Virus record (IMG/VR): IMGVR_UViG_3300001525_000178
Location: 6,176 to 70,175 of that record
DNA length: 64,000 nucleotides
From: a virus
Lineage: Duplodnaviria; Caudoviricetes
Direction: 5' to 3' (one strand)
Shown here piece by piece: positions 1 through 64,000 of this stretch. Every line of letters begins with the position of its first letter. Positions within the stretch are counted from its first letter, which is position 1. A model generated the notes under the pieces. That model had not been told where the DNA came from. It saw only the letters and a program-made list of their open reading frames with translations, and did not search any database. The translations under genes were made by a program, and so were the position numbers.

Positions 1-1305
1 TTTTTCTTCTAAAATTCCACAATCCATTAGCCATTGTTTTACTTCGTCTTGGTCAGAAGTGACAGTATAGCATACGCAATTATTGTTCAACATATCTTTA
101 TATTCTTCAATTGTTCCTTCGTTTATGACCGTTACAAATTCTTGCAAACTTGGATATTTTTCAAATACTTTTCTTATTAATTCAATATCACCAGCAAAGC
201 AAGTTGGTTGTTGCCCTTGACAAATATGCCTTAAAAGTGTATCTGTGTTTCTGTTTGACAAAATTGTATCATGCGTTGGTTTTGTAAAATATTTTAATAG
301 ATGATAATGATATCGTCCGCTAGTTTTTAATGCAAGAATAAAGCCTTCTTTCCACTTACATCTATTAAATATTCTAAATAATTTTCCACTGTTAATATTA
401 CCATAAGTCATTCCTGTAAGATAATCGCACCTAGTACTATCTATCGGTTCGTGAACGAACTTTTCAAGCAATTGTACATAATCATCTTCTGTCATATTAA
501 AATCTTTATAAAAGGGCATACAACCACCTTTAGTGTGATATTTTTCCAAAAATCTTTCAGCAATCCATAAAAACGTTTCTTTTGTTTCTGGATTAATTTT
601 TTCGCTTGTACTTAATTTTGAACCAACCAATAAATGATACATAAATTCAAAAAAGTCATAGCTTTCAAGTTCAATTTCTTTTTTTGCTAGTTTGCGTGAT
701 AAAATTGGATTATCTTCCAATTTTGGTGTCCACAAAACGCATTTATGAAGTGCTGGTTCAAATACAACATGGTTTACACCATGTTTTCTAGCATTTACAA
801 TATCTGATTTATAATTATCGCCATAATGCATGTAAATCTTGCCAATTTTCTTTTGAACAATGTCGTATAAATTGCCGTCTGACTTGCTTGCTTTATAATC
901 AATGCTTGAAAAGATTTTTGGATTTTCATAACCACAATGTTCAAGAATTGGTTTTAATTGTTCTGCTGTCAAATACATATCAGAAATAAAATATCTACAA
1001 TCTTCTGGAAGACTATTATATTTATCTAAAATATCTTGATTTGGATATGAATTTTCAAGCTCTGTTTGTAATTCGACATTTATATCAAATTCTGGTAATA
1101 GTTTATATACATCTTCAAGTGTATGATATTTTTGTTTTAAACGTACTTTAAATTCTGCTTCAACACGTTTTTGTTTAAAATTATTGCCTACCTTTTGTTC
1201 AATAAGCGTGAAAATCCCCCGTGGTGAAAAAGTAGTTCTTTCAATCGCTGTATCGTAAATGTCAAATGTGTAAATTTCTTTTCTGTCTTTATGTTTTCTT
1301 GTCAT
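1..1305 (-). CDS. HAD-superfamily hydrolase (COG5610-like), runs off the left edge; not in the ORF track
   Basis: Manual translation from ATG 1305: MTRKHKDRKEIYTFDIYDTAIER...FISDMYL...IFSSIDYKASKSDG...HYGDNYKSDIVNARKHG (HAD motifs I-IV); frame open to position 1. Confidence 0.8.
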   Translation of the reverse strand, partial: MTRKHKDRKEIYTFDIYDTAIERTTFSPRGIFTLIEQKVGNNFKQKRVEAEFKVRLKQKYHTLEDVYKLLPEFDINVELQTELENSYPNQDILDKYNSLPEDCRYFISDMYLTAEQLKPILEHCGYENPKIFSSIDYKASKSDGNLYDIVQKKIGKIYMHYGDNYKSDIVNARKHGVNHVVFEPALHKCVLWTPKLEDNPILSRKLAKKEIELESYDFFEFMYHLLVGSKLSTSEKINPETKETFLWIAERFLEKYHTKGGCMPFYKDFNMTEDDYVQLLEKFVHEPIDSTRCDYLTGMTYGNINSGKLFRIFNRCKWKEGFILALKTSGRYHYHLLKYFTKPTHDTILSNRNTDTLLRHICQGQQPTCFAGDIELIRKVFEKYPSLQEFVTVINEGTIEEYKDMLNNNCVCYTVTSDQDEVKQWLMDCGILEEK

Positions 1306-1321
1306 TCCTTCCTCTTTATTT

Positions 1322-1738
1322 TTATTCGTTTACCATTTCGCTTAAACTATCTTCATCAACTTCCCAATTTGCTTTAACAATTTCTTTTACCGTTTTAATT
1401 GTTAAGCCTTTTGCTGGTGCAACAACGTCTGCAACATCAAATTCTTCGTTGCCAATAATTAGTTCAAATTCATCTGGATAAATCACTTCAACCTCTTCTG
1501 GTTTATCGTATATAACGCTATCATCGTACATAACTGAACCATGTTCAGCATAACCTGTTGGATAATCAGAATAAACGTCATAAACGCCTTGTGCCTTTAA
1601 TCTTGTTTTAATTTTAAATGTCATTCCATTTGACAATTCTGCTTTAATTATTGCGTTATCTGCGTAAAAATCTGCGTCCATTGGGTGTCTTTCAAACATA
1701 TTATATTCTCCTTTTCTTTTATCTTTCAACATGACCAT
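1322..1738 (-). CDS. Hypothetical protein (true start probably the internal MFERHPM)
   Basis: ORF track; upstream promoter at 1737-1765 and SD AGGAG before the internal ATG. Confidence 0.6.
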   Translation of the reverse strand: MVMLKDKRKGEYNMFERHPMDADFYADNAIIKAELSNGMTFKIKTRLKAQGVYDVYSDYPTGYAEHGSVMYDDSVIYDKPEEVEVIYPDEFELIIGNEEFDVADVVAPAKGLTIKTVKEIVKANWEVDEDSLSEMVNE

Positions 1739-1765
1739 TATAAACTATAATTGCAAATTTGTCAA
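1737..1765 (-). promoter_or_regulatory. Sigma70-type promoter, within a 58-bp block duplicated at 9384-9441
   Basis: TTGACA-17bp-TATAAT on the minus strand. Confidence 0.85.
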
Positions 1766-1793
1766 TACCTTTGTTAAAATATGTTAACATGAA

Positions 1794-2039
1794 TTAATCT
1801 GGGTCAATTTCATTTTTTAAATCTTTTAATATTAGTTTTTCTAAATACTTTACTACATCTGACTGTTTATTATCTAATATCAATAATAACTCGTGTATTA
1901 ATTGCCATGCCTTGAATGGTAACAATATTCTAGGATTATCTATTTTAATTTCTTCTACTATTAGATTAAGTTTATCTTGTAATCCAGATTTTGGCTTCAT
2001 CTTATATACATATTTGCCACGTTTTATAATATTTGACAT
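1794..2039 (-). CDS. Hypothetical protein
   Basis: ORF track; co-oriented and coupled to neighbours. Confidence 0.6.
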   Translation of the reverse strand: MSNIIKRGKYVYKMKPKSGLQDKLNLIVEEIKIDNPRILLPFKAWQLIHELLLILDNKQSDVVKYLEKLILKDLKNEIDPD

Positions 2040-2308
2040 TATCTCCTATATTCTCCTTTTTTCGAATATTGATTTCCTTTAAAAATATCACTTTCTTTAA
2101 CATTTATATAATCAAAATCTTCTACTTCAAGTTTTAATTTATGTTGTAAATATTTTCTTAAAATATGTAATATTTTATTCAAATCCATTGTTTCACATGA
2201 AATAATCTTATAATATTGGTCACATAAATAATATTTACCATTATAACTTTCATGTAATTCACAATTACATACTTTGCATAGTTTTAAAATTTTGTTTAAT
2301 ACATTCAT
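2039..2308 (-). CDS. Hypothetical protein (CxxC motif)
   Basis: ORF track; start/stop overlap with neighbours. Confidence 0.6.
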   Translation of the reverse strand: MNVLNKILKLCKVCNCELHESYNGKYYLCDQYYKIISCETMDLNKILHILRKYLQHKLKLEVEDFDYINVKESDIFKGNQYSKKGEYRR

Positions 2309-2532
2309 TATTTAAACTCCGTTTTAAAGTGCATAGACATATTGTTTGTATAAAGTGGAATATTATGTTTTTGTGCTAACCTTACAAAACGTTCTTTAGA
2401 TATTTTTATATTTTTACACAACTGATTATCATACAGATATAAAACCTCTTGAGTTCTAATACAAGCAAACAAAGTACGCTTACCTTGTTCAATTACTACG
2501 TTGTCAAGCAAATGTTGTGTTAATACTTTCAT
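2308..2532 (-). CDS. Hypothetical protein
   Basis: ORF track; coupled. Confidence 0.6.
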   Translation of the reverse strand: MKVLTQHLLDNVVIEQGKRTLFACIRTQEVLYLYDNQLCKNIKISKERFVRLAQKHNIPLYTNNMSMHFKTEFK

Positions 2533-2541
2533 ATTTATTCC

Positions 2542-2922
2542 TTATAAAACTTTGTTAATGACATATCTTGTTACGTTATTGCAATAATCTTCTAAATATG
2601 ATAAGATTTCACCATATTTATTTTCAAGACCTTCATAGGTTTTAGCACCTTTTTGTTTCTTTAATATTTTAGCAATTGTATCATATAAACATTCGATATG
2701 TTTCCTATCTTCACAACTACTATCAGTATAAGCGTCCAATTCTTGTTCTAAAGATTTTACTTGTTGTTTTAAATCTTTTAATTGCTCTTGCATGCTATCA
2801 ATTGTTTCGCTTGTATCAGATTTTAATGTAAAATAACACTCTGTTTTACAAGTACAAGAATATGGGCAATATTCTTTTTGTTCTGCGTCTTGATAAAAAT
2901 TACATCTTTTAAAATCTAACAT
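2542..2922 (-). CDS. Hypothetical protein (Cys-rich N-terminus, coiled coil)
   Basis: ORF track. Confidence 0.6.
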   Translation of the reverse strand: MLDFKRCNFYQDAEQKEYCPYSCTCKTECYFTLKSDTSETIDSMQEQLKDLKQQVKSLEQELDAYTDSSCEDRKHIECLYDTIAKILKKQKGAKTYEGLENKYGEILSYLEDYCNNVTRYVINKVL

Positions 2923-3269
2923 TATTTCACCCCATACATTACATCGCCATAAATCATATTAAGGATATTGTCGATTTCTGTTTGCATATCTTTATATAAT
3001 TCTGCTTCTTTTTGTTTAAACACCATAGGTTCGGTTCTTGCGTCTAACATTCCATACAATATTTTTGTATCGTTTACAATAATGTAGTAATAGTATGTAA
3101 ACATATCTTCATCTGTTCCTTGTTCTTTTTTATTTGAAATAGAAAAGATATTTTTTGGAACAACATAATTATTTTTTGCTTCTTGAATTTCGTAAATTAC
3201 TTTGTTCAACTTTTCTTTTGGTAATAAAACAGCCATATAACCTTCTTTCTTTTGTTCTATCTTTAACAT
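2922..3269 (-). CDS. Hypothetical protein
   Basis: ORF track; downstream of promoter 3275-3303. Confidence 0.6.
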   Translation of the reverse strand: MLKIEQKKEGYMAVLLPKEKLNKVIYEIQEAKNNYVVPKNIFSISNKKEQGTDEDMFTYYYYIIVNDTKILYGMLDARTEPMVFKQKEAELYKDMQTEIDNILNMIYGDVMYGVK

Positions 3270-3274
3270 GACTT

Positions 3275-3303
3275 AGTATAGCATAGGTTGAATAGTTTGT
3301 CAA
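3275..3303 (-). promoter_or_regulatory. Sigma70-type promoter (extended -10)
   Basis: TTGACA-17bp-TATACT preceded by TGc. Confidence 0.85.
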
Positions 3304-3360
3304 GTACTTGACCAGAAGTTTTTAAAACTTCGCCAAGCACTTATTTAAGATTCACATAAA

Positions 3361-3390
3361 ACAAAACCCAGACTTTCGTCTGGGTTTTGT
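3361..3390. terminator. Bidirectional intrinsic terminator
   Basis: Perfect inverted repeat ACAAAACCCAGAC-TTTC-GTCTGGGTTTTGT. Confidence 0.85.
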
Positions 3391-3597
3391 TCACCAATCT
3401 ATATCTATGTAAGATGAAAGGAGACAAATGTTCTTTTAGATATAAATTGATTTTGGAGACAATTTATATGATTTGCAACTCTTTCTTTGCTGTCAAGATT
3501 TATTTAACGCTATCAAATCTTTTAATTCGGTTTCTGGATATTGTTTTAAACTTTTTGTAAAATATCTGTTTAAAATCTTTAATCTCTGAACAATTTA

Positions 3598-3626
3598 ATT
3601 ATAGCACATGTTTATTTTTCTGTCAA
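3598..3626 (-). promoter_or_regulatory. Sigma70-type promoter
   Basis: TTGACA-17bp-TATAAT. Confidence 0.8.
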
Positions 3627-3661
3627 GTGTTTTATTTTATATTTGTTTACAAAACTTAATA

Positions 3662-4408
3662 TTATTCGTCGCTTTCTGGTTCTACATCAATAATATCATC
3701 GTCATTGTGTACATTAACATTTGAATTTGGAAGCAAACCTCTTGCTTGTTCATATTCTCTACATAAAGCAAGTAAATTTGTCGTGTTATTAATTGTAATT
3801 TGTTTTGTAGTTTCTTTATCATTCTTTTCTTCTCCGAAATCTTCTTTATTTCTTCTTTCCAAGTCTTTAACCAAAATTCCAACATGCTTGCTTGATGTTT
3901 TTGCATATCTTTCTTTTAAATATAAAAGTTCTTTATCCAAACTCATTTGCCCTCTATCGTAAATCAATTTAAAGGCAATATAAAGTTTTATCTTCTTGTC
4001 CTCTTCTTTATCGTCTGAAAAAGAATTATCTTCCAAAATCTTGTCTTGAATTTTTCTTATTTCATTTTCTTTATGTTGTTCACGATTTTGAATAAAAAAT
4101 ACTTCAAAAGCATTTCTGTTTTTATCTGAAATTGCTTCAAAACCCGTTTGGTCAAGATATAAATTACGAATACTATCACGATTATTTTCAAATTCATCAT
4201 CAATTTCATATTCATCAAAATCTAAAACTTCTTCAAATAGTTCTTCATATTTTTCAAGATATTCGCCACCAATTCTTAAATATTCATTCAAAGTTGCTGG
4301 ATTGATATGAAGTTGTTTACATAATAGATTTTTGCCACCCTGAAGTTTGCGAACGTTTCTGAATAAATTATTTATTTTTGTTTTGTTTAATTTAAAAGTA
4401 TTTGCCAT
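3662..4408 (-). CDS. Putative terminase small subunit-like / HTH DNA-binding protein
   Basis: N-terminal HTH-like LCKQLHINPATLNEY, helical middle, ERRNKEDFG and QITINN motifs, acidic tail DDIIDVE typical of TerS-like proteins. Confidence 0.45.
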   Translation of the reverse strand: MANTFKLNKTKINNLFRNVRKLQGGKNLLCKQLHINPATLNEYLRIGGEYLEKYEELFEEVLDFDEYEIDDEFENNRDSIRNLYLDQTGFEAISDKNRNAFEVFFIQNREQHKENEIRKIQDKILEDNSFSDDKEEDKKIKLYIAFKLIYDRGQMSLDKELLYLKERYAKTSSKHVGILVKDLERRNKEDFGEEKNDKETTKQITINNTTNLLALCREYEQARGLLPNSNVNVHNDDDIIDVEPESDE

Positions 4409-4420
4409 TCTTATTTATTC

Positions 4421-5020
4421 CTAAATTAAATAACATCTTTGCGATTGCATTTGACATACACAATCTGCTGGAAGTTCAATATCACTTATAACATTTGAAG
4501 ATACGGTATTCAAATCAATCCCCATTCCTTCAACATATTCTTTTGCCTTTTCACAAGATGTTATTTCGCCTTTATCGTGTTGTTTTTTCTTGCATTGAAT
4601 ACAATCTGTTTTCCAAGTATTTGGTCTGTCAAACGCTTCCCAATCATCTTCTACACCTTGATTTCTATGCCAATTTTTGCTGTTAAGATTTGATATAACT
4701 TCTGACACATCTTCAAGAATATCTGCTTCCATAAAGCGTTTAATTTCACCTTCATCATCTCTTTCAAAATGATTTCTATAACATTCTTTCACCGTTTTAT
4801 TTCTCCCCATACCATTGTTCAATAATCTTGTACTTTTTTGAATAATTTTGCCGTAGCATTTGACACAGGCGTTACAAGAATTTCTTTCTGAATATGGACA
4901 TAAATTACAAACACTTAAAACTGTTTCAATGCTATCAATGTTTGCGTCAAGCACTTTATAAAGTTTTTCTGCTTGTATTTTCTTTCCTGTTTCTGGACAT
5001 ATAATTGTATTAAAATCCAT
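4421..5020 (-). CDS. Cys-rich hypothetical protein
   Basis: ORF track; multiple CxxC. Confidence 0.6.
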   Translation of the reverse strand: MDFNTIICPETGKKIQAEKLYKVLDANIDSIETVLSVCNLCPYSERNSCNACVKCYGKIIQKSTRLLNNGMGRNKTVKECYRNHFERDDEGEIKRFMEADILEDVSEVISNLNSKNWHRNQGVEDDWEAFDRPNTWKTDCIQCKKKQHDKGEITSCEKAKEYVEGMGIDLNTVSSNVISDIELPADCVCQMQSQRCYLI

Positions 5021-5043
5021 CTTCTTATTTCCCTTTTATTTCC

Positions 5044-6894
5044 TTAATCTTTAAATATATTTACCAACTGTACACAACCGTTTTCGTGAACCAATGCAAA
5101 CGCATTTAACCAATTACTTAACCCTTTTGTATAATCAAGTTTCAGTTTTGTCATTGTACCTACCGAAAACGCACCTTTTTTAATTCTTGGTGTATGCGTA
5201 TGGGCTGATACCGATTTTTTATATGCTTTCCTATAAGTGTTTAAATTACCTTTTGCACCGTTTGCTCCTAAATGCCCGTGTTGTGCAAGTTCTACACCAT
5301 TTATTTTTAATGTTTCATCATTTTCCAACCAAACAACCCTATCAATATCGTATCGTCTTTTTGTTAGATTTTCAATCATATATTTTACAGGATTTATTGC
5401 ACCGTCAAATACCGCTTTTACAATGTCTAAAACGTATCTGAAATTTACAACATCATTTACCCATTTCTTTTCTTCAAGATAACGCATTAAGAAATCGTGG
5501 TGATTGCTTTCTGCAATATAAATGTGTTCAGCACATTCTGTAAGTTCTTCAAGACAACATTCGACCGCTTGTGCTTCATCTTTTAAACACATATTGCCTT
5601 CTTCATATTTTTGTGCAAGTTTGATTGGCTTTTTGAAATCCCAATGTTTAATTGAAATGCCAGAAAACAAATCATGAATAACCATTTCTTGACAGCCAAT
5701 TTCTTTGATAATTTTTGTTGCTTTTTCAAATATTTTCATATCTGTTTCGCCAACGTGTAAATCGCCAAGAACGGCTACTGTACGCCCCATATTCGTCGTT
5801 TTATATTCTGGGGTATATAAACTATCCATGTCGTATATAATACCCGTTGTATCGACTTGTACTTGTCTGAAATTAAATCTTTCATTATTTAAGATTTCAA
5901 CAATGATACCACCCATTACATGGTCATATTCTGCAATTTTTGACAATCTATGTGACATATAAATATCGTTTACGTAATCTGGTTCTGTCATTGCACCTGT
6001 TGTCATAATTGCGTTTGGATATTTATCCATTGAATTTGCAACATAGTCAAGTTCTTGTTTTGGGCTTGCAATAATTACACTTCCTTCTTGTGTAAACTGC
6101 GGAAGTCCAACAGATGGATTAATCATTTTTGCAGATACTTTAATATCTGATAAAAATAAATTGTTATTCAAATAAGTATCATGGAAGATAACTCTAAAAT
6201 TATCATCTTTTAAACGACTATCTAAATTCCATTTAAAAGCTGTTTTACGGTTCATAATGTCTTCACAAGGCATTACAAGACATAATGCATTTTCTTCTTT
6301 ACAAAAAGTCTTAATTGATTTGTAAAAATTGTCATCAACCCCTTTTCCAGATACCGCTGTCGTAACAAAGAATTTTTTATATTTATTTACAAGTCTATTT
6401 GTTTCTTCTTCATATTGTGATGTAAAATATGTTTCATTGAATAAGTAATCTTCAACATCATTATGTCTTTCACGACATGCTTTTAACATTTGATTTTCAG
6501 ATGTAAAATACTTATTTGCTTTAAAAGATACCAAACCAGATAAAACATTAATTTTTGGAACACAATTGTTTTTCACAATATAATCATAAAGTGTGTCTAA
6601 AATTGTATTAATTTGTTGTTGTTCAAACTCTTTTTCTTTTTGAACTTCTGATATTTTTTCTCGTTTTTCATCACGTTTTTTAAGTTCACCATTTTTTGCA
6701 AATAAATTATCCAAAAATACCATTGGCTTTTCTTGCGATAAAATATATTCACAAATTTGATTTAAAGTATTGTCATAGAATTTAACTTCTGCGTCACGGT
6801 ATTGGCGAACTAAATCACGATAATATTCACGATTTTTGTAACCATTGCTTGCCCTATGTGAATAAAACTTTTCAAAAAACTCTCTGTAATCCAT
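5044..6894 (-). CDS. Large calcineurin-like metallophosphoesterase-family protein
   Basis: Motifs GDLHVG, HDLFSG, ESNHHDFL, QHGHLG, AHTHTP. Confidence 0.7.
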   Translation of the reverse strand: MDYREFFEKFYSHRASNGYKNREYYRDLVRQYRDAEVKFYDNTLNQICEYILSQEKPMVFLDNLFAKNGELKKRDEKREKISEVQKEKEFEQQQINTILDTLYDYIVKNNCVPKINVLSGLVSFKANKYFTSENQMLKACRERHNDVEDYLFNETYFTSQYEEETNRLVNKYKKFFVTTAVSGKGVDDNFYKSIKTFCKEENALCLVMPCEDIMNRKTAFKWNLDSRLKDDNFRVIFHDTYLNNNLFLSDIKVSAKMINPSVGLPQFTQEGSVIIASPKQELDYVANSMDKYPNAIMTTGAMTEPDYVNDIYMSHRLSKIAEYDHVMGGIIVEILNNERFNFRQVQVDTTGIIYDMDSLYTPEYKTTNMGRTVAVLGDLHVGETDMKIFEKATKIIKEIGCQEMVIHDLFSGISIKHWDFKKPIKLAQKYEEGNMCLKDEAQAVECCLEELTECAEHIYIAESNHHDFLMRYLEEKKWVNDVVNFRYVLDIVKAVFDGAINPVKYMIENLTKRRYDIDRVVWLENDETLKINGVELAQHGHLGANGAKGNLNTYRKAYKKSVSAHTHTPRIKKGAFSVGTMTKLKLDYTKGLSNWLNAFALVHENGCVQLVNIFKD

Positions 6895-7003
6895 TTTCTA
6901 TTCCTATATCTGTTTTGACTTTACCGTTCGGTTAATTTTGTGTATGTTTTTATTTATTTTTATATAATTTTACCGATAAGTAAAATTCACTAACCATGTC
7001 TTT

Positions 7004-7032
7004 ATTATATCATTTTGTTTTCGTTTTGTCAA
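7004..7032 (-). promoter_or_regulatory. Sigma70-type promoter
   Basis: TTGACA-17bp-TATAAT. Confidence 0.8.
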
Positions 7033-7340
7033 ATGTTTCTTCTTTTATATATTTTTCGTTGATATTTTAAACTGTTCATAATCATTTTTCTATATTCGTA
7101 ACTATGGTTTAAAAAGTATGTTTCAAGTATCAACTTATCTGTATCGTGTGAAAATATAAATTCTTCTTTTTGTTTCAATTCTTTTTGACAATCTTTGCAA
7201 ATTACCACAATGTTATTTACTGTTATTCCTTTTTTAAGATTTATTCTTTGGATTTGCTTTTCATCTTCTGAATTAAAACATTTTCCACAATGAAAACAAA
7301 ATTCAAATTGCTTTTTAATATTGTTCTTTTTCTGACCCAA
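7029..7340 (-). CDS. HNH-like zinc-binding endonuclease
   Basis: CFHCG...GITVNNIVVICKDC pattern of small phage HNH proteins; His of the HNH motif not evident. Confidence 0.5.
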   Translation of the reverse strand: MGQKKNNIKKQFEFCFHCGKCFNSEDEKQIQRINLKKGITVNNIVVICKDCQKELKQKEEFIFSHDTDKLILETYFLNHSYEYRKMIMNSLKYQRKIYKRRNI

Positions 7341-7905
7341 ATTTTCCTACTTCCAATCCATAACATTGCCAGCCTTTTCGATAACAACGACTGAAAAATT
7401 CAACCTTGTTCAAGTTTGGATATGCTCTGTTTATTCTGTCATAACATTCTTCCGGTTTTCTGCTATGTTCACGCAATTGCGATACAATAACTTGTCCTAA
7501 AAGTTTTTGTTCTGGTTTAAATTTACCCTTATTTTTACCTTTTATTCCAATAAGCAATAATTCAGCATTTGCTCCGAAATAATATGAAGGCAATATTCTT
7601 GGTTTTCCTTCTTTTGAAACTTTTATCCAAACCATTCCGATTGTTTTATATTCAAAACCAAAATGTTGCATTGCTTCAATACCGAACTTTAAAGCTGGTC
7701 CTGTTACCCACATTAAATGCATGCAATCGTCACTTGCTACCTTATCAATTTCTGATTTGAAATCAAAAATTTCTTGCATTGACATTGTTTGATAATGTCC
7801 ACTTGCACCACCACCGAACTTGGTATTTTTATTATTTCGTTTTCCATAAATACCATCGCCCCATGGAAAGTCTGATAATATAATATCTGCTTTTCTACTA
7901 ATCAT
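7315..7905 (-). CDS. MT-A70-family adenine-N6 DNA methyltransferase
   Basis: DIILSDFPW (DPPW-like), LMWVT, FEYKTIGMVWIK, REHSRKPE, ELF-like EFFSR. Confidence 0.85.
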   Translation of the reverse strand: MISRKADIILSDFPWGDGIYGKRNNKNTKFGGGASGHYQTMSMQEIFDFKSEIDKVASDDCMHLMWVTGPALKFGIEAMQHFGFEYKTIGMVWIKVSKEGKPRILPSYYFGANAELLLIGIKGKNKGKFKPEQKLLGQVIVSQLREHSRKPEECYDRINRAYPNLNKVEFFSRCYRKGWQCYGLEVGKFGSEKEQY

Positions 7906-7910
7906 TTACG

Positions 7911-8225
7911 CTACTTTCTGTTTTCATCATTTGTTATAACTTGCATTTTTATTTTTCTAGGCATTACAATGTTTTTTGTTGTAATATTTGTAAATTCAAT
8001 ATAACAATCATGAATTGATGAAACGGTCAATTCTTCATCTTTAAACTGTTCAACAATAATCGATACATTATCCGCATGTTCGACTTCTGGAACTTTATAT
8101 AAATCCATAACACCTAACATTTGATATGTTGCGATACCTAGCGATGGAACTATTTGTGCTTTTAAACACTCTTTATTTTCAATATCAATTAATCTGCACT
8201 CGATATTCATTATTCTGCGTTTCAT
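7911..8225 (-). CDS. Hypothetical protein
   Basis: ORF track. Confidence 0.55.
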   Translation of the reverse strand: MKRRIMNIECRLIDIENKECLKAQIVPSLGIATYQMLGVMDLYKVPEVEHADNVSIIVEQFKDEELTVSSIHDCYIEFTNITTKNIVMPRKIKMQVITNDENRK

Positions 8226-8440
8226 TTCCTTCCTATTATTTTCCTTAGCATGTTTCTAATTTCTATTAATATATCTTCTATTTTTGGGTCTGCGTCATTT
8301 TGAACTATATTAAATTCATCATTTATATCTTCAATCATTTCAATTAAATCGTGTTTATCCACTTTTATTTTATCGCCCTTATAAGTTTATACCTATTTTG
8401 AATTTAACAAGCCTTAAAACGCTTCCTAGCGCTCGTAAAT

Positions 8441-8722
8441 CTATAAAACAAGTTCGCTAAATGATTTTACTTCTTTTTTGAACTGTTCAAAGTTTTTTGT
8501 TTCACTTATTACAGGATTTATTGCACCCATTAATAAAAACTTGTAAGCACCTTCTTGTGTAATCCCAGCAATTCCATAATTCTCTTGAATTTTATGCGTT
8601 TCTGGGTGATAAAATACAACCGATACTGTGTTTGGGTTTAATTCACCAGCCTTTGATTGCTCTGTCGAATTGAATAATTTGCACAAAAAGTCCGACAGCT
8701 TCTCAAATTTTGTTTGTTTCAT
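8441..8722 (-). CDS. Hypothetical protein
   Basis: ORF track. Confidence 0.55.
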   Translation of the reverse strand: MKQTKFEKLSDFLCKLFNSTEQSKAGELNPNTVSVVFYHPETHKIQENYGIAGITQEGAYKFLLMGAINPVISETKNFEQFKKEVKSFSELVL

Positions 8723-9072
8723 TATTTATATCTCTCTACCTTATTTCAATCTATCGTCTATATAGTCTTATATCTTTTATCGTTTTTCGACAACATCATC
8801 AATTTGTCTTTTTAATCTTAATAAACATTTTCTACACAAAACAATTGTATAATCGCCTAAGTTTATCTCAAATTCACCTTCTGAACCACAACCTACACAC
8901 CCATAAGGGTTTAATTCTGTTTTTACTACTTCCATTCTAATCCTCAAATAAAGTATCACATAATCCGTACAAAATATAAGCCAATGCAACGCCAGATATA
9001 CTTGCAATTATAACCATTAATGTAACCAAAATTGTATCAACCATTTAAACCTACTTTCTTTTTATTGTTTTT

Positions 9073-9091
9073 AAACCCCCGAATTTGGGGG
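9073..9091 (-). terminator. Intrinsic terminator
   Basis: CCCCC-GAATTT-GGGGG hairpin with downstream T run on the minus strand. Confidence 0.55.
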
Positions 9092-9099
9092 AATTAAAA

Positions 9100-9354
9100 T
9101 TATCTACTTTTCTTATAAGAACCTGTGCGTTGACCTTTATTATTATATGTGTTTACGCGAGTTGTTTGTCCTTGATTGTTTGAATAAACACGTACAGTTT
9201 GCGTCACAACGCCCCTACTATCTCTTACTTTATATTTTCCTGTACAGATATCTGCATTTGCTGGTAAGGCTACAATTACAATTGATACCAAAATCAATAA
9301 AAATACAATTGTTGCATTAATTAATGTTTCATTAAAATTTCTGTTGTCGTTCAT
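9100..9354 (-). CDS. Small secreted/membrane-anchored protein
   Basis: Hydrophobic N-terminal helix ending in ANA-D signal-peptidase-like site; own promoter 9391-9419. Confidence 0.6.
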   Translation of the reverse strand: MNDNRNFNETLINATIVFLLILVSIVIVALPANADICTGKYKVRDSRGVVTQTVRVYSNNQGQTTRVNTYNNKGQRTGSYKKSR

Positions 9355-9390
9355 AATTTATTCTCCTTTTATTTTTTAATTTACATGACC

Positions 9391-9419
9391 ATTATAAACT
9401 ATAACTTTAGATTTGTCAA
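9391..9419 (-). promoter_or_regulatory. Sigma70-type promoter (second copy of the 58-bp block)
   Basis: TTGACA-17bp-TATAAT; 9384-9441 matches 1730-1787 at 54 of 58 positions by eye. Confidence 0.85.
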
Positions 9420-9441
9420 TACCTTTGTTAAAATATGTTAA

Positions 9442-9711
9442 TTATTGTCCACCAACTCTTTTTGTTGCTTCGTAAACAAAGTCATCAATTAAATGAATAT
9501 TTCCTAGTGGTCGATAATAGTTTCCGCATTTCCAACAGCCTGTCGGATTATCAAGCCAAGTTCTAAATTTCATTTCATCAACCTCTGTTTCATTTTCAAA
9601 CTTGCCTGTCTTTTCGTTTATCAACTTATTAATGTGCCACCCGATAACATTGTCTGTTGCTATATAAGTATCACCGCAATGTGGGCATTTTACAATTATT
9701 AATGTTTTCAT
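9442..9711 (-). CDS. Zinc-ribbon hypothetical protein
   Basis: CPHC...CWKC. Confidence 0.6.
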   Translation of the reverse strand: MKTLIIVKCPHCGDTYIATDNVIGWHINKLINEKTGKFENETEVDEMKFRTWLDNPTGCWKCGNYYRPLGNIHLIDDFVYEATKRVGGQ

Positions 9712-9744
9712 CTTGTTTATAACCTCTTTAAATTTAATAAATTT

Positions 9745-9773
9745 ATCATACCATGCTTTTATAGTTTTGTCAA
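9745..9773 (-). promoter_or_regulatory. Sigma70-type promoter
   Basis: TTGACA-17bp-TATGAT. Confidence 0.75.
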
Positions 9774-10124
9774 GTATTTTGAAAGTTTATTATCCAAAAC
9801 ATAATACCGATACGCAAACAATCAAACATAATAAAAACATGTAAAATGGTAACAATATTTCATCAATATCAAATTTATCTTTCATTTCTATTTCCTATAA
9901 CTATATTTTGCAATTCAAGGAATGAATTATAATTTGCAATTGCACGTTCCGGTGTTTTGCCTGTTGCGATTACGCCTTCCAAATCCTTGTTATACGCAAC
10001 GTATATGCCGTCTTGTAATTCAATCGTTAATCCTAAATCATTTTCCATTATATTTCCTTATATTTTGTCCGTATTTCTTGCGGAGATTTATATCGTTTTC
10101 TCCGCAAAATTTACGGATATAAAA

Positions 10125-10817
10125 CTAAAAAATGCTGATAATATCTTTTATCTGTTTGTCTGTTAAACTTTCTTCAATAATCTTTTTTAATTCTTTGTTA
10201 TATCTAACGATTATTTTTGATACAGCTTGTTGACTAATATCGAATTGTTTTGCTAAACATCTTGTACTTTTTTCTGTTTTATCTTCCGAAAATAATCTTG
10301 TATATTCTTTATATACGTTTTTTACACGTTCACTATTGAATTTTAGTTTATTAAAACATTCTTTTAATAAATCAGAAATCAAAGATGTCTCTACTTTTGT
10401 GTCGTCAATTTCATAACTTTTATTAAATAAATTATAACTTGCAACACATTGACTTGTTTTATCTTTTTTGTGTTTATATAATCTTTTTAATTCTTGTAGC
10501 AAATCATTTTTTAATGCTTTGTAATAATATGTTGTAAACATCACATCACTATCTACATTAAATCCTTCAATACTTTTATGAAGTGTAATATTTGCGATAT
10601 GTACAATTTCATCTTTCGTTAAATCATTTGATAAATTGTTTAACTGCGTAAAAAATACGTTAATTACACTTTCTGTTAGATAATAAGTATTTCTATTAAT
10701 CTTGTCGAATAAAATGTTTTTTAACACATTTTTATCGCTTTCACGATACATCTGAATTAATTTTCGTAATTCTTCGTCCTTTTTTAGATTGCCCTTTGAC
10801 ACTCTCTCTTTTGTCAT
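10125..10817 (-). CDS. Phage RNA polymerase sigma factor (sigma70 family, regions 2 and 4)
   Basis: Region-2-like DEIVHIANITLHKSIEGFN...FTTYYYKALKNDL; region-4 HTH STRCLAKQFDISQQAVSKII. Confidence 0.75.
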   Translation of the reverse strand: MTKERVSKGNLKKDEELRKLIQMYRESDKNVLKNILFDKINRNTYYLTESVINVFFTQLNNLSNDLTKDEIVHIANITLHKSIEGFNVDSDVMFTTYYYKALKNDLLQELKRLYKHKKDKTSQCVASYNLFNKSYEIDDTKVETSLISDLLKECFNKLKFNSERVKNVYKEYTRLFSEDKTEKSTRCLAKQFDISQQAVSKIIVRYNKELKKIIEESLTDKQIKDIISIF

Positions 10818-10824
10818 TCTTCCA

Positions 10825-13800
10825 CTATTCCTTCACAGTTGTTATATTATATTTAATCATTTCGCTTGCAATTTCTTGTAAATTAGAAATCCAATAATCT
10901 ACTTTTGTTGTTAATTTTTTATCGTTATGGTAAATAATAAGTCGATAATTTATATCCGACATGTTCATTATAGCATTATTTCTAATATTTGTCAAGAAGT
11001 TATTTAAACTTTCATTATCAAGGTGTGAAATCAGTTTTATTTCGCTTGATTTGCCAACGTTAAACAATCTTACACCTTCAATTTTGAAGTTATCTGCAAA
11101 CTTTTCATTTGTTGACTTATTTATTTGACCGATAAATCTGAAATAGTTTGATGTATTGATTTTATCTTGAATTTCAAAATAAGTATCAGCCTTCATAAAT
11201 GTTGTAATTTCAGTTGTGTCATCAGTAATTACCGCAAAATATGAACCATTCTTTGTTTTCTTTACAGACTTAAATCTGCCCATAAACGAGAACATATCTG
11301 AATAATTATGGCTATCCAACATTGTATCTATTGGTGTACTATCAATAAGATTTTCAAGTTCAATCAAGATTTTCTTTGGATTGTTTGAAATCGGAAAACC
11401 AACCATTTCAATTTCATTTTGTCGAATTTCTTGGTCTGTTACTGATGTTTCAACTGTTTTATCTTCAAACTTTTTGATTGCAAGTTGGATAAAATCATTC
11501 ATCTTTTTCTTGATTTCAGCCTTTTGTTGTTTTGCTTCTTTTGTAGCACCTTCAACTGATTTATATTCTTTATCCAAATCCATATAAAATGAGTGTTTCT
11601 TTACAATATCTGAGACATAACATTCAATCATTGCCGTATATAGGTCTGTATCACCTTTTTTATACGAAGATTTTGCACGTGCTTTGCATAAAACCTGTAA
11701 AGGTTTCATATATTTATATGGGCATGCTTCAATATTATTTAAAGCACCGCTCATGATTAAGTTTTCCAAAGTTGTTTTATTTGTACTTGGGCAACGAATA
11801 ATCAAATCTTTCAAACTTTTAAATTCACCATTTTCACGTTCAAGTAAGATTGGTTCAATTGCGCTTTGACCAATACCCTTAATTGCTGTAAATCCAAATA
11901 AAATACCATTATTTTCACGGTCAAATGAAAAGATATTATCTGATTTGTTTAGGTCTGGCGATAATACATTAATACCAATTCTATAACATTCGTCGATATA
12001 TGGCGTTAATTTTTCCATTTTATCACGATTATTATTTAACATTGCGGTCATATATTCTAAAGGATGATTTACCTTTAAAAACGCCGTCACATAAGACATT
12101 GCGCTGTACGCGTAGGCATGAGATGCATTAAAACCGTAGCGTCCAGCCTTTTCAATCATATCGAACACTTCATTGGCGTACGTTTCAGCGTGTCCGTTAT
12201 TTACCGAACCAGATACAAAATGACTACGCTCTGCCTTTAATTTTTCAAGAACTTTTTTTCCAATATATTTGCGAAGTGTATCTGCTTCTGCCAATGTATA
12301 GCCAGCCATAACCCTTGATAATTGCATTAATTGTTCTTGGAAGATACATAAACCGTATGTATTTTTTGTATAACCTTCCATACCTTCACAGATATATTTT
12401 ACAGGTTCTACACCATTCTTTCTGTCGATAAATTGTTGTGTAACACCACTTTCCAAAGAAGCAGGTCTTAATAATGCGTTAATTGCCCCTAAATCCGCCA
12501 ATGTTTTTGGCTTAATATCACGACATAGTTTGCGTGCAATTTCACTTTCAAGTTGGAATACACCAAGTGTTTTTGCTTCTGAAATCATATTAAACGTTTT
12601 TTCATCTGTAAATGGCATATTTTTATAATCAAAATCAATTCCCATTTTTTGGATTGTTTCATTGATAATTGATAAATTTTTTAAACCCAAAATATCAAGT
12701 TTTAAAAGTTGTAAATCACCATCAATTTCTTTCATATCAAATACAGCACAGTTTACCCAGCGTCCACTACTATCTTGCTGATATGTTAATGGTGTTAAGT
12801 TTTCAAGTGGTTGATTTGAAATAATTAAACCACAAGCATGTTGTCCAGCCTTATCAATACCGCCTTCAAGAATTTGTGATACATCAAAAATCTTGTGAAA
12901 CAATGGGTCTGTATCATACATCTTTTTCAATTCATCATTTTGTTCAAGATTTTCTTGCAAAGATAAATTTGTATCAATCATATCTTTTGTAATATGATTT
13001 GCTTCCAAATAAGGCATTTCAAGAACACTTGCAACTGCTTTAAACGATGATACGGAAGTCATTTCACCATAAGTTGCAATGTTTGCAACGTGGTCTTTAC
13101 CATATCTTTCTTCCAAATAAGCAATTACTTTTGGTCTATCGACATCTGCAATATCACAATCAACATCTGGAGCACTTACACGGCTTGGATTAATAAATCT
13201 TTCAAACAGTAAATCGTGTTCGATTGGGTCAAGATTTGTTACATCAAGCGTATATAAAACTAAGCTACCAGCACCAGAACCTCTCCCAAAGCCTGTTGGA
13301 ATATTGCTTTTATCTAAAAATTTATACAAATCTTCAAGAACTAGAAAATAGTCTGTAAATCCGATTTTATAAATTGTTTCAAGTTCATATTTTAATCTTG
13401 CAATATATTGTTTTGTATCAATCGGTTTTCCTTTAAATCTTCTTTCAAAACCAGCCCTTGATAGTTCAACCAATTTTTTAAAAGATTTTTGTGGTTCATC
13501 AAATTTTGGATAGTTATATCCGTGTTGTAAAATATCATATTTTTCAATCTTAGATACAATTTCTTCGCTTGCGTCTAAAATTCTATTCCAAACATCTTCC
13601 GAAAGACAGTTAAATGTTTGTCGCATTTCTTCTGTGTTTTTTAAGTAATATTCTGGACCACCAGCAAACTTAAATCTTTTTTCATCTGAAATCTTTTTAA
13701 CCGTTTGCTTGCATAATAAAACTTCATGTGCAAATGCGTGTTCTTGTTTTTCGTAGTGGCTATCGTTTGTTGCAATCGCCTTAATTCCTGTTTTATGTGA

Positions 13801-14361
13801 TAATTCAAGAAGTTTGCCCCACACTTTCTTTTCTTCCAAAGTATCATGGTCTTGAATTTCTAAATAAAAATCATCACCAAAGATTTGTTTGAAATGTTTT
13901 AAATGTTCAATCAAACTTTTCATATCACCATTCAAAATATCTTGCGGAATTAAACCGCCAAGACAAGCAGATAAGCAAATCAAACCTTCGCTATGTTTTT
14001 CGATATCTTCAAAAGTAATTCGTGGTTTTCTTTTAAAATTATAATATGAAGCATTGTGAAGTTTGATTAAATTTAACCAACCTGTTTTATTCTTTGCCAA
14101 TAAAACTAAGTGAAAATTGTCTTTTTGTCCTTCTTCAACTTCACCAAGTGTCATATAAAATTCGCAACCAAGAATTGGTGTAATATCGTTGCTATTACAT
14201 TCTTTATAGAATTTAATTGCACCCGCCATTGAACCGTGGTCTGTAATTGCAAGTGCTTTTATATTGTTTTCTTTTGCCCATGCTACATAGTTTGGAATTT
14301 TAATCATTCCGTCTAAAATGCTATATACCGTATGTGTATGTAATGGTGTTAATTCCGTCAT
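10825..14361 (-). CDS. dnaE: DNA polymerase III alpha subunit (family C)
   Basis: PHP domain LHTHTVYSILDG, TDHGSM, GRGSGAGSL, PDVDCD, KLDILGL, FNASHAYAY. Confidence 0.97.
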   Translation of the reverse strand: MTELTPLHTHTVYSILDGMIKIPNYVAWAKENNIKALAITDHGSMAGAIKFYKECNSNDITPILGCEFYMTLGEVEEGQKDNFHLVLLAKNKTGWLNLIKLHNASYYNFKRKPRITFEDIEKHSEGLICLSACLGGLIPQDILNGDMKSLIEHLKHFKQIFGDDFYLEIQDHDTLEEKKVWGKLLELSHKTGIKAIATNDSHYEKQEHAFAHEVLLCKQTVKKISDEKRFKFAGGPEYYLKNTEEMRQTFNCLSEDVWNRILDASEEIVSKIEKYDILQHGYNYPKFDEPQKSFKKLVELSRAGFERRFKGKPIDTKQYIARLKYELETIYKIGFTDYFLVLEDLYKFLDKSNIPTGFGRGSGAGSLVLYTLDVTNLDPIEHDLLFERFINPSRVSAPDVDCDIADVDRPKVIAYLEERYGKDHVANIATYGEMTSVSSFKAVASVLEMPYLEANHITKDMIDTNLSLQENLEQNDELKKMYDTDPLFHKIFDVSQILEGGIDKAGQHACGLIISNQPLENLTPLTYQQDSSGRWVNCAVFDMKEIDGDLQLLKLDILGLKNLSIINETIQKMGIDFDYKNMPFTDEKTFNMISEAKTLGVFQLESEIARKLCRDIKPKTLADLGAINALLRPASLESGVTQQFIDRKNGVEPVKYICEGMEGYTKNTYGLCIFQEQLMQLSRVMAGYTLAEADTLRKYIGKKVLEKLKAERSHFVSGSVNNGHAETYANEVFDMIEKAGRYGFNASHAYAYSAMSYVTAFLKVNHPLEYMTAMLNNNRDKMEKLTPYIDECYRIGINVLSPDLNKSDNIFSFDRENNGILFGFTAIKGIGQSAIEPILLERENGEFKSLKDLIIRCPSTNKTTLENLIMSGALNNIEACPYKYMKPLQVLCKARAKSSYKKGDTDLYTAMIECYVSDIVKKHSFYMDLDKEYKSVEGATKEAKQQKAEIKKKMNDFIQLAIKKFEDKTVETSVTDQEIRQNEIEMVGFPISNNPKKILIELENLIDSTPIDTMLDSHNYSDMFSFMGRFKSVKKTKNGSYFAVITDDTTEITTFMKADTYFEIQDKINTSNYFRFIGQINKSTNEKFADNFKIEGVRLFNVGKSSEIKLISHLDNESLNNFLTNIRNNAIMNMSDINYRLIIYHNDKKLTTKVDYWISNLQEIASEMIKYNITTVKE

Positions 14362-14386
14362 TATTATTTCCTTCCTTTTGTTTTAA

Positions 14387-14415
14387 AGTATAACATAACT
14401 TACAAAATTTGTCAA
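14387..14415 (-). promoter_or_regulatory. Sigma70-type promoter for the dnaE-sigma operon
   Basis: TTGACA-17bp-TATACT. Confidence 0.8.
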
Positions 14416-14430
14416 CAATTATTTTATAAC

Positions 14431-14459
14431 AAAAAATGCAAGCCGTTTTATGGCTTGCA
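14431..14459 (-). terminator. Intrinsic terminator
   Basis: TGCAAGCC-GTTTTAT-GGCTTGCA with T6 tail on the minus strand. Confidence 0.8.
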
Positions 14460-14488
14460 AATATTGTTGCTTATAATCTATCCTATCT

Positions 14489-15064
14489 TTAATTTAATCC
14501 ACCTTCTTGGGCTTCCTGTTGGCTGTAAATTTGTTTATTATCCTTTTCAATTCTATCGGAATTATAAATCATATTATACAATGTGTCTAAAGCACCACTT
14601 GTTTGCATATCCATATAAGGAATATTGTATTTATCAAGCATGATTTTGATTTGGTTTTCAATTTCTTTTGACTGTTCTTCGTTGTGAACTCTACCCTCTT
14701 GTCTAAATTCATGGTTTCTGTGCAAAAAGATATTTATGTTATCATAACGATTGTAATATGCTAAAGCCATTTGGTCAAATATTTCTGGTTCACAACTTTT
14801 ATATACACAAATCTGTAATAATGGGCTATCGCAAATTACGTAATCCGCCTTATTTACCATTTGGTTTAATCTTTTGTTTTGTTTAGCAAACGTATATAAT
14901 TGGTCGTTAAATGGGTAGGGTGCGTTTTCATATACTTTCTCTTTTATCCACTCATCTGCCAATTCAACGTTATATCCAGCCACTTTCATTCTGTAAAATA
15001 AACCAGAAGCAAGTGTTGATTTTCCTGTACTTGGTGAACCATAAAGGTTGATAATTTTTGTCAT
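14489..15064 (-). CDS. P-loop ATPase/kinase (NadR/AAA_28-like)
   Basis: NLYGSPSTGKST, VICDSPLL, FRQEGRVH. Confidence 0.75.
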   Translation of the reverse strand: MTKIINLYGSPSTGKSTLASGLFYRMKVAGYNVELADEWIKEKVYENAPYPFNDQLYTFAKQNKRLNQMVNKADYVICDSPLLQICVYKSCEPEIFDQMALAYYNRYDNINIFLHRNHEFRQEGRVHNEEQSKEIENQIKIMLDKYNIPYMDMQTSGALDTLYNMIYNSDRIEKDNKQIYSQQEAQEGGLN

Positions 15065-15078
15065 TTCTAATTCCTTCT

Positions 15079-15645
15079 CTAATCTACTCTCTTTCCATTT
15101 TCTGTATTATTATAAAAACTTAATTTATCCACTACATCTTTTATATGGATTGGATAATAGCCGATATTATCAATTCCTACATCCATGCTTCTAAGATATT
15201 GCGGAATATTTGCATGCGTATGTCCGTATAAATGATAGCCACCACGATAAAAATTGTGCCATTCTTTTAATGGAAAATGCGTTAAATGAAACGAATTGTT
15301 TTGCCAATTAAAGCGATAACTTTCACGACAATCGCATATAGCATTTTCGCTTTTTAGTTTATTTATTTCACGTTCACTATCGTGATTTCCATAACAAACA
15401 AATACTTGGCATTTTAAGGATTTTATAAAATCACCCAATAAACGCATTTCGCCTTTAAAACCTAAATCGCCCAATACGAACAATACATCGTTTCGTGATA
15501 CAGTTTCTTGAATACATTTTCTAAGATGTTCCATGTGTGCTACCCAATTCGTTCCAAAACCACGTTGACTTAAGGTTCTAAAACAATTTGGTCCTAAATG
15601 CCAATCTGCTTGAAAATATATATTATTATGCTTTTTAATATCCAT
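15079..15645 (-). CDS. Calcineurin-like metallophosphoesterase
   Basis: ADWHLG, LGDLG, GNHD, THFP, GHTH, MDVGID. Confidence 0.88.
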   Translation of the reverse strand: MDIKKHNNIYFQADWHLGPNCFRTLSQRGFGTNWVAHMEHLRKCIQETVSRNDVLFVLGDLGFKGEMRLLGDFIKSLKCQVFVCYGNHDSEREINKLKSENAICDCRESYRFNWQNNSFHLTHFPLKEWHNFYRGGYHLYGHTHANIPQYLRSMDVGIDNIGYYPIHIKDVVDKLSFYNNTENGKRVD

Positions 15646-17183
15646 TATTCTGTTTTGCTTTCTTCTTCATCTTCTAAATCAATTAATAAATCAATTGCAC
15701 TATGGTCAAGTTTATGTTTTGCCCTTGTAACCGCTACATATAAAATGTTAATTTCATCATCACTATCTATTCGCCATTTATCTAGTGCGATTTTTACATT
15801 TTCAAATTCCAAACCCTTTGCCCTATGAACTGTTAATAATGTATAGGTTTTGTTTGGATTTTCACAATCTTCACTATTTCTAACTTTTGATAAAATATCT
15901 ACAATTTCAAGTTCGTTTTGTAAAAAGAAGGTAAAATATCTTGCAAAATCAACCGATAAAATTTGCTTGTTTTGATATAAAAATCTGTATAAATTATTAT
16001 ACCCTTCTTTTTCTGCAATCTTAACATAATCATCAATTTGTTTGCTACGAATTATTTTAAATGTATGTTTATACAATTCAAGATATTCGTCTTTACCACG
16101 ATTTTCAAGCAACTTACTAAAGAAATAAATCATATCTGAAAATACACTTTCAAAGTTATCTGCTTGATTTCCGTTTTTCACATCCATAAATTTAACTTTT
16201 GTATTTTCTGTATTTTTTATCAAATCAACTGCGTACATAAACATATTCGCATTTGTTCTGAATAAAATTGCTTTTTCTTTTTTATTTTTAACTTCTGTAT
16301 CGTTATGGAAGTTTCTAATTTGTCCTTTAAAACTTGGTTTTAAACGCAAGATTTTATTGGCTAAATCACACACTTCATTGTTAAACCTAAAAGAAGTTGT
16401 TAAAGGATATTCTGTACCTTCAAATTTATCCATCGCATTAATTGCCTTGTTAAAGCGGTACAACTGTTGATGGACATCTCCCACCACCCACATTTTATTG
16501 TACACAAAGCGTTTTAACATTCGCAAAGCCATCATATTTGTATCTTGTGCTTCATCAAGTAAGATATATTTATAACCTTTTACCTTATCCGCTGTGTTGC
16601 ATACATACTCTTTTACGTACATATTATGAAGATACTTGCCTTTTTTGATAAAATATTGGTATAAATCTTTGAAAAACTCAATTTCACTTGAAGTTAATTT
16701 ATTCATTGCCAAGTCATAGTTTTTAGGATTTGTTTTAACATTTTCGCAGAAATCATCTAAACTATCAAAACATAAGCAGTAAGAATTAAACATATCAATA
16801 ATGTTTTTAAACTTACAAAACTTATATTTACTGTTTGTATTTTTAATTTTCATATAGTCTGCATAGTTAATACTTGACATAACTTCCATGTCACCGTCAT
16901 GTAACATATTAAATCGGCGTAAACAAAACGAATGTGTTGTATAGCATTCGACATTTAAATCAAGTTCTTCAAACTTATTCTTACTATCTTCCACCATGCT
17001 TTTATTAAATACAAGATATAAGATTTTAGATTTTTTATCTGTTTTTCTTATTTCTTTTACAACTTCAATAAGTACCGAGGTTTTTCCGCTTCCAGCATAG
17101 GCTTGGATTTTAGACACTTTATCGTCATTGTGAACTGTATTTACAATATTTTTTTGTTCTTGTGTTAATTCAAAAGCCATCAT
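15645..17183 (-). CDS. UvrD/REP-like superfamily 1 helicase
   Basis: AYAGSGKT, LLDEAQD, VGDVHQQLY, LTTSFRF, TVHRAKGLEF, YVAVTRAK. Confidence 0.92.
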   Translation of the reverse strand: MMAFELTQEQKNIVNTVHNDDKVSKIQAYAGSGKTSVLIEVVKEIRKTDKKSKILYLVFNKSMVEDSKNKFEELDLNVECYTTHSFCLRRFNMLHDGDMEVMSSINYADYMKIKNTNSKYKFCKFKNIIDMFNSYCLCFDSLDDFCENVKTNPKNYDLAMNKLTSSEIEFFKDLYQYFIKKGKYLHNMYVKEYVCNTADKVKGYKYILLDEAQDTNMMALRMLKRFVYNKMWVVGDVHQQLYRFNKAINAMDKFEGTEYPLTTSFRFNNEVCDLANKILRLKPSFKGQIRNFHNDTEVKNKKEKAILFRTNANMFMYAVDLIKNTENTKVKFMDVKNGNQADNFESVFSDMIYFFSKLLENRGKDEYLELYKHTFKIIRSKQIDDYVKIAEKEGYNNLYRFLYQNKQILSVDFARYFTFFLQNELEIVDILSKVRNSEDCENPNKTYTLLTVHRAKGLEFENVKIALDKWRIDSDDEINILYVAVTRAKHKLDHSAIDLLIDLEDEEESKTE

Positions 17184-17422
17184 TCACCCTTTTCTGCTTC
17201 CATTTCATATCTAACACGTGTCATAAGTCTATCATAACAAGTTTTGCACAAATAATGCGTACCTAACTTTTGAATATTTTGTGTGGAACGACACGCTTCA
17301 CATTGTACCGTAACAGGTCTTGATTTTGTATAATATCTATATGGTTTTTTGTCTTTTTCAAACTTTTCAACCACATTTTCGTTATTATCAATCATTTGTC
17401 CAATTTTTTCTTGTTCATTCAT
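17180..17422 (-). CDS. Small zinc-binding hypothetical protein
   Basis: CEAC...LCKTC. Confidence 0.55.
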   Translation of the reverse strand: MNEQEKIGQMIDNNENVVEKFEKDKKPYRYYTKSRPVTVQCEACRSTQNIQKLGTHYLCKTCYDRLMTRVRYEMEAEKGE

Positions 17423-17440
17423 TTTTTATCAATTCCTTCC

Positions 17441-18025
17441 TTAAAAAATTCTGTCACCGTCTTTATATCCTTGTTTTATGAAATCTTGTGCCATTTTTTC
17501 GCTTATATGATTATTATTTGCGTCATATCTTTCACTATGATAATCACAGAAAATACAATGTGTTTCAGCGTTTGGAAAATATTTTAATGCTTCAATTTCA
17601 TTTGGATAGCGAATATCTGTGCAACAAAACTTGTCATAACCTTGTTTTGCTAAATTTTCGATTGTATTCTTCCATTTTTTTACCCAGAAATCTTTATCAT
17701 ATTCACGCAAACCTTCACCAAGTTTTTGAAGGAAAAATCTTCCATCAACTTTTCCAAAGCCTTCAATGTCAATTTGACCTTTTTTGAATTGGTCATATTC
17801 TTCTTGATTTTTTGGTTTCCAATTTAAAATCTGCCAAGCACAATCTCTCAAACAATCAGCCAATGCTGTTTCGTAATAACCTTCGTTCTTTACAAGCAAA
17901 TTGCCTTGAAAGCTCTTTCCAGAGCCTAATGCCCCAGCGAAACCAACCACTTTTATTTTGTTTAATCTTTTATTCGGATATGTCATTGTTTTCCCTTCTT
18001 TTATAAAATCGTTTATCGTCCTCAT
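17441..18025 (-). CDS. Deoxynucleoside monophosphate kinase
   Basis: GFAGALGSGKS, LADCLR, FLQKLGEGLR, DIRYPNE. Confidence 0.8.
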   Translation of the reverse strand: MRTINDFIKEGKTMTYPNKRLNKIKVVGFAGALGSGKSFQGNLLVKNEGYYETALADCLRDCAWQILNWKPKNQEEYDQFKKGQIDIEGFGKVDGRFFLQKLGEGLREYDKDFWVKKWKNTIENLAKQGYDKFCCTDIRYPNEIEALKYFPNAETHCIFCDYHSERYDANNNHISEKMAQDFIKQGYKDGDRIF

Positions 18026-18670
18026 CTATCCCACCAATGCTATCAAACAGCTTTCTGCAATATTATCGTCTGCCTTTTTGTGTCGTGGAAGCATTATAAA
18101 ATCATCTGCATTTTTAAACTTTTCACGACAATATTTGATTGATAATTCTTTTATCTTTTCACGTCTTTCTTTTGCTGTCAACCCTTTTGGAATTTCATTA
18201 TTATATTCATAAAATTCGTGCCATTCTTTTGGACTATATAATCGATATGGCAATTCAAGAATTGAGCATATTGTTGTATATACGCCCAAAGACAATGCAT
18301 TCGCAAATAATGCGTCAATTGATGTTCCAATTCCACTTTGTCTGATTGGTTCTTCAATCACAATGCTTTCAATATCTTTTTTATATTTATTCAACACATC
18401 AAATAATAATTTGAAATTACGTACACCACGTCGTTTTAAAGCCTTCTTTTTTGCTTTTAATGTCTTTATATGTGTCTTTCGTGTTTCGTGCCTTAAAAGG
18501 TCGTCTATTGCCCTCTCGTTGGCTTTATCATATTCAAGTTGTGGATATTTTACAACTTCAATTATTTTATCGCCAGATACGACTGCGATACTACCCGTTG
18601 TCGCCGTATCAATTCCTATTTTATATTTCGTCATAATATTTATAGTCCTTACTTTTATCTTGATATTCAT
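18026..18670 (-). CDS. RuvC-like Holliday junction resolvase
   Basis: IGIDTATTGSI, IVIEEP, PKEWH, DDNIAESCLIA. Confidence 0.75.
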   Translation of the reverse strand: MNIKIKVRTINIMTKYKIGIDTATTGSIAVVSGDKIIEVVKYPQLEYDKANERAIDDLLRHETRKTHIKTLKAKKKALKRRGVRNFKLLFDVLNKYKKDIESIVIEEPIRQSGIGTSIDALFANALSLGVYTTICSILELPYRLYSPKEWHEFYEYNNEIPKGLTAKERREKIKELSIKYCREKFKNADDFIMLPRHKKADDNIAESCLIALVG

Positions 18671-19223
18671 AAAAGAATATTCTATGTTTCTTATATTCTA
18701 CTTCTTTTTTATACCATTTTTTACAAGCGTTTTCAAGAACAATATGGAAGTATCTACTTGGTGTGGAGTTTCGCAAATCTGAATATGTATCTACTTTTTT
18801 ATCCGTATTGATGATTAAAGAATAAATCGCTTTATTCATTTGTACACATTGCTCTTGAAAACAATCTTCGTAATCATTTGTTGAAATATAATATTTTTTA
18901 CAAAAATACCCCATTAACCGCCTATATTCGTCTAAACATTCTGTAAAAATATTCTGTGGTGTCGGATATTCTTGTCTTCTTGACTTATACATACAATCTT
19001 TTGAACAAAATAACCCATTACGTTCACCTTTTCTTAAAACACTTGGTAGAATATAAAATTCTTTCCCACAAGATTGACAATACCTTTTTATCATTATCTC
19101 TTGTGTATGACATTGTATTGCTTTATTATAACATTTACGGCTACAATATTTTCCTCTACCCTGTTTTAATTTTGCTGGTGCAATATTAAATTCTTTACCA
19201 CATAATTTGCATTTTGTTTTCAT
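18621..19223 (-). CDS. Protein with tandem CxxCGKEF...CSxxC zinc fingers and a sigma-region-2-like C-terminus
   Basis: Two treble-clef repeats, then DYEDCFQE...MNKAIYS...SRYFHIVLENACKKWYKK. Confidence 0.5.
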   Translation of the reverse strand: MKTKCKLCGKEFNIAPAKLKQGRGKYCSRKCYNKAIQCHTQEIMIKRYCQSCGKEFYILPSVLRKGERNGLFCSKDCMYKSRRQEYPTPQNIFTECLDEYRRLMGYFCKKYYISTNDYEDCFQEQCVQMNKAIYSLIINTDKKVDTYSDLRNSTPSRYFHIVLENACKKWYKKEVEYKKHRIFFYEYQDKSKDYKYYDEI

Positions 19224-19229
19224 AAAAAT

Positions 19230-19258
19230 ATCATATCACTATCTTTTATTTTTGTCAA
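19230..19258 (-). promoter_or_regulatory. Sigma70-type promoter
   Basis: TTGACA-17bp-TATGAT. Confidence 0.75.
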
Positions 19259-19670
19259 ATACATAAACTAAATTGTTTTCTAATAGATTCATAATCGCCA
19301 AACTATTTCCTTGAAAAATCTGTGTATCTAATATAAATCTTATATCTTCCTTTTGATTATAAGATTTATACAATTCCAATACACGTTGTTTACATTCTTC
19401 TACATTATCTTGCATAATATCAATTGCATAAACAGATTTTAACGCTGTAATGTAATCTACTTTCTTTTTGCATAAATCAAACTTTCTTTTAAGAATTTCA
19501 ACTACAAACTGACCATTGCCACATGTTGGCTCTAAAAATGTCATCTCGATTGTTATGTCTGGAATTAAATTAAGCATTGCATTTACTTCTCTTTCATTTG
19601 TAAATACTTCGCCCAATTCACGAACTCTATCTTTTGTTTTTATATTAGACCTCAATTTTTGATACCTCAT
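19239..19670 (-). CDS. Short adenine DNA methyltransferase-like protein (SAM-binding half only)
   Basis: LGEVFTNERE, FLEPTCGNGQF, YAIDI, QGNSL; no NPPY/DPPY. Confidence 0.7.
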   Translation of the reverse strand: MRYQKLRSNIKTKDRVRELGEVFTNEREVNAMLNLIPDITIEMTFLEPTCGNGQFVVEILKRKFDLCKKKVDYITALKSVYAIDIMQDNVEECKQRVLELYKSYNQKEDIRFILDTQIFQGNSLAIMNLLENNLVYVFDKNKR

Positions 19671-21075
19671 TTACAATCGCTTGTGTTTCAAGTGCAATTT
19701 GTTTGCTTTCAACCAATCTTCCGTTCTTAAAATCAAGCATTACATCTGGCATTATACCGTATACACCATCTCTTATTTTATCTGCAAACACGATTACTTT
19801 ATTCAAATATTCTGGGTGTTTTTCGATAAATTCTTTGCATTGTTGCGGAAATAAAACGTGCATTACAACGTGGCTATCGTTTAATGTTGCTTTTCCACCA
19901 GCCATATCAAATAATGAACCCCTATTTGCAGTTTTTGGATTTGGTGTAAAACTTTTTAAATATTGATTTAAAACAATAAAAGGTATTCCCATATCTTTTG
20001 CTGTTCTTTTAAATACTGAATAAGTTTTTGAAATGTTTTGATGTTCTTCATTCATTTCATCATTGATTAAAAGTCCAGCATAATCTACAAATACACAAGC
20101 AACACCATACTTTAATTGATATTTTTTAACTGTTGCAATTACTTGCATTACTGTTAAATCTGAACTATCATCAATTACGATTGGAAGTTGATTTAATATT
20201 TCAGTTGCTTTTAAGATTTTGTCTTTGAATTTTTGATAATTTTCTTCATTATCTTCGATTTTTAAATCTTCAAAATATAATCTTGGATTTCTAAAATATT
20301 TGCCATTAATTCCAGAAATGATTGACAAAAAGCGTTCTTCAATTTGTTTTCTTGTCATTTCAAGTGAAAAGCAAACAATCTTTCTATCATCTTTTTTCTT
20401 TTTCAACCATACAGCCATATTTAACATCATAACTTGTGAAAACAAACTTTTGCAATGTCCATTATGTCCACAAAGTGTATAAATATAACCTTCTTTTGCA
20501 CCGTCAATAAACTTGTCAATTGTAGGAAATCCAAACGGAATACCTGTAATCGTATCTGGATTATTGTAACGATAATCGATATCATTTATCAATGCTTTTT
20601 TATCGACATCAATCGGTGAAATGTGATTTGACATTTTAATTTTATCACTTAGACTTATGCCAAGTGAAATAAAATCATCAACAATCTTATCTGGGTCAGA
20701 CATTTCACGTGCATTTTCCATAAAGTCAGAACATAAAGATAATGTTTTTCTTTTAAATGCAGATGATTGAATAATTTTTGTATATTCACGCAATTGTTTT
20801 TTGGTTACAAAAGTTGTATTGTTATATAACTTCTTAACTAAATCTGGCATAATGTCCAAATTTAAAGAACGTGCTTTATTCAGTACGGTTACTTCATCTG
20901 GAATTATATTTTCTTTATATAGTTCAACCAAACATTTGTAAATATTTGCATAATCTCTGTTATAAAAAATGTCTGGATTTAATTTGTCGAATACTTCGAC
21001 AATTTTGTCTGGTTTGTAAAATAAACAAGATATTAGATTTTCTTCTGCTAACTTGTTTGAAATATCAGTAGCCAT
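19645..21075 (-). CDS. dnaB: Replicative DNA helicase
   Basis: N-terminal AEENLISCL, TGIPFGF, Walker A variant GHNGHCKS, FSLEMT, FVDYAGL, LNQ. Confidence 0.9.
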   Translation of the reverse strand: MATDISNKLAEENLISCLFYKPDKIVEVFDKLNPDIFYNRDYANIYKCLVELYKENIIPDEVTVLNKARSLNLDIMPDLVKKLYNNTTFVTKKQLREYTKIIQSSAFKRKTLSLCSDFMENAREMSDPDKIVDDFISLGISLSDKIKMSNHISPIDVDKKALINDIDYRYNNPDTITGIPFGFPTIDKFIDGAKEGYIYTLCGHNGHCKSLFSQVMMLNMAVWLKKKKDDRKIVCFSLEMTRKQIEERFLSIISGINGKYFRNPRLYFEDLKIEDNEENYQKFKDKILKATEILNQLPIVIDDSSDLTVMQVIATVKKYQLKYGVACVFVDYAGLLINDEMNEEHQNISKTYSVFKRTAKDMGIPFIVLNQYLKSFTPNPKTANRGSLFDMAGGKATLNDSHVVMHVLFPQQCKEFIEKHPEYLNKVIVFADKIRDGVYGIMPDVMLDFKNGRLVESKQIALETQAIVNEVSKIEV

Positions 21076-21077
21076 TA

Positions 21078-21788
21078 TTATAGATTATTCTCCAATCTTT
21101 CAATTCCGATATTGTAATATTTTTCTTCTAATTCAATACCTATAAACTTTCTACCAAGATTTTGGCAAGCAATCCCTGTCGTATATGAGCCAGCAAAACA
21201 ATCAAGTATCACTTGATTTTTTAAACTATGTAGTTCAACGTATTCTTCGATTAATTTAACAGGCTTTTGTGTTGGGTGAAGCCTATTTTTACCGCTTACA
21301 ATTGGATAGTTTTTTGTTTTTGACTTAATTTCGAAGGGTGCTTTATCGTTCCAACTTGCACCCTTACCTCTTACAAACACTATAAATTCTAAATTATTTA
21401 CATGTTTCCCATTACATAAAGGTGATGGATTTGTTTTATTCCAAGTCAATAGTGTAGTTGATAAGTTTTTATTTTCAAAATAAGACATTATCTTACTAAT
21501 TTGTTTATTGGAACAAAAAATTAATAAATTAGGTATCTTACAGATTTTCAACATTCTTGAAAAGACTTTGTCATAATTAAATCCTTTTGATATAAAGTCA
21601 ATATCGACACCCACTTTTGTCGCACGTTTTCCTAGTGCAGTTAATCCACCACCATGTATATCATGCTCGTATGGTGGGTCTGTAATGATTGTGTCAACTT
21701 TTACTCCTTTTTCAATTAATTTATCCATGACTTCTATGTAGTCACCGTTAAACAATATTGACTCACCTATTTTTTTACACTGTATCAT
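21078..21788 (-). CDS. N4/N6 DNA methyltransferase (beta class)
   Basis: IITDPPY, HPTQKP, LDCFAGSYTT, FIGIE. Confidence 0.92.
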   Translation of the reverse strand: MIQCKKIGESILFNGDYIEVMDKLIEKGVKVDTIITDPPYEHDIHGGGLTALGKRATKVGVDIDFISKGFNYDKVFSRMLKICKIPNLLIFCSNKQISKIMSYFENKNLSTTLLTWNKTNPSPLCNGKHVNNLEFIVFVRGKGASWNDKAPFEIKSKTKNYPIVSGKNRLHPTQKPVKLIEEYVELHSLKNQVILDCFAGSYTTGIACQNLGRKFIGIELEEKYYNIGIERLENNL

Positions 21789-21814
21789 TATTTAATTTTC
21801 CTTCCTTAATTTCA

Positions 21815-21843
21815 ATTATAGCATGACTTTCGTTTTTTGTCAA
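21815..21843 (-). promoter_or_regulatory. Sigma70-type promoter
   Basis: TTGACA-17bp-TATAAT. Confidence 0.8.
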
Positions 21844-21957
21844 ACACTTTGTTCCAAAAAGTTTACAAAATATACAAATAAAAAGAAAAAGCAGACACGG
21901 CGAGATTGTGTCTGCGAAATATTTATACATTTTACCTCTATAAATTTTGTTTTTAAT

Positions 21958-22028
21958 CACAGAAACTAGGATTTGAACCTAGACAACCAATTTTGGAGAT
22001 TGGTATGCTACCATTACATTATCTCTGC
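21958..22028 (-). tRNA. tRNA-Trp(CCA)
   Basis: Cloverleaf: GCAGAGA/TTTCTGT, anticodon arm CCAAT-CTCCAAA-ATTGG, T arm CTAGG-TTCAAAT-CCTAG; CCA not encoded. Confidence 0.9.
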
Positions 22029-22037
22029 TTATACGTT

Positions 22038-22155
22038 TGAACGATACAAGGCTCGAACTTGCATTTCTTATATCTATCATCTCATAAATTCCCTTTGATG
22101 AAAAGTTGGTCGCTTTTTCGATATAAGTGTGTTATTCCTTTGACACTAATCGCTC
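22038..22155 (-). ncRNA. tRNA-like RNA with a 44-nt insertion in the anticodon loop
   Basis: Acceptor GAGCGAT/ATCGTTC, D arm GTGT/ACAC, T arm GCAAG-TTCGAGC-CTTGT, anticodon stem CTTAT/ATAAG enclosing 51 nt. Confidence 0.75.
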
Positions 22156-22169
22156 ATTAAAAATTGTTT

Positions 22170-22242
22170 GAGTGATAGGTGGCTATTAACCACATCTTCT
22201 AGCCACAACGCTAGACATTTTAAACTTAAACTACGTATCACC
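22170..22242 (-). tRNA. Degenerate tRNA-His(GTG)-like gene
   Basis: Acceptor GGTGATA/TATCACT, anticodon stem TCTAG/CTAGA with 8-nt loop CGTTGTGG, degenerate T loop TTAATAG. Confidence 0.5.
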
Positions 22243-22254
22243 TTGTTTACTAAA

Positions 22255-22330
22255 TGGTGGCGGTGGAAGGAGTTGAACCTATCTACCTCTAGGTTATGAG
22301 CCTAGCGTGCAACCGTTACACTTCACCGCA
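22255..22330 (-). tRNA. tRNA-Met(CAT) (initiator, elongator or Ile2 identity uncertain)
   Basis: CTAGG-CTCATAA-CCTAG, encoded 3' ACCA, 1:72 mismatch. Confidence 0.88.
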
Positions 22331-22335
22331 ATATT

Positions 22336-22703
22336 TGAGCGATTATGGCAAGAACCACTTGCCTTGTTGCGTTCGCTCATTCGCAAACCTAACAGGATTT
22401 CATGCCCGAATTGATTGAATTGGTTAATTTCACTTCACAGTTACAACTCTTTAGCACTTGTACTTCGCGCCTTGTATTATGAAAGCAATCCATTTTTCAA
22501 TGTGTTAGGTCGAGTTTTAAAAGGTTCGCCGAAGCGTTCCAATACCCTTTTCTACACTTTGGTAGATAGGTTGCGTCGAGGAGTAGCCCCCGACCGTGAC
22601 AGGCGACCGAGTGCGTTTAGCACAGCCACCTTCTGAAATTGTACCAGACTGCGTGCAGATGTGATACAAAATCGTTTCCCTGTGTTCAACGTGGAACATG
22701 GGG
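22336..22703 (-). ncRNA. Candidate large structured non-coding RNA
   Basis: GC-enriched non-coding stretch with many hairpins, a cUUCGg tetraloop and an 8-bp long-range helix; lies between promoter 22769-22797 and the tRNAs. Confidence 0.6.
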
Positions 22704-22768
22704 TATTAAGTTTATTGTTTTATTATTTAATTTTAAATGTGCAATTCGTTTTGTCTTTCAACATGCTT

Positions 22769-22797
22769 ATTATATCATGCTTTTTTATTTTTGTCAA
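22769..22797 (-). promoter_or_regulatory. Sigma70-type promoter for the ncRNA/tRNA operon
   Basis: TTGACA-17bp-TATAAT overlapping the end of the upstream CDS. Confidence 0.85.
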
Positions 22798-23332
22798 GTG
22801 TTTTATTTAAGTTTTTATTTTCTTGTTTGAAATCATAAACTTTCTTGCGTAAATTAATATTTTCACTACTTAATCTTGCAATAATTTCAGTTGACAATCT
22901 TTTATTTAATTCCTTTTCATGTAATTGCTTTGCACTTCTTATGCATGTAACTGAATTTATGTTATCTACTACCAAAATTCCATATTTCGGATTTATTTCA
23001 TCAATTTGATTTATGATTTCTTCTTTATATTCTTTATACATTTCAGTCGGAAAAGCATAATAAAATAAAGTTGGTTGTTTATCTTTTCTTGTTCGTGTAC
23101 TTAGATATTTTTTATGTTTTGGTTTATTTTTGTCTTTGTAAAAATCGACCATGCTTATCTTAACTTCCACTTCGACAAATTTATCTTTCATATCGTATGC
23201 GACAACATCTTTTAATAGAAATTCAGTACAAACCATTTTATATTGATTTTTAAATCGAAAATATGATGATAACGCAATCTTCATAAAATCTGCTGTTATC
23301 TTTGGATTTTTATAATCTTTCCAAACTTTCAT
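22775..23332 (-). CDS. PD-(D/E)XK-fold (MmcB-like) protein
   Basis: EF..KDVVAY...VEVEVKISMVDFYKD...KH, LFYYAFP, YGILVV. Confidence 0.6.
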   Translation of the reverse strand: MKVWKDYKNPKITADFMKIALSSYFRFKNQYKMVCTEFLLKDVVAYDMKDKFVEVEVKISMVDFYKDKNKPKHKKYLSTRTRKDKQPTLFYYAFPTEMYKEYKEEIINQIDEINPKYGILVVDNINSVTCIRSAKQLHEKELNKRLSTEIIARLSSENINLRKKVYDFKQENKNLNKTLDKNKKA

Positions 23333-23335
23333 CTA

Positions 23336-23782
23336 TCATACACTCCAACGTCCGCACCATTTTGAAAGATAATGCCAGAATTGTCTTCTATTTTCGTCCT
23401 CAATTCTTATGCTTTGTGTTATAATTCGCTTTCTTTCTGGTGATATAATCATTCTTCCGTTTTCGAATTTGATATCATCATCTTGTAAAGTTGTGTCAAC
23501 ATAATCATCTACATTAATCCACCTATCAAGATGATTTAGTACGATTTGTATTTGTTTTGCACGCTTTGGACTATCAAGATAATATGTGTCTTTTTCAAGT
23601 TTATCTTTCAATCTTTCCATTTTCACTTTAAGATATAGGACACAACTGTCAAATTCATAATCATCATCTTTCCAAATCGCTGGTATATAATGATATAATC
23701 GTTTTGTAAAATCAATTACATGTTTACAAAATCTTACTACCTTATTCCCAAATAGTTCATCGTACATTTCGTCTAAATTCAT
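23336..23782 (-). CDS. Hypothetical phage protein
   Basis: ORF track; YIPAIWKDDDYE and terminal WxxWS pattern. Confidence 0.6.
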   Translation of the reverse strand: MNLDEMYDELFGNKVVRFCKHVIDFTKRLYHYIPAIWKDDDYEFDSCVLYLKVKMERLKDKLEKDTYYLDSPKRAKQIQIVLNHLDRWINVDDYVDTTLQDDDIKFENGRMIISPERKRIITQSIRIEDENRRQFWHYLSKWCGRWSV

Positions 23783-23784
23783 TA

Positions 23785-23976
23785 TTATTTCCTTTTCAAT
23801 TTAGCGCCACATTTTGAACAAGAAATTGTGCTATTTGCATTTAATCGTGCAATATCATATTCTTTCAAAATTCTATGACATTCTGGACATTCGTTTTGAT
23901 TTTCTGTAACTTCATATTCGTTGAATACTACAACTACTTTTTCTGTATCTTTTCCTACTTTAATTCTTTTCTTCAT
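23785..23976 (-). CDS. Zinc-ribbon protein
   Basis: CPEC...CSKCG. Confidence 0.55.
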   Translation of the reverse strand: MKKRIKVGKDTEKVVVVFNEYEVTENQNECPECHRILKEYDIARLNANSTISCSKCGAKLKRK

Positions 23977-24108
23977 TTGCGTTTATCCTTTTTAACATAT
24001 CTTCACATGCTTTTGTATAATCTTTGCCTAAATAATCTTCGTATTTAATACACAGATTACAAAAGTGCTTTATATCTTTTACAATTTCTTTTGGTTTCAT
24101 AATTCACC

Positions 24109-24540
24109 TTATTCAAATAAACTTTCTGTTAATTTACGTGAATAATCAGAAGTATTAATTCTGTTTACTCTATCCAATGCTTCGTTCACTTGTGTTTCAA
24201 GTTGTTCGATATAAATTGCAAGCATTTCTGGTTCTTTTGCGTGTAAAAGTGAATATTTGATTGAAGCATAATTTTTATCTTTTCCTACTACAAGATTATA
24301 TAATACATTCTTATCTTTATCACTTACTACTAAAGAAATAATGTTATTCTTAATCTTAAACCATTTTGTATACAAAATAGGGATTAAAGTCATTTGTACG
24401 CCATTATCTAGCGTGAAATATTGTGCAGTATTTAGATTGTCACTTTCTTTTAATTCTGCAATTTTATTGCGAATAATACGCAATCTTCTGTATAAGTTTT
24501 GAACTTTACTCTTGTCTGGGTGTGAATAAATCATTTCCAT
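24109..24540 (-). CDS. Hypothetical protein
   Basis: ORF track. Confidence 0.55.
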   Translation of the reverse strand: MEMIYSHPDKSKVQNLYRRLRIIRNKIAELKESDNLNTAQYFTLDNGVQMTLIPILYTKWFKIKNNIISLVVSDKDKNVLYNLVVGKDKNYASIKYSLLHAKEPEMLAIYIEQLETQVNEALDRVNRINTSDYSRKLTESLFE

Positions 24541-24557
24541 TTCTTACCTTCTTTCTT

Positions 24558-25532
24558 TTATAAATCTATTTTTACTTCTGTTCCATTTTTTATTGACCAA
24601 TACCAACTTAGAATAAAATTTACATACAATCTGTTCTTATCAATTTCTTCCTTTGTGTATGGATAGACTGAATAATTATGTGAGTTCCAATTAAAAAAAT
24701 GGATTTCAAAACCTAATTTATCATATTCTTTTCTGCTAATTATACCTGTGTCTAGCAACATTCTTGAATATATATATAACTGTCTACAATACCCCTTTTG
24801 TGGGATTTGGTTTCTACTACAACTTTTCTTGGAAGTTTTCCAATCTAATACGTGTAAATTGCCATTTTTATATCCAATTAAATCAATTGCACCTTGAAGA
24901 TATTTATTGCGAACAAACAATTCAGAAGCCACTACGTCAATATGTTGAATTTCATTTTCAAAGAACTTCTTTAAAGTTTTTCTTGCAATTTCTGTAAAAT
25001 ATTCTTTTCGTCCTTCAAAATTGTCAATCATATTTACAATTTCTTCGTCTTCTTCCGCTTGTTTTATATAATCATCAAGCATGAATTGCTTTTTAAATGG
25101 TCTTGTATCTCTATCAAGCAAAGATAGTTCTAATATTTTATGAATAAACGAGCCTGTGTCCGTAGACAGTTTTGTCGTCAATCTGGTGGCGTTTAAATCT
25201 TCAACAGATACATTGTTTGCCCAACGTAATAAACCAGCCTTATTGTGACTTTTAGTGGTGTCTAAACAGTATGGAAATAGTTTTGAAGAAATAAGTGTTG
25301 CACTTGGCAATCCAGCAGTATATTCTTCACCCCTATTTTTTGAACTATATTTATCTTCCAAAATCTTTTTGATTTCATCTTTATCTTTTATAACGTTAAA
25401 TCTAAGTTGATTGCTTGGGTTTTTATATTCATCATAAAAGAAGTTTGAATTTACAAGTTCGTCCAAATATTGTTCATCTTGTTTATGAATTGTAATGTAT
25501 TCGTCTGTGTCTGGTCTATGTAAAAAAATCAT
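24558..25532 (-). CDS. PD-(D/E)XK exonuclease (Cas4/RecB-like)
   Basis: LPSATLI, GSFIHKILE, SELFV, GAIDLIG, LDWKTS, QLYIY. Confidence 0.8.
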   Translation of the reverse strand: MIFLHRPDTDEYITIHKQDEQYLDELVNSNFFYDEYKNPSNQLRFNVIKDKDEIKKILEDKYSSKNRGEEYTAGLPSATLISSKLFPYCLDTTKSHNKAGLLRWANNVSVEDLNATRLTTKLSTDTGSFIHKILELSLLDRDTRPFKKQFMLDDYIKQAEEDEEIVNMIDNFEGRKEYFTEIARKTLKKFFENEIQHIDVVASELFVRNKYLQGAIDLIGYKNGNLHVLDWKTSKKSCSRNQIPQKGYCRQLYIYSRMLLDTGIISRKEYDKLGFEIHFFNWNSHNYSVYPYTKEEIDKNRLYVNFILSWYWSIKNGTEVKIDL

Positions 25533-25828
25533 ATTCTATTATATCCTTACAAATTAATATTAGTTAATCTTGTTTTTCGTAAAATAAAATTACCTAATAA
25601 GAATAAAAACCAGAATGGGTGAACATTAAACCAAGCAAATAATGCCGTCAATGTCAATCCTGTAAAACTTAAAGTTTTTGATACAATTACTAAAATTAAT
25701 ACTTCTAACATTTTATTATATTTTCCTTCCTATTAAATTTTAAAGAAAAGCCCACTATTTGTTTTTTGCTCATGCTCAATGTGTCTGTATAAAGTGGGCT
25801 ATAAACACAAATTAAATCTTATGAAATT

Positions 25829-25857
25829 ATTATATCATGACTTTTTATTTTTGTCAA
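25829..25857 (-). promoter_or_regulatory. Sigma70-type promoter
   Basis: TTGACA-17bp-TATAAT. Confidence 0.8.
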
Positions 25858-25905
25858 GTATTGCCAAAAGTTTTTACAAAACTTTACCAAGTATTTTATT
25901 TAAAA

Positions 25906-27510
25906 TTAATAAAATAAGTTTCCAAATATTCTTTCCAAAACATTTACAACAATTGAGTTACCTGCTTGTTTGTAAAGTTGTGAATTAGACACACCACTTG
26001 CTTTTGCTTTGTTAAAGTCTTCGTCAGTAAAGCCCATAAGTCGCCAATATTCAAGAGGTGTCAATTTTCTAATTCTTTTATCAGTAATTACTTTTTCAGT
26101 GCCTATAGTGGTTAACGTTGGACTAATTCCCACATCTAAGTAACATCGGTTTGCTTTTTCGTAAACACCTTCTCTCACCTCAAACGTTGTTATTGCAAGG
26201 TCGAAAATATCTGTTTCTATACCCAATATATGTTTTAGTTTATACCAATATTTTGCGTCTGGAATAGCAAAACAATCATCTGCTCTAAACCAATGTTCCA
26301 CTTTTGTCAAGGGCAAATTAATCTGTGTTGCTATTGCTTTAACACTCAACCCACATTTGTTTTTACACTCTTTTAACAAGTGTTTCAGACTGTCAATATC
26401 CACATTGTATTTGCGTACAGAAACCGTTTGTGAAACATCTATTCGCTGAATAGAGTTACTATATTCCGTAATTTTTGGATAATCTCTATCATCAAAAACT
26501 TTTAAACCATGTCTGCCTGCTCTTAACGTAGGTGAAATATTATTATACAATCTAACGCCGTTAAAATCCTGTGTGTCATCTATAATTAAATTTTCTACAA
26601 CATAATTGTCTTTTTGAACAGTAGTTAGTGTATTAGAAATACCTTGTGAATTAATTTCTAACCTTTGTTTTGTGGGGCTACCTACAGTTCTATCGGACGG
26701 ATTTTCTGGGTTTCTGCCACGACTTTCACCAATACATTTGTCAACAACAATCTTAGGGTCTTTATAACCTCTGCTAAGAAGTGTTTGACACATATCACCT
26801 GTTTGTATTCTTGTTCTTTCTTGTGTGAAAGTAGAATTTGTAATTTTTTGCACTTGTTGTTCGTTAAGATAGTATTTTTCGTCTACTTCATCTTCTAAAA
26901 TATCTCTTATATTTGTTTTTAATTTTTCTTTTTCAGGAAACACATAATCTTGGTTAATATCTTTTCTAATCGATACAACAAACACACGTTCTCTATTTTG
27001 TGGAATACCGTAGTCTTTTGCGTTTAATACTTGCCAATAGTTTTTATATCCTAAATCATCAAGATATTGTAACCATTCATCAAACTGTGCTTTAAATTTC
27101 TTTCCTACAAGTGCTTTTACATTTTCTAAAAGTAAGTACTTAGGTAATGTATCTTCTTCTTTGGCAACCTCTAAAAGCCTTTGCACTTGGTACAGTAGTC
27201 CAGACCTTGTGTTTTCGTTTATTCCTCTTTGTTTTCCAGCATACGAAATATCTTGACAAGGAAAAGAATATGTCCACAAATCAGCATAGTCAAGTTTTTC
27301 TATTGCTGAAATATCACCATAGTTTCTTGTTTTACCATACATTGCTTCATAGGATTGTATTGCATATTTATCAATTTCAGCAATACCCACCACGTCAACG
27401 TCATAATCTAAATTTAGTAAAGATTTACGTTGCGCCCCTATACCACTAAATAATTCGTTCATGCTAATTGTTTTTGACATTCTATATCCTACCTTCCTTT
27501 TTTTAAACAT
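25906..27510 (-). CDS. C5-cytosine DNA methyltransferase with long variable region (true start probably MSKTISM)
   Basis: ELFSGIG, YSFPCQD, LLENVK, PQNRERVF, RKLTPLE, YKQAGNSIVV. Confidence 0.93.
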   Translation of the reverse strand: MFKKRKVGYRMSKTISMNELFSGIGAQRKSLLNLDYDVDVVGIAEIDKYAIQSYEAMYGKTRNYGDISAIEKLDYADLWTYSFPCQDISYAGKQRGINENTRSGLLYQVQRLLEVAKEEDTLPKYLLLENVKALVGKKFKAQFDEWLQYLDDLGYKNYWQVLNAKDYGIPQNRERVFVVSIRKDINQDYVFPEKEKLKTNIRDILEDEVDEKYYLNEQQVQKITNSTFTQERTRIQTGDMCQTLLSRGYKDPKIVVDKCIGESRGRNPENPSDRTVGSPTKQRLEINSQGISNTLTTVQKDNYVVENLIIDDTQDFNGVRLYNNISPTLRAGRHGLKVFDDRDYPKITEYSNSIQRIDVSQTVSVRKYNVDIDSLKHLLKECKNKCGLSVKAIATQINLPLTKVEHWFRADDCFAIPDAKYWYKLKHILGIETDIFDLAITTFEVREGVYEKANRCYLDVGISPTLTTIGTEKVITDKRIRKLTPLEYWRLMGFTDEDFNKAKASGVSNSQLYKQAGNSIVVNVLERIFGNLFY

Positions 27511-27537
27511 CTTATCATGATTTTATGTTTTTGTCAA
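27509..27537 (-). promoter_or_regulatory. Sigma70-type promoter
   Basis: TTGACA-17bp-TAAGAT. Confidence 0.7.
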
Positions 27538-27617
27538 GTACTTTAACCAGAATTTTTTTTAATTTCATTAAACCCTTTATCAAAGTATTTGCTTAGACTA
27601 TTTTATTTACTTTAATT

Positions 27618-28085
27618 CTACACTTCATATCTATTAAAACTGTCAATTAAAATGTTCATATTGCTTGATACTTTCATGCCTTTTCCACGACAAAACATTA
27701 TAACGTTATTCAAAGCCCTTCTTTGTTGTTCACGAATTTCTTGTGGCGAAGTCAAAGAACAACCATAAAATCTAACTTCATGATATCCTTTGACATATGC
27801 TAAAAACAACATATAGCACATTGAATTGTTTAGATATTCACCTTGCATTGTTTCTTTTGCAAATTCAAATACATATTCAACCCTTTTATTTAATTTTGTA
27901 AATTTAACATGCTTTTCAACCATTGGGTGAACTTTCTTGTGAATATCAAACCATTCAGTATATCGTGGAATATCCCAAAAATCGTCATGCCAATTACAGC
28001 CCCATATATCCCAATTTGGGTCGTTGTATGGTGCATTAAATTTATCTGGTAATTTTCCAATAATTGCTAATTTATTATTTCTCAT
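27618..28085 (-). CDS. Hypothetical protein, possible nucleotide-sugar/Rossmann-like enzyme
   Basis: LAIIG...APYNDPNWDIWGCN, GYHEVRFYG motifs; family assignment uncertain. Confidence 0.4.
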   Translation of the reverse strand: MRNNKLAIIGKLPDKFNAPYNDPNWDIWGCNWHDDFWDIPRYTEWFDIHKKVHPMVEKHVKFTKLNKRVEYVFEFAKETMQGEYLNNSMCYMLFLAYVKGYHEVRFYGCSLTSPQEIREQQRRALNNVIMFCRGKGMKVSSNMNILIDSFNRYEV

Positions 28086-28088
28086 CCC

Positions 28089-30641
28089 CTACCTCAAATT
28101 GCTTAATTGGTCTTCCAAACATTCTCTTAATTCGTCTTCATCATCAAGATTGTCAAATTGTTCGCTTAAAAAATATGCTTGGTCAATCGTTCTTTTTTCG
28201 CTTTCTTCAAATAAATCACAAGTATGTAAAATGTTTATTAAATCACAATTTGTACCATTCATCAATAAAACGTTTTCAATCTTATTGTAAATCTTGCGAT
28301 ATGAATTGTTTAACTTGTTTGGAATTTTTAATTCTTTTATTAAATTATATACATTTGAATAACCAAACTTACTAAACAAACTTGCGATAATTGTTTGTTG
28401 TGCTTTATCTTTTCTGCTTCCAATTTCGCCAACTTCTGTATGTGATTGTTGTGTTTTTTCACATATTCTTTTTACGTCAACTTCTGGAAGTTCAAGTTTA
28501 TCAGCCAACATTTGAATATACTGATTTCGTGTTAAACTATCTTTGATTTTTGCAATATATTTTCGTACATTGTAAATATGAAATTTCTTTTCATCAATCG
28601 TTTTGTAGTTTATCTTATCTAAACTTCTGATAATTTTATCTTCATTATAGATCTTTGAATTTTTAAGACGTTTATACAATTCACCTTTTCCTTGCGTTCT
28701 TAATAATTCGTCCAAATCCATTTTGTCGTCGATATTATCGTATAAACGAACAATTCGCACATTTGCACCATAATTGTTTTGAACAATTGTATCATATAAT
28801 CTGTCGACAGCGCCTTCACCAGCCTTATCTTCAACGATTAAGAAATAGTTTTTAACATCTGCCTTCAATAGACTTAATTGTTTATCTGACAATGCAAGTC
28901 CACAAGTTGCTACAACATTTGTTATACCGTTTTGATGTGCCATAATTGCGTCACAATTACCTACAACAGATATTCTGTTGTTACATCTAACTAATATCAT
29001 GCCTGTTGGTACAGATACACAATATACTTTTCCTTGATAAAAATATGTATCATGCCCTTGTTGCCAAGAAGCCGAATTCTTACCAAACAATATATTTACT
29101 CTATATCTTAACCCAAGTTTATCTTCTTTTTTATAAATAGTAGCGTTAAATCCGCATAAATGACACAACGTTTGTACGAAGGTGGCAGTTTCAAAATATT
29201 TTGAAACAAATTCAACTTGATTTCTGTTTTTTATTCTGCAACCGTCCCAATGTTCTAATTCATTTATAATTACCATTTTTTGTGAAAATGTTGATTTTTC
29301 AATCCATTCAATTGGAAACTTTTTAAATGCATATTTATATCTAAATCCAAAATATGTAAAATTTTGTCTTTTTGGAGGATTACTCTTAGAGTAAGTGATG
29401 TTGCAAGATTTTAATAACTTTTCTAATCTGTTTACTTTTCTTTGTTTTTGAAATCCTATTCTCACTTTTTTATCTAATCCACCACATATCTCATGCTCCG
29501 TACCATCAGCACTAATAGCAACCATTAAGCGCAATTCGTCATCACTAAATGGTAGTCCTTCGCCAGAGTGTTTTATAGCCATAGGAATTACTTGTTTTCC
29601 TATCGACTTTGGCATATCTTTGAATTGTTTTTTTGTAATTTGTTTTGTTTCTTTATTGTAGTAAACTATATTATGGTCTTCTGTTGCGTCAATATCATAA
29701 TTTCTATTGTGCACACAACACATATTGCCGTTATAATCCTTTTTTATTATTGCCAATGGGTTTACAAAAGAACCCTGTAATTTATCATCGACTTGCATTA
29801 CAGGTTGACCAGAGTATTGGTCAAACCTAATCCAGCCGTTCGGTGTTAATATTTCTACATCACCTTTAAAACATTGCCCTTCGCAAATTATAACACATTT
29901 TGTAGTTTTAATTGTTTCTTTTGCAAAATTATAGCCAAACAAAACTTCGTCTTTTTTGAACAATAAACCGTTTTGACTGTGCAAATATTTTGGCTTAATT
30001 TCATTATTTACAGCACGACTTGAAAATCCAACAATTTTGCCATTTTCATTGAAGAATGGAATTGAAATCCTATATGAACCAAAGTAATTTCTATATTCAT
30101 CATCTTCTGTCTTTTTGATTAAATTGCCCTGTTCAAGAAGATTATTCATTGCTTTATTATCTGTTACTAATTGTTTGTATGGAATATAGCCTAACTTCCA
30201 TTTTTTAATTGTGTCAACTGAAAATTGACGTTTTTTTATATATTCTTTTCCAATATCTGATGTTAATAAAGACTTTTGGAAATACATTGCAATCTTTTGA
30301 TTTAACTTGTAAAGATTTCTTTTAAGTTCATATTCTTTTTTAACTTCGTCCGATAATTCGATTTCAATATTTTGTGATTTTGCAATTTCCATTACAGCGT
30401 CAAAAAATGATTTATCATTATATCTACGATAAAAGTCGATTATATCACCAGAAGCACCGCAACTTCTACAAATCCAAAGACCCGTTGCAATGTCAATGTC
30501 CATACTTGGGTGTCCATCTGGGTGAAAACAACAGGTAGTCCTATAATATCTACCGCTTTGTTTTAGTTGAAGGTATTGACTATAAAAATCGAAGATATTT
30601 ATTTTACTTTTAAAATCTATTATTTGTTCTTGTGTAAACAT
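28089..30641 (-). CDS. dnaG: DNA primase containing an intein
   Basis: CHC2 finger CCFHPD...CRSC, RISIPF, KYLHS, Toprim EGQ/CD interrupted, VVATCGLALS. Confidence 0.92.
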   Translation of the reverse strand: MFTQEQIIDFKSKINIFDFYSQYLQLKQSGRYYRTTCCFHPDGHPSMDIDIATGLWICRSCGASGDIIDFYRRYNDKSFFDAVMEIAKSQNIEIELSDEVKKEYELKRNLYKLNQKIAMYFQKSLLTSDIGKEYIKKRQFSVDTIKKWKLGYIPYKQLVTDNKAMNNLLEQGNLIKKTEDDEYRNYFGSYRISIPFFNENGKIVGFSSRAVNNEIKPKYLHSQNGLLFKKDEVLFGYNFAKETIKTTKCVIICEGQCFKGDVEILTPNGWIRFDQYSGQPVMQVDDKLQGSFVNPLAIIKKDYNGNMCCVHNRNYDIDATEDHNIVYYNKETKQITKKQFKDMPKSIGKQVIPMAIKHSGEGLPFSDDELRLMVAISADGTEHEICGGLDKKVRIGFQKQRKVNRLEKLLKSCNITYSKSNPPKRQNFTYFGFRYKYAFKKFPIEWIEKSTFSQKMVIINELEHWDGCRIKNRNQVEFVSKYFETATFVQTLCHLCGFNATIYKKEDKLGLRYRVNILFGKNSASWQQGHDTYFYQGKVYCVSVPTGMILVRCNNRISVVGNCDAIMAHQNGITNVVATCGLALSDKQLSLLKADVKNYFLIVEDKAGEGAVDRLYDTIVQNNYGANVRIVRLYDNIDDKMDLDELLRTQGKGELYKRLKNSKIYNEDKIIRSLDKINYKTIDEKKFHIYNVRKYIAKIKDSLTRNQYIQMLADKLELPEVDVKRICEKTQQSHTEVGEIGSRKDKAQQTIIASLFSKFGYSNVYNLIKELKIPNKLNNSYRKIYNKIENVLLMNGTNCDLINILHTCDLFEESEKRTIDQAYFLSEQFDNLDDEDELRECLEDQLSNLR
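28956..29873 (-). mobile_element. Intein (306 aa) with LAGLIDADG homing endonuclease domain
   Basis: Starts CFKGDVEILTPNGW, block-B-like IDATEDHNI, LAGLIDADG-like LMVAISADG and ELEHWDG, ends VYCVSVPTG...VVGN followed by Cys+1. Confidence 0.92.
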
Positions 30642-31568
30642 TTATTTTTCCATTTCCATATATTCTTCATAGTATATAAAGTGCAGTCTACCACATGTTT
30701 TTCGTTCATGTTTACATACTTTTGCAATACTGCTTGCACATAGGTTTAAATCTTTACTAGATTCTCTTATTGTGTTATAGGTTTTTAAATTTTCCAAACA
30801 CACTATCCTCTTACCCTTTCCATACATTGTATTGTTTTCGCCAATTCTATCTTTTATTTTATAAAGAGTTAAATCAATATTGCTATATTCATTTAAATAG
30901 CAAAAACGCAAACCGTTTACATGCTTTCTTTTATGTTTACATACTTTTACCAAATTTTCTTTAAATAAGTTTAAACTTTTTGCACATTCAGTTACACTAT
31001 TATAAACAATACCTGTATCTATACAAATTACCTTTTTAGGTTCTTCAAAAACATATTCCTTATTTTCGTCATAATCGCTCAAATACATAAAATGCAAGCC
31101 ATGTGTGCTTTTTTGATTACCACAACAAACTGATGATATACATCTAGCACCTATATTGATATCTTTTGCACAGTCTTTTACTAATTTATATATACCCCCT
31201 GTTTCTAAACAGATAACGGGCTTCATATTGCTTTCACTAATTTTTCTTCTAGATTCTTCTGTCGGTATATAACCGCAATTACCATGTTTTCCACCGCTTG
31301 CAATATTATATCCAAATTCTCTTTGATTTGATTTATAATATTTTATCATTTCAATTTCAAACATTTCTGCTTGTTCTTTTGTAAGGTTGACCAAGACAAC
31401 TTCATGTTCAAAATTATTCCAATCATATTTTTGAATAGCAGAGTAGAAATATTTATTATTCTTATATCCATTACCGTTATTACCCCATCTTTTTCGTGGA
31501 GTTCTACTTGTAATTCCTATGTATGTTTTACTATTTATTTTGTTTGTATGAATATAAACTGTAAACAA
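30642..31568 (-). CDS. Free-standing GIY-YIG homing endonuclease with NUMOD repeats
   Basis: VYIHTNKINSKTYIGIT, WGNNGNGY, GYNIASGG, three KxVICLET-type repeats. Confidence 0.9.
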   Translation of the reverse strand: MFTVYIHTNKINSKTYIGITSRTPRKRWGNNGNGYKNNKYFYSAIQKYDWNNFEHEVVLVNLTKEQAEMFEIEMIKYYKSNQREFGYNIASGGKHGNCGYIPTEESRRKISESNMKPVICLETGGIYKLVKDCAKDINIGARCISSVCCGNQKSTHGLHFMYLSDYDENKEYVFEEPKKVICIDTGIVYNSVTECAKSLNLFKENLVKVCKHKRKHVNGLRFCYLNEYSNIDLTLYKIKDRIGENNTMYGKGKRIVCLENLKTYNTIRESSKDLNLCASSIAKVCKHERKTCGRLHFIYYEEYMEMEK

Positions 31569-31598
31569 AATAATCTTTCCTTTCTATCGTGTATTTTA

Positions 31599-31627
31599 AT
31601 TATAGCATGACTTTTAAAATTTGTCAA
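31599..31627 (-). promoter_or_regulatory. Sigma70-type promoter
   Basis: TTGACA-17bp-TATAAT. Confidence 0.8.
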
Positions 31628-31653
31628 ATGTTTTATAATATTTTAACAAGCCG

Positions 31654-31718
31654 TTTAAGGCGATTTAAAATATAGATCTTATAGTTTGTACCTAAATTTA
31701 ATTTAACAAGCCTTAAAA
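31654..31718. repeat. Dispersed ~65-75 bp intergenic element with inverted ends (also ~8375-8420 partial, 34064-34129, 44576-44645, 49530-49600)
   Basis: TTTAAGG(N)CG...TTAAA left end and ATTTAACAAGCCTTAAA-like right end recur. Confidence 0.65.
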
Positions 31719-31742
31719 GTCATTCTAGCACGTCTATTTTGA

Positions 31743-31780
31743 AAAGAAAAGGCTAGAACCTATGTTTGCAAATTCTAGCC
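31743..31780 (-). terminator. Intrinsic terminator
   Basis: GGCTAGAA/TTCTAGCC stem with T-rich tail on the minus strand. Confidence 0.65.
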
Positions 31781-31813
31781 ATAAATATCATCTTCTCTCT
31801 CGTCTATCTCGTT

Positions 31814-32422
31814 CTATTTAACGTCAGCCTGTTCGTCTTCAATCGTCATATTATTCTTTTCCATACATCTTGCAAGTCTATCTGCGTGTTTAAGTAAAAT
31901 TTCATTTACTTCTTTTACTTCACTTGCTTTTAAATCTTCTTTTTCTGCAAGTTTGCCGATAGATTTTAAGAATTTGTTTTTACTATTTTTCAATTCTTCA
32001 ACTGCAAAATCCATGAAAGTTGCTGTATCTTTTAGGAAGTCATGGCAAATGTGTTTTGCTTCTTCAACACAGACTTTTGTTGTATCACCATTTTTTGCAA
32101 TATCAAGTGAATTAATCATATTGTTAATTCCATTATCCAACATTGCACCAACGGCTTTTACCATTCCATTGTCTGATACTTTATAATTGTCAATTAAGTT
32201 TGTGAATACGTCTGGAATTTGTACATTCCAAAATCCCTTGTTTCCTTTTTTGATTTCAATTTCAGAACCAACACCACAGAACATTAAATACGCTACTTGT
32301 GGTTTTAATGCAATTCTGATTGCTTCAAAATCTTTTGACGTATCCATATCGTCAATCCAAAGTACAGCCATTGGACTTCCATTTGCACTGATTGTAAAGT
32401 GAAGTTTTGTAATTTTTGCCAT
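31814..32422 (-). CDS. Hypothetical protein
   Basis: ORF track. Confidence 0.6.
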   Translation of the reverse strand: MAKITKLHFTISANGSPMAVLWIDDMDTSKDFEAIRIALKPQVAYLMFCGVGSEIEIKKGNKGFWNVQIPDVFTNLIDNYKVSDNGMVKAVGAMLDNGINNMINSLDIAKNGDTTKVCVEEAKHICHDFLKDTATFMDFAVEELKNSKNKFLKSIGKLAEKEDLKASEVKEVNEILLKHADRLARCMEKNNMTIEDEQADVK

Positions 32423-32793
32423 TATGCTTCACCTTCTTCCTTTGGTTCTGTTTCGGCTAATTTATCGTCCAATTTCTTTGTTAAATTGCGAATAAATGCT
32501 TTTAAACAGTCATATAATGTTTGTGTAACCATTGGAATTACAGAATATAGTAAAGCAGTAAACAATGGGTTTAAATATTTATTTGACATTAAATCTTTGA
32601 AAATATGGTCAATAATATATTTTTGTACGGCTTCATCAACTTCGACTTTCTTTTCAACGCCCATTAAGTCGTTTCTATTTACATATTCTACAATTTTATC
32701 AACTGCGAACTTTAAAACCCTTGCTGTATTTACAGGATTGAATACTTTTGCTATTCCTTTTCTAATATTGAAAAAATCTTTAAAACTAAACAT
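32422..32793 (-). CDS. Hypothetical protein
   Basis: ORF track; GVEKK motif. Confidence 0.55.
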   Translation of the reverse strand: MFSFKDFFNIRKGIAKVFNPVNTARVLKFAVDKIVEYVNRNDLMGVEKKVEVDEAVQKYIIDHIFKDLMSNKYLNPLFTALLYSVIPMVTQTLYDCLKAFIRNLTKKLDDKLAETEPKEEGEA

Positions 32794-32872
32794 TTTCTTT
32801 TCCTTTTTATTTCCTGTTTATAATCTACCCTGTTTATGGTACAGGGCGAACCATTATGTAAATGTGATTGAA

Positions 32873-33925
32873 TTAGATATTAAATTCTTTTTCTAAATCA
32901 GCCCACATATCGTCTGTTGATTTTTCTTCTTCTGCTTTTGTTTCAGTTTTCTTTTCTTCTTTCAAACCTTCGTTGAATGGGATTTCTTCTGAAACTTCTT
33001 TCTTTTCTTCAGCAGGTTGTTTTGTTGCTACTTTTTCTTTCTTTACTGTTTTTTCTTTTGGTGTTTCAACTTCTTCAACTGAACCAAACAAGTTTGCTAA
33101 TCCAGATAAATCAACTGCGTCTGGTGCTTCTTTTTGTGCATGTTTTGCAGATGATGATTTTCCACCATTTCTTTCGTACGCCGTTTGTACAATTTCAACT
33201 GATAATAAATTATATCTTAATGTAACTTCACCTGTTTTTGTATTTACTTTTTCATAAGGTCTGATTTTAATATTTACAATATCACCAGAAGATACGAATA
33301 GTGGTTTTTCAACCTTATCTTTAGGCGATACAAATGTTGTTACTTTTTCACCTTTATCATTAAATCTAAATACAACAGGATTAATTCCAGCACCTGTATA
33401 AGCGTCTTTTACACGATAATATCTAACAGTTGCTGTGTCATCACCTTTTAGTTCGGATAATTTAGAAATTCTTTTCTTTTCATTATCGCTAAACATCACA
33501 GCATTTGTAACTTGTGTTGATAATTTAATTCTTCCAACGTGGCTTTCTGGAATTGGATATTTTGAATTTTGACTTTCAAGTAAATCTGCTTCTGATACTT
33601 TTTTATAGCATTTTTTTACATTTTCAAGTTCATCATTTGTTTTTTGTCTTTCTTGCAAGAAATATTGTCTTAATTTCATATCTTGCACCGCAAATTCCGT
33701 ATCTTTTGGCAATAAAACTGAAATGCTATGACCAGATTTTGGTGTATCAGTTGTTAAGTTTGAAAATGTAACTTCGCAATTGTCGATTTTAAATACGGGC
33801 AATTTTGATACATCAATCGGTTTTGCAAATTCATCTTCTGCGTCAATAATGTCTTTTACATAATTCAATCGTGTTTCTTTTTGCATAAGATTTCCTTCTA
33901 CCTCTTTTCTTTCTGTGCTACGCAC
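32873..33925 (-). CDS. Single-stranded DNA-binding protein (T7 gp2.5-like OB fold; true start probably MQKETR)
   Basis: SVLLPKD, PLFVSSGDIVNIKIRPY, LLSVEIVQ, long acidic tail ending DDMWADLEKEFNI. Confidence 0.7.
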   Translation of the reverse strand: MRSTERKEVEGNLMQKETRLNYVKDIIDAEDEFAKPIDVSKLPVFKIDNCEVTFSNLTTDTPKSGHSISVLLPKDTEFAVQDMKLRQYFLQERQKTNDELENVKKCYKKVSEADLLESQNSKYPIPESHVGRIKLSTQVTNAVMFSDNEKKRISKLSELKGDDTATVRYYRVKDAYTGAGINPVVFRFNDKGEKVTTFVSPKDKVEKPLFVSSGDIVNIKIRPYEKVNTKTGEVTLRYNLLSVEIVQTAYERNGGKSSSAKHAQKEAPDAVDLSGLANLFGSVEEVETPKEKTVKKEKVATKQPAEEKKEVSEEIPFNEGLKEEKKTETKAEEEKSTDDMWADLEKEFNI

Positions 33926-33985
33926 TACTACTATCTACTCAATTTTATAATATAAAAATAATAAAATTCCCTTTACACATTTCAT

Positions 33986-34014
33986 AGTATAGCATGGCTT
34001 TTTATTTTTGTCAA
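33986..34014 (-). promoter_or_regulatory. Sigma70-type promoter (first promoter of the early block)
   Basis: TTGACA-17bp-TATACT. Confidence 0.85.
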
Positions 34015-34136
34015 GTACTTTGTGAAAACTTTTATAAAATATTAATTCTAAAGCGATTATAAGGCGATTTAAGACGTGTTAAATTATGCCTAGGTAAAAT
34101 CTATCACGAACATAAATAAGGTCTTAAATAAGCAAT

Positions 34137-34171
34137 AAAAAAGCACGACAGATATAAAATCCATCGTGCTT
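34137..34171 (-). terminator. Terminator closing the late/lysis block
   Basis: AAGCACGA/TCGTGCTT stem with T run on the minus strand. Confidence 0.65.
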
Positions 34172-34210
34172 CATATATGTTTGGAACTTATTTTAAAGTA
34201 TGGTCTATTT

Positions 34211-34618
34211 CTATTTTACAACTGTACTTAGTGTGTCCTTTATTTCTTTTATCATATCGTACATTACAGGTATTTTCCCTGTATCTGCTTTTAGTTCACA
34301 ACATAATTCTTCTAATTTTGCAATTCTGTCGTCATGACCTTTTGCTAATTCTTTTGTGAAATATTTTCTATCTACATCATCAAGTGTTTCTTTTTGGACA
34401 ATTCTTAATTTTTCATTTTGTTGACCGATAATTTTTGATATTTCAACGTTCAAATTCCCAATTGCATTGTTTAAATCCATTTGTGTTGCGCATATTTGTA
34501 GTTCTGTATTATTGTGTTCTTGTTTTGAAGTAAAAAAGTGTTTTCCTACATAAATTATTAAAATTACTAAAAATACTGTTAAAGTTGGATTTGATAGTGT
34601 TGCTGTAATAAGTTCCAT
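34211..34618 (-). CDS. Holin-like membrane protein
   Basis: Single N-terminal TM helix plus coiled coil, directly downstream of the lysin. Confidence 0.5.
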   Translation of the reverse strand: MELITATLSNPTLTVFLVILIIYVGKHFFTSKQEHNNTELQICATQMDLNNAIGNLNVEISKIIGQQNEKLRIVQKETLDDVDRKYFTKELAKGHDDRIAKLEELCCELKADTGKIPVMYDMIKEIKDTLSTVVK

Positions 34619-34693
34619 TATATTTATTTCCTACGATTGATTTTGTGTACCCTCTATTAAAGTCAAAATCAATCGTTCCTTAAAGTTTAATTC

Positions 34694-35226
34694 TTATTTA
34701 ACATATTTTATTGCTATTTCGCCTTTTCTTTTTTTATCTATATACCATTGTGTTTTTTGTCGAATAAAGTTTCCAACGTCCATTCTTGGAATTTCTGGGT
34801 AACATGATATATAGATAATATCAATTTTTCCGTCTTTTTTATCGCCCAATTTTCTATCACGTTCAAAATGTGTTTTAACTTCACAAGTTGGAATATTATA
34901 TTTGATACATAATTCTGCGTTTAATTCAAACATCAATTCTGCTTGTTGTTTTGTGATTGGAAATTTTGTGTTTGTTATATTTTTTTCGGTTGCACCAAAC
35001 ATTGCACAAATACAAACGCCAATATTTCCTGTGTTATTTAATTTGCAATGAGGAGCATAAACACCGTCTTTGCAATTATCATTATCTTCTGGTTTATAAA
35101 CACCTTTTACAACGTTTGCTGTCTGTGTTTTTACATCAAATGTAATACTATAATGATATTCTGGATAAATTGTTGTATAATTTCCAACGGACTTCACGAC
35201 CAATGGTTTGTTATTTTAGTTACCAT
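34694..35226 (-). CDS. Endolysin, N-acetylmuramoyl-L-alanine amidase (Amidase_2-like), interrupted by an 8-nt insertion after codon 10
   Basis: SD AAGGTGGTGA then ATG 35226: MVTKITNHWS-stop; remainder VGNYTT..YHY..YAPHC..NNTGNIGVCIC..THFE..KIDI in another frame. Confidence 0.8.
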
Positions 35227-35262
35227 TGTTTAATCATCACCACCTTTTATATATTTTTACTG

Positions 35263-36123
35263 CTATTTAATTCTTATAATATAGTATACTGCTTGGTTTA
35301 CAGGTCGACATTCAGTTAAACCGTTTTGATATACCGAAGAAACACGTGAAGCGTCTGCGTAAACGAAATAATCTTGACCGCCCCCATGTCCAGTTCCTAG
35401 CGATTTACTTTGATAGAACATACCGTTTGCATAAGATGTACCTTCTTCTGCGATAGCCCCAATTCTACCAGTGATATTTGGAACACCAGATGTTTGAATT
35501 TTTCCTAAAACACGTCCAGTATCATATTTTTGTCCAACACCATAACCACGCAAGAACAAACCACGATAATCTGGAATATTAAATGTTGTATCTGTATATC
35601 CGAATGTTCCACCAATTATTTGATATAATTCTGGATATGATGTCTTACTTAATGCACGTCCGTCACAAGGAACGATTTCAAATCCATCTGGAACTTGCGG
35701 TAAATATGGATAACACAGTGTTTTAACTTCACCCAAAAACATTGATACTTGATTATCAACATAAGCCTTTGTTGCACAATCCGTTGGCAATAATGGGTCA
35801 CTTGTTTGTCGAACACGATAACCGCCCATATATAAGTCATTTTGTGCTGGACTTGAAGAACCACCAGTAGAACTCATCTTTTCTGATTTTAATTCTTGTA
35901 CCATTCCAATCAACCAAACAATTGTGTTATGAATTTGGAACAAGAATTGATTGAATTTATGTGATGTAGGTGTTGATGTTAAATCTGTTTCAACTTCACC
36001 TTTATCATTATATCCACCGATGATTTCCATATCTGTCATTGGAACATTTTTAGGATTTCCTTGTGCGAATATGACTGTTTCACTTACAATGTCGCTTCCT
36101 GTTGGCTTATCTGGATATGCCAT
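35263..36123 (-). CDS. Tail fibre protein with tail-collar domain
   Basis: PCDGRALSKTSYPELY..IG.TFG..FNIPDYRGLFLRG, PNITG, ECRPVNQAVYYIIRIK. Confidence 0.88.
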   Translation of the reverse strand: MAYPDKPTGSDIVSETVIFAQGNPKNVPMTDMEIIGGYNDKGEVETDLTSTPTSHKFNQFLFQIHNTIVWLIGMVQELKSEKMSSTGGSSSPAQNDLYMGGYRVRQTSDPLLPTDCATKAYVDNQVSMFLGEVKTLCYPYLPQVPDGFEIVPCDGRALSKTSYPELYQIIGGTFGYTDTTFNIPDYRGLFLRGYGVGQKYDTGRVLGKIQTSGVPNITGRIGAIAEEGTSYANGMFYQSKSLGTGHGGGQDYFVYADASRVSSVYQNGLTECRPVNQAVYYIIRIK

Positions 36124-36152
36124 GTTTTAATACCTCACATTTTATATTATAA

Positions 36153-36671
36153 CTATTTATCAATCTTCTCGTCTTTATTGTTTTTCTTTTTATTTTCTTT
36201 TTTCTTTATATTTTCTGGGTCTTTCCAACCGCAAAACTTTTGGTAATTATCAACTGAATGGTACATTAAAAATATCTTCCACTCTGGAACATGGGCAACT
36301 TTTAATAGTGAACAAAAAATAAGTGTTGATAATTTTCTATCATAAGATACAAATTTATGGTTTTCACAAAGTCGGTCATGTAAACAACTAGCAGTTCTAA
36401 ATCTTGGGTCGTCCATTGAACCGATTATTGACCAAGCAAATCTTGGAACATTTGCACCATTCCATCTATAATGTTTTGGAATTACAAAATAATAAACTTT
36501 TCTTTTATATGTTACACGAACACCTAAAGAATATCTGTTTTGATATGGCTTTGCAAGTCTTTCGTTTCTTTCTTTGTCGTCAATATCTGGGTCGCATGGG
36601 TCTAAGAAATCACAAATTGGTTTGCTTGTAAAATCAATTCTTATTTCTTTGTCTTTGTAGAAAGTAATCAT
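36153..36671 (-). CDS. DUF1353-like protein
   Basis: FVIPKHY.WNGANVPRFAW, ASCLHDRLC. Confidence 0.7.
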   Translation of the reverse strand: MITFYKDKEIRIDFTSKPICDFLDPCDPDIDDKERNERLAKPYQNRYSLGVRVTYKRKVYYFVIPKHYRWNGANVPRFAWSIIGSMDDPRFRTASCLHDRLCENHKFVSYDRKLSTLIFCSLLKVAHVPEWKIFLMYHSVDNYQKFCGWKDPENIKKKENKKKNNKDEKIDK

Positions 36672-36747
36672 ATCTGTTTCTCTCCTGTTTTATTCAATCA
36701 ATCGTTTCGACTACCTTCGTTCCTTAAAGTTTTATGAGCGTATATCT

Positions 36748-37062
36748 TTAAAGTTCACCCAAATCATTCAATTTAAGCCCACTGACAACGATTTCTGTCG
36801 ATGTTCCCGTGTTTTGCTTAACAACTATATATGTCGGAATTAAATCGAAGATATCGAAGCCGTCAACGGCTGTATTTTCATCTTCCAATGTTAAATCAGA
36901 AAGTGATTGTGGTTGTGATAAGCCACCACTTCCATAAACATCTACGGTTCCACTGTTGATATAGATATATGGTTTAAAAGCACCCTGTTGGCTGTTAAAA
37001 CTGTTTGGAAGCGTTATTGAATATAAATGGTCTAATTGAATTTGTTGTCTATCTATAAACAT
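36748..37062 (-). CDS. Hypothetical virion-module protein
   Basis: ORF track; position. Confidence 0.55.
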   Translation of the reverse strand: MFIDRQQIQLDHLYSITLPNSFNSQQGAFKPYIYINSGTVDVYGSGGLSQPQSLSDLTLEDENTAVDGFDIFDLIPTYIVVKQNTGTSTEIVVSGLKLNDLGEL

Positions 37063-37064
37063 TT

Positions 37065-37994
37065 TTATTGCCCTTTATCTGGTATCCATAACAAACTTAA
37101 GGCATTTGTATTTCCAGCCTTATATTTATATGTATCACCTTTTCCTATTCTAAAATTAAAGAAGTGTCCACCAGATGAACCACCAATTCTCATTTGTGAA
37201 CCATTTACTGTAAAATAACAAAAAGAACCTAAATCTGATTGAACAAACAAAGTTCCATCTGTTTCGGCAGTATATTCGGTATCATCTAATCGAACTTCGC
37301 CACCGCCATAATCTGGTATTCCAGCGTTTCTTAAGCGTGTGCTTGGAAATCTTCCATCTTCATTTAAAATTCTATATCCAAGAAAATTTAAAGTCTTTGT
37401 TGCATTATTTATCCCAGCACCTATTTGACAAGCAAATTCTGCTGTTGCTTTCGCATTTGGACCAATTGCAAGTGCATTGTCTGCTGTTGCATTGTTTGAT
37501 ACAAAATCTTTATCAGAATTTACCCACTTTTGTTTGTCAATGTCATAAACAAGTGCTTCGCCGTCTGATATTGCTGTCAATTCAACATCTGGCATATTTG
37601 TTAATGAAACATTGTCAATTTGTGATTGAAGTTCGTTATCTTTTTCAACCCTTGCTGTTTGTTCGTTATCAAGTTCAATTTTAAAACATAATGGAAGTTC
37701 ACCATTTTCACCAACAGCAACATATTCTTTTCCATCTTGTGTAACTGCTGTAAGTTTTACAATATCCGAACCATTTATTTGTTTCAACTTCAAACCATTG
37801 TTAAAGGTTTTTTCACCTTCAATCGTTTGTTCGCTATCATCTGTTGAAACAAGACTTAAATCGTGCGATGTTTTATTTCCTGTTAAAAGAACGTTATTTA
37901 TATGTGGTTTGTCAACTAAATCATTATAATCTGTTGGTTCTTGTTCTGTTTGTTCAACCTTTGCGTGTGCATGAAAAATTTTCTTTCCAAACAT
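37065..37994 (-). CDS. Tail-associated protein with YadA-like repeats
   Basis: DYNDLVDKPHIN.V.LTGNKT, ISDGEALVYD...WVN, NALAIGPNAKATA. Confidence 0.6.
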   Translation of the reverse strand: MFGKKIFHAHAKVEQTEQEPTDYNDLVDKPHINNVLLTGNKTSHDLSLVSTDDSEQTIEGEKTFNNGLKLKQINGSDIVKLTAVTQDGKEYVAVGENGELPLCFKIELDNEQTARVEKDNELQSQIDNVSLTNMPDVELTAISDGEALVYDIDKQKWVNSDKDFVSNNATADNALAIGPNAKATAEFACQIGAGINNATKTLNFLGYRILNEDGRFPSTRLRNAGIPDYGGGEVRLDDTEYTAETDGTLFVQSDLGSFCYFTVNGSQMRIGGSSGGHFFNFRIGKGDTYKYKAGNTNALSLLWIPDKGQ

Positions 37995-37997
37995 AAA

Positions 37998-38162
37998 TTA
38001 AAATCCTTTAAATCTAAAAATAAAATAAAATGCTTTTATCTTTTCTGTCCATTTGTCCCAAAAGAAAAATCTTGGAAGTTCTTCGTGATGAAATCCTTTT
38101 TCTTTTTTATTTTGATTTGCTTTGTCTGCCATTTCTTGTGGCGTATTTAACTTTATATGCAT
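37998..38162 (-). CDS. Small hypothetical protein (not in the ORF track)
   Basis: Manual: MHIKLNTPQEMADKANQNKKEKGFHHEELPRFFFWDKWTEKIKAFYFIFRFKGF. Confidence 0.35.
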   Translation of the reverse strand: MHIKLNTPQEMADKANQNKKEKGFHHEELPRFFFWDKWTEKIKAFYFIFRFKGF

Positions 38163-38167
38163 GATAT

Positions 38168-38594
38168 TTATGGTTTATTAAAGTTTGTTCCTATTCTTCT
38201 ATACATGCATAGATATACCCTTACACTTACATTAGTTACACCTCGCCCCTTAACTTTAACAAGCAACCTTCTGTTTACATCTACTTGAACAATGTATGTC
38301 ATATTGCTAGTATTCCAGTTAGTACCGTCTCGACCATTATAAAATTCTCCAACACACGTATATGCTTCACCGTCGTCTGGTAATACTAATGATAAATCTA
38401 AAGTATAAGTACTACCCTCTTTTGCAGTAGTCGTCTCAAGTAGTTTATATCTATTTTTCCCCCCCCTCCCAGCCGTATGCGTCAAAATATTTATACGTAC
38501 TTGCTGAAACATTATTGAAATCACGGTCTGCTTTATCATTTAATTGTTCTGACCAAATATTAAGGTCTGTATTTATATCTTTATCTTCTGCCAT
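38168..38594 (-). CDS. Short fibre-tip paralog, frameshifted at a G8 tract (OFF state as assembled)
   Basis: ATG 38594 MAEDKDINTDL...EGGEK-stop; removing one G at 38459-38466 joins YTLDLS.VLPDDG...YRRIGTN, homologous to the C-terminus of 39070-40977. Confidence 0.8.
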
Positions 38595-38596
38595 GT

Positions 38597-39052
38597 TTAT
38601 GTCCTCGCTTGTAATTCATCTTGTGTAATTTCGCCATTTGCAAACTTAAATAGATTATCAAGTTGTTCGCTTGTTACACTTAATTGACTAGCCATTTGGT
38701 CAAGCAATGGGTTCTTTCTTTGCAGTTCAACACATAAATCCCATTCTAATTGTGCTTGTTCGTCTTGTGCAATTAATTCTTTTAAACTTGTATATGAAAC
38801 ACCGAATTGTTGCAACACAAGTGCAAAAACACGCTTTGTACAAGTTAGATTTCCAACACGTTCTGTTTCTCGTTGGATTAATATATTATCCCATTCTGGA
38901 TTTAATACAATTTCACCGTCTTGGTAAATATATTTTTCATATTCATAATCTTCAAATAAATCTTCCTCTACAGGAATGTTAGTAATGTTTAAACACTTTG
39001 CTTGTCCTTTACCAACAATTTCATTATTTTCTACAAAAATATAATAAGACAT
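38597..39052 (-). CDS. Tail fibre assembly/chaperone-like protein
   Basis: Directly downstream of the fibre; RKNPLLDQMASQLSVTSEQLDNLF motif. Confidence 0.6.
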   Translation of the reverse strand: MSYYIFVENNEIVGKGQAKCLNITNIPVEEDLFEDYEYEKYIYQDGEIVLNPEWDNILIQRETERVGNLTCTKRVFALVLQQFGVSYTSLKELIAQDEQAQLEWDLCVELQRKNPLLDQMASQLSVTSEQLDNLFKFANGEITQDELQART

Positions 39053-39069
39053 ATTTTCTGTTCCTTTCC

Positions 39070-40977
39070 TTATCTATTTGTTCCTAATCGACGATATTTT
39101 GAAAGAAGAATATCACATTTTTGTGGGCTATATGCAGAAATACTAAGATGTAATGTACGATTAGTGTCTACAATAGCACAACCTTCAGCATATCCTTGTT
39201 GAAAATTAGTACCATCAGCGTCAAATCTCATTGTTCTGTAATAAGTAGGATTAGTTGCAGAGGGGTTATATGCTTTGTCATAAAGTAGGCATACTGTGTT
39301 AGTTCCAGAACTATCAGAACGTGCTACAGAACCACATACCCACACCTCATAATCATAACCGTCGTTTGGCAACCAAGTAGACAAATCTAATGTATATTCA
39401 CCAATTGCGGTAAAACTAAAAAACTTAGCAGTTGGAAAAACCCATTGTCCATCAAATCTTTTAGCACCTGTACTTGAGATGTTATTGCAATCGAAATCTA
39501 CCTTTGAATTGAGTTGTTCTGCATTTAATCCAGCAGTTTGTTCAATTGCGTCTTGTGTATAATCGCCTACATAGAAGTATAGATACATTTGACTTGCTCG
39601 TTGTTGTACAGGTGCGTTGTCTTTGTAGGTTGATGACGATTTGTTAGCCGAAAAAGAAACTTTTTTATATCGATTATTTTCGCCACTAGAGGGGCTATTA
39701 GAAACAGTTGATAAAGAAAAAGCCCCAGACGCAGTACTTGAAGAAGGTCCGCAATGTACGGTTGAAATACTACCAGTAATATTCGGTAAACTTTCAGTTA
39801 CATATCCGCCAACAGTATCACGCAAGCCTACAAAACCATATTTTGTTCTTGGCAATTTAAAACGTGTATTTGCCGTGTCTAAAACATAATACCAAGCAAC
39901 GCCTGTATTTGTATATTGTTGCAACGCATATTGTTCTTGGTCTGCGTCTAAAATGATAAAACCATTGCTTGATGTATGTGCAAACGTACCATTCCACACA
40001 GTACCAATTGAACAATTTGGAATATTAAATGTACCCAAGAATGGATATGTGCTACCAGTATTTAAACCAAATCGAACAGCTTGCGAACCACCATTTGCTA
40101 ATGTTGTGCTTGCGATTGTAATTTCAGTTGTTGTAGTTGCACTTTCGTCACTCAAATTTGTTAATTCAAGCGTATAGTTTGTTCCATCGTAATCTAAAAT
40201 TAATTTATAATTTGTGCTTGGTGTTAAAACGGTTGTACCAACAACTGTACCGTCTGCGATATCGTTCGCTGTACCGTTTGATGATAAATGTAAAGTTAAT
40301 TTACTATCTGTATTAATACCAATATTTACGCAATAGTTTGTACCAACAACTTGTTGTTGTGTTGTTACATCTGAACCTGTTGTAAAATCAAATACCATTG
40401 GAAACATTGTTTCTTTTGTAGTACCAATATTTACAGTCTTTGATATATAATTTGAAGTAGAAAAACCGCTTGCAATACCTTTATCTGATACAGCAATTGT
40501 TCCTTGTTTATCTGCATTAATTGTAACTTTTGCGTTTACATCATTCCATTCGCTAAGAATTTTATTATAAGAAGATGTATAAACTTCACCACTTTGCCAA
40601 GAAAAAGTATCTGCACGTAAAAAACGAACATCATTCAATTTATGGTCATACCAATTAAACGATAATAAAGGTGGTGCATAAGCTGAACGCCAAGTAGCGT
40701 CTGTACCGTCTGAATATAGATATTTTCCAGCTTGCCCTGTTTGTGCGGGCAACGATGAAACGTCACCCCAAGAAGGATTTTGTCCGTCGGTTGTTAAGAA
40801 TTGTCCAGAATGTCCTGTTTGTGAAGGTAAATTTGAAGGTACTATTTCAGCTACATATTCAGCCATTTGTTCCATTGTAACTTTTTTATCTATATCACTA
40901 TCAGAAACGTCTGTCATGATTAAAATATCATCTGGTGACAATTCTGTTGCTTGTTTTTTATCGTTAAATCTAACCAT
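39070..40977 (-). CDS. Long tail fibre protein
   Basis: LPSQTGHSGQFLTTDG repeats, beta-sandwich middle, ESLPNITG, variable C-terminal tip. Confidence 0.85.
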   Translation of the reverse strand: MVRFNDKKQATELSPDDILIMTDVSDSDIDKKVTMEQMAEYVAEIVPSNLPSQTGHSGQFLTTDGQNPSWGDVSSLPAQTGQAGKYLYSDGTDATWRSAYAPPLLSFNWYDHKLNDVRFLRADTFSWQSGEVYTSSYNKILSEWNDVNAKVTINADKQGTIAVSDKGIASGFSTSNYISKTVNIGTTKETMFPMVFDFTTGSDVTTQQQVVGTNYCVNIGINTDSKLTLHLSSNGTANDIADGTVVGTTVLTPSTNYKLILDYDGTNYTLELTNLSDESATTTTEITIASTTLANGGSQAVRFGLNTGSTYPFLGTFNIPNCSIGTVWNGTFAHTSSNGFIILDADQEQYALQQYTNTGVAWYYVLDTANTRFKLPRTKYGFVGLRDTVGGYVTESLPNITGSISTVHCGPSSSTASGAFSLSTVSNSPSSGENNRYKKVSFSANKSSSTYKDNAPVQQRASQMYLYFYVGDYTQDAIEQTAGLNAEQLNSKVDFDCNNISSTGAKRFDGQWVFPTAKFFSFTAIGEYTLDLSTWLPNDGYDYEVWVCGSVARSDSSGTNTVCLLYDKAYNPSATNPTYYRTMRFDADGTNFQQGYAEGCAIVDTNRTLHLSISAYSPQKCDILLSKYRRLGTNR

Positions 40978-42149
40978 TATAAAAATCTAACTCCACTATT
41001 TGTTCCGACAGTATATTCTTGCAATCTGTCGTATACGATTTGTTGATTTGTTGTATTATCTGTAATTAAAAGGTCGTACATTGCACCGCTATTGTAGAAT
41101 GAAGCGCCAGCATTTCCTAGAAAGATTTTATTTCCAGAACTAAATTCTACTTCGCTATCAACGGTTTGTTGTGCAACCAATAAACCATTTACGTATAAAG
41201 ACCAAGTATTGCCTGTTTTATCTACAACAACTTGATTTCTTTCGTTATAATGAACAGCGTTATTACCCTTTAACAAAAGACTGTAATCACCGTCAACATA
41301 ATCATCTTCTAGTTCATCTGTATAAAAATTTACAAGTGTTTCATCTGAATATCGGCTTGGCGTAGTTTTTACATAAACACCGTCATCTTTGTTATATTTT
41401 ATAACCAAATCAGCCACATATTCGTTTCCAAACATTGGCGCAATGCCCAATAAACCCGTATCAACAGTTGAAGGCATTGTATCTGGAACAAATGAAAAAC
41501 TTATTCTAAAATCATGACTTCCGTCAATTTCTTTATTATATTGAATAAAAGCGTCGTTCTTGAAAATATTATATAAAGTATGGCAGTAGGCATGATTGAT
41601 TGATACACCAACAGGCATAATTGATTTTATAATCTCAACTGCATTTTTAAATGTAATTGGATTTCTACCATACATGTGAATTTCGTCAATTCCAGCTGGA
41701 TAATCTTCTGAAATTCTTACCAAACTTACGTTAAATAAAAGTTTGATTGCCCTTTTTAATTCGGCAAAACTTGCGTTTGTATAGTTTTGAATGATTTTTG
41801 AACGAATTGCACTTCTATATGCTTCGGTATTTAATGTACCAATACTATATGTACCAAATTGACCAGCGCCAAAACCTTCATCAGTTGTACCGCCAAAAGT
41901 AAAAGCACCAGAAACCAATTTAGCATATTCATATTCTTTTGATTGTCCTACTTTTCTTCCAAGATAATCCAACCACACGCCGTCTGCATAACCAATATCT
42001 AAAGCCCATAGCAATTGCCATAAAACATCTTCAATATATTGATATCTTTTGCCAGAATATTGTGATAAATTATATATATCTGGAATGTTAAGTAAATAAG
42101 GAATGACAACCGAATTTGCTAATTCGTTATGATTTCTTATCTGTAACAT
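40977..42149 (-). CDS. Baseplate wedge protein (DUF2612-like)
   Basis: ADGVWLDYLGRKVG, FTFGG, YRSAIRSKIIQNY. Confidence 0.75.
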   Translation of the reverse strand: MLQIRNHNELANSVVIPYLLNIPDIYNLSQYSGKRYQYIEDVLWQLLWALDIGYADGVWLDYLGRKVGQSKEYEYAKLVSGAFTFGGTTDEGFGAGQFGTYSIGTLNTEAYRSAIRSKIIQNYTNASFAELKRAIKLLFNVSLVRISEDYPAGIDEIHMYGRNPITFKNAVEIIKSIMPVGVSINHAYCHTLYNIFKNDAFIQYNKEIDGSHDFRISFSFVPDTMPSTVDTGLLGIAPMFGNEYVADLVIKYNKDDGVYVKTTPSRYSDETLVNFYTDELEDDYVDGDYSLLLKGNNAVHYNERNQVVVDKTGNTWSLYVNGLLVAQQTVDSEVEFSSGNKIFLGNAGASFYNSGAMYDLLITDNTTNQQIVYDRLQEYTVGTNSGVRFL

Positions 42150-42167
42150 ATTTATCTCTTATCTATA

Positions 42168-43349
42168 TTATACTTGTTGACTTGGTGTCAAAGTAATATT
42201 GTCAGTTAATAATCTTGCAACTTCACGTTTTGCAATTACAACCTTATCAGCCCATTTTGTTTCATCTTCTGAATTTTTCTTGGCTTGGAATGTTGTTACG
42301 TTTAAAATCTTTGGATATTTTTGCAATATGCAATACATGTTATAAACGTAAACATCTTCGCCAATATCTAAGCTGTCAAAATAGGCAATTAAATCGCTTT
42401 TTAAATCGTCTGTCCAAGATGTATCTTCATTCAAATCTTTTACTTGATATGCAATTTTTAAATCGCATTGAACAGGTGTTGGTCTTGTAAAACCGATTGT
42501 AATTGTATCACCATCTTCATCTTGAATGTCAACAGTTGTTGTTCCGTATGCTTGAATACCAACAGGTCTTTTTGTGAAGATTGCGTCTGCAATTAAATTA
42601 TCATCACCACCAGCAACAACTGTTTCAAATGCTTTTGCTGGAATACCGTCTTTTGTTTGCATTGTGTCATTTTCATACACTTTTGCATATTGAACATTTT
42701 GAACAACACGAACAGCACTTTCAATCGAATTTTTTACGCTTGTAGCTTGTCCTTGCAATAGTAAATAACGTCTTGCACGTAACTGAACATCTGTTTCACG
42801 ATATGAACCTGTTACTTGCGCTTTTTCTTGATTATAAACAACTGATGTAATTCCGATTGAAGGTGTTTTTAATTCGTAATCAGATAACGCTTGAAATTCA
42901 ATCGGTCCATAAGATGTTGCTTGGAATTGTGCAACGGCTGTACCATCAGAACCAATCGTAAATGCTTCGCTATTTGTCAACCATTCATCTGTTTTTGTAT
43001 CAACCAATGTGATTTCGCCAATAGATTTTGATATGCCAGCGATACCATTAATTGTAAAATAACAAGTTGTTTTGCTTGGTTTTAAACGCTCAATTCCGTT
43101 TAAAACGCAAATAAAATCCAACCACATACCTGTTGCTTGGTCTGGGTCAAGTTGCATTGCGATGAATAAAACAAGTTCTTGAATTGCTAATTCTCTATCA
43201 GCGTCTGCAAGTTGCAAATTTCCAACAGGGTCATCTGCTGAAATTACAAAATCATCTTCGTAAAATTCACGTAAATCTTGTTCTCTTTCGTCTAATATTT
43301 CGTTTAAATTTTGGGTAATAATACCGTTTTTATCAAATTGTATTGGCAT
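42168..43349 (-). CDS. Baseplate J-like protein
   Basis: LDPDQATGMWLD, ETDVQLRARR, VYENDT, GIPAKAFETVVAGG, PVGIQAYG. Confidence 0.9.
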   Translation of the reverse strand: MPIQFDKNGIITQNLNEILDEREQDLREFYEDDFVISADDPVGNLQLADADRELAIQELVLFIAMQLDPDQATGMWLDFICVLNGIERLKPSKTTCYFTINGIAGISKSIGEITLVDTKTDEWLTNSEAFTIGSDGTAVAQFQATSYGPIEFQALSDYELKTPSIGITSVVYNQEKAQVTGSYRETDVQLRARRYLLLQGQATSVKNSIESAVRVVQNVQYAKVYENDTMQTKDGIPAKAFETVVAGGDDNLIADAIFTKRPVGIQAYGTTTVDIQDEDGDTITIGFTRPTPVQCDLKIAYQVKDLNEDTSWTDDLKSDLIAYFDSLDIGEDVYVYNMYCILQKYPKILNVTTFQAKKNSEDETKWADKVVIAKREVARLLTDNITLTPSQQV

Positions 43350-43355
43350 TATATA

Positions 43356-43703
43356 TTAATATCCTATTACTGTATCGGTTATAATAAAATTTTGTCCATT
43401 AATTACAACGGTTACATCTGCAATATATTCAAAATTATTATAACTGTCTTTTTGTTTTCTTAATTTTAATGATGTGATACGGTCAATTCCTTCAACATTT
43501 TGAATTGCACGTCTTAAATCCAATTCCATCATTAATTGATTGCCCCAACAATAATCGTAATTGATACCAATTGTTTCATCAAGCAACCAATCCTTTAACC
43601 AAATATGAACTGCAATTCTTGCGCTTTGCAATACCCTGTCAGTTCTTACGCAATATTGGTTTAAAAGTTTTTTATTTTCAAAATCAATTTTTATACTTTT
43701 CAT
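43356..43703 (-). CDS. Baseplate wedge subunit (gp25/gp46-like)
   Basis: WLKDWLLDETIGINY, IQNVEGI; position between spike and J. Confidence 0.65.
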   Translation of the reverse strand: MKSIKIDFENKKLLNQYCVRTDRVLQSARIAVHIWLKDWLLDETIGINYDYCWGNQLMMELDLRRAIQNVEGIDRITSLKLRKQKDSYNNFEYIADVTVVINGQNFIITDTVIGY

Positions 43704-43720
43704 TTTATTCTATCTTATTC

Positions 43721-43760
43721 ACATATTATGTTATATGTTTATTTTTTACAAATTGACAAC
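43721..43760 (-). promoter_or_regulatory. Candidate late promoter (copy 1 of 3)
   Basis: Minus strand GTTGTCAA-N13-AACATATAAC-ATAA-TATGT upstream of the baseplate operon. Confidence 0.65.
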
Positions 43761-43765
43761 AAAAT

Positions 43766-44518
43766 CTATTGTGGTGGTGTTGTATCTCTGCCTTCTGCGT
43801 CTTTATGTGTATGTGAAGCCCCAGATTTGCCACCAGATATACAATCGGTTGCTGTAACTGTACCAGATGAAATTGTATTTCCTGTTTGCGTTAAGTTACC
43901 TGTTTGCGTAATATTTCCTGTAATTTCAATATCTGACGTTAACTTTGTTTTTGTTGCATTTATTTCAATTTGTGGAATTTCAGCAATCATTTTTGGTGCA
44001 TTTACAATCAACTCATCGTTTTCGTTTACTTTAAAAGTAAATTGTCCGTTTTTTGTTCCAATTACGATTTTTGAATTTACATCAAAAGAAAATAGTTTGT
44101 TATCTGGTAAAAATCCGTTCGTGAATAAACCATAATTCAAACTATGCCATTCTTCTTCTTCTGTATAAGAATAAATGCCTGTCGTAACAACATCACTTAC
44201 ATCGCTATCAAAAAATTCAATTGTTCCTGTATCACCTTTTTGGATTGGAAGTCGTATATACGCTTTTCCACTGTCCATTGGTTGTCTAATTGGAACATTT
44301 GGAATTATTGGATATTCTACAAGATTTCCTTGTTGGTCGCTTGTATAATCTAATATTTGAACAGATACTTCGTTTCCACCATTATTTACTTCGACTACTT
44401 TGCATGGAAGTTGAACTTTTATTTCCTCTTTTGTATCATTTAATCGATTAAACAATATTGATGGTAAATCATCAAAATTTGTATATTGTCCATATTTTTG
44501 TTCCCAACTTCTTGGCAT
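43766..44518 (-). CDS. Baseplate central spike (Gp138/gp45-like)
   Basis: LPCKVV, PIIPNVPI, PIQKGDTG, H..NYGLF, terminal SGASHTH. Confidence 0.85.
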   Translation of the reverse strand: MPRSWEQKYGQYTNFDDLPSILFNRLNDTKEEIKVQLPCKVVEVNNGGNEVSVQILDYTSDQQGNLVEYPIIPNVPIRQPMDSGKAYIRLPIQKGDTGTIEFFDSDVSDVVTTGIYSYTEEEEWHSLNYGLFTNGFLPDNKLFSFDVNSKIVIGTKNGQFTFKVNENDELIVNAPKMIAEIPQIEINATKTKLTSDIEITGNITQTGNLTQTGNTISSGTVTATDCISGGKSGASHTHKDAEGRDTTPPQ

Positions 44519-44729
44519 TGTTTTGACTACTATCTCCTATTATAAAGAAAAATATCAGACAAGAACAAAATAAAAGCGATTTAAGGCGTGTTAAAATATG
44601 TCTTGGATAGATTATACCTAAAATTAATTTAAACGTCCTTAAAAGCCATTCTGACTTGTCTGATATAGAGAAGATGATAAATAAGTTTGATACTTATTTT
44701 GTATTTATATTACATTTTATATTATTTTT

Positions 44730-45650
44730 CTAATTTGCTGGCACAGGTGCTTGCAATTCAATTTGTGTTGTAAAGTTTTCACCAAATGTATCAACAATAT
44801 GTTTTACTTTTGATACAGGATAAAATCCTTTAACTACTTTAAAATCACATTTAACATAATTTTCTGGATTTAAAGAAGGCATTAAAGGACCTTCAAGATT
44901 TATCTTATTTTCTGTATCTTCTTCTGGTTTTGTACAATATGTACCGTCAAGTAAAATACAATAATCGTCTGATTTTGAACCGTCTTTTACAATGGTTAAT
45001 ACATTATTTTGAACTGATACACGACAACCACCAACAGCGCAATATTTGTTCAAAAGACTTAATAAATCACCAAATACAACCTGTCCTTTTGGATATGTTT
45101 TATTATTTACTTTGTCTACACGCCCAATTGGAAGTCCACGACCTTTGCATTGTGTAATCAAATCGTCGACAATCTTTTGAAGTGTTATTTGACCAGAATA
45201 CGAATTTTTATATCCACCTTTAAGGAAGAAATCATTTTTTCCATCTTCAAGTTCAATAACTGTTGCAATATCTGCACCATCACCTTCTTGTCGAACTGCT
45301 GGTTCATTATAGTGTGGCGTTTGTGCTTTTACTTTACGTAATTTACCTTTTTTTGTATATTTTGATTGTGGCTTTGCTTTTCTTCTTTTCTTTGTTTGTC
45401 GAAGATTACCTTGAAACATCAAAACATAATCGTCTGTGTACAAACATTTAAGAAAAACACGAACATCATTTGCTTTGTCTTTGATTAGGTTATAAGTGGT
45501 GTCTGCAATATTATATAATTCAATAGTTGCTGTGTTAAAGTCGCTTTTTGTTGATTTTTCACACTCAAAAGCAATATCAGCGTCTTCAATTACAATATCA
45601 GCACCTAATATTTCTAATTTAATTTTAACTTCAAAATTATTTATTGCCAT
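44730..45650 (-). CDS. Baseplate hub protein
   Basis: IAFECEKS...NTATIELYNI, MFQGNL, DIATVIELEDG. Confidence 0.75.
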   Translation of the reverse strand: MAINNFEVKIKLEILGADIVIEDADIAFECEKSTKSDFNTATIELYNIADTTYNLIKDKANDVRVFLKCLYTDDYVLMFQGNLRQTKKRRKAKPQSKYTKKGKLRKVKAQTPHYNEPAVRQEGDGADIATVIELEDGKNDFFLKGGYKNSYSGQITLQKIVDDLITQCKGRGLPIGRVDKVNNKTYPKGQVVFGDLLSLLNKYCAVGGCRVSVQNNVLTIVKDGSKSDDYCILLDGTYCTKPEEDTENKINLEGPLMPSLNPENYVKCDFKVVKGFYPVSKVKHIVDTFGENFTTQIELQAPVPAN

Positions 45651-45985
45651 TATTCGTCACTATCTAATTCGACATAATTAAGTTCAAAATCAGTATTGAA
45701 AGATGTTTGTGTGTATTCTTCTGTATTCGTATCTTTTGAATATAATATCAAACTTGCGTTCCAACCTTCATAATCCGTATAAGCCGAAACGTCATGTCCA
45801 TAAACTAATGATTGGTTTTTACACACATATTTTGTTACGCCATCATTAATTGTATAAACAGACAAAAATACAAGTTCTGCCCTTATATTCCAACGATATT
45901 CAAAATAATATTTTGTATCGCCAATTACTGTTGGAACAACAATATATGGTGTTTCTGATATATTTGGTAAATTTATTGTATACAT
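45650..45985 (-). CDS. Small baseplate protein
   Basis: IGDTKYYFEYRWNIR motif; position. Confidence 0.65.
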   Translation of the reverse strand: MYTINLPNISETPYIVVPTVIGDTKYYFEYRWNIRAELVFLSVYTINDGVTKYVCKNQSLVYGHDVSAYTDYEGWNASLILYSKDTNTEEYTQTSFNTDFELNYVELDSDE

Positions 45986-45991
45986 TATATA

Positions 45992-47242
45992 TTATCTACC
46001 CAATGCTTGATTTTCTTTATACCAAACTTCTACGTCTTTATTATAGCCATATTTTTTAAGCTGTTGATTATAAGTGCCTTTTTTAGATATGCTAGAACTT
46101 CCATTAGAACTTCTATCCATATCACGCAAATCTTTATAATCTTTCAATATTTCGTTTATCTTTTTATTATTTGTTTTGCTTGTCGCATTTGAATTGCTTG
46201 TACGTTGTGCGGTTGATGTTTTTGTTTGGTTATTTTTTGTTGATGTTGCAGTTTTTGTTTGTCTTGTTTTTGTTGAACCGCTTGCACCAACCATGCTATA
46301 TTGACTTTTGTCAAGTTTTTGCATTTTAATCTTCCATTCTGGAATTTTTGTAATGCTTAAATCAACTGTCAAACTATTCTTACCTTCTGTTGATAGTTGT
46401 ACGTTTGAAAACATACAATGTTCGTAAACACGATTTTCTTGAATATCAGCGTCACAAACGTAAACATCAAAAGTATACTTATCTTGCCAAATATTATACA
46501 ACATATCTCTGGTTGCATACATATTTAGACCTTCAATTGTTTTGTCATTAATTAATACTGTGAAATCTTTTTCTAAATTATCATTTTGAACAGAAGTTAC
46601 AATATCAAAACCTTTTTCAGTTTTCTTGCTTGGAAGTGAACTTGACCAAGTTTCTTTATCGCTTGTACACAAAGGTAGACGAACAATAATTGCGTCACTG
46701 GCAGTACTAAGAATATTCATGATATCGCTATCATTTACTTTTTGTTCACCAATATTTTGCTTTTTTGTTAATTTATTTTTTAAAGAATTTCCAAATTTTG
46801 CAACGTTTTGTGCAGACAATGGTGGACTGTTTGGATTAATAGCGTTTGATAAAGCAGTTGCACTTGGAAAACCCATATCAATTGCTACTTCGTCGATTGA
46901 ATTTGTAATGCTTCCCCAAACGTCTTCCCAAACAGCAGTAGAAGTCAGTCTACCTGTCGAAATAATGTCTGATATGCTTGATGTAATTCTTCCAATTACT
47001 GGGGTTGAAATAGACGAATTGCTTAATAAACTTCTAGCAATATCACTATTCCAACCAGCGTCCAAAACACGTAAGGTAGAACCTAACGGATTACTCCCAG
47101 ACATAATATTAGCCATATTGGCACGAACGTCCATTGGATAATCAGCAACTTTTACTTGTGCTTCACCCTTATTGGCTACAATTACTATATAACTGTCGTT
47201 TCCTATATTAATACTTTGTGTCATTATTTTTACGTGGTCCAT
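45992..47242 (-). CDS. Tail tube initiator/Dit-like baseplate protein
   Basis: Follows the tape measure; SSSLPSKKTEKGFDIVTSVQN motif; T/S-rich linker. Confidence 0.55.
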   Translation of the reverse strand: MDHVKIMTQSINIGNDSYIVIVANKGEAQVKVADYPMDVRANMANIMSGSNPLGSTLRVLDAGWNSDIARSLLSNSSISTPVIGRITSSISDIISTGRLTSTAVWEDVWGSITNSIDEVAIDMGFPSATALSNAINPNSPPLSAQNVAKFGNSLKNKLTKKQNIGEQKVNDSDIMNILSTASDAIIVRLPLCTSDKETWSSSLPSKKTEKGFDIVTSVQNDNLEKDFTVLINDKTIEGLNMYATRDMLYNIWQDKYTFDVYVCDADIQENRVYEHCMFSNVQLSTEGKNSLTVDLSITKIPEWKIKMQKLDKSQYSMVGASGSTKTRQTKTATSTKNNQTKTSTAQRTSNSNATSKTNNKKINEILKDYKDLRDMDRSSNGSSSISKKGTYNQQLKKYGYNKDVEVWYKENQALGR

Positions 47243-48791
47243 AGTTTAATTGGCTTACAGTCATTTTTCTTGCCAAAATATCAAATGTTGTTGAAGAAAC
47301 AGCACGTGCTGTCGCTTCTGCGTCAGTCGCATTTGTCGTTACATTTATATCTCCTACTTGAATAACAGTTTGTGCAACAGGTGTTCTGTCGCTATATTTT
47401 TCTGCAATTTCACGTCTACGTTGTGCTGTTTGAAGTTTTCGTCTATCTTCTTCAACCCTTGCTTGCATTGAAGTGGGCTGTACTTTTTCTTTCCACCAAT
47501 CTTTAACGTCTTGTGGTATCATATTTTCAAGTGCAACCCTTGTAATATTTATCCAATGGTGAATTTTATAAAATAAATTATCAACAGCGTTTGGAAAAAA
47601 GATGTTTAAAATATCAACAACAGTCCATAACGTAAATACGATTGTTCCAATAAATGGTATAAAGTTTAATACACTTTTTAACAATGTTGATATTGCAAGT
47701 TTTGTAACAGCAGATTGAATACCAATTGTTGTCATACGTTTTGCTACAAACTTGAACAACCAAGCAAGTTTTGAAACTTGTGCAACCAAACCTTTTGACC
47801 AAGCAACAAGTTTAAGTGTCCACTTAACTATTCCGCCAACCACTTTCATTCCACCTATGAATAAAAGAATTTTAAGAAGCCCTTTAAGAATTTGATATAA
47901 TTCTTTTGCATGGTCGCCAGCAAAATCAAGTAACTTATTTACTTGTTGCAATCCAGATACTAAAGCGTCTGATACACCAGATTCTGCAAATTGTATCATT
48001 AAATATTGCCAATTGGCTTGCATACGTTGAATTTGTGCGTCTGGTGATTGCATAGCCTTTGCAAGAGCATTACCAGATACGTATGCTGTATGAACTGCTT
48101 TTGAAAATACTTGCAAGAATTGATTTGCATTTATTTTTCCAGCAGTAATATCTTCCCTAAATTTTTGAATATCAGAACCATAACCCATTGCTTGGGCTGC
48201 GATTGGCATAGCACTTGGTACAGCAGAACCTAATTGCATTGCTAAATCTTGCATATAGATTTTGCCTTTTGAAGACATTTCACGAAGGGCATATAATACA
48301 CGTGATTGTTGTTCTTCTGGAATATGAAGTACACGGAACGCTTCCATCCATTGACCAAAGATATCTTGTGCTACATTGCTACCAAGTGTCTTTTTAACGG
48401 TCGCATAAAAGATAGAATAGTTATCTGCTGTATTATATAAATCTAAACCTAAACGTCTTGATTGGTCAGATACCCATTGTAATTGTTCACCACCTTCATG
48501 GGCGCTATCGGCTACTGCGTTAAATCTTGATTTCATTGCACCAAGTCTAACAGTAGCGTCAACGAATTGTTGTGGCAAATCTCTTAAAGCAGAATAAATA
48601 TCAAAACCGATAAAGCCACGAAGCATATCTTTTCCAGAAAATATGCCCCTTCCACCAAACAATGATTGTGCTTGTGCTTTTGTGGCTTTCATCTGTTTGG
48701 TAGCAGATTGAAGATTTTTATTTAATTTTGTAAATCCTGTTTGTTTTACATGTGCTTCAAACAAAAGGATAAATTTATCTAAAATTCCCAT
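47208..48791 (-). CDS. Tape measure protein
   Basis: YALREMSSKGKIYMQDLAMQL tape-measure domain, hydrophobic helical middle. Confidence 0.88.
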   Translation of the reverse strand: MGILDKFILLFEAHVKQTGFTKLNKNLQSATKQMKATKAQAQSLFGGRGIFSGKDMLRGFIGFDIYSALRDLPQQFVDATVRLGAMKSRFNAVADSAHEGGEQLQWVSDQSRRLGLDLYNTADNYSIFYATVKKTLGSNVAQDIFGQWMEAFRVLHIPEEQQSRVLYALREMSSKGKIYMQDLAMQLGSAVPSAMPIAAQAMGYGSDIQKFREDITAGKINANQFLQVFSKAVHTAYVSGNALAKAMQSPDAQIQRMQANWQYLMIQFAESGVSDALVSGLQQVNKLLDFAGDHAKELYQILKGLLKILLFIGGMKVVGGIVKWTLKLVAWSKGLVAQVSKLAWLFKFVAKRMTTIGIQSAVTKLAISTLLKSVLNFIPFIGTIVFTLWTVVDILNIFFPNAVDNLFYKIHHWINITRVALENMIPQDVKDWWKEKVQPTSMQARVEEDRRKLQTAQRRREIAEKYSDRTPVAQTVIQVGDINVTTNATDAEATARAVSSTTFDILARKMTVSQLNYGPRKNNDTKY

Positions 48792-48809
48792 TATATTTTA
48801 TTCTGCCAC

Positions 48810-49480
48810 TTAACGTCTGCTTTGTGTTTCTCTTTTAAATTCTCTATCCAACTTTTCCATTTCAAGTGCTTCTTCACGATATGAAGCACACATAAAGGCT
48901 ATGTCAGATAAAGTCCATTCTTCTTCGATTTCTGATATTCTTTTATGTTCTTTTCTTGCAATTGAAATGCACATTGCCTTGAACATTTTTTCATCTTCTT
49001 CCAAATCTGTTTGGTCGATGAAATATTTTATTTCTTCACGCTGTTCAGAATGTTCTGAATTTCGTCTGCTTTCGGCAATGAGTTCACTTGTTGTTTTGCG
49101 AGTTTGTCCATTCCCTTCTTGATTAATGAAGGCAATGAAGCGAAAAAATCTTTATCATTCTCCATGATAACTTTGTATAACAAAATTGGCATATCGGTAA
49201 ACTTTCCAGCAAAGTGTTCATCAATATCTTGTATCAATTCACCGTTGCAATATAAAGTTTCTTCGTTGATAAATGCCTTCCAAAGATTATCATAATCATC
49301 ATTTACAAGTTCCATAATTTGATTTGAAATATCTGCTTCGCCACCAGATAATAATGCTGGAACAAGTGATGTTAATTTTGCTAAAATTGAACGTGTAGCC
49401 ATAAATGCTTTACGTCCACCAACTAAATAAAATTTATAAGTATCTTCACCAATTTTTACTGTTCTTTGTGGTAAACCCAT
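48810..49480 (-). CDS. Tail assembly chaperones G (49028-49480) and G-T via a -1 programmed frameshift
   Basis: Slippery T TTT TTC at 49148-49142; the -1 frame opens just after TGA TAA and is continuous to 48810. Confidence 0.8.
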
Positions 49481-49630
49481 TTTATCACCTTCCTTATTAA
49501 ATAAATATTAAAATACAGACCACTAGAAAGCGATTTAAGGTCGATTAAATATATTCTAGGATAAATCATACCAGAATAAAATTTAACAAGCCTTAAATCG
49601 TATCTAATAGTTTTCTATAAAGTTTTATAA

Positions 49631-50038
49631 CTATCCAATTTTGAAATCTTCTTCACATTCTAAACTGAAAGCAAAGCCACCAGCAGTTGTTAATGCTACT
49701 GCGTCATAACCTTTAACGTTTACTGCTGTTGAAGTCCAAGTTCTTTGACGAACAGGGTCAATTACTTTTACAATTAAGTTTTCGATTTGTTTATGTTGAT
49801 TGTGATAGTTTTCTAATCTATAAGCATTTTCAGCGTGTTCAAATAAAGTAAATGTGATACTGTCAACTTTATCATAATGTTCAACAGTTGCGTGTCCACC
49901 AGCTTTACCTTTTACAACTTCTGAATTGTCACCACCTGCTGTAATTTCAATATCAGCGTCTGCAAATTCACTTGCAGAAATAGTATATCCATCATAAGAG
50001 ATGATGACATGCTTTGGGTCATAAATATTTCCAGCCAT
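49631..50038 (-). CDS. Tail tube protein
   Basis: IYDPKHVIISYDG, ITFTL; downstream of sheath. Confidence 0.8.
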   Translation of the reverse strand: MAGNIYDPKHVIISYDGYTISASEFADADIEITAGGDNSEVVKGKAGGHATVEHYDKVDSITFTLFEHAENAYRLENYHNQHKQIENLIVKVIDPVRQRTWTSTAVNVKGYDAVALTTAGGFAFSLECEEDFKIG

Positions 50039-50060
50039 TTTTAACTCTCCTATAATTTAA

Positions 50061-51200
50061 CTATACTTGGTATGCTAAGTTGATTTGAACTTTCTTAGCG
50101 TTTAATGCTAATGTAACTTCTGCTTGTGCAACAAACATTTGTTGTGCATATAAAGAAGCAAAACTTCTTTGTGTTTCAGCAGTTGTAAGAACTTTTAAAG
50201 ATTGTCCTTTAACGATTGTTCCATCATCTGCAATGCTGTCAACTTTGAATAATCCTTCATTTTGTAATTGACGTAATACAGCTTGCAATTTACCTTCAAG
50301 CATTGTACCACCCCTATCATCATAAGGAATTTTCATTTCCAAAGCGTCCATACCAGCAGATTGCAAGTTTAAGATTGTTCTATCTAAAATAACTTGTTCT
50401 TGAATTGGATAACCGTTTGACATCTTTCCACCAGAAGTCAAGTTTCTTGTCATATAAGAACCAGCTTGACCAATATATGGTGTATAGTAGTTTACGTTAT
50501 TTTCTTCAAGTTTTACTTGTTCGTTTTCAGATAGAGTATCAACTGTGATACCTGTTGGTTTATCGAACACACCAGAAATTCTACCTGTTACACCAAATGC
50601 CATGATTGCACTTTCTGCTGAATGTAACCCTTCGTTATTGTTTGCGTGATAATAAAGAACAATCTTACGATTTGCGTCTTTTAACATCTTTGCAACATTA
50701 TCATAAGGGTCGCCTGTTTCTGGTGTAATTTGTGTATTTGTTAATACTTCTGGCTCTGCTGTCTGTGCGTAAGGTAGTTTACGTTTATCAGCAAAGTAGT
50801 GTGCAAAACTTGTGATATCATCATCATCTGTGCTTGCTAAATCCCATAAGTAACTATCTGTGTGACCTACACGATTTAAACCAGATTCGATTGTATCGTC
50901 TGTGTTTTTTATTTGTATTACAGTCAACTTTTCTAATGCAGATTTATTCATACCTGTATTAGTTTTTTGAGTGAAACTATCTTGTGCTAACTTATATACA
51001 ATATGTGTTTCTGGAAATTTTTCAGCAACACCTTGTAAACTTGTATATGTTTCTTGACCACTATCTGCAAAAGTTTTGCCATCTTTTAGTTCAGAATTTT
51101 CAAATCTTGCAACAATAGCTTTATTACGGAAGTAAGCACTTATGTCTACACTGATAACCTCTTGTTCATTGACTACGATAATATTATCAATTTGAGACAT
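50061..51200 (-). CDS. Tail sheath protein (DUF3383-like)
   Basis: SQIDNIIVV, ITVDTLS...LEENNVNYY, G.M..G..I, IPYDDRG. Confidence 0.85.
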   Translation of the reverse strand: MSQIDNIIVVNEQEVISVDISAYFRNKAIVARFENSELKDGKTFADSGQETYTSLQGVAEKFPETHIVYKLAQDSFTQKTNTGMNKSALEKLTVIQIKNTDDTIESGLNRVGHTDSYLWDLASTDDDDITSFAHYFADKRKLPYAQTAEPEVLTNTQITPETGDPYDNVAKMLKDANRKIVLYYHANNNEGLHSAESAIMAFGVTGRISGVFDKPTGITVDTLSENEQVKLEENNVNYYTPYIGQAGSYMTRNLTSGGKMSNGYPIQEQVILDRTILNLQSAGMDALEMKIPYDDRGGTMLEGKLQAVLRQLQNEGLFKVDSIADDGTIVKGQSLKVLTTAETQRSFASLYAQQMFVAQAEVTLALNAKKVQINLAYQV

Positions 51201-51221
51201 GCTTAAACACCCCCTTTAATA

Positions 51222-52124
51222 TTATTCATTTTCTTCTCCTATATAATATTTAAAATGTAAATTTTTTACCTTATTTCGTTTACCTTGACACACGTAACTT
51301 AAATTACTTGGATTAATATTAAGTTGCCTTGCACATTCTGATATTGACTTATAAACAATTCCCGTTTCAATGCAAATTACAGGTTTACAGCCAATATCCT
51401 TTTGCGCTTCACTCTGTTTTCGTCTAGTTTCTTCCGAATACTTTTTACCAAGTTTTGCTTGACGCATTTTTTCGATTACTTCTGGCGTATGCTTTCTGCC
51501 TTTATTCCAAGATGATTTACCTTTTAACTTTTCCCTCATTTTTTCTATGCTTTCTTCTGTTGTACCAACAGATAAATCATATTTTTTATTTGGGTCATAT
51601 TTATCTAGGTATTCAAAGTGTAGTCCGCCAGCAGATTTTGCTTTGTGTCTTAAAACATTATGTATTCCGCATTTATGTATTCCCAAAATACGCCCAGCTT
51701 CACCAATTGAGTTAAATATCTCTTTTGTATCTAAGCAAATGATTTTAACTGAATTAGGATTTCTTTCACCGCTCATATCTGCATGATTTTCTCTCATTTT
51801 TCTACGAGCTTCTTCGCTATGTTTCATGCCAAGATGTACAAATTCTCCGCCAGAAGAATAATTATAGCCAAAATCTGAATTATTTGACTTATATTTTGCA
51901 ATTAATTCCTTTTCTAAACTATATGCTTGAGTATCGGTTAAATCTTGATATAAAACTTCGTGAGAAAAGTTATCCCAACCGTATTTTTGAATTGCAGAAT
52001 AAAAATGTTTATTACCCATATAGCCAGAGCCATTTTTCCAACGTTCTTCTGGAGTTTTTGAAGTAATACCTATATATATCTTTCCGTTAACTAAGTTTGT
52101 ATGTTTGTAAACCAAATAAGCCAT
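51222..52124 (-). CDS. Free-standing GIY-YIG homing endonuclease with NUMOD3/NUMOD1 repeats
   Basis: VYKHTNLVNGKIYIGIT, GMKHSEEARRKM, KPVICIETG. Confidence 0.9.
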   Translation of the reverse strand: MAYLVYKHTNLVNGKIYIGITSKTPEERWKNGSGYMGNKHFYSAIQKYGWDNFSHEVLYQDLTDTQAYSLEKELIAKYKSNNSDFGYNYSSGGEFVHLGMKHSEEARRKMRENHADMSGERNPNSVKIICLDTKEIFNSIGEAGRILGIHKCGIHNVLRHKAKSAGGLHFEYLDKYDPNKKYDLSVGTTEESIEKMREKLKGKSSWNKGRKHTPEVIEKMRQAKLGKKYSEETRRKQSEAQKDIGCKPVICIETGIVYKSISECARQLNINPSNLSYVCQGKRNKVKNLHFKYYIGEENE

Positions 52125-52129
52125 ACATG

Positions 52130-52804
52130 TTAAATATTTTCATTATTGTTTGTATTATTAAAAATTATATCTTCCTCATATATGCCGTCATTCAAGTTTA
52201 AATGAACGCCACGAGCCATTGGTATTTCTTCTCTATCAACGTACATATATTGGAATACACAATTAAATTGCGTACTATGGCAATTATATGTGTTTTCAAA
52301 AACGCTAACGTCCATTATTTGTCGCATATTTTGAGCGTCTGTTACGACAGATATTGGGGTAGCTATATTGTTTCCAAATGTGAACCAATCAGAACAACTA
52401 TCTGATTTGAGATTGGTTCTTAGGTAGTCACTAGCGTTATCGACTAAATTTTGAGCCTGTAAGTCGTTTAAGCCAAGTCTTTTGTTTGGCATTGCAGATA
52501 TCTTGAACCTTATATCTACAACGTGAATTTCATTTATATTTCTATATATCTTATTGCCTTCTACGGTATATGAGCCAGATGTACCAAGCGAAGGGCTATA
52601 ATCGTCTTTAATTGTTAATATACAAGTTAACGCGTCATACGGTCTAAAAGATTGTGTATTTGCCCAATAAACGTTTGGTGCTGTCTTTTTTACCTTATCA
52701 ACTTCATATTCATATATTTTAAAATATTCTGGATATTTTGCGTGAAGCACGTCATAAACATATGTTATAACTGCTTTTTTAAATAAATCAGAAGTTATTA
52801 TCAT
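52130..52804 (-). CDS. Neck/tail terminator-like protein
   Basis: Position before the sheath; size. Confidence 0.55.
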   Translation of the reverse strand: MIITSDLFKKAVITYVYDVLHAKYPEYFKIYEYEVDKVKKTAPNVYWANTQSFRPYDALTCILTIKDDYSPSLGTSGSYTVEGNKIYRNINEIHVVDIRFKISAMPNKRLGLNDLQAQNLVDNASDYLRTNLKSDSCSDWFTFGNNIATPISVVTDAQNMRQIMDVSVFENTYNCHSTQFNCVFQYMYVDREEIPMARGVHLNLNDGIYEEDIIFNNTNNNENI

Positions 52805-53232
52805 GGTTCATCACCGCCCTCTGGTGGAACAGGTGTTACTGCTTCAACATAATCTGTATCAATTTCAGCAATAAATGTTCGCCAAGCGTGGTTCATTCCA
52901 CCAGCACATAATCTTGCACTTGGAACGATTACTTTATAAGTTTTTCCATCGTTTGGTGTATAGATAAATGCTGTATTATCAATTTCAACTGTTGAATACA
53001 TCTTTCGTACAACTTTATCTGTTTTACCTTCTGGGATATAATCAATATCGTCTTTGGTAATTGGCATTAAACCAACTTTTATTTCTTGTACATTATCGAC
53101 TGTTGAACTTTCACCTGTTTCAAAGTCATATCCAACTTGTTCGTGAACTGTAACTGTTACAGGTTCAGCACCCAACATGGTTTCAATCATATTTTGTGTT
53201 ATGTTTTGAAATTTCTTCCAATTAGGTGGCAT
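52801..53232 (-). CDS. Head-tail adaptor/closure protein
   Basis: GLMPIT..DIDYIPEG motif; position. Confidence 0.55.
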   Translation of the reverse strand: MPPNWKKFQNITQNMIETMLGAEPVTVTVHEQVGYDFETGESSTVDNVQEIKVGLMPITKDDIDYIPEGKTDKVVRKMYSTVEIDNTAFIYTPNDGKTYKVIVPSARLCAGGMNHAWRTFIAEIDTDYVEAVTPVPPEGGDEP

Positions 53233-53235
53233 ATC

Positions 53236-53931
53236 TTAAACCAATTTTCCTTTTCCAATATATTTGTTTATATCGGTCATTATATTTTCAATTTGTTTTA
53301 ATGCTTTTGACTTTCCGTTTTCGCCCCAACGTCCACCTTTTCGTTTTTCAGATTTTCCTGTAATGCTATAACGCAATCTTCCTGTTTCTTCAAGTGGAAC
53401 ATTGCCATTTTTAAGCATTATAGTTAATGGTGCGTTTGGTGCTAAATCTGGTGAGCCAATTCTATCTTTTTGTTTTGTTGCTACAAAATTTGCTAATAAT
53501 TTAAACAATTGTTTGCAGTATGTTCTATTTTTTCTAACTTCTGGATTAAGATAGTTTAAAACCAATTGTCTTGCATAGTTTTTAACTTGTTCCCATATTG
53601 CTGGAAATTTGTAAACACTTATAAAAGGTCTTGCTGGCACTTCTAAATGTGTTCCAGCCCTTACTAAAACTTTGTCCCTTGCAACTGTATATCCGCCAGA
53701 AAAGGTATTTCCTTTAATTAATGGTTTGTAAAGCGTTTTCCTTTGAACCCAATCATAACCCTGTTCAAGCAATTGTGCAAGTCCAGCAAGGTTTAATCCT
53801 TTTCCAACTCTAGGATTTTTACCTCTTTGAATGCCAGATGAACCTTGATACATTTGCAAATAAACAAGTTTTGAAATAAGGGTTTTTAATCCTTTTTTCT
53901 TATGAATTACTACAAAACATTCATCAGTCAT
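53236..53931 (-). CDS. Virion morphogenesis/neck protein
   Basis: VPARPFI, PNAPLTI..K.G..PLEETGRLRYSIT. Confidence 0.75.
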   Translation of the reverse strand: MTDECFVVIHKKKGLKTLISKLVYLQMYQGSSGIQRGKNPRVGKGLNLAGLAQLLEQGYDWVQRKTLYKPLIKGNTFSGGYTVARDKVLVRAGTHLEVPARPFISVYKFPAIWEQVKNYARQLVLNYLNPEVRKNRTYCKQLFKLLANFVATKQKDRIGSPDLAPNAPLTIMLKNGNVPLEETGRLRYSITGKSEKRKGGRWGENGKSKALKQIENIMTDINKYIGKGKLV

Positions 53932-54379
53932 AATATGGACCGTAGTCGGTTGTTCTATCTACCCTTGTATTTGCATAATCATTCCAACGTGGTGGAATAA
54001 TTGTGCCACGTTTCATTGCGTCATAGTTTGCTTTTCTATCTGCTGTATAAATGCCATAAGCACGCATTTGACCAACAGATAATGGTGACGTACCATTCGC
54101 AATTGCGTCTTGCAAATCTTTTAGTATTGATTGATAATAACCAGCCTTATTCTTACTCTCCTTATAGGAGATTGTATCAAGTTTATATTCGTCTCCAGAA
54201 GTTGAAGCATACTGTGCTACAAGACCTTGTAAGGCGAATATACTTGCTTGCCCTAGATTTCCATGTACGACATCTAAAAAACCCTGTATTTGGTCATCAG
54301 TGTACTCAAAATCTTCTTCATTCAAGTCGCCAATAATTAAACGAACTTGACCGATTGGTGTATTATAATCAATTGCCAT
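53924..54379 (-). CDS. Head-tail connector protein
   Basis: YNTPIGQVRLIIGD...FTDDQI-like motif. Confidence 0.7.
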   Translation of the reverse strand: MAIDYNTPIGQVRLIIGDLNEEDFEYTDDQIQGFLDVVHGNLGQASIFALQGLVAQYASTSGDEYKLDTISYKESKNKAGYYQSILKDLQDAIANGTSPLSVGQMRAYGIYTADRKANYDAMKRGTIIPPRWNDYANTRVDRTTDYGPYYD

Positions 54380-54857
54380 TATTAGTTAAACTCTCTAATA
54401 TCAATTCTTCTTGTGTATTAGTTATCCAACTTCTTTTATCTTGAACTTCAATCCCAAGATTTTTGATATAATCAACTATATCTTCTTTGTCGATTGAAAA
54501 ATCTGCTAAGAATTGGTGCAAAGGTCTTTTTGTTTCTATCTTTTTTTTTATAACCTTTTTAATATATCCTAATTCCAATAAATTGTCCAAACTTTCTTTT
54601 GTAAATTCTTTATAATCTACAAAATCGTTCCAAGAATACTTGCTTTTACCAGAAGATAAATTACCAATTTGACAAATAAAATCGCATTGTTCGTTCGGAA
54701 TATCCTCAAAACAATTTACGTCTTTTAAATCTAAATCAATATAATCTGTTGGACAAAATTCGTAAATATCACCAACATTTAATTCTGGTCTGTTGTATAA
54801 AGGAATTGCGTCGACATGACGTACAACATTCATTGGAATTAAAACACTTCTATTCAT
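54369..54857 (-). CDS. Hypothetical protein with IF2 N-terminal-like C-terminal domain
   Basis: KRPLHQFL...IDKEDIVDYIKNLGIEVQDKRSWIT...ELI. Confidence 0.45.
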   Translation of the reverse strand: MNRSVLIPMNVVRHVDAIPLYNRPELNVGDIYEFCPTDYIDLDLKDVNCFEDIPNEQCDFICQIGNLSSGKSKYSWNDFVDYKEFTKESLDNLLELGYIKKVIKKKIETKRPLHQFLADFSIDKEDIVDYIKNLGIEVQDKRSWITNTQEELILESLTNNGN

Positions 54858-54915
54858 TCAATCATCTTCCCTATTAAAATAAAATAAACTTATTTATCAT
54901 CAAAGATTGGATAAT

Positions 54916-54933
54916 GGGGTGGATAACCACCCC
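54916..54933. terminator. Hairpin after the major capsid gene (terminator/stabiliser)
   Basis: GGGGTGG-ATAA-CCACCCC. Confidence 0.5.
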
Positions 54934-54968
54934 AAAACCAATTTATATTAAATCTAATCGTTATTCGA

Positions 54969-55925
54969 CTAAACCAAAGATGTGAAAAGTGCACCACCGC
55001 CAGCGATTTCGATTACGATATCGAAGTCTTGTACTACACGAACAACATCAGAAGCGATTAAAGGTAATCTGTAAGTTTGTAAGATGATACCTTTTGTACC
55101 TCTACCGTAAACTTGGTCGTTTACAAATGCTTTGATTGTTGAAGGGTTTGTAGCACCATCAACGTTACCACGGAAGTACAATAATGCTTTACCTTTTGCT
55201 AAGAAATCAATTGTTTGAGTTTCTTGACCTTCATTTGTTGTTGTTTCAACTGCTTGCATAACGTAAACATTTTTAACACCAAATAAGTAAGCCAATTTGT
55301 CAACTGTAACAATTCTATCAGCGTCTGTTCTTAAAACTGTACCTAAGATGTGTGCGTTTTGTTTTAATGCTTCAAATACATCTTCTGTGATGATTAATGT
55401 ATCTGGGTTTCTACCAATTTTTGCTTTGATTTTTGATTTTGCACTGTCAATATCAGCAATTGGGTTTGAATTTGCATTATTCCATTTTAAGCATTGGTTG
55501 CCTGTTGGAGTTGCGTCAACACCTGTAATATCTAAACCAAAGTTACCAGCAACCATTAATTCTGCTAATTTTGCGTCATAGTTGAACATTGCGTCTTCAA
55601 CCATTTTGTTGCCAGCAGTTTCTAAACTGTCTTCCAATCTATCTCTATCATCAACAGGGAAGTCGACACCATATTGTTTGCAGTTGAATACTTTTGGTTC
55701 TAAGCCTAAAGTGAATTTTTTAAATTCTTCACCACCAGCTCTTAAAGCGATACCACGTCTACGCATATCAGCGTCTTTGTATTTTTTGTAGTTGCCGTTG
55801 ACTTTATCTGTGTAAATCATTGGAATTGCACCATTGGCAACTACGAAGTCATCTCTATCTTCTAACAATGCGATTGCTTTCTTTGTTAGCACTTCGTCAA
55901 ATTGTACTTCTGTATGCTCTAACAT
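54969..55925 (-). CDS. Major capsid protein (lambda gpE-like)
   Basis: WNNANSNPIADI, PDTLIITEDVFEALKQN, LAYLFGVKNV; position. Confidence 0.88.
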   Translation of the reverse strand: MLEHTEVQFDEVLTKKAIALLEDRDDFVVANGAIPMIYTDKVNGNYKKYKDADMRRRGIALRAGGEEFKKFTLGLEPKVFNCKQYGVDFPVDDRDRLEDSLETAGNKMVEDAMFNYDAKLAELMVAGNFGLDITGVDATPTGNQCLKWNNANSNPIADIDSAKSKIKAKIGRNPDTLIITEDVFEALKQNAHILGTVLRTDADRIVTVDKLAYLFGVKNVYVMQAVETTTNEGQETQTIDFLAKGKALLYFRGNVDGATNPSTIKAFVNDQVYGRGTKGIILQTYRLPLIASDVVRVVQDFDIVIEIAGGGALFTSLV

Positions 55926-55993
55926 ATTATTAAAACTCCTATTTGTTTTTCTATGTAATAAACTAAATTAAAAATTAAATCCTATTCTTAAAA

Positions 55994-56338
55994 CTAAGTT
56001 GAAGGATTGTGTTGGTCACGGTCAACTACAACAGCAATGATGTCATTTGCAGAACCAGATTCTAAAGCAACAGCAATCGCTTTTTTACCGTCTGTAACAA
56101 CTTGCATTGCACCACCAGCAGTAGCCATTAATTGGTCGCCAGCGTTTACTGCACCAGCCAATTTTGCTTTTGCTTCACCAAATACAGCAACACCAACTTC
56201 TTCACCAGATTTACCGTCATTTCTTAAAATACCAATAGCAGTATCGTCTGTTGCTAAAACAGCTTTGCCATTAGCGTCTAATTTTACTGCTAGACCAACT
56301 TTTCCTGTTAAGTCTGCACCAGCATTAATATTTGCCAT
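55994..56338 (-). CDS. Head decoration/cement protein (DUF2190-like)
   Basis: IGIL, V.V.G.AK..LAGAVNAGDQL, A.G.A...AIAVALES. Confidence 0.8.
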   Translation of the reverse strand: MANINAGADLTGKVGLAVKLDANGKAVLATDDTAIGILRNDGKSGEEVGVAVFGEAKAKLAGAVNAGDQLMATAGGAMQVVTDGKKAIAVALESGSANDIIAVVVDRDQHNPST

Positions 56339-56387
56339 TTGAATTTACTCCTATTTTATTTCTATTATAATTTCTTTACAATATAAA

Positions 56388-57461
56388 TTATTTTCTGCGT
56401 CTTGCCTTACTTGTTGCGTCTTTTGCTTGTTTCAAGTTTCTTGCACCTGTGACATAAAGCAATGCTTGACCTTCTGTTAAATCAAACTCATTTTGTGCTT
56501 GTTTAACTTTTTCATTCAATAATTCTTTTTCGCTTTTTGGTTCAACATTTAATTGATGTCCAACTTCTTGGCAATCTTTTAAGTTTGAACTTGAAAGTTG
56601 TTTTAAAGAATTAAAGATAAATTCTTTTGTACCTTCGTTTAAAACTGAATTTTTAATTTCATACAAGAAATCAACTGTTTCATTTGTCGATAAAGGAATA
56701 CCAGCATAATCTTGATTTACTTCTCTTTCGATTTCAGCTTTTTCAAGTTTTAATGCTTGTTCTGCTTCCTTTGCTTTCATTTGAGCAAGTTCTTGTTTTA
56801 CTCTTTCCAATTCTTCAATTGTTTCATTTGAAGGTGCTGGAATGTCAATCTTTGCGTTTTCTACACCAGCAACATCTGTAACGCTTTCTGCATTATCTGT
56901 TGCAACTGTTTCTGTTTCACTTTCAGAAGATGGCTCAATACCTTCTGTTACGTTTTCTTCAACCTCTGTTGCAACTTGTGTAACTTCTACTTGTTCACTT
57001 TGAACAGACTGTTCTGTTTCTGCTGAATGAATTAAATCAGATGGCTCAATATCTGATACTTCATTTAAAGGTTGTTCTTCACTTTCAGCACTTGGCTCTG
57101 TTACTGATTGTGTTTCGTCAACCACAGTATCTTCTGAAACGTCTTCTGAACCTGCTTGTTCATTGCTTTCAGTAGTTGTTACTTGATTTTCTTCTTGTGT
57201 TTCTACTTGTTCGATTTCGTTGCTTTCAACTGAAACTTCGATTGTGTTATCAGTTTGCATATCAACGACTTCGTTTGTAATTTGATTTTCTTCCACTACA
57301 TCGTCCTCTTTTTTTACTGCTTTTGGCTCATAAATTGGAATTGAATGAATTACATCTTCTCTTGATAATTCTCTTAATTCCTTTTCCATTTTAATTTCTT
57401 CTGCTGATTGCGTTTCAAAACCTAGCAATTGAGCCAACTTATTATTGATATTAAATAACAT
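56388..57461 (-). CDS. Capsid scaffolding protein
   Basis: Very acidic E/T/V-rich linker plus C-terminal coiled coil, between protease and capsid. Confidence 0.65.
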   Translation of the reverse strand: MLFNINNKLAQLLGFETQSAEEIKMEKELRELSREDVIHSIPIYEPKAVKKEDDVVEENQITNEVVDMQTDNTIEVSVESNEIEQVETQEENQVTTTESNEQAGSEDVSEDTVVDETQSVTEPSAESEEQPLNEVSDIEPSDLIHSAETEQSVQSEQVEVTQVATEVEENVTEGIEPSSESETETVATDNAESVTDVAGVENAKIDIPAPSNETIEELERVKQELAQMKAKEAEQALKLEKAEIEREVNQDYAGIPLSTNETVDFLYEIKNSVLNEGTKEFIFNSLKQLSSSNLKDCQEVGHQLNVEPKSEKELLNEKVKQAQNEFDLTEGQALLYVTGARNLKQAKDATSKARRRK

Positions 57462-57472
57462 TATATATCTCC

Positions 57473-58120
57473 CTATTCAATCCCTTCAAGCGATATTTTA
57501 TTGATTATTGGTTCGTTCTTTGCGTTTGCCCATTCTTCGTAAATTACACCAATATTTCTTAATGCTTCATTCATTGGCATTATTTTATCAGCCCAGCCAT
57601 GTTGTATCATTTCTTCTGCTGTTAAATAAATATCTGCATTTTTTGCTTGTGTAATTAAGTTTTCTGTATAACCAGCTTCGTGATTTCCAGCCTTATCAAA
57701 TAATTTATAAAACATTTTATCATTTAACATATTTGCGTGTTCGTAACCTGCTTTCATATCAGCAACTTTTCCCCAAGTAAATGAAGATACTTGGTGAATT
57801 AAACTTGTTGTATTTGGACCAACAATACGCATACCCTTTGTTGCCGAAACAAATAAATCAGCACCGCAACTCATGGCATTTCCTGTTGAAATTGTCATAA
57901 CAGGTTTTGTTGAACCTTGAATACAATCAAGCAATGAACCTAAACAACTTACTGCGCCACCGTATGAATTAATTACGATTGGAACAACGGGTGTATCCAA
58001 ACTTTCAAGATACATAAATGCGTCTACATACAAGCTGTTTAATACAGGGTGAAAGTAATTTACTTCCAAATATTGGATTTCTGGCATTTTGCCTTCATCT
58101 GACATCTTTCTTATCCTCAC
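57473..58120 (-). CDS. ClpP-like prohead protease
   Basis: INSYGG, GNAMSCG (Ser), LIHQVS (His), DIYLTAEE...GWADKI. Confidence 0.88.
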   Translation of the reverse strand: MRIRKMSDEGKMPEIQYLEVNYFHPVLNSLYVDAFMYLESLDTPVVPIVINSYGGAVSCLGSLLDCIQGSTKPVMTISTGNAMSCGADLFVSATKGMRIVGPNTTSLIHQVSSFTWGKVADMKAGYEHANMLNDKMFYKLFDKAGNHEAGYTENLITQAKNADIYLTAEEMIQHGWADKIMPMNEALRNIGVIYEEWANAKNEPIINKISLEGIE

Positions 58121-58124
58121 ATTT

Positions 58125-58164
58125 ACATAGTACGTTATATGTTTTAAAAAATTATTTTGACAAC
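58125..58164 (-). promoter_or_regulatory. Candidate late promoter (copy 2 of 3)
   Basis: GTTGTCAA-N13-AACATATAAC-GTAC-TATGT immediately upstream of the protease-capsid operon. Confidence 0.7.
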
Positions 58165-58905
58165 CTAATATTTATCGCCAATCAAATCTAAAATTATCAA
58201 AGCAAATTCTTTATGCTCTTTTCCACCGTTTTTGATATAATTATTTAAGAAACTACATACCCTTCTAGATTTTATTCTTGAAGATATTTTTGCTTCTTCA
58301 ATTTCATCTTTGGGTGGTTCAAGATTTAAACTTAAATAACTTTTATTTATTTCGTCCTGTGTAATTCCAATATATCTTTTTGTAACTTCTGGCGTATAAT
58401 GGTTATATATTGTTTGTAATAAGGTAATATCTTTAAACTGTCTATAATGATGATAGCCGAATGTTTTTCTCATTGTATGTGTTCCAACATTCGCTTTAAT
58501 TTCTAGCGCCTTACAGGCTGTTACAATCGCCTTATATACAACAATTCTATCAAGTGGTTTATTATCTTTTCCTTTAAATAAATATTCGTCTTCATTTCTA
58601 TCTTTACAAAAATCATTCAAAAGTTGTTGCAATGAAGTTTTTATTGGAAAAGATTTTGCTTTATTTGTTTTTATTTCACGTAAAACAATTTGCTCTTTAT
58701 TTAAAACATCTTTTACTTTAAAGTTTAACAAATCCGATATGCGTAAACCGCTGTTTACACCAAATTCAAACAAAACAGCATATTTATTTTTATTGTGTTC
58801 GTTTAAATAATCAATTATACGTCTTATATCGTTTTTATCACGTATAGGTTCGACTACTTGTGTGTTTCTTCTTTTTGACTGAACTGTTAATTTTGCTTTC
58901 TTCAT
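58165..58905 (-). CDS. Tyrosine recombinase (XerC-like catalytic domain), probable shufflon invertase
   Basis: GLRISD (R), HTMRKTFGY (HxxR), YNH, KRYIG (Y). Confidence 0.92.
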   Translation of the reverse strand: MKKAKLTVQSKRRNTQVVEPIRDKNDIRRIIDYLNEHNKNKYAVLFEFGVNSGLRISDLLNFKVKDVLNKEQIVLREIKTNKAKSFPIKTSLQQLLNDFCKDRNEDEYLFKGKDNKPLDRIVVYKAIVTACKALEIKANVGTHTMRKTFGYHHYRQFKDITLLQTIYNHYTPEVTKRYIGITQDEINKSYLSLNLEPPKDEIEEAKISSRIKSRRVCSFLNNYIKNGGKEHKEFALIILDLIGDKY

Positions 58906-58990
58906 AAATACCTTCTTTCTTTTTGTTTATGTTTTAATAAAATAAACACATAAATCAAAACGGTATTTCAAAGATATTTACAATACTAAT

Positions 58991-59238
58991 TAGCAAGTTT
59001 AATATTTCAATGGGGTTACGCAAACATACCCGCAAATAAAACCTCTATAGCCGTAAATTTACCTACAGCATTTTCCACAGTATATTCTGCAACCGCAACA
59101 CACTTGTCTAATAATAGTTCGACAAATAGTTATCACATTGTGTCTCTAGCAAGAACTAACACCGCTACCCTAACCTTGTTAGGAGTTTCAGGGAACAGTG
59201 TGAATATGGCGACTGCTTTTCTTGCAGTAGGCTACTAA
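58991..59238 (+). other. Silent fibre-tip cassette 1 with head site TAGCAAG
   Basis: ASLIFQWGYANI...LPTAF...FLAVGY*; no start codon, in-frame stop upstream. Confidence 0.85.
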
Positions 59239-59486
59239 TAGCAAAACTAATCATACAATGGAATAATAGGGCGTCAATGTCATCTACGTATGGTATATAT
59301 CAACTACCTATATCTTTTAGTAGCAACATATACTATGTAGCACCATCAGACGCGACCAATGCGGACGCCAACACAAGTGGAGCAGGTACTTTCTCTATCA
59401 TTAGAGAGAAAACTACTCTATCTGCATTTAAGGTAGTATGTAGTAATATTGCTGGTGCATTTATGTATCTGTGTATAGGCTACTAA
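59239..59486 (+). other. Silent fibre-tip cassette 2 with head site TAGCAAA
   Basis: AKLIIQWNN...LPISF...YLCIGY*. Confidence 0.85.
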
Positions 59487-59487
59487 A

Positions 59488-59759
59488 TAGCAAGTTTAAT
59501 CGTACAATGGACAAAAACATCAGTTATTACTGTAGCAAATAACGTTAGTGTGGTTGTTAAGCCTACTTTTCCAACTGCTTTCAGATATGGGAATAAATAT
59601 CGAACTTTTGCTTGCTTTACAAATGGCTCTGATAGTAACTGGGCACGTACTGGACTACTCGCACACACAAGTGGTACAGCCTCAACTGCACATATATCGT
59701 TCTATTGTCATGACTATACATCAGTAGTCTGTGCTGCCATATTTGCAATAGGCACATAG
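59488..59759 (+). other. Silent fibre-tip cassette 3 with head site TAGCAAG
   Basis: ASLIVQWTK...FPTAF...IFAIGT*. Confidence 0.85.
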
Positions 59760-60007
59760 TAGCAAATTTAATAGTTCAATGGCTGAAAAACGTTATTGTA
59801 GATAAAACCATCTATAAAGACGTTTCTTTACCACTGTCTTTTTCTTCTACTTCTTATGCATTGTTAGGTACGCATGGCACGTCCTCTACTTCTCAAGCCC
59901 CTGCGTCTTGGGTAATAGGGTTGGGGCAATTAAGTGCTAATAAAATCAGAGTTACAACAGGGAGTACAGGGACTGTTGGACAAGACATTTTTGCTATTGG
60001 TTACTAA
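59760..60007 (+). other. Silent fibre-tip cassette 4 with head site TAGCAAA
   Basis: ANLIVQWLK...LPLSF...IFAIGY*. Confidence 0.85.
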
Positions 60008-60232
60008 ATGCCAATAGTAAACCAAAAACATTCAGTATGTTCATTTTTTCTTGAGATGTATTTCTGACTGTAATGTAAAAATAGGAAAGAGTTTTGTTGT
60101 ATGTAGATATATAAAAAGAGGAGTTCTCATTTCTAAACAACGATACTTGAGGAGAATAAAATTTAGGATAGGTAACAGGGAGTGAAACCTGCGTAAAACT
60201 TGAAGATTTCCCCCATTGCAACAAACTTGCTA
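60004..60232 (-). other. Inverted fibre-tip cassette 5 with head site TAGCAAG; 1-nt frameshift in an A6 run
   Basis: ASLLQWGK...LPVTY...; adding one A at 60044-60049 restores ...ECFWFTIGI*. Confidence 0.8.
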
Positions 60233-60607
60233 GTAAAATATGTTGACTGTCTATCAATTACACCAAATATATAAACGTTCGTTGCAGTTGGTCGAACATC
60301 TGTCAAGGTAATACTATATTGTTGTGACGAGAATGGTTTTAGTAATTCTATATTTTCTGTACTAATACTCGTTGAACCTTTATCGTATAAACCACCTTGT
60401 TCACACCAACCATCAGACCAAAGACGATACCATTGTGTACCATCTTCTGATTTACCTGTTTCAACTACGGTAGTGACATTATTTAATCTTACCCCCCCCT
60501 GTGTGGGCTGGGTCGGTATTATAAGCATTTCTATCCATTTTGTCGTTTAATGCTTCTGACCAAACGTCTAAATCTGTGTTAATATTTACATATTTATCTT
60601 CTGCCAT
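60163..60607 (-). CDS. Short fibre-tip gene (gp53-like domain), frameshifted at a G8 tract, abutting the cassette array
   Basis: ATG 60607 MAEDKYVNINTDL...HTGGGKIK-stop; removing one G at 60492-60499 joins VVETG...WYRLWSDGWCEQGG. Confidence 0.8.
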
Positions 60608-60620
60608 TTATCATCGTTCC

Positions 60621-62045
60621 TTAATCTTCTTTTGTAATATCTTCAAGAAGTTTATCGCCACTTCCCTTTTCCAATTGAGATACAACGTTTACTTCACGTC
60701 TTGTAATCCAATCTTGCCATTGGTCTTCTGTAAATTCTGGTGCGTCTTTTCCTAAAATACGTTTAAGAACAACATTGCACATTTCTCTTGTATTTGGTAC
60801 AAGTCCAGATTTATCAGCAGATTGAATAAATAATAATAAGTTTGTTAAATCCAAATCACCAATTTCACTATATTTTAATGTTGGTGCAAGTTTTGGGTCA
60901 ATTAAATTCTTTTCACACAATGGGATAATCAATTTTGTATTCAATTCTGTTGCAATATCATCTAAAATTTCTTTGATAACATTGATAAAAAATTGAATTT
61001 TTGATTGTGATAACCCACCAGATGTTCCAGATTTTTGTGATACAACAAAATAATCGGACAACAATGAAACAGCCATGTTTCTGTTTTCACGTTCAATTAT
61101 TTGGTTTGCGTCTGGAATATTGCCTTGTCCAGCATTTTTAATGTCAACATCAATATATCTTGGCAATACAACTGCACCGTCTGTACCACAACGAATATTT
61201 TGTGCCATATCACGCAATTGTTGTTGAATTGCAAGACATCTTGGGTCTTGTGTGTTTGGGTCAAGAATGTAATCTTCTGTCGTAATTGTTAAAAGACCAT
61301 CAAACCCTCTTTCATATCTGATATTTTCTAATGCACTTATATCTTTTATCTTTTTAAAACTGTCAACACAGTTAGTATAAATCGAATTTCCTTCTGGGTC
61401 TTGATTATTACTTCTAAAAGTAAAATGCAATAATTTATCGTATGGAATTTCAACAAAATCAAAATTAAATGGATTTTTTTGTTCCACACTTACAATCTTT
61501 CGGTTATCATTATCATAGTTCCATTTATTGATTGAACCTTGATAGCGTGGTGCAAGTTTTGCAATACCGATTTTTCCATCGTTATATTTTGATGTTTTTT
61601 CAATATTATTTTTATGACCGTTTCTAACCTTATATACAATTTCGGCTAAAGCAAAGCCATATTGTGGGGCTGTCAAGGCGTCTTTTACTACTCTATCTAG
61701 TGGAATAGCCATATCACATAAACATTCGTCTACGAACGTCTGAACAGCCTTAGCTTCATCGCTATCATCTGCTGGTATTGTTGACCAAGATACAGTATTC
61801 GCCGTTGAAACGTACATATTGTTAAAAGCACCAACGGTAGGGTTAAATCTTACCATTTCTTCCAACATTTTAATTTTGTTTATGCCCCTAAAGTATTCTC
61901 TGGTATCTTTTTTAACCTTGCCAAAAGACATCGGTAAACCACTAATACCATATTCAGCAGTTGTTGTTCTTTTTATTTCTGCCTTTTCAACAGGATTATT
62001 TGATTTGTTCGCATTATCCCTTTTTGTTCGATTTCTTTTTGCCAT
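60621..62045 (-). CDS. Portal protein (DUF935-like)
   Basis: YGFALAEIVY, KLAPR.Q.SI..W, IPYDKLLHF, NPEG-like DPEGNSI; follows TerL. Confidence 0.88.
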   Translation of the reverse strand: MAKRNRTKRDNANKSNNPVEKAEIKRTTTAEYGISGLPMSFGKVKKDTREYFRGINKIKMLEEMVRFNPTVGAFNNMYVSTANTVSWSTIPADDSDEAKAVQTFVDECLCDMAIPLDRVVKDALTAPQYGFALAEIVYKVRNGHKNNIEKTSKYNDGKIGIAKLAPRYQGSINKWNYDNDNRKIVSVEQKNPFNFDFVEIPYDKLLHFTFRSNNQDPEGNSIYTNCVDSFKKIKDISALENIRYERGFDGLLTITTEDYILDPNTQDPRCLAIQQQLRDMAQNIRCGTDGAVVLPRYIDVDIKNAGQGNIPDANQIIERENRNMAVSLLSDYFVVSQKSGTSGGLSQSKIQFFINVIKEILDDIATELNTKLIIPLCEKNLIDPKLAPTLKYSEIGDLDLTNLLLFIQSADKSGLVPNTREMCNVVLKRILGKDAPEFTEDQWQDWITRREVNVVSQLEKGSGDKLLEDITKED

Positions 62046-62078
62046 TTAATATCTGTCCATAAGTTTTATAAAATCTAT

Positions 62079-63770
62079 CTATCTTCTATTTGATACACTA
62101 AATCCACCAAACGCACGTGTTAAGTGAAATTCAGTATCATCTTCATAACAAGCAAAGCAAATACTATCTGCCAAGTCGGTTGAATGTCCGATTTTCTTTC
62201 TGATTGTATCTTTATCCACAATCTTTATCTTCCCATTCTTATCACCATAAGTTAAAACTTGAAGTTCTTTTATTAAATCTTCATTATGTGGCAATAATAA
62301 AGGAAGTTTGCCTTTGCTTTCTTCAACTTCTGACCTACTTGGGTTCATCATTTTTCGCATATACCACCAACATTCATCACGTTTGCGGTCAAAAGTCTTT
62401 TTCTTTTCATCTGATTTTTCTTTTTTATAACCAACTTTTGCATTTGGATTTCCAGCACCAGCACCAGATTGAATGCCGTTTACTTGTAATCCACGTTGTT
62501 TTAAAAGAAGGTATTTATCATATCCTACACCATCTGTTTCAATATTGATATGGTGTACATTATATTCTGTATATTTTTGTTGAATAAAATCAAGAAGTTC
62601 GTTTAATTCAAGATTTACACGTTGGAAGAATATTATCCTATTCCCATTTCTGATTGCAATTGAAGATTTATCAGCACCTGTACCCTTCGCAATATCGACA
62701 CCCATTACGACATCACCTTTTTGCCATAAGGTTTCGTTATTGAAGTTGTACATGCTTTGTTCAATCCAATCGGTTGGAAATAAAGCATTTGAATTGTCGT
62801 TTGGAAATTCGGCAAGATAACGTGTCCTAAATTCATAACTATCAACTGACCTTCCACCTTCAACAAAACAGTTATATGCTTCAATCGGATTTGACAGGTG
62901 TGACCCAAATGTTCCAAGTGCTTTTTTTACATCTTCTTCCCATTGGGTTAAATTATCTTCTTTTTTGTATTTCCAATAATTTGTTTTGCAATATTTATCT
63001 AACTTATTTCGCCAATATAACGGGTCTTTTTCGTCACGTAAATAATCTTCAAGTTTAATATTTGGAAGCACAAAGTTTGGTGTATCAAAGCAACTTATGT
63101 GCATTGTCTTCCAAATGCTACCTTTTTGAAATGAATTATAAAATCTTCCACTATTTCCGTTCGGTAATGTTGTGTTACCAATCATAACTTCACGAATTAC
63201 TTGACCAGAAGCCGTAATCCCACGGAAATCTGAATATTTCTTATCGTCAATACCTTGTGCTTCATCATAAATCGCTAAAACAAATGAGCCGTGTTTACCA
63301 ACGTTTTTGTTTTCACCTTCTGTCGAAACACCCATTATATAGTTTTTCTTTAAATAGCGAATTTCAGCAACATTCTGATTTTCAGATATTTTTGGAAATA
63401 ACTTTAATTGGTCAGTTCCAAGTATTTTTTCTAAGTTTCTATTTGCATTATCAATAAGCGAAAGAATAGGCATGTAAATGTTTTCTTTCACCTGTGCAAA
63501 AGTAGGTGCTGTAAAAATAATAATTGTATTTAAGTTGTCATCTACTATATAACAAAAGAAAAACCAAATTGCAATGCCAGAAAAGATAAATGATTTTCCA
63601 ATTGCGTTGCAAGACCTAATTGAAGTATATCGGTTTTTTTGAACTGCTTTTATCATCTTTTTTTGATGTGGTGCAAGTTTTACGCCTAATACTTCTTTAA
63701 AAAATGCTTCTGGATTTTCTTTCCAATAAGCACGTTTAGCAAGTAGTTTTTCTAATGCCTTATCATTCAT
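62079..63770 (-). CDS. terL: Terminase large subunit
   Basis: PHQ, RSCNAIGKS (Walker A), TAPTFAQV, IYDEAQG (Walker B), nuclease GVDIAKG.GADKS, DLADS. Confidence 0.95.
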   Translation of the reverse strand: MNDKALEKLLAKRAYWKENPEAFFKEVLGVKLAPHQKKMIKAVQKNRYTSIRSCNAIGKSFIFSGIAIWFFFCYIVDDNLNTIIIFTAPTFAQVKENIYMPILSLIDNANRNLEKILGTDQLKLFPKISENQNVAEIRYLKKNYIMGVSTEGENKNVGKHGSFVLAIYDEAQGIDDKKYSDFRGITASGQVIREVMIGNTTLPNGNSGRFYNSFQKGSIWKTMHISCFDTPNFVLPNIKLEDYLRDEKDPLYWRNKLDKYCKTNYWKYKKEDNLTQWEEDVKKALGTFGSHLSNPIEAYNCFVEGGRSVDSYEFRTRYLAEFPNDNSNALFPTDWIEQSMYNFNNETLWQKGDVVMGVDIAKGTGADKSSIAIRNGNRIIFFQRVNLELNELLDFIQQKYTEYNVHHINIETDGVGYDKYLLLKQRGLQVNGIQSGAGAGNPNAKVGYKKEKSDEKKKTFDRKRDECWWYMRKMMNPSRSEVEESKGKLPLLLPHNEDLIKELQVLTYGDKNGKIKIVDKDTIRKKIGHSTDLADSICFACYEDDTEFHLTRAFGGFSVSNRR

Positions 63771-63905
63771 TCAATCAAAAGTCCTTCTGTAAAATGTTGT
63801 TTTGTTTTCAATATTTCCTTAAAGAAAAGAGCCAGAACCTTTTTTATAAGATAATGGCTCAAAAAACTTTAAGGACGATTGAATTGATTTTTAAACAGAT
63901 ATTTT

Positions 63906-63945
63906 ACATAGTACGTTATATGTTATAAAAAATGGATTTGACAAC
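63906..63945 (-). promoter_or_regulatory. Candidate late promoter (copy 3 of 3)
   Basis: GTTGTCAA-N13-AACATATAAC-GTAC-TATGT upstream of terL. Confidence 0.7.
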
Positions 63946-64000
63946 TTAGATATTATTTTATCTATTTTTTGCTATAAGAGATAAAAAGTTTAAAATATTA

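Follow-up and report, generated by a model that had tools for sequence, protein, structure and literature searches.

The window, by which we mean the whole stretch of 64,000 nucleotides of phage DNA that was analysed and that belongs to a 70-kb viral contig of IMG/VR, carries a GC-rich block upstream of tRNA-Met and tRNA-Trp, the only two tRNAs called in the operon by ARAGORN and Rfam. Because both tRNA genes lie on the minus strand, the block is to be read in minus-strand sense, in which the order of elements is promoter, AT-rich leader, GC-rich block, tRNA-Met, tRNA-like gene, tRNA-Trp and terminator. The individual features are as follows:

22797-22769, minus strand: sigma-70 promoter TTGACA-17-TATAAT with an extended -10 TG, 12/12 matches, kept in all related loci
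22704-22762, minus strand: AT-rich leader of ~60 nt, kept in all locus types up to UUGCACAUU (from alignments)
22703-22336, minus strand: GC-rich block, 368 nt
22635-22703, minus strand: module A, two hairpins (A1 at 22703-22678, A2 at 22673-22635)
22575-22630, minus strand: module B, optional, two hairpins, compensatory changes in both
22527-22572, minus strand: module C, two hairpins, nearly invariant in sequence
22387-22510, minus strand: body of domain E, with helix P1, joining strands, a GUGC/GCAU helix and a variable hairpin
22336-22386, minus strand: 3' pseudoknot and minihelix of domain E, H-type, helices 4-6 paired at 95-100%
22386-22382 with 22371-22367, minus strand: stem S1, UUGCG with CGCAA (UUGUCA/UGACAA in locus L006)
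22379-22373 with 22342-22336, minus strand: stem S2, UGAGCGA with UCGCUCA (UGGGCGA/UUGCCCA in L006)
22379-22336, minus strand: 3' mini-domain, acceptor-like and T-like helices only
22363-22347, minus strand: hairpin in loop 3, GGCAAG-UGGUU-CUUGCC (GUUGAG/CUCGAU in L006)
22330-22255, minus strand: tRNA-Met (CAU), 5 nt downstream of domain E (ARAGORN and Rfam)
22038-22158, minus strand: odd tRNA-like gene in which an insert replaces the anticodon loop (repeat pair I11 and alignment)
22028-21958, minus strand: tRNA-Trp (CCA) (ARAGORN and Rfam)
21915-21886, minus strand: intrinsic terminator, consisting of the hairpin GCAGACAC..GUGUCUGC and a trailing U run, the end of the RNA-only operon

The promoter overlaps the end of a 185-aa gene, and transcription is predicted to start at ~22762. 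Rfam (E<=10) aligned the terminator, in a weak match, with the terminator portion of CyaR, and a second promoter with 12/12 matches, at 21843-21815, opens the next, protein-coding unit. In total, the promoter, the same-strand tRNAs, the terminator and the separate promoter of the next unit indicate in silico that the block heads a self-contained RNA-only operon of ~875 nt and, as is the case for RNAs of the T4 RNAC/RNAD kind, shares one transcription unit with tRNAs.

This operon sits in the phage replication module, and its neighbours encode a PD-(D/E)XK nuclease, C5 and N6 methylases, DnaG and DnaB. An N6/N4 DNA methylase gene (21078-21843, minus strand) with its own 12/12 promoter separates the tRNA operon from DnaB in the window; in relatives tRNA-Trp is followed directly by DnaB. 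The position between exonuclease/primase genes and DnaB, the strong promoter and the adjoining AT-rich DNA would suit a replication-origin transcript, i.e. a primer or R-loop RNA of the replication module, but given that tRNAs and a terminator form the end of the unit, that no iterons were found and that some close relatives are entirely without the block, we regard this as very improbable.

A preliminary description of this DNA had reported a GC-enriched, structured, non-coding block behind a consensus promoter. The GC content across 22300-22700 is 0.42-0.49 compared to 0.23-0.30 in the flanks, the promoter is a perfect match, and every hairpin, the long-range helix and the 3' mini-domain that had been listed were located again in minus-strand sense. 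Relative to shuffled sequence, the block has a fold z-score of -2.63 when read as the minus strand, compared to -1.46 for the plus strand, and invariant G:U pairs in domain E and in the 5' modules, which would be C:A on the opposite strand, fit the minus strand only. The sole long ORF in the block has 60 codons and spans modules A to C; a protein-coding reading was rejected because relatives have this ORF truncated to 28 or 45 aa or not at all, and the lack of conservation indicates that the region is non-coding. Combining these data with the compensatory changes in homologues described below, the sequence comparison confirms that the block is a genuine structured non-coding RNA, as yet unclassified, on the strand of the tRNAs, and we consider it highly probable that its core is real.

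The same description had called the block unassigned and perhaps a new class, shorter than GOLLD and ROOL, and had proposed a covariance-model scan as a check. A scan of the whole window with Rfam 15 at gathering thresholds gave no family for the block, and across 21800-23000, where E<=10 and permissive filters were used, the two tRNAs were the only matches in the operon and the 368-nt block remained without a match, neither GOLLD (RF01998) nor ROOL (RF03087) being found. In the relatives' loci Rfam at E<=0.5 returned tRNAs only, and again no ROOL.

Related loci were retrieved by way of the homologues of the upstream 185-aa gene in a large protein collection together with the contigs of the cluster members, giving 39 loci. 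Homologues of the RNA were found only in one tight clade of close relatives from pig-faeces assemblies; PRJEB26961, one source project of these loci, is a pig-faeces metagenome series (PMC10783016). The DnaB proteins of the relatives belong to one 90%-identity cluster, with a DnaB nucleotide identity to the window of 88-91%, and in the comparison with locus L009 the flanking gene has 64% nucleotide identity and the RNA modules 82-90%. Searches of GenBank phages (blastn, the queries being the RNA of the window and the complete operon of locus L003) gave tRNA matches only. IMG/VR gave no relatives by way of the neighbouring proteins, and four RNA motifs found there either nothing or chance matches, all rejected by the covariance models. 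A pattern of the invariant motifs had five chance matches with no extended similarity in JGI metagenomes and GTDB genomes, and in more distant phages (DnaB 44-61% identical) the region near DnaB has no tRNAs and no such RNA. By these comparisons the block belongs to none of the families tested and is a new RNA family, so far of one phage clade.

That the block represents a single RNA class of ~370 nt, as had been proposed, is not borne out by the relatives. Based on a locus alignment and on two covariance models, one for domain E and one for the 5' domain, domain E (22510-22336, minus strand; ~175 nt in the window and a core of 175-220 nt overall) stands alone, directly after the leader, in three loci (L006, L007 and L040), 5' modules and E are found together in at least 12 distinct loci, and eight loci (L041, L042, L058-L062 and L064) are without any module. 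Module B was found only in the window, L009 and L011, whereas the window has no module D, a pair of hairpins that most relatives carry between C and E; in complete loci, A and C lie only upstream of E, and A, B and C never occur without it. From this pattern we conclude that the block is a string of independent, exchangeable folded modules and not one 370-nt molecule. The full, core-only and absent states occur among near-identical phages, which implies that the RNA is dispensable and polymorphic. At L040, visual inspection suggests that A, C and D were lost in a simple deletion bounded by two short UAUAA repeats. No partner protein that co-varies with the RNA was visible within a few kb of the flanks.

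Several further variants were observed at these loci. In L050 an additional tRNA-Met precedes the 5' modules, and in L009 (1999-2090) the position of tRNA-Met is taken by a different, longer tRNA-like sequence without an ARAGORN call. In relatives (L041:3330-3880, L003:4260-4700) a further non-coding stretch of ~450-550 nt, GC-richer by eye and absent from the window, separates a tRNA-Pro-like gene from the tRNA-like gene. The only Rfam match of this stretch is a weak, partial tmRNA (15 bits, E 0.024), and a relationship to domain E was rejected on finding no match to the E model with filters off.

The fold of domain E is well supported by covariation. Its closing helix P1 is the 8-bp long-range helix of the preliminary description, formed by ACCUAACA (22510-22503) with UGUUAGGU (22394-22387); the helix is present and has two compensated pairs (GCCUAACA/UGUUAGGC in L009 and ACCUAACG/CGUUAGGU in L006), but it closes the 3' domain only and not the whole 370 nt. 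Little or no variation was seen in the joining strands GAAAAGUGGAUUGCU and CGAAGUACAAGUGCUAA, the invariant single strands measuring 15-17 nt. The variable hairpin has four compensated pairs and a loop with an invariant UAACCA. In the pseudoknot region helices 4-6 have 2, 1 and 3 compensated pairs, respectively, two of these lying in S1. Covariation had been proposed as a check on the structure, and across an alignment of 15 distinct sequences from about four lineages of this one narrow clade 94% of the cells are paired and 12 pairs have changed on both sides, compared to 2.5 in shuffles (0/500 reach 12) and 1-2 when the partners are slid. The lineages are few and related, so that independent events are few; the shuffle counts should not be read as probabilities.

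A loop-loop contact is suggested by complementarity between the invariant UAACCA loop and the pentaloop UGGU(U/A) of the 3' hairpin, itself invariant; since neither loop ever varies, this contact is one that we infer from complementarity. An HDV-like ribozyme topology for domain E was rejected by inspection, there being no P3/L3 between S2a and S1b, and recurrent CAAGUG-like words were dropped as they are not conserved in the window. The 3' end of the RNA is identical over 16 bases to 31070-31085 on the plus strand (BLAST E 0.005), within ORF 30642-31568 on the minus strand, a GIY-YIG/NUMOD homing-endonuclease gene, and because the identity is to the strand opposite this ORF, the RNA tail is complementary to the homing-endonuclease mRNA. 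This was the only notable antisense target in a search within the window, and the match was not seen in those relatives' loci that could be checked.

The 5' modules are for the most part invariant. In module A, helix A1 (CCC..UGUUC/GAACA..GGG, 22703-22678) never varies, and helix A2 (UUGUAUCA/UGGUACAA, within 22673-22635) has a U:A to C:G compensation. The clearest compensation is in module B: its first hairpin (GGUGGC..GUCGCC, within 22630-22602) has an inner stem that reads GUGC/GCAC, GGUU/AACC or GGUG/CAUC across three lineages, and its second (22594-22575) changes from GUCGGGG/CCUCGAC to GUUGGGG/CCUCAAC. Module C consists of ACCU-UCUAC..GUAGA-GGGU and a CGC-loop-GCG hairpin; as its helices never vary, its structure is unproven. 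The cUUCGg loop that had been reported is indeed present (CGC-UUCG-GCG, 22536-22527), but it is peculiar to the window, the relatives carrying UUAG or CAUUG. Across the 5' modules 97.5% of the cells are paired, yet most helices are without any variation and are thus weakly tested; six pairs have changed on both sides compared to 3.0 in shuffles (reached in 2/500).

The arrangement of a constant core behind changeable 5' modules recalls GOLLD, whose 3' region is conserved and whose 5' region varies (10.1101/2024.12.08.627333). Like GOLLD and ROOL, which are phage or prophage RNAs, the block lies near a tRNA island, and the L003 and L006 types carry an optional hairpin with a palindromic UCAUGA loop, so that a miniature relative or analogue of these RNAs, i.e. 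an RNA-only homo-oligomeric assembly beside phage tRNAs, has to be considered. However, neither model matches at E<=10, the palindromic loop is missing from the window, and the RNA is far shorter: GOLLD and ROOL are cages of 580 to >800 nt, whereas the RNA described here measures 175-500 nt and is not known to form multimers. We therefore judge this explanation to be quite improbable.

The 3' mini-domain had been likened to an acceptor stem plus T arm, and in an evolutionary sense this proved right. The mini-domain and the tRNA-like gene (22158-22038) both begin with AAUGAGCGA, have a GCAAG/CUUG stem in common and share the end AUCG(C/U)UCAAA, and from these similarities the mini-domain is a paralogue of the acceptor and T arms of the tRNA-like gene. 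In L006 both read GGGCGA (an A-to-G change) with a compensating C in the 3' strand, which indicates concerted evolution or a shared constraint; in the tRNA-like gene of L006 this is a change of A2:U71 to G2:C71. The mini-domain is without D and anticodon arms, its loop measures 5 nt and its linker 4 nt, and S1 locks it; by the missing arms, the short loop and this lock it represents the remodelled remnant of a tRNA rather than a true tRNA, and at E<=10 no tRNA model (RF00005) matched within 22336-22703.

This paralogy raises the question of whether the block is decaying debris of tRNA duplications, i.e. tRNA-like pseudogenes that drift without function. The presence/absence polymorphism is in agreement with such decay, as is an exact reverse-complementary match of 12 nt between the 5' strand of module C and tRNA-Met. 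Drift would hardly have kept P1, S1, S2 and the hairpins paired through compensatory changes, nor long invariant strands where a flanking gene is only 64% identical, and the failure of any tRNA model to match inside the block also argues against debris, which we consider unlikely. The 12 nt of module C, the invariant AACCUAUCUACC (22561-22572), are complementary at 12/12 positions to GGUAGAUAGGUU (22276-22287) in the variable/T region of tRNA-Met (repeat pair I9). The tRNA-Met stretch is retained in loci without module C, and L009 is without the complementary match; the complementarity may reflect chance, a trace of duplication or pairing in cis.

G3:U70 together with A73 is the alanine identity set, which is also used by tmRNA. 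The tRNA-like gene adjoining the block has both and is conserved in all lineages, and the block is, like tmRNA (RF00023), rich in pseudoknots with a tRNA-derived acceptor/T-arm element. A tmRNA-like message module, in which a tag template and pseudoknots head the phage tRNA operon, could also draw on a frame that starts at an invariant GCU and, in each lineage, meets a stop after 9-12 codons. This reading is already disfavoured and has very little probability. The GCU-start frames, aligned across four lineages, encode wholly different peptides with different stops (e.g. AFIIQGAKYKC, ANTVFNGWS and ANAVHKTLVHDK), none with a hydrophobic ALAA-like tail, so that there is no conserved tag frame; ARAGORN found no tmRNA, and neither RF00023 nor its variants matched the block. 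Moreover, the acceptor helix of tmRNA joins its 5' and 3' ends through a G3:U70-bearing domain that encloses the whole RNA, whereas that of the mini-domain has G3:C70 and no CCA and encloses only ~30 nt.

The loci without modules bear on whether the block is needed by the tRNAs that follow it. In all eight, a 75-nt element joins the same leader to tRNA-Met; this element (AACAAGUGAAUAU..GGGGCGCUGUGAGUAGAAGCCC..ACGAAGUACCCUAA; L041:3080-3170, and likewise in L042, L058-L062 and L064) has the word ACGAAGUAC in common with the invariant strand of domain E. The block is always immediately upstream of a tRNA, natural variants dispense with it, and the tRNA-derived 3' end of domain E could simply recruit processing enzymes, all of which would fit a purely cis-acting leader whose folds space, stabilize or help to process the tRNA precursor and which has no life after cleavage. 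However, because the loci without the block keep the same tRNAs behind the same promoter and the 75-nt element, the tRNAs do not need it, and a pseudoknotted fold of 175 nt with invariant strands of 15-17 nt exceeds the needs of a spacer. We consider the leader explanation possible but doubtful.

Combining the RNA-only operon, the conserved fold of domain E, the cassette behaviour and the tRNA-derived 3' knot 5 nt from tRNA-Met, all of which come from sequence and its comparison, we suggest that the modules are exchangeable cassettes which, once cut out of a tRNA precursor, remain as accessory RNAs that act in trans, and as the best explanation of the whole we give this model a probability of about 0.5. 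In this model, host RNA polymerase would transcribe the RNA-only operon, and the core would be a compact fold made up of helix P1 (8 bp), a junction of several helices with invariant single strands and, built on the tRNA-derived minihelix, the 3' H-type pseudoknot. Cleavage by RNase P at the 5' end of tRNA-Met would free the upstream RNA and set its 3' end, and the pseudoknot, 5 nt from this new end, would shield the RNA against 3' exonucleases. The released RNA could then act in trans, its invariant strands binding a partner of the host or of the phage, with an accessory function that would probably lie in host takeover or counter-defence. Action in trans and counter-defence are parts that we infer; an accessory role in host interaction is suggested because near-identical phages carry all, part or none of the RNA, although its natural loss would also fit a neutral element. 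In a bolder version, to which we attach much less weight, domain E would be a new compact class of pseudoknotted phage RNA, derived from a tRNA gene and endowed with its own biochemical activity (capture of a partner, self-assembly or catalysis), and related phages would exchange it and its add-on modules as an accessory cassette serving host takeover or counter-defence.

Among known systems, the block would work most like RNAC and RNAD (species 1 and 2) of phage T4, examples of stable RNAs that lie inside a phage tRNA operon. These non-tRNA structured RNAs of the T4 tRNA cluster are co-transcribed with it and freed by the tRNA-processing machinery. The likeness, structured non-tRNA RNAs within a phage tRNA operon, is one by description, there being no Rfam model for the T4 RNAs, which are 120-140 nt long whereas the block has a pseudoknotted core of 175-220 nt plus optional modules. 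At the 3' end of vertebrate MALAT1 and MEN-beta, a protective RNA structure is followed by a tRNA-like element (mascRNA) that is cut by RNase P. The block similarly has a stable knot directly upstream of a tRNA whose cleavage by RNase P would make the 3' end; the knot of MALAT1 and MEN-beta is a triple helix, whereas that of the block is an H-type pseudoknot made from a tRNA remnant, belongs to a bacterial, phage-borne system, and its processing is predicted.

Phage tRNA clusters have repeatedly yielded structured RNAs of no assigned role, as exemplified by T4 RNAC and RNAD, GOLLD and ROOL. The significance of the RNA described here is bounded by its narrow distribution in one phage clade. Within this clade, near-identical pig-gut phages with the full RNA, the core only or none constitute a natural experiment without a counterpart at those loci, and these variants open its function to direct comparison. 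Moreover, the remodelling of a tRNA-like gene into a pseudoknotted 3' cap would represent a concrete route by which new structured RNAs may arise in tRNA arrays.

Follow-up and report, generated by a model that had tools for sequence, protein, structure and literature searches.

A G8 tract interrupts a small tail-fibre tip gene of an uncultured gut phage and marks a candidate contingency locus

A small gene in the tail-fibre module of an uncultured gut phage is cut short by a run of eight Gs, which raises the question of whether the interruption is a selected switch or a random error. The source record is a linear IMG/VR sequence of 70,175 bp (~65% complete, 31% GC), and its large terminase is at most 26% identical to that of any GenBank phage. 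The window, i.e., the whole 64,000-nucleotide stretch analysed here, corresponds to bases 6176 to 70175 of this record, and the minus strand carries all of its genes. Bins holding relatives of the main tail fibre are labelled Alphaproteobacteria/Ca. Enterousia, Elusimicrobia, Clostridia, and others. According to the Pfam and PHROGs matches of its neighbours, the interrupted gene sits within a tail-fibre module (Table 1). The DUF2977-type protein encoded immediately upstream is probably a fibre-tip assembly chaperone that accompanies the YRR(L/I)GTN tip family; in L009, a contig with a homologous small tip gene, a 145-aa homologue of this protein comes after the tip gene. Directly after the small tip gene of the window lies a 54-aa ORF (37998 to 38162), and at this place relatives have a chaperone-like gene of ~120 to 145 aa, of which the ORF may be a remnant.

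Table 1. Features of the tail-fibre module around the interrupted gene and of its 60-kb paralogue (window coordinates)
Feature	Position	Strand	Basis or remark
DUF2612 baseplate wedge	40977-42149	-	Pfam/PHROGs
Main tail fibre, 635 aa	39070-40977	-	Junction (..AEQLNSKVDFDCNN..) and C-terminal tip paralogous to P0001
DUF2977-type protein, 151 aa	38597-39052	-	Pfam PF11192, phrog_300
Shine-Dalgarno-like GAGGA	38602-38606	-	8 nt upstream of ATG 38594; direct sequence reading
Interrupted small tip gene	38168-38594	-	Follows the main fibre and the 151-aa gene in module order
47-aa ORF as assembled (OFF state)	38451-38594	-	N-terminal neck module (..WSEQLNDKADRDFNN..) and family motif FDxxGW
G8 tract (C8 on the plus strand)	38459-38466	-	Codes for an E-G-G linker right after the invariant Trp
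Downstream frame, 96 codons and stop	38168-38458	-	Tip domain (YTLDLSLVLPDDG...YRRIGTN), predicted beta-sandwich
309-aa fibre-like protein, DUF1353 chaperone-like protein, and tail-collar fibre, downstream of the small gene		-	Pfam/PHROGs
N-module ORF of the second small tip gene, 42 aa	60479-60607	-	Paralogue of the 38-kb N-module
Second G8 tract	60492-60499	-	G7 joins a gp53-like WYRLWSDGWCEQGG domain (60163-60491)

The small gene starts 2 nt past the stop codon of the gene for the 151-aa protein, and in the assembly it encodes a 47-aa product, MAEDKDINTDLNIWSEQLNDKADRDFNNVSASTYKYFDAYGWEGGEK-stop, that terminates two codons beyond the tract. On re-reading, the coordinates and the peptide that an earlier note had given for this ORF were correct, and its claim that exactly one G fewer would join the downstream frame was borne out as well, the product being a single protein of 141 aa (P0001) that ends in ...YRRIGTNFNKP. 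By base counting, tract lengths of G7 and G10 are in frame and G8 and G9 are out of frame. Tract length hence sets whether the full-length protein is encoded, G8 yielding 47 aa and G7 yielding 141 aa with all family-invariant residues. The 96-codon frame that follows the tract is not a random ORF, because, of the open stretches found on the opposite, non-coding strand, a mere 1% reach this length without a stop. Tip-only expression from an ATG at position 38539 was also considered and was rejected, since this codon has no Shine-Dalgarno sequence and falls within the LNDK codons.

The tract is an outlier in the composition of the genome. The earlier note had seen only two C8/G8 runs in the AT-rich 64 kb and had suggested a census of homopolymers, which confirmed this count and extended it to all 70,175 bp of the record: apart from the two G8 runs, no G/C run exceeds 5, and in both G8 runs the Gs are on the coding strand. 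Under a first-order Markov model of the window, 0.06 G/C runs of 8 or more are expected (Poisson P of two or more, 0.002). Runs of 6 or 7 Gs or Cs are absent from both the window and the record, with about two runs of at least 6 expected under the model. The homopolymer inside the 38-kb gene is thus far above compositional expectation. A/T runs of 7 to 9, including a T9, lie within intact long ORFs in 19 of 21 cases, and general homopolymer miscalling in the assembly is therefore unlikely. Systematic miscalling by the sequencing platform, which the note had named as a way for its reading to fail, can in this general form be set aside as unlikely, and a miscall specific to the tracts keeps a low weight (see below).

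With one G removed, the gene product resembles the tip of the adjacent main fibre, in agreement with the note: residues 15 to 137 of P0001 align, across the tract, with residues 486 to 634 of the 635-aa fibre (30% identity, E = 2e-9). The interrupted region is most likely a single gene, and its product a small accessory protein of the tail fibre with ~141 aa. P0001 begins with an N-terminal "neck" of ~30 aa, whose homologue in the main fibre is the shaft/tip junction; a Gly-Gly linker then leads into a tip domain of ~95 aa, which is paralogous to the main-fibre tip and predicted to form a beta-sandwich. Recent gene conversion with the main fibre was rejected, as the junction DNAs are only ~70% alike and share no long identical stretch. 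A tip-family profile made from P0001, the main-fibre tip, and a few relatives matched 1,236 cluster representatives at a cutoff of E ≤ 1e-3. The tip domain occurs at the C terminus of long fibres, in tandem arrays of two to three copies, and in standalone proteins of 145 to 165 aa, many of which match the profile over its full length. The family signature consists of (I/L)SEALNxKxDxDxxN, FDGxW, YxLDLSxYLPxDG, and a C-terminal YRRxGTN in a protein of ~145 to 165 aa. The analysis defines a large unannotated family of standalone neck-plus-tip proteins encoded beside main fibre genes. Many of the profile matches (P0125, P0126, and P0128 among them) are proteins of ~300 or ~450 aa made up of two or three tandem YRRLGTN tip domains, an architecture that is absent from the Pfam and PHROGs descriptions.

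In an alignment with twelve standalone members of the tip family, P0001 retains all eight invariant residues, three of them before the tract (M1, D38, and W42) and five after it (L71, P72, D74, Y78, and Y131), together with the near-invariant N28, G39, R108, R132, and G135. Its mid-domain is ~30 residues shorter than that of the standalone relatives, and this gap explains why P0001 has only 141 aa. Judged by its residues, P0001 can be counted as a member of the standalone neck-plus-tip family YRR(L/I)GTN. AlphaFold (AF2) modelled residues 42 to 138 as a beta-sandwich (pLDDT 70 to 82, pTM 0.60) and left the N-module disordered in the monomer. In structure alignment, the model came closest to the tip domain at the C terminus of the Bdellovibrio Bd2133 fibre, with a Z score of 6.7 (rmsd 2.9 over 84 residues) that is below the value of 8 taken to prove a fold, as is the Z score of 4.8 for the T7 gp17 tip. 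Foldseek searches of PDB and BFVD with the model gave no match at E ≤ 0.001, and neither Pfam nor PHROGs matched P0001. The model is compatible with a fibre tip and falls short of proving one.

Close relatives of the 38-kb locus were sought in several ways. A word-indexed protein search returned no P0001 homologue of 77 to 247 aa, and tblastn of P0001 against GenBank phages gave no homologue. Scans of IMG/VR and JGI metagenomes with P0001 peptides found no relative; nor did anything emerge from IMG/VR scans with the N-module alignment, and scans of the same database with the neighbouring baseplate gene and the portal gene produced no relative of the locus. Exact look-ups of the flanking 151-aa and 309-aa proteins returned nothing, megablast of 4 kb around the locus matched no GenBank phage, and the flanks of the 38-kb tract, combined with any tract length, had no match in IMG/VR. 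One relative, L008, is clearly syntenic, and its contig stops immediately beyond the chaperone gene and does not reach the small gene.

The main fibre has many relatives, and in at least eight gut-MAG loci it is directly followed by a small gene and then by a chaperone-like gene. The N termini of these small genes (...(I/L)SEALNDKxDxDxxN...) are homologous to the fibre junction, and their tips are paralogous to the main-fibre tip. At least seven are complete and intact and encode 130 to 137 aa (L153, L156, L157, L160, L161, L164, and L171); in L172, the contig ends inside the gene. L006 and L007 likewise have an intact small gene, of 161 and 170 aa, respectively. Since intact copies lie beside the main fibres of relatives, the small neck-plus-tip gene is a real and usually intact class, and the length and architecture of P0001 suit this class (130 to 165 aa). 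In two contigs, L009 (2889 to 3382) and L010 (2885 to 3378), which are independent assemblies, the reading frame of a homologous small tip gene (MAEINVGEISEALNNKSD...YRRLGKTN) breaks at an A7; with an A8 the two parts would be joined, and an intact relative of 164 aa exists (P0136).

In nine homologous small genes, the longest G run is at most 5, and the tract was accordingly rejected as a conserved feature of the family; on this comparison, the 38-kb tract is a lineage-specific acquisition. The earlier note had looked to conservation of the tracts in related phages, which holds in one homologue, where a tract is found at the same linker, and fails in most. This homologue, L012 (IMG/VR UViG_3300028048_000681, 40% GC), was the one further case returned when IMG/VR was searched for LNDK followed by G8 or more. 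Its small gene is intact and encodes 132 aa (...ILESLNDKTDRDLGNLSAEGRVAGGGLAFPSDN...), three glycines being provided by an in-frame G9. An IMG/VR scan with the L012 flanks and any tract length found only L012 itself. L091, a contig assembled from another metagenome, shares 1318 of 1319 positions with L012; the single exception is the tract, where L091 has G8 instead of G9 and its small gene is thereby frameshifted. The samples concerned are Ga0256405 and Ga0310695. Such a G9/G8 difference is the signature expected of a hypermutable tract, with an assembly error as the possible alternative. At the linker, relatives that lack a tract read SGLG, SGQG, or SGVA, so the tract has its origin in an ordinary Gly-rich linker.

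The second G8 of the record interrupts a paralogous small gene at 60 kb. The N-modules of the two genes share 59% identity overall and are nearly identical over their first 24 residues. The note had placed both tracts at the equivalent position of homologous genes. This stands insofar as both lie within the linker that joins the shared N-module to the tip domain, after residue 43 in the 38-kb gene and after residue 36 in the 60-kb gene; it does not stand at the DNA level, because no alignment of the two sequences extends across the tracts. This is in keeping with the linker having gained its tract, or having been remodelled, independently in the two genes. The tip that G7 would restore at 60 kb is of the gp53-like type. 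In P0003, the fibre of a relative that is 54% identical to the main fibre, a gp53-like tip (WYRIYDDGWCEQGG) follows the junction ...GLNAELFNEKVD, and P0003 and the main fibre have the same conserved junction, ...GLNAE(L/Q)xNxKVD.... Tips are thus exchanged at this junction and pass between main fibres and small genes. Within the window, the gp53-like tip type is found only in the 60-kb small gene. This gene has a further frame problem at its junction with a cassette system located at 58.2 to 60.3 kb. Here, a tyrosine recombinase gene (58165 to 58905, PF00589) lies beside four plus-strand tip cassettes, each beginning at a ~26-nt repeat (58989, 59237, 59486, and 59758) and ending in ...(A/I)GY-stop. 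An inverted copy of the repeat is present in the minus-strand gene (approximately 60205 to 60237), and the cassette frame (LASLLQWG...) is one base off the frame of the upstream gp53-like domain.

On balance, we consider it fairly probable that the 38-kb gene is a contingency locus in which strand slippage controls whether an accessory receptor-binding tip is made. As the phage DNA is replicated, slipped-strand mispairing would add or remove Gs at the hypermutable linker tract. With G7 or G10, the full protein would be made (ON), and with G8, the state of the assembly, or G9, translation would stop soon after the neck module (OFF), so that the phage population would contain sub-populations with and without the extra receptor-binding tip. 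The 60-kb gene would provide a second, independent switch of the same build, and with both, the phage would be hedging its bets on host range or on escaping variation in the receptor. In this proposal, we infer the switching at the 38-kb locus, the incorporation of the protein into the virion, its binding to a receptor, and the fitness benefit. The preference of the earlier note for a selected switch over random error gains support from the outlier status of the tracts, the harmlessness of the other homopolymers, the restoration of the invariant residues, the G9/G8 pair of L012 and L091, and the lack of RNA structure downstream of the tract. A wider scheme, which we put forward tentatively and hold to be doubtful as a whole, is a combinatorial host-range device in which two independent poly-G switches each gate a small accessory tip that shares its docking neck with the main fibre, one switch being coupled to a recombinase-driven library of tip cassettes. 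A single genome could then give rise to virions that differ in their receptor-binding outfits, and unrelated gut phages would have gained the tract repeatedly, each time at this Gly-rich linker.

Some observations speak against a switch, i.e., both G8 genes are OFF, the tip of P0001 is shortened, most homologues have no tract, and the 60-kb paralogue has its extra frame problem. Both genes being OFF, the tip being ~30 aa shorter than in relatives, and the 60-kb paralogue being additionally out of frame with its cassettes would also suit a decaying pseudogene, in which a dispensable accessory tip gene was knocked out by slippage and is heading for loss, the tract being a mutational hot spot without selected switching. 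The L009/L010 homologue points the same way, since it is frameshifted at an ordinary A7 in two assemblies and small tip genes may therefore be simply dispensable and decaying. We nevertheless find this explanation unlikely. A G8 would have to form and persist in a genome of 31% GC, where a small fraction of one such run is expected, and decay leaves unexplained why G8 occurs only in these two paralogues and why another phage has a tract in a third gene at this linker. Moreover, the downstream frame of 96 codons is still open and all invariant residues have been kept, and a one-base change in the tract is inherently reversible, an intact G9 allele being known for the L012 homologue.

If, instead, both tracts were miscalled by one base, the true length would be G7 (or G10) and the gene would be intact. 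G homopolymers are error-prone on several platforms, the two tracts are off by the same single base, and the record is a metagenome assembly known from assembled sequence alone; the intact ORFs around nearly all long A/T runs make such an error quite unlikely, and even if it had occurred, the paralogous fibre-tip genes would still each have an exceptional G tract, which would mark contingency loci all the same. A functional G8 allele that is expressed by programmed recoding, through +1 ribosomal slippage on GGG_G or RNA-polymerase stuttering, would yield short and long products in a fixed ratio. GGG GGG G does permit perfect re-pairing of tRNA-Gly in the +1 frame, the same +1 shift is needed by both paralogues, and long homopolymers are known sites of transcriptional slippage. 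We regard recoding as very unlikely, because the stimulatory elements are missing: the RNA downstream of the 38-kb tract folds no better than shuffled sequence (z = -0.02), there is no adjacent stop or rare codon, and the first codon past the G8 run is an ordinary GAA. In addition, the tract of the L012 homologue is in frame (G9), so that recoding is unneeded there, and most members of the family have no tract.

The proposed contingency locus can be compared with several known systems. Bacterial contingency loci include poly-G tracts in surface genes of Campylobacter, Helicobacter, Neisseria, and Haemophilus, where G/C runs of ~8 to 10 make expression dependent on frame. The intragenic G/C homopolymer of about this length and the frame-dependent expression are shared with the phage gene, whereas the latter is borne by a virus and would act on the virus's own putative adhesin rather than on a bacterial surface structure. 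Tail-fibre tips are also varied at the DNA level by invertible systems, such as Mu Gin, P1 Cin, and the Rin-type tyrosine-recombinase shufflons of prophages. A cassette system adjoins the 60-kb sister locus; the 38-kb gene, in contrast, has neither a recombinase site nor cassettes, and its switch would be tract length and not inversion.

Among phages, the closest parallel comes from the Campylobacter Fletchervirus phages, in which hypermutable poly-G tracts lead to phase-variable expression of receptor-binding proteins (RBPs) (Sorensen 2021, Cell Rep 35:109214, as cited in PMC10579305 and PMC12823448). The two cases have in common a long G run inside a tail-fibre or RBP-type gene of an AT-rich phage, a tract length that sets the frame and thereby ON and OFF sub-populations, and a proposed benefit in diversity of host recognition. 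The present phage differs in being uncultured and, by its terminase, unrelated, and its gene is a small standalone neck-plus-tip paralogue of the main fibre and not the main RBP. In the present phage, switching and any consequence for host range are proposed from assembled sequence, and one of the two proposed switches adjoins a recombinase cassette system. In phages T2 and T4, simple-sequence repeats in coding regions undergo reversible frameshifts by polymerase slippage, which has been read as bet-hedging, and repeats are under-represented in coliphage tail-fibre genes (Gomez, Barrick and Waters 2025, bioRxiv 10.1101/2025.10.21.683753). A simple-sequence repeat in a phage coding region and, as proposed here, frameshifting by slippage are shared features. 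In T2/T4, the repeats are for the most part short and of A/T type (6 or more), with agt and rIIA among the genes that contain them, whereas the present tract is a strong compositional outlier in fibre-tip genes.

In the literature cited above, poly-G phase variation of phage receptor-binding genes has been shown experimentally so far only in Campylobacter phages. If our reading is true, gut phages that are uncultured and unrelated to those of Campylobacter would use the same device, in one genome twice, and its site would be a defined linker in small accessory tips that form a widespread family. "Frameshifted" fibre genes in metagenomes should then not be dismissed as errors or pseudogenes, and host-range predictions from a single consensus genome could miss sub-populations.

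Poly-G tracts were also encountered elsewhere in the course of these searches. A broader pattern, LNDKxD combined with G8, added only L146 in IMG/VR, a chance match in which an in-frame G8 (MKGGAGMY; 956 to 963) lies in a DNA methyltransferase gene of a contig with 50% GC. In L007, a contig of a related phage, ~10 nt lie between a C10 run (20268 to 20277) and the start of a downstream N6_N4 DNA methyltransferase gene (19652 to 20257, minus strand); the run may belong to a phase-variable methylase promoter or 5′ region. An in-frame G12 (GGGG) in L006 (13593 to 13604) and a GAG+G9 in L007 (13427 to 13436) are both inside the gene for a 167-aa chaperone-like protein of the fibre module, just upstream of an intact neck-plus-tip gene, and there the two contigs differ by G-to-A and not by length. 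Finally, intergenic runs of G10, G12, G12, and G11 were found in L015 (6191 to 6274), L017 (13601 to 13686), L018 (2361 to 2446), and L019 (5874 to 5958), respectively, which are related IMG/VR phages of 26 to 30% GC. In each, ~100 nt separate the run from a downstream gene for a small gp53-like tip (MAKEFITEDD...); the length of the run varies among otherwise similar contigs, and these runs possibly represent a poly-G switch at the promoter level.

Follow-up and report, generated by a model that had tools for sequence, protein, structure and literature searches.

Analysis of the window, by which we mean the whole 64-kb stretch of viral DNA (31% G+C), placed an intact tyrosine recombinase gene on the minus strand, followed by five cassettes that all lack a start codon at their head, of which four lie on the plus strand and the fifth on the minus strand (Table 1). 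This layout agrees with the original prediction of start-less cassettes lying beside a tyrosine recombinase, the adjoining enzyme being a member of the PF00589 family. A broken small-fibre gene abuts the far end of the array.

Table 1. Features of the recombinase and cassette locus and of the adjoining small-fibre gene (window coordinates)
Feature	Coordinates	Strand	Description
Tyrosine recombinase	58165..58905	-	246 aa, intact; catalytic domain plus C-terminal extension of ~60 aa
Intergenic stretch	58906..58990		Separates the recombinase start from site 1; the array's fixed left flank
Cassette 1	58990..59238	+	82 codons + stop; site 1 at 58991-59013; intact; Gp53-like_C, E 4.8e-10
Cassette 2	59238..59486	+	82 codons + stop; site 2 at 59239-59261; intact; Gp53-like_C, E 4.3e-7
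Cassette 3	59487..59759	+	90 codons + stop; site 3 at 59488-59510; intact; without Pfam match
Cassette 4	59759..60007	+	82 codons + stop; site 4 at 59760-59782; intact; Gp53-like_C, E 3.1e-6
Cassette 5	60004..60232	-	Site 5 at 60232-60213 (TAGCAAG-N7-CAATGG); frameshifted at A6 run 60044-60049
Small-fibre gene body	60163..60528	-	121-aa ORF, gp53/pyocin-foot-like domain; crosses site 5 in the wrong frame
Small-fibre N-terminal ORF	60479..60607	-	42 aa, same gene; severed from the body by G8 run 60492-60499

Each cassette is headed by a site of ~23 bp with the form TAGCAAR-(N10 or N7)-CAATGG, and all five of the positions proposed for these sites were confirmed. The form with a 10-nt spacer matches exactly on the plus strand at 58991, 59239, 59488 and 59760 (four observed against 0.25 expected, a count reached in none of 100 shuffles), and the minus-strand site at 60232 has a spacer of 7 nt. 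The distance between the two elements had been described as 9-12 nt but is 10 nt in all sites except the fifth, where it is 7 nt. No further copies were found in the whole 70-kb record beyond these five. Scans for the site pattern elsewhere returned four single matches among viral contigs and 25 among metagenome contigs, none of which adjoins cassettes, and these matches were therefore attributed to chance. Within the site, CAATGG provides Gln-Trp codons and the repeat encodes ..A-S/K/N-L-I-x-Q-W, while its other end reaches upstream of the cassette reading frame, where it runs into the preceding cassette's stop codon. Protein identity between cassettes is ~20-30%, yet the DNA of the site is repeated nearly exactly; outside the sites, the cassettes have only short chance repeats in common, in keeping with the expectation of little internal nucleotide identity.

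Three cassettes had been described as exactly 246 nt from GCA to stop, and this holds for cassettes 1, 2 and 4, with cassette 3 being 24 nt longer. These same three cassettes matched the Pfam profile PF21882 (Gp53-like_C) at 40.3, 30.8 and 28.1 bits, respectively, each over profile positions 6-84 of 84 and above the gathering cut-off of 24.9 bits. The proposed gp53-like C-terminal domain was thus substantiated by Pfam for cassettes 1, 2 and 4 and was not for the other two: cassette 5 scored 16.2 bits, under the cut-off, and cassette 3 had no match in the Pfam search, its assignment resting on model similarity. The AlphaFold model of cassette 3 has five strands at a mean pLDDT of 73, and resembles the R1 pyocin fibre foot (6CL5) with a Z of 6.2 and AP22 gp53 (4MTM) with a Z of 4.9, both of which are middling values. 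For cassette 5, a purpose-built cassette HMM matched in two pieces and two frames, and a three-frame translation likewise put the start and the end (..TIGI-stop) in different frames; because the two ends need different frames, we consider this cassette to carry a frameshift at the A6 run. The overlap proposed for the stop codons of cassettes 4 and 5 is present at 60004-60007, provided that the end of cassette 5 is read in another frame than its start.

The recombinase matched PF00589 over residues 23-180 (E 2e-25) and the phrog_216 integrase family (E 2.5e-55), and is the sole recombinase at the locus, which accordingly contains a tyrosine and not a serine enzyme. It matched the XerA profile only at positions 84-263 of 263, corresponding to the catalytic part, and no stretch of the protein matched Xer-type profiles in their N-terminal part, which contains the core-binding domain. 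The RxxD, HxxR, H and Y motifs are kept in the relative with which it was compared. The family is large, with 3206 relatives among metagenomic proteins at E<=1e-20, and is found in more than one setting. Short recombinases of 44-48% identity occur in Firmicute phages without known shufflons, a recombinase of the same family adjoins an unrelated type of cassette in contig L010, and four contigs with related recombinases (L025, L026, L059 and L060) had no visible Gp53-like array in the contig DNA examined.

Comparison with relatives provided the wider context for this array. Relatives with recombinases of 66-81% identity have the same layout, consisting of a plus block, a minus block and then the fibre gene, with 5-13 cassettes. 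In those with 70-71% identical recombinases, a complete fibre gene is followed by silent cassettes, and the arrangement is always a number of plus cassettes, a number of minus cassettes and one expressed minus cassette; counts in this order were 4+1+1, 1+4+1 and 2+2+1, and two contigs encoding an identical recombinase protein carry arrays of 6+6+1 and 6+3+1. A constant part that ends at a site and is in frame with a cassette was observed in L061, L011, L012, L013, L017 and L018. Homologous cassettes occupy opposite strands in different relatives, as for the L013 cassette at 1869+, which is 72-75% identical to L017 8041- and L018 7931-, and a silent plus cassette of L018 shares 69% identity with the cassette that is expressed in L012. 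In the comparison of cassette order suggested alongside the original prediction, facing plus and minus blocks were thus conserved, counts differed and homologous cassettes lay on opposite strands. Three contigs of one relative obtained from three samples (L011, L016 and L019) have an identical arrangement, and hence flipping may be rare. Three contigs with window-type sites, also from three samples (L031, L032 and L033), were collinear with no inversion between them. Deletions may also occur, as L018 resembles L017 with the cassettes between two direct sites taken out and L029 is an apparent deletion variant.

The flanks of the array are likewise shared with relatives. L027 and L028 have the order of the window (cassettes, recombinase, ClpP protease) and its left-flank layout, in which the recombinase is followed by a short spacer and a diverging cassette. 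On the other side, L004, from ERR2144984, is 91% identical to the window at the DNA level over a stretch reaching from the portal gene to within the small-fibre gene, and there has the portal gene, an unbroken small-fibre gene, a 249-aa gene and the start of a second fibre gene. This is taken as the ancestral gene order. Searches for close relatives found no match by megablast against GenBank phages, with the small-fibre or portal protein in viral contigs, with the portal protein in metagenome contigs, or with the recombinase alignment in genome contigs.

A metagenome contig, L061 from JGI 3300001528, provided the most direct indication that a cassette of this array can occupy an expressed position. 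This contig contains a constant region followed by cassettes 1 and 2 in the same order as the window, and cassette 1 is fused in frame to the 63-aa constant region, whose sequence includes ..FTWKEDNK, to give a fibre of 145 aa; the cassette 1 protein is 95% identical to the tip of an expressed 145-aa fibre (P0272). Alignment with window positions 59008-59493 has two mismatches in 486 nt (99.6% DNA identity). To the left of the site the two sequences are unrelated, with the switch in homology falling within 58991-59008, inside the site. The two strains thus have alternative arrangements, in which the same cassette 1 has different left neighbours and the breakpoint lies in the site. L061 is only 1.4 kb in length and its orientation relative to portal and protease was deduced through L004. 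At 59494, in the last bases of the contig, there is a single-base difference from the window, which is either a SNP or the beginning of a different downstream cassette. The left arm of the L061 expression site, TAGCAAGTTTAAT-CGTA, differs from that of site 5 in the window, TAGCAAGTTTG-TTG, and the latter may derive either from an internal site or from a different allele of the constant region.

No such fusion is present in the window, where no constant N-terminal part is in frame with a cassette at a site. A tblastn search of the whole 70-kb record matched neither the constant region nor the 249-aa gene beside it, and the caveat that no in-frame constant-region junction could be seen in this assembly was thus a real one. 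Instead, site 5, the only minus-strand site, is joined out of frame to a 3'-truncated small-fibre gene, and a stop located 13 codons upstream of Gln-Trp closes the cassette frame at this site. Each of the four possible inversions leads to an out-of-frame joint, such that all five possible joints are out of frame. No known +1 frameshift motif was recognized by eye at the site 5 junction (TAT-TTT-ACT-AGC).

The small-fibre gene is unbroken in L004, where it encodes 152 aa with a G9 run in frame. This family has 1889 relatives, nearly all of which have a WxAxGY end. This ending is absent from the 121-aa ORF of the window, whose last 21 residues (101-121) are unlike the family. When scored with the family HMM, the real tail gave 81.7 bits in comparison to 81.4 +/- 0.7 for shuffled tails, with 88 of 300 shuffles equalling or exceeding the real score. 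The structural model matched pyocin fibres and 4MTM with Z values of 9.1-9.9, and its pLDDT drops to 58-69 in the tail. The 121-aa ORF reads as a 3'-truncated small-fibre gene fused to the shufflon. We rejected the alternative of a complete ORF with its last strand in a second frame over cassette 5, given the shuffle-like score, the absent WxAxGY and the low pLDDT of the tail. MAFFT aligned FYAGF in this tail with WxAxGY, and AlphaFold placed a strand there; both would favour a complete ORF.

The closest described counterpart is the Rin shufflon of Bifidobacterium breve and B. longum prophages, in which an array of small genes without start codons, encoding variable C-termini of the receptor-binding protein (RBP), lies next to a tyrosine-family invertase that lacks an arm-binding domain, with a short asymmetric repeat preceding each gene and a gene for the constant RBP N-terminus on the other side (Mavrich et al. 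2018, PMC6109161). [quoted passage not shown] Intact relatives of the window have the same logic and gene order as Rin. They differ in the site, which is ~23-bp TAGCAARTTTAAT-N4-CAATGG rather than the 11-bp repeat, and in the tips, which are Gp53-like_C rather than TP901-1 RBP-like; by comparison of descriptions, the window recombinase matches Xer profiles over the catalytic part only, whereas Rin retains the core DNA-binding domain. The constant gene is present in Rin and missing in the window, and the 31% G+C of the window contrasts with the high-GC hosts of Rin.

BV01-like phages of Phocaeicola vulgatus have a recombinase-flanked, multi-cassette invertible region that overlaps the distal end of a tail-fibre gene, in which directional short motifs part the cassettes and all configurations were detected from reads (preprint, 2026, PMC13596623). 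The cassettes of that system number three, its motif is the 10-bp TGGGAGAACT, and it works via different stop positions (PMC13596623). In contrast, each cassette here would carry a complete tip domain of ~82 aa, with up to 13 of them in relatives. Exchange of fibre C-termini with effects on host range is also known for Gin of Mu, Cin of P1 and Min of p15B, which are serine invertases, Min being a multiple-inversion system (PMC6109161). The enzyme of the window differs from all three in being a tyrosine recombinase.

In the R64 shufflon, the recombinase Rci acts on asymmetric 19-bp sfx sites with one conserved arm and a core, and inversions swap the C-terminal segments of the PilV adhesin. Rci is a larger protein than the window recombinase, and R64 is a plasmid pilus system whose segments each lie between two inverted sites and frequently hold two ORFs, whereas the present array serves a phage fibre and has one site per cassette and two facing cassette blocks. 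The analogy originally drawn with R64 is apt at the level of mechanism and extends no further; the recombinase is short and its match to Xer-type profiles is confined to the catalytic part.

We conclude that the locus is probably a phage multiple-inversion shufflon of the Rin type, which has been orphaned and is probably decaying in this phage. The short tyrosine recombinase would recombine asymmetric ~23-bp sites, comprising the left arm TAGCAARTTTAAT, a variable spacer of 4 nt and CAATGG, with one site heading each start-less cassette and each cassette predicted to supply a whole Gp53-like receptor-binding tip domain. In intact relatives, a fibre gene of ~145-200 aa has a constant N-terminal part ending in one such site; inversion between this site and any opposite-facing site would place a different tip behind the constant part, and would always keep the layout of one cassette block facing another tail to tail. 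We infer that these inversions are performed by the adjoining recombinase with a crossover located at CAATGG or adjacent to it, and that host range is determined by the tips, such that inversion would lead to host-range switching. A single inversion of the whole array would separate the window from the arrangement in L061, a near-identical strain, and the present state would have arisen by deletion of the constant region together with the 249-aa gene next to it, which would leave the minus-strand site abutting the truncated small-fibre gene out of frame. In the assembly as it stands, four cassettes and the recombinase are intact and no tip is predicted to be expressible as a fibre, nor could inversion restore expression because the constant region is absent and every joint is out of frame. 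Thus, the proposal of a tyrosine-recombinase cassette library for fibre tips is upheld by the conserved layout in relatives and by the in-frame cassette 1 of L061; the further proposal that five alternative tips are available to this phage is not, as the constant region is absent, no joint is in frame and cassette 5 itself carries a frameshift.

The perfectly open frames of four cassettes and the recombinase would not be expected if the system had long been useless, and hence either the deletion is recent or the system has some other use. Alternatively, the shufflon could be fully functional and the missing constant region an artefact of assembly, arising from a chimera or from a minority deletion variant of an inversion-mixed population, in which case the true genome would run from portal through small fibre, 249-aa gene and fibre constant region to the array. 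The same intact genes fit this explanation, the full order is present in the closest relatives (L004 and L061), and L029 may be a second deletion variant. Contigs of relatives often end in or at sites (L028 and L061) or just upstream of the recombinase (L027 and L029), which indicates that the region assembles poorly. However, a false join requires a shared k-mer, and nothing at the other sites corresponds to the junction sequence on the small-fibre side (..CATATTTTAC), while two additional defects in the region, the G8 run and the A6 frameshift of cassette 5, fit real decay better. We therefore view an assembly artefact as unlikely. It is highly improbable, in our estimation, that the out-of-frame layout is a working design in which the small-fibre gene acts as the constant part, with ON/OFF switching by tract length and choice of tip by inversion, the frame being changed by slipped-strand events at the G8, T4 and A6 runs or by ribosomal +1 frameshifting. 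Hypermutable polyG tracts have been reported in genes of Campylobacter phages (Sorensen et al. 2021, Cell Rep 35:109214, as cited in PMC10877375). The likeness to the present AT-rich phage is that G8/G9 runs occur in two paralogous fibre genes and differ in length between relatives; the G8 runs are at equivalent positions, need the same one-base correction and are the only G8/C8 runs in the 64 kb, and the G9 of L004 is in frame. This likeness touches the adjacent small-fibre gene only and not the cassette array. Moreover, the site 5 junction, as judged by eye, has neither a long homopolymer nor a known shift-prone motif, the upstream stop closes the cassette frame, and expression of cassette 5 would need three independent frame corrections. 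Such a fusion would also set the tip behind a domain that is missing its own last strand, and the native partner of the cassettes is a different constant region.

Least probable of all is that the cassettes are fixed relics of tandem duplication, that the recombinase serves integration or dimer resolution and that the 23-mers are conserved codons of a first strand. The coding nature of the repeat, the single arrangement of one relative in three samples and the Firmicute phages with short recombinases are all compatible with fixed relics. However, this explanation does not account for a near-exact DNA repeat that extends to the preceding stop codon and heads divergent proteins, for the lack of start codons, or for the different left neighbours of the same cassette in L061 and the window with a break inside the repeat. 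Additionally, the recombinase family adjoins an unrelated cassette type in L010, and facing blocks with differing counts are a prediction of nested inversion. An orphaned shufflon is therefore retained as the preferred reading. A possible though rather doubtful extension of this reading is that loss of the constant region was not random decay but a by-product of the shufflon's own recombinase acting on directly oriented sites or on pseudo-sites. The junction of the deletion coincides exactly with a site's left edge, and both L018, which looks to have lost cassettes between two direct sites, and the deletion variant L029 would fit this extension.

The shufflon principle was already known from Rin in 2018 and BV01-like phages in 2026, and is unchanged by this locus. 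What the locus adds is a shufflon of Gp53-like tips with a very short tyrosine recombinase, belonging to a family of >3000 metagenomic proteins and associated with arrays of up to 13 tips. Phage shufflons provide several receptor-binding tips per virus, and are thus relevant to host range, both in the gut and in other communities, and to the design of phage cocktails. The window probably represents a natural case of a tip library severed from its fibre gene, and hence a view of shufflon decay. If the loss was self-made, recombinases of this arm-less kind would not hold strictly to inversion but could also delete, and phage shufflons would trim their own arrays and cut themselves off from their fibre genes, which would answer the question of directionality raised for Rin.

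The window covers positions 6176-70175 of a 70,175-base IMG/VR virus record, has a G+C content of 31% and carries nearly all of its long ORFs on the minus strand. Its terminase is no more than 26% identical to that of any GenBank phage, and the lineage is therefore uncultured. Features of the locus and of related contigs are collected in the table.

Positions of features in the window and in related contigs
Sequence	Feature	Position	Strand	Remarks
Window	Terminase	62079-63770		First in gene direction around the array
Window	Mu-type portal	60621-62045		After terminase in gene direction
Window	Small broken fibre gene	60607-60163	minus	Between portal and array
Window	Cassette array	60232-58990		After small-fibre gene in gene direction
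Window	Recombinase	58905-58165	minus	After array in gene direction
Window	ClpP-type prohead protease	58120-57473		After recombinase; then scaffold and capsid genes
Window	Second small fibre-like gene	38168-38594	minus	Paralogue of small-fibre gene
L017	13 Gp53-like cassettes	6531-9971		Recombinase protein identical to those of L016 and L018
L018	10 Gp53-like cassettes	6443-8890		Recombinase protein identical to those of L016 and L017
L010	Recombinase and different cassette type	4319-7481
L031	Same-strand cassettes	1-1950
L032	Same-strand cassettes	1-1100
L029	Truncated 249-aa gene	1-160
L004	238-249-aa gene	2130-2879
L011	238-249-aa gene	6701-7435
L010	238-249-aa gene	4319-5035

The array consists of five cassettes (C1-C5), each headed by a site of the same number. 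Plus-strand matches to TAGCAAR-N10-CAATGG occurred at 58991, 59239, 59488 and 59760 (four against 0.25 expected, a count reached by 0/100 shuffles), and the fifth site, at 60232 on the minus strand, has a 7-nt spacer; the whole 70-kb record contained no further copies. Every site heads an open frame that lacks a start codon; the frame has 82 codons in C1, C2 and C4 and 90 in C3. Matches to Pfam Gp53-like_C were above cut-off and spanned nearly the whole profile for C1, C2 and C4, and were sub-threshold for C5. C3 had no match in the Pfam search; its AlphaFold model is a five-strand sandwich (pLDDT 73) with middling similarity to the R1 pyocin fibre foot, the best structural match (Z 6.2, rmsd 3.2, 85 residues aligned), and to AP22 gp53 (Z 4.9). 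Site counts and Pfam matches confirm the original prediction of start-less, site-headed cassettes beside a tyrosine recombinase. The tail-to-tail overlap of the C4 and C5 stop codons, also part of that prediction, exists in the second C5 frame but not in its starting frame: C5 opens as ..LLQWGKSS..LPVTYP.. and ends as ..FWFTIGI-stop in another frame, the change occurring at an A6 run (60044-60049).

The recombinase is a 246-aa protein of the tyrosine type with the usual catalytic motifs and a basic C-terminal extension of ~60 aa. Its match to Xer-type profiles was confined to their catalytic part, and no stretch of the protein matched their N-terminal part, the region of the core-binding domain. 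There were 3206 relatives at E<=1e-20; among GenBank phages, those nearest to it share 44-48% identity, come from Bacillus phi105 and from pneumococcal, Listeria and Clostridium phages, and are short 'integrase domain' proteins. Analogy and between-strain comparison suggest that this protein catalyses the inversions.

Loci with 66-81% identical recombinases revealed a conserved architecture. A complete fibre gene of ~200 aa is present in each of L011 (one contig with L003), L012 and L013, with a tip starting at an ..ISNLIIQWG..-type site and silent cassettes following. Relatives always have the plus cassettes in one block, the minus cassettes in the next and the constant part after them (4+1+1, 1+4+1 and 2+2+1 for these three), and such facing blocks are exactly the layout kept by nested inversions that each pair a plus site with a minus site. 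Homologous cassettes lie on opposite strands in different relatives. One relative sampled three times had a single arrangement throughout, and switching may therefore be infrequent. The sites of L031-L033 are nearly identical to those of the window (TAATAGCAAAACTAATTGTACAGTGG). L010, whose recombinase is 74% identical to that of the window, has a 540-aa fibre ending ..LPNIVG...YTYYA, accompanied by two or more silent cassettes on the plus strand of the form LPNITG...YTYYA-stop; this recombinase family is therefore not confined to a single tip fold and serves two unrelated tip types.

Other features of these contigs bear on array content. In L031 and L032, eight or more cassettes with sites of the window type share one strand, a 270-aa fibre-like gene is embedded mid-array on the opposite strand, and the constant gene is past the contig end. 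Cassette H, silent in L017, is the expressed one in L018, and L018 resembles L017 with the cassettes that separate two sites of direct orientation removed, which suggests a deletion between direct sites. In L029, from a sister sample of L028, a truncated, internally deleted 249-aa gene precedes the recombinase promoter in place of cassettes, as judged against L028 and L004, apparently another whole-array deletion or else a mis-assembly. The window lacks this conserved gene, which in its intact form (238-249 aa, ..GGWYRKTPKGY..) accompanies every intact shufflon of the family. It has no Pfam, PHROG or NCBIfam match and may encode a fibre assembly factor. The L028 and L061 contigs stop in or at sites, a hint of branching assembly graphs that proves nothing.

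Querying with C1 for longer proteins identified P0272, a 145-aa fibre protein on L061 (1372 nt), in which a 63-aa constant region (MSNESINNEINVG...FTWKEDNK) is followed by VASLIVQWG and a tip 95% identical to C1. Cassettes of this array are thus used as fibre tips. Over window positions 59008-59493, a stretch of 486 nt that takes in C1, C2 and the beginning of site 3, L061 agrees with the window at all but 2 positions. On the left side of the site the two are unrelated; the 4-nt spacer is CGTA in L061 and ATTT in the window, and identity returns at CAATGG. Two near-identical strains therefore carry this cassette next to different sequence on its left. The break lies inside the site, most simply at or just before CAATGG, and is the signature of site-specific exchange, the exact strand-crossing position being suggested by analogy and this between-strain comparison. 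L004 matches the left part of L061 at 89% identity, and the window at 91% DNA identity over a stretch from the portal gene to within the small-fibre gene. Combined, L061 and L004 place the genes as portal, small fibre, 249-aa gene and second fibre gene, and L027 and L028 (78-83% DNA identity) give cassettes, recombinase and protease. If the L061 state were constant region-C1-C2-...|...C5-recombinase, a single inversion of the segment from expression site to last site would generate the window array, with C5 forward, then C4, C3, C2 and C1 reversed, and C1 adjoining the recombinase.

In the window this expression context has gone. Neither the constant region nor the 249-aa gene was found by tblastn in the whole 70-kb record, the sole match being a shared N-terminal segment of ~27 aa (52% identity). 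Site 5 is preceded by the body of the separate small-fibre gene, which passes through the site as TAT-TTT-ACT-AGC-AAG, one base off the cassette frame; in the cassette frame, a stop lies 13 codons upstream of the Gln-Trp codons. Inversions simulated between site 5 and sites 1-4 in turn left small-fibre ORFs ending 2-11 codons past the site-5 CAATGG and produced no in-frame fusion. The small-fibre domain has a family of 1889 proteins, nearly all listed members of which have WxAxGY as their C-terminal end, and the model of the domain resembles pyocin fibre feet and AP22 gp53 (Z 9.1-9.9). Because the 21 residues after site 5 lack WxAxGY, score like shuffled sequence (81.7 bits against 81.4 +/- 0.7, with 88/300 shuffles at least equal) and have lower pLDDT, the small-fibre gene appears 3'-truncated at the site. 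We infer that a deletion, which would extend from the small-fibre 3' end as far as a forward site, up to its left edge, orphaned the library. The predicted functional library of five tips therefore stands as a kind of element, conserved in relatives and with C1 fused in L061, but not as a present capacity, given the absent constant region and out-of-frame joints.

A G8 run (60492-60499) further interrupts the small-fibre gene, where the L004 counterpart has G9 and an unbroken 152-aa gene. The second small fibre-like gene of the window shares its ~30-aa N-terminal segment (MAEDKDINTDLNIWSEQLNDK..) with the first, is likewise split by a G8 run (38459-38466) and needs the same one-base correction; the 64 kb contain no other G8/C8 run. 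Slipped-strand phase variation, a systematic error of sequencing or programmed frameshifting could account for the paired runs.

Shufflons that vary phage receptor-binding proteins through a phage-encoded tyrosine recombinase are already known from Bifidobacterium prophages (Rin, PMC6109161). In BV01-like Phocaeicola phages, an active tail-fibre shufflon with three cassettes has been reported (PMC13596623). The window locus adds another example of this known kind. By analogy and from between-strain comparison, its tips may determine host range. Distinctive features of this locus are the loss of the expression site, a whole Gp53-like domain in each cassette, a very short recombinase, large arrays in relatives and an unusual place between portal and protease.

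Follow-up and report, generated by a model that had tools for sequence, protein, structure and literature searches.

Both of the paralogous fibre-tip genes described here keep a pure run of eight G's (G8) at their hinge, with a common N-terminal motif before it and different tip domains after it, and we consider it probable that both tracts are hypermutable poly-G contingency loci, each of them OFF in the consensus sequence. The window, that is, the whole stretch of 64,000 nucleotides that was analysed, corresponds to bases 6176-70175 of a single virus contig of 70,175 bp (JGI/IMG) with a GC content of 31%, and nearly all genes of this phage genome are carried by the minus strand.

In minus-strand order the terminase gene (63770-62079) comes first and is followed by the gene of a Mu-type portal (62045-60621, PF06074). 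Between the end of the portal gene and ATG 60607, the start of the first fibre-tip gene (gene 1), there is a gap of 13 nt, and a Shine-Dalgarno-like ribosome-binding site, AAGGAA, lies 9 nt 5' of the start codon. The N-terminal ORF of gene 1 (60479..60607, minus strand) encodes 42 aa, starts MAEDKYVNINTDLDVWSEALNDKMDR... and shows a MAEDK...LNDKMDR motif; its stop codon, TAA 60481-60479, is found four codons past the G8 tract. The tract itself (60492..60499 on the minus strand, read as C8 on the plus strand) occupies codons 37-39, at the hinge where the N-terminal motif gives way to the tip domain. The gene body lies in the +1 frame (60163..60498, minus strand), which is open from upstream of G8 to 60163 and comprises 111 sense codons plus a stop at 60165-60163. 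It encodes a fibre-tip domain of the form VVET..WYRLWSDGWCEQGG..LLKPF, its translation being VRLNNVTTVVETG...WYRLWSDGWCEQGG... and, further on, ...VRLNNVTTVVETGKSEDGTQWYRLWSDGWCEQGG...LLKPF... With one G fewer gene 1 becomes a single ORF of 147 aa, and with two more one of 148 aa. The initial annotation had described the minus-strand ORF of 42 aa from ATG 60607 that ends just past the tract, the run of exactly eight G's, the body in the +1 frame and the joining of the two frames by G7 or G10, and all of these details were confirmed.

The same annotation had called the body 'gp53-like', a name that the body itself bears out only weakly. A Pfam search of the gene 1 body gave no match to Gp53-like_C (PF21882) at E<=0.01, and the intact relative P0003, described below, reaches 20.5 bits over profile positions 3-84 of 84, under the Pfam gathering cut-off of this family, which is 24.9 bits. 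On the other side, the body is clearly the C-terminal domain with which long fibres of the viral contigs L001-L007 end, and in those fibres the L-N-x-K-x-D motif stands immediately before the VVET..WYR.WSDGWCEQGG domain, in the same frame.

The paralogue, gene 2, is organised in the same way. Its N-terminal ORF (38451..38594, minus strand) encodes 47 aa, starts MAEDKDINTDLNIWSEQLNDKADR... and is preceded by GAGGA 7 nt 5' of ATG 38594; its G8 tract is located at 38459..38466 (minus strand), the frames are again joined by G7 or G10 and the direction of the shift is the same as at the first tract. The body of gene 2, in the +1 frame (38168..38467, minus strand), has 99 sense codons plus a stop, and with one G fewer the gene would encode 141 aa. 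The first 36 residues of gene 1 and gene 2 are 61% identical. Reading gene 2 with one G fewer gives a protein that aligns colinearly with the C-terminal ~150 aa of the 635-aa tail fibre encoded by the same phage (39070-40977; E 4e-10), from the LNDKADRDFNN motif to the C-terminal YRRIGTN; in all the collections searched, this fibre was the only relative of gene 2 that we found. The DNA flanking the two G8 tracts cannot be aligned, the sole common feature being an A directly before each run, and genes 1 and 2 are therefore old paralogues.

Such tracts are not what the composition of this genome would produce. From base composition, ~0.06 G/C runs of at least 8 nt are expected in the window, while the whole 70,175 bp contain just two G/C runs of at least 6 nt: both are G8, both are on the coding strand and both are at the hinge of the paralogous genes. 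Moreover GGG is the rarest Gly codon (6.1% in 71 long ORFs), and GGGGGG is used for 2 of the 67 Gly-Gly dicodons, namely at the G8 tracts themselves. Since the two tracts are pure despite the rarity of GGG and the divergence of their flanks, we conclude that tract purity is maintained.

We also evaluated whether the shifted frames behave as coding sequence. Off-frame stops have a frequency of 9.4% per codon in this genome, or one per ~11 codons, and the longest off-frame open stretch elsewhere in long genes is 77 codons, against 111 and 99 in the two bodies; the chance of finding bodies open to this extent is P ~2e-5 for gene 1 and ~6e-5 for gene 2. Read with one G fewer, gene 1 aligns with the intact 152-aa P0003 through the tract, at 70% identity over 100 aa (E 3e-50). 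These results support the view that each pair of pieces is one gene broken only at the tract. Decay of the downstream frame, part of an outcome that the initial annotation had set against its own reading, was thus looked for in both genes, and none was found: both bodies are open over their full length and colinear, across the tract, with uninterrupted homologues.

The same data bear on whether the two genes are just decaying, through one-off frameshifts at a mutation-prone run, as accessory tips heading for loss and with no reversible switching being maintained. The consensus is OFF for both genes, in gene 1 the frame is disturbed a second time where it meets the cassettes (see below), and the small tips are perhaps dispensable in a phage that possesses other fibres, of 635 aa (39070-40977) and 309 aa. 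However, the fully open frames are not what decay would leave behind where off-frame stops are so dense; in addition, both N-terminal ORFs still have a start codon and a ribosome-binding site, and the G tracts are still pure in the two diverged paralogues and in a relative, although GGG is strongly avoided. With both frames intact and the purity of the tracts conserved, simple decay seems quite unlikely.

The length of the tract could be compared with one other genome. A profile built from the two N-termini was searched against a set of 1.84 billion representative proteins and returned one close relative, P0003, together with a handful of distant small proteins that have the N-terminal motif and a variable body, with no tract. 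P0003 is encoded on a Logan contig of 3,045 bp (L008, run ERR2144984), directly after a portal gene 95% identical to that of the window. At the homologous site L008 reads ACA GGG GGG GGG TTA AGG, a G9 which is in frame (T-G-G-G-L-R-L-N-N-V) in a protein of 152 aa, while the window reads ACA GGG GGG GGT AAG, a G8 which is out of frame. The G9 is the only G/C run of at least 6 nt on that contig. The comparison is one of two genomes (n=2), G8 versus G9, and L008 differs from the window also by one T beside the tract; within these terms, the pure G run is conserved in the lineage and its length differs, the gene being ON in L008 and OFF in the window. A G7 had been proposed as the length to be looked for in relatives: the only close relative has instead G9 followed by TTA, and it is in frame.

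Further close relatives were searched for in IMG/VR (by protein, by alignment and with a degenerate DNA pattern), in JGI metagenomes, GTDB genomes and INPHARED phages, in a collection of 5.8 billion proteins, in the set of 1.84 billion representatives and by exact-protein look-ups, and apart from L008 these searches yielded only distant members of the family. The distant members of the family (P0004-P0009, P0011 and L009) are without the tract. Among them, P0004-P0008 and the gene at 586-1150 of L009 encode small (119-165 aa) uninterrupted proteins with no G tract and no Pfam family, in which a motif M-S/N-D-I/V-N..LEALNDKxDRDxNN is followed by unrelated variable bodies, the same build as in genes 1 and 2.

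The tip gene of L008 ends with the canonical ..QWEAKGY.. strand. An AlphaFold2 model of P0003, computed from an alignment of 8 rows, had a pLDDT of 40. Farther along the same contig, at 2130-3043, a gene of 249 aa that belongs to no known family is followed by a third small gene with a similar N-terminal motif (..ALSEAINEKMDRD..), and no recombinase or cassette array is present on these 3 kb. The gene content after the portal thus differs between L008 and the window, and the post-portal space is in this lineage a variable fibre-tip island.

The in-frame relative is also relevant to a different explanation, in which G8 is fixed and the body is reached by programmed recoding, either through a +1 slip of the ribosome with tRNA-Gly on GGG GGG G or through slippage of the RNA polymerase; a constant fraction of full-length protein would then be made, in a set ratio to the short N-terminal peptide. 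Ribosomal +1 frameshifting and transcriptional slippage were the alternative already named in the initial annotation. This explanation accounts well for the fact that exactly G8 and the same +1 shift are needed in both paralogues. A +1 slip on GGG GGG re-pairs perfectly and yields the protein of the G7 gene, and the low usage of GGG makes a pause at the tract conceivable. Programmed +1 frameshifting is known in prfB and in the capsid and tail genes of Listeria phage PSA, and the occurrence of such shifts in phage structural genes counts in favour of recoding; the likeness to these cases is that a +1 shift is needed for the downstream frame of a structural gene.

However, unlike in prfB and PSA, the context of the shift site is not conserved between the two paralogues beyond the A that precedes the run, and the slip codon is not followed by a stop or by a rare or hungry codon, the 0-frame codons after the run being common ones (GGT, which makes up 49% of Gly codons, and GAA). 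Nor is there a stimulatory structure, as the downstream RNA folds no better than shuffled sequences (z -0.68, +0.57 and +0.66), and in the close relative the G9 is in frame with no need of recoding, a +1 slip there meeting a stop at once. A phage tRNA with a four-base CCCC anticodon was not found with ARAGORN and Rfam, and the 0-frame product would be a peptide of 42 or 47 aa with no obvious role. To our knowledge, transcriptional slippage in bacteria has been documented for A/T rather than G/C runs. On the whole we regard recoding as unlikely, although it deserves some consideration. For reference, the synonymous interrupted (scrambled) counterpart of the G8 context is GGAGGTGG.

It might also be asked whether the number of G's is simply wrong, the true tracts being G7 or G10, both genes intact and no switch contained in the record. 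The two tracts agree in length and in their apparent defect, which is what a systematic miscall would produce, and a G10 in gene 1 would give it the hinge length of P0003 (T-G-G-G). Against a miscount, 21 of the 22 A/T runs of 7-9 nt are inside intact ORFs and the remaining one is intergenic, so that there is no sign of a general homopolymer problem in the assembly, whose source is JGI/IMG. Besides, the assembly of L008, which is independent and comes from another run, shows a long pure G tract (G9) here too, and even if the count were wrong, a pure tract of G7-G10 would still be anomalous in a genome with 31% GC that avoids GGG. An error of this kind is in our opinion very unlikely. It should be noted, however, that programmed recoding or a systematic miscount would lead one to expect the same length and the same OFF phase in both tracts, an outcome that is only moderately likely if the two switch independently and at random.

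We therefore return to poly-G contingency loci, the reading that we prefer. Both tracts are G/C homopolymers of at least about 7 nt within coding sequence, they are in excess over base composition and codon usage, and whether the frame is intact or truncated depends on their length. Their position fits what is typical of contingency loci, being early in the gene (codons 37-44) and in accessory genes, not in the sole fibre genes. A length of G8 is at the low end of the tract lengths for which high slippage rates are known from Campylobacter tracts. According to this model, the two small paralogous genes would encode accessory tips, each made of an N-terminal shaft or docking motif of ~36 aa, a Gly-Gly(-Gly) hinge and a differing tip domain, with the hinge encoded by the pure G run in both cases. 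G's would be gained or lost by slipped-strand mispairing during replication of the phage DNA. A G7 or G10 would then give the full protein of 141-148 aa (ON), whereas with G8 or G9 translation would stop from a few to about two dozen codons past the tract (OFF). A lysate would consequently be mixed, with one or both extra tips present on a minority of its virions, a form of bet-hedging on host recognition. Three elements of this model are what we infer, namely reversible changes of length at high frequency, a receptor-binding role of the proteins and an adaptive value of the switch.

One of the two genes may in addition supply the constant part for a shufflon in which a tyrosine recombinase rearranges Gp53-like_C cassettes. 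Downstream of gene 1, at 58992..60230, there is an array of five start-less cassettes on both strands, four on the plus strand and one on the minus strand, three of which pass the Pfam threshold for Gp53-like_C. The cassettes on the plus strand start at 58992, 59240, 59489 and 59761, end with ..GY or ..GT, and are each headed by a site TAGCAAR..(9-12 nt)..CAATGG; the one on the minus strand (60230-59997) ends with ..SNQ and follows an inverted site inside gene 1. This recombination site (ACTAGCAAGTTTGTTGCAATGG..., 60211..60235 on the minus strand, with the site at 60231) is inverted with respect to the four sites of the plus strand. The N-termini of the cassettes read A-[SKN]-L-[IL]-x-Q-W or A-S-L-L-Q-W. 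Against Gp53-like_C, over profile positions 6-84 of 84, those at 58993, 59241 and 59762 score 40.3, 30.9 and 28.2 bits, and by this coverage each cassette is a whole binding domain. The array is accompanied by a gene for a tyrosine recombinase of 246 aa (58165..58905, minus strand; PF00589, 89.9 bits; phrog_216), which is presumed to be the invertase of the array. As judged from these elements, the layout is that of a tyrosine-recombinase shufflon of the Rin type, with gene 1 as its putative constant part.

The reading frames complicate this picture. When the register was compared at TAGCAA, the body of gene 1 was found to read ACT AGC AAG, while in all five cassettes GCA is a codon, and the two registers thus differ by one base; in the assembled arrangement the constant part does not join the cassettes in frame. 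The G7 or G10 product (147 or 148 aa) therefore ends at 60163 with no cassette read in its conserved frame, and past the site it carries an out-of-frame tail of 21 residues that brings its total length close to that of P0003. These 21 residues end ..FYAGFTPCYLS and loosely resemble the canonical ..W.A.GY end of the domain. If the T4 run at 60235-60238 were one T shorter, the body of gene 1 would continue into the cassette frame, and the offset may correspond to a second switch, to a non-productive state or to an error. The idea that gene 1 feeds the cassette array, put forward in the first reading of this DNA, holds as far as the gene carries the inverted shufflon site beside a tyrosine recombinase, and fails as far as its body frame is one base off every cassette. 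Similarly, an ON/OFF switch layered on the shuffling is favoured by the presence in a single gene of a non-random tract and a shufflon site, by the G8 of the paralogue and by the in-frame G9 of the relative, but no cassette is reached in the conserved frame. Owing to the one-base offset, this combination is plausible and not a clean fit. It would also be conceivable that G8 is fixed in both genes, that full tips are made by programmed +1 decoding and that the offset between body and cassettes in gene 1 is perhaps read through in the same way, giving N-peptide, short tip and cassette-extended tip at fixed low ratios with no change in the DNA; we find this version quite improbable.

The tip gene, the cassette array and the recombinase (58165-60607) are located between the portal and the prohead-protease genes, that is, in the head module. 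This is an unusual place for genes of host recognition, and the main fibres are 20 kb away (37065-40977). The tip gene has no similarity to any of 50,697 phage records (INPHARED), and matches of the capsid and the terminase have at most 29% identity and are scattered over many phyla. By these comparisons the phage is deeply divergent from known phages and is unrelated to Fletchervirus.

Tracts of this kind have been described in phages before. A preprint (bioRxiv 10.1101/2025.10.21.683753) cites Sorensen et al. 2021 (Cell Rep 35:109214) for hypermutable poly-G tracts, 7-11 G in length, within receptor-binding protein genes of Campylobacter Fletchervirus phages, which are the precedent invoked in the initial annotation. 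With those phages, to the extent that the preprint portrays them, the present case shares a pure G run in the coding sequence of host recognition, several tracts per genome, an ON/OFF state dependent on length and an AT-rich genome. It differs from that portrayal in the tiny (141-148 aa) stand-alone tips with a common N-terminal motif, in the position of the tract, which is found at the motif-tip hinge of two paralogues, and in the use of one gene as constant part of a shufflon, and also because here the case is known from sequence alone. Polymerase slippage at homopolymers, with reversible frameshifts and bet-hedging, has been reported in phages including T2 and T4 (Gomez, Barrick and Waters 2025, bioRxiv 10.1101/2025.10.21.683753); the examples in T2 agt and T4 rIIA are A runs in genes of defence evasion or lysis timing, and SSRs are under-represented in the tail-fibre genes of coliphages (bioRxiv 10.1101/2025.10.21.683753). 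Unlike those contingency loci of T2 and T4, the tracts found here are G runs and are present only in fibre-tip genes.

Concerning the shufflon, the closest layout is the Rin system of Bifidobacterium prophages, in which a phage tyrosine recombinase is encoded beside start-less, variable C-terminal cassettes of a receptor-binding protein (Mavrich et al. 2018, Sci Rep 8:12772, PMC6109161). As in Rin (PMC6109161) and in the Min, Gin and Cin systems, there are short repeated crossover sites, a constant N-terminal part of the gene and variable cassettes. Two differences from Rin are evident: the article (PMC6109161) mentions no homopolymer switch in the constant part, which is here interrupted by G8 and one base out of register, and the locus is placed between the portal and prohead protease genes, outside the tail module.

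A device of this kind is thus already known, and what is particular here is its duplication at two paralogous hinges, the shufflon in one of the two genes and the divergence of the phage. In the literature that we found, experimental descriptions of poly-G switching in phage host recognition are confined to Campylobacter phages; the present case would extend it to an uncultured phage that is deeply divergent, where it would occur twice, at the hinges of two paralogous stand-alone tips. If both layers work, a single locus would have both a stochastic ON/OFF gate and five binding domains to choose from, and this bears on how phages hedge their host range. For the annotation of metagenomes, it suggests that 'frameshifted' fibre genes should not be discarded as pseudogenes or errors.

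Other routes from the N-terminal ORF to the body were considered and rejected. A -1 frameshift would meet a TAA directly after the first tract, and internal re-initiation past the tract finds no in-frame start soon after either tract in the body frame. A tRNA-Gly of the phage able to decode quadruplets was rejected as the cause of a +1 shift, the sure genes of ARAGORN and Rfam being only tRNA-Trp and tRNA-Met and the odd tRNA-like genes having no CCCC anticodon. These odd genes, two in number, are located between tRNA-Trp and tRNA-Met (22038-22250) and were missed by ARAGORN at default settings. In one of them the anticodon arm carries a long insert; the other has, by eye, an apparent TGT anticodon loop, and ARAGORN, with a lowered threshold, lists it as a tRNA of unknown type whose anticodon has two bases. 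An anticodon for Gly, or one of four bases, is absent from both. Finally, the longest A run of the genome, an A9 at 54541-54549, lies within an intact ORF of 162 aa in the structural module and is a possible further slippage site.
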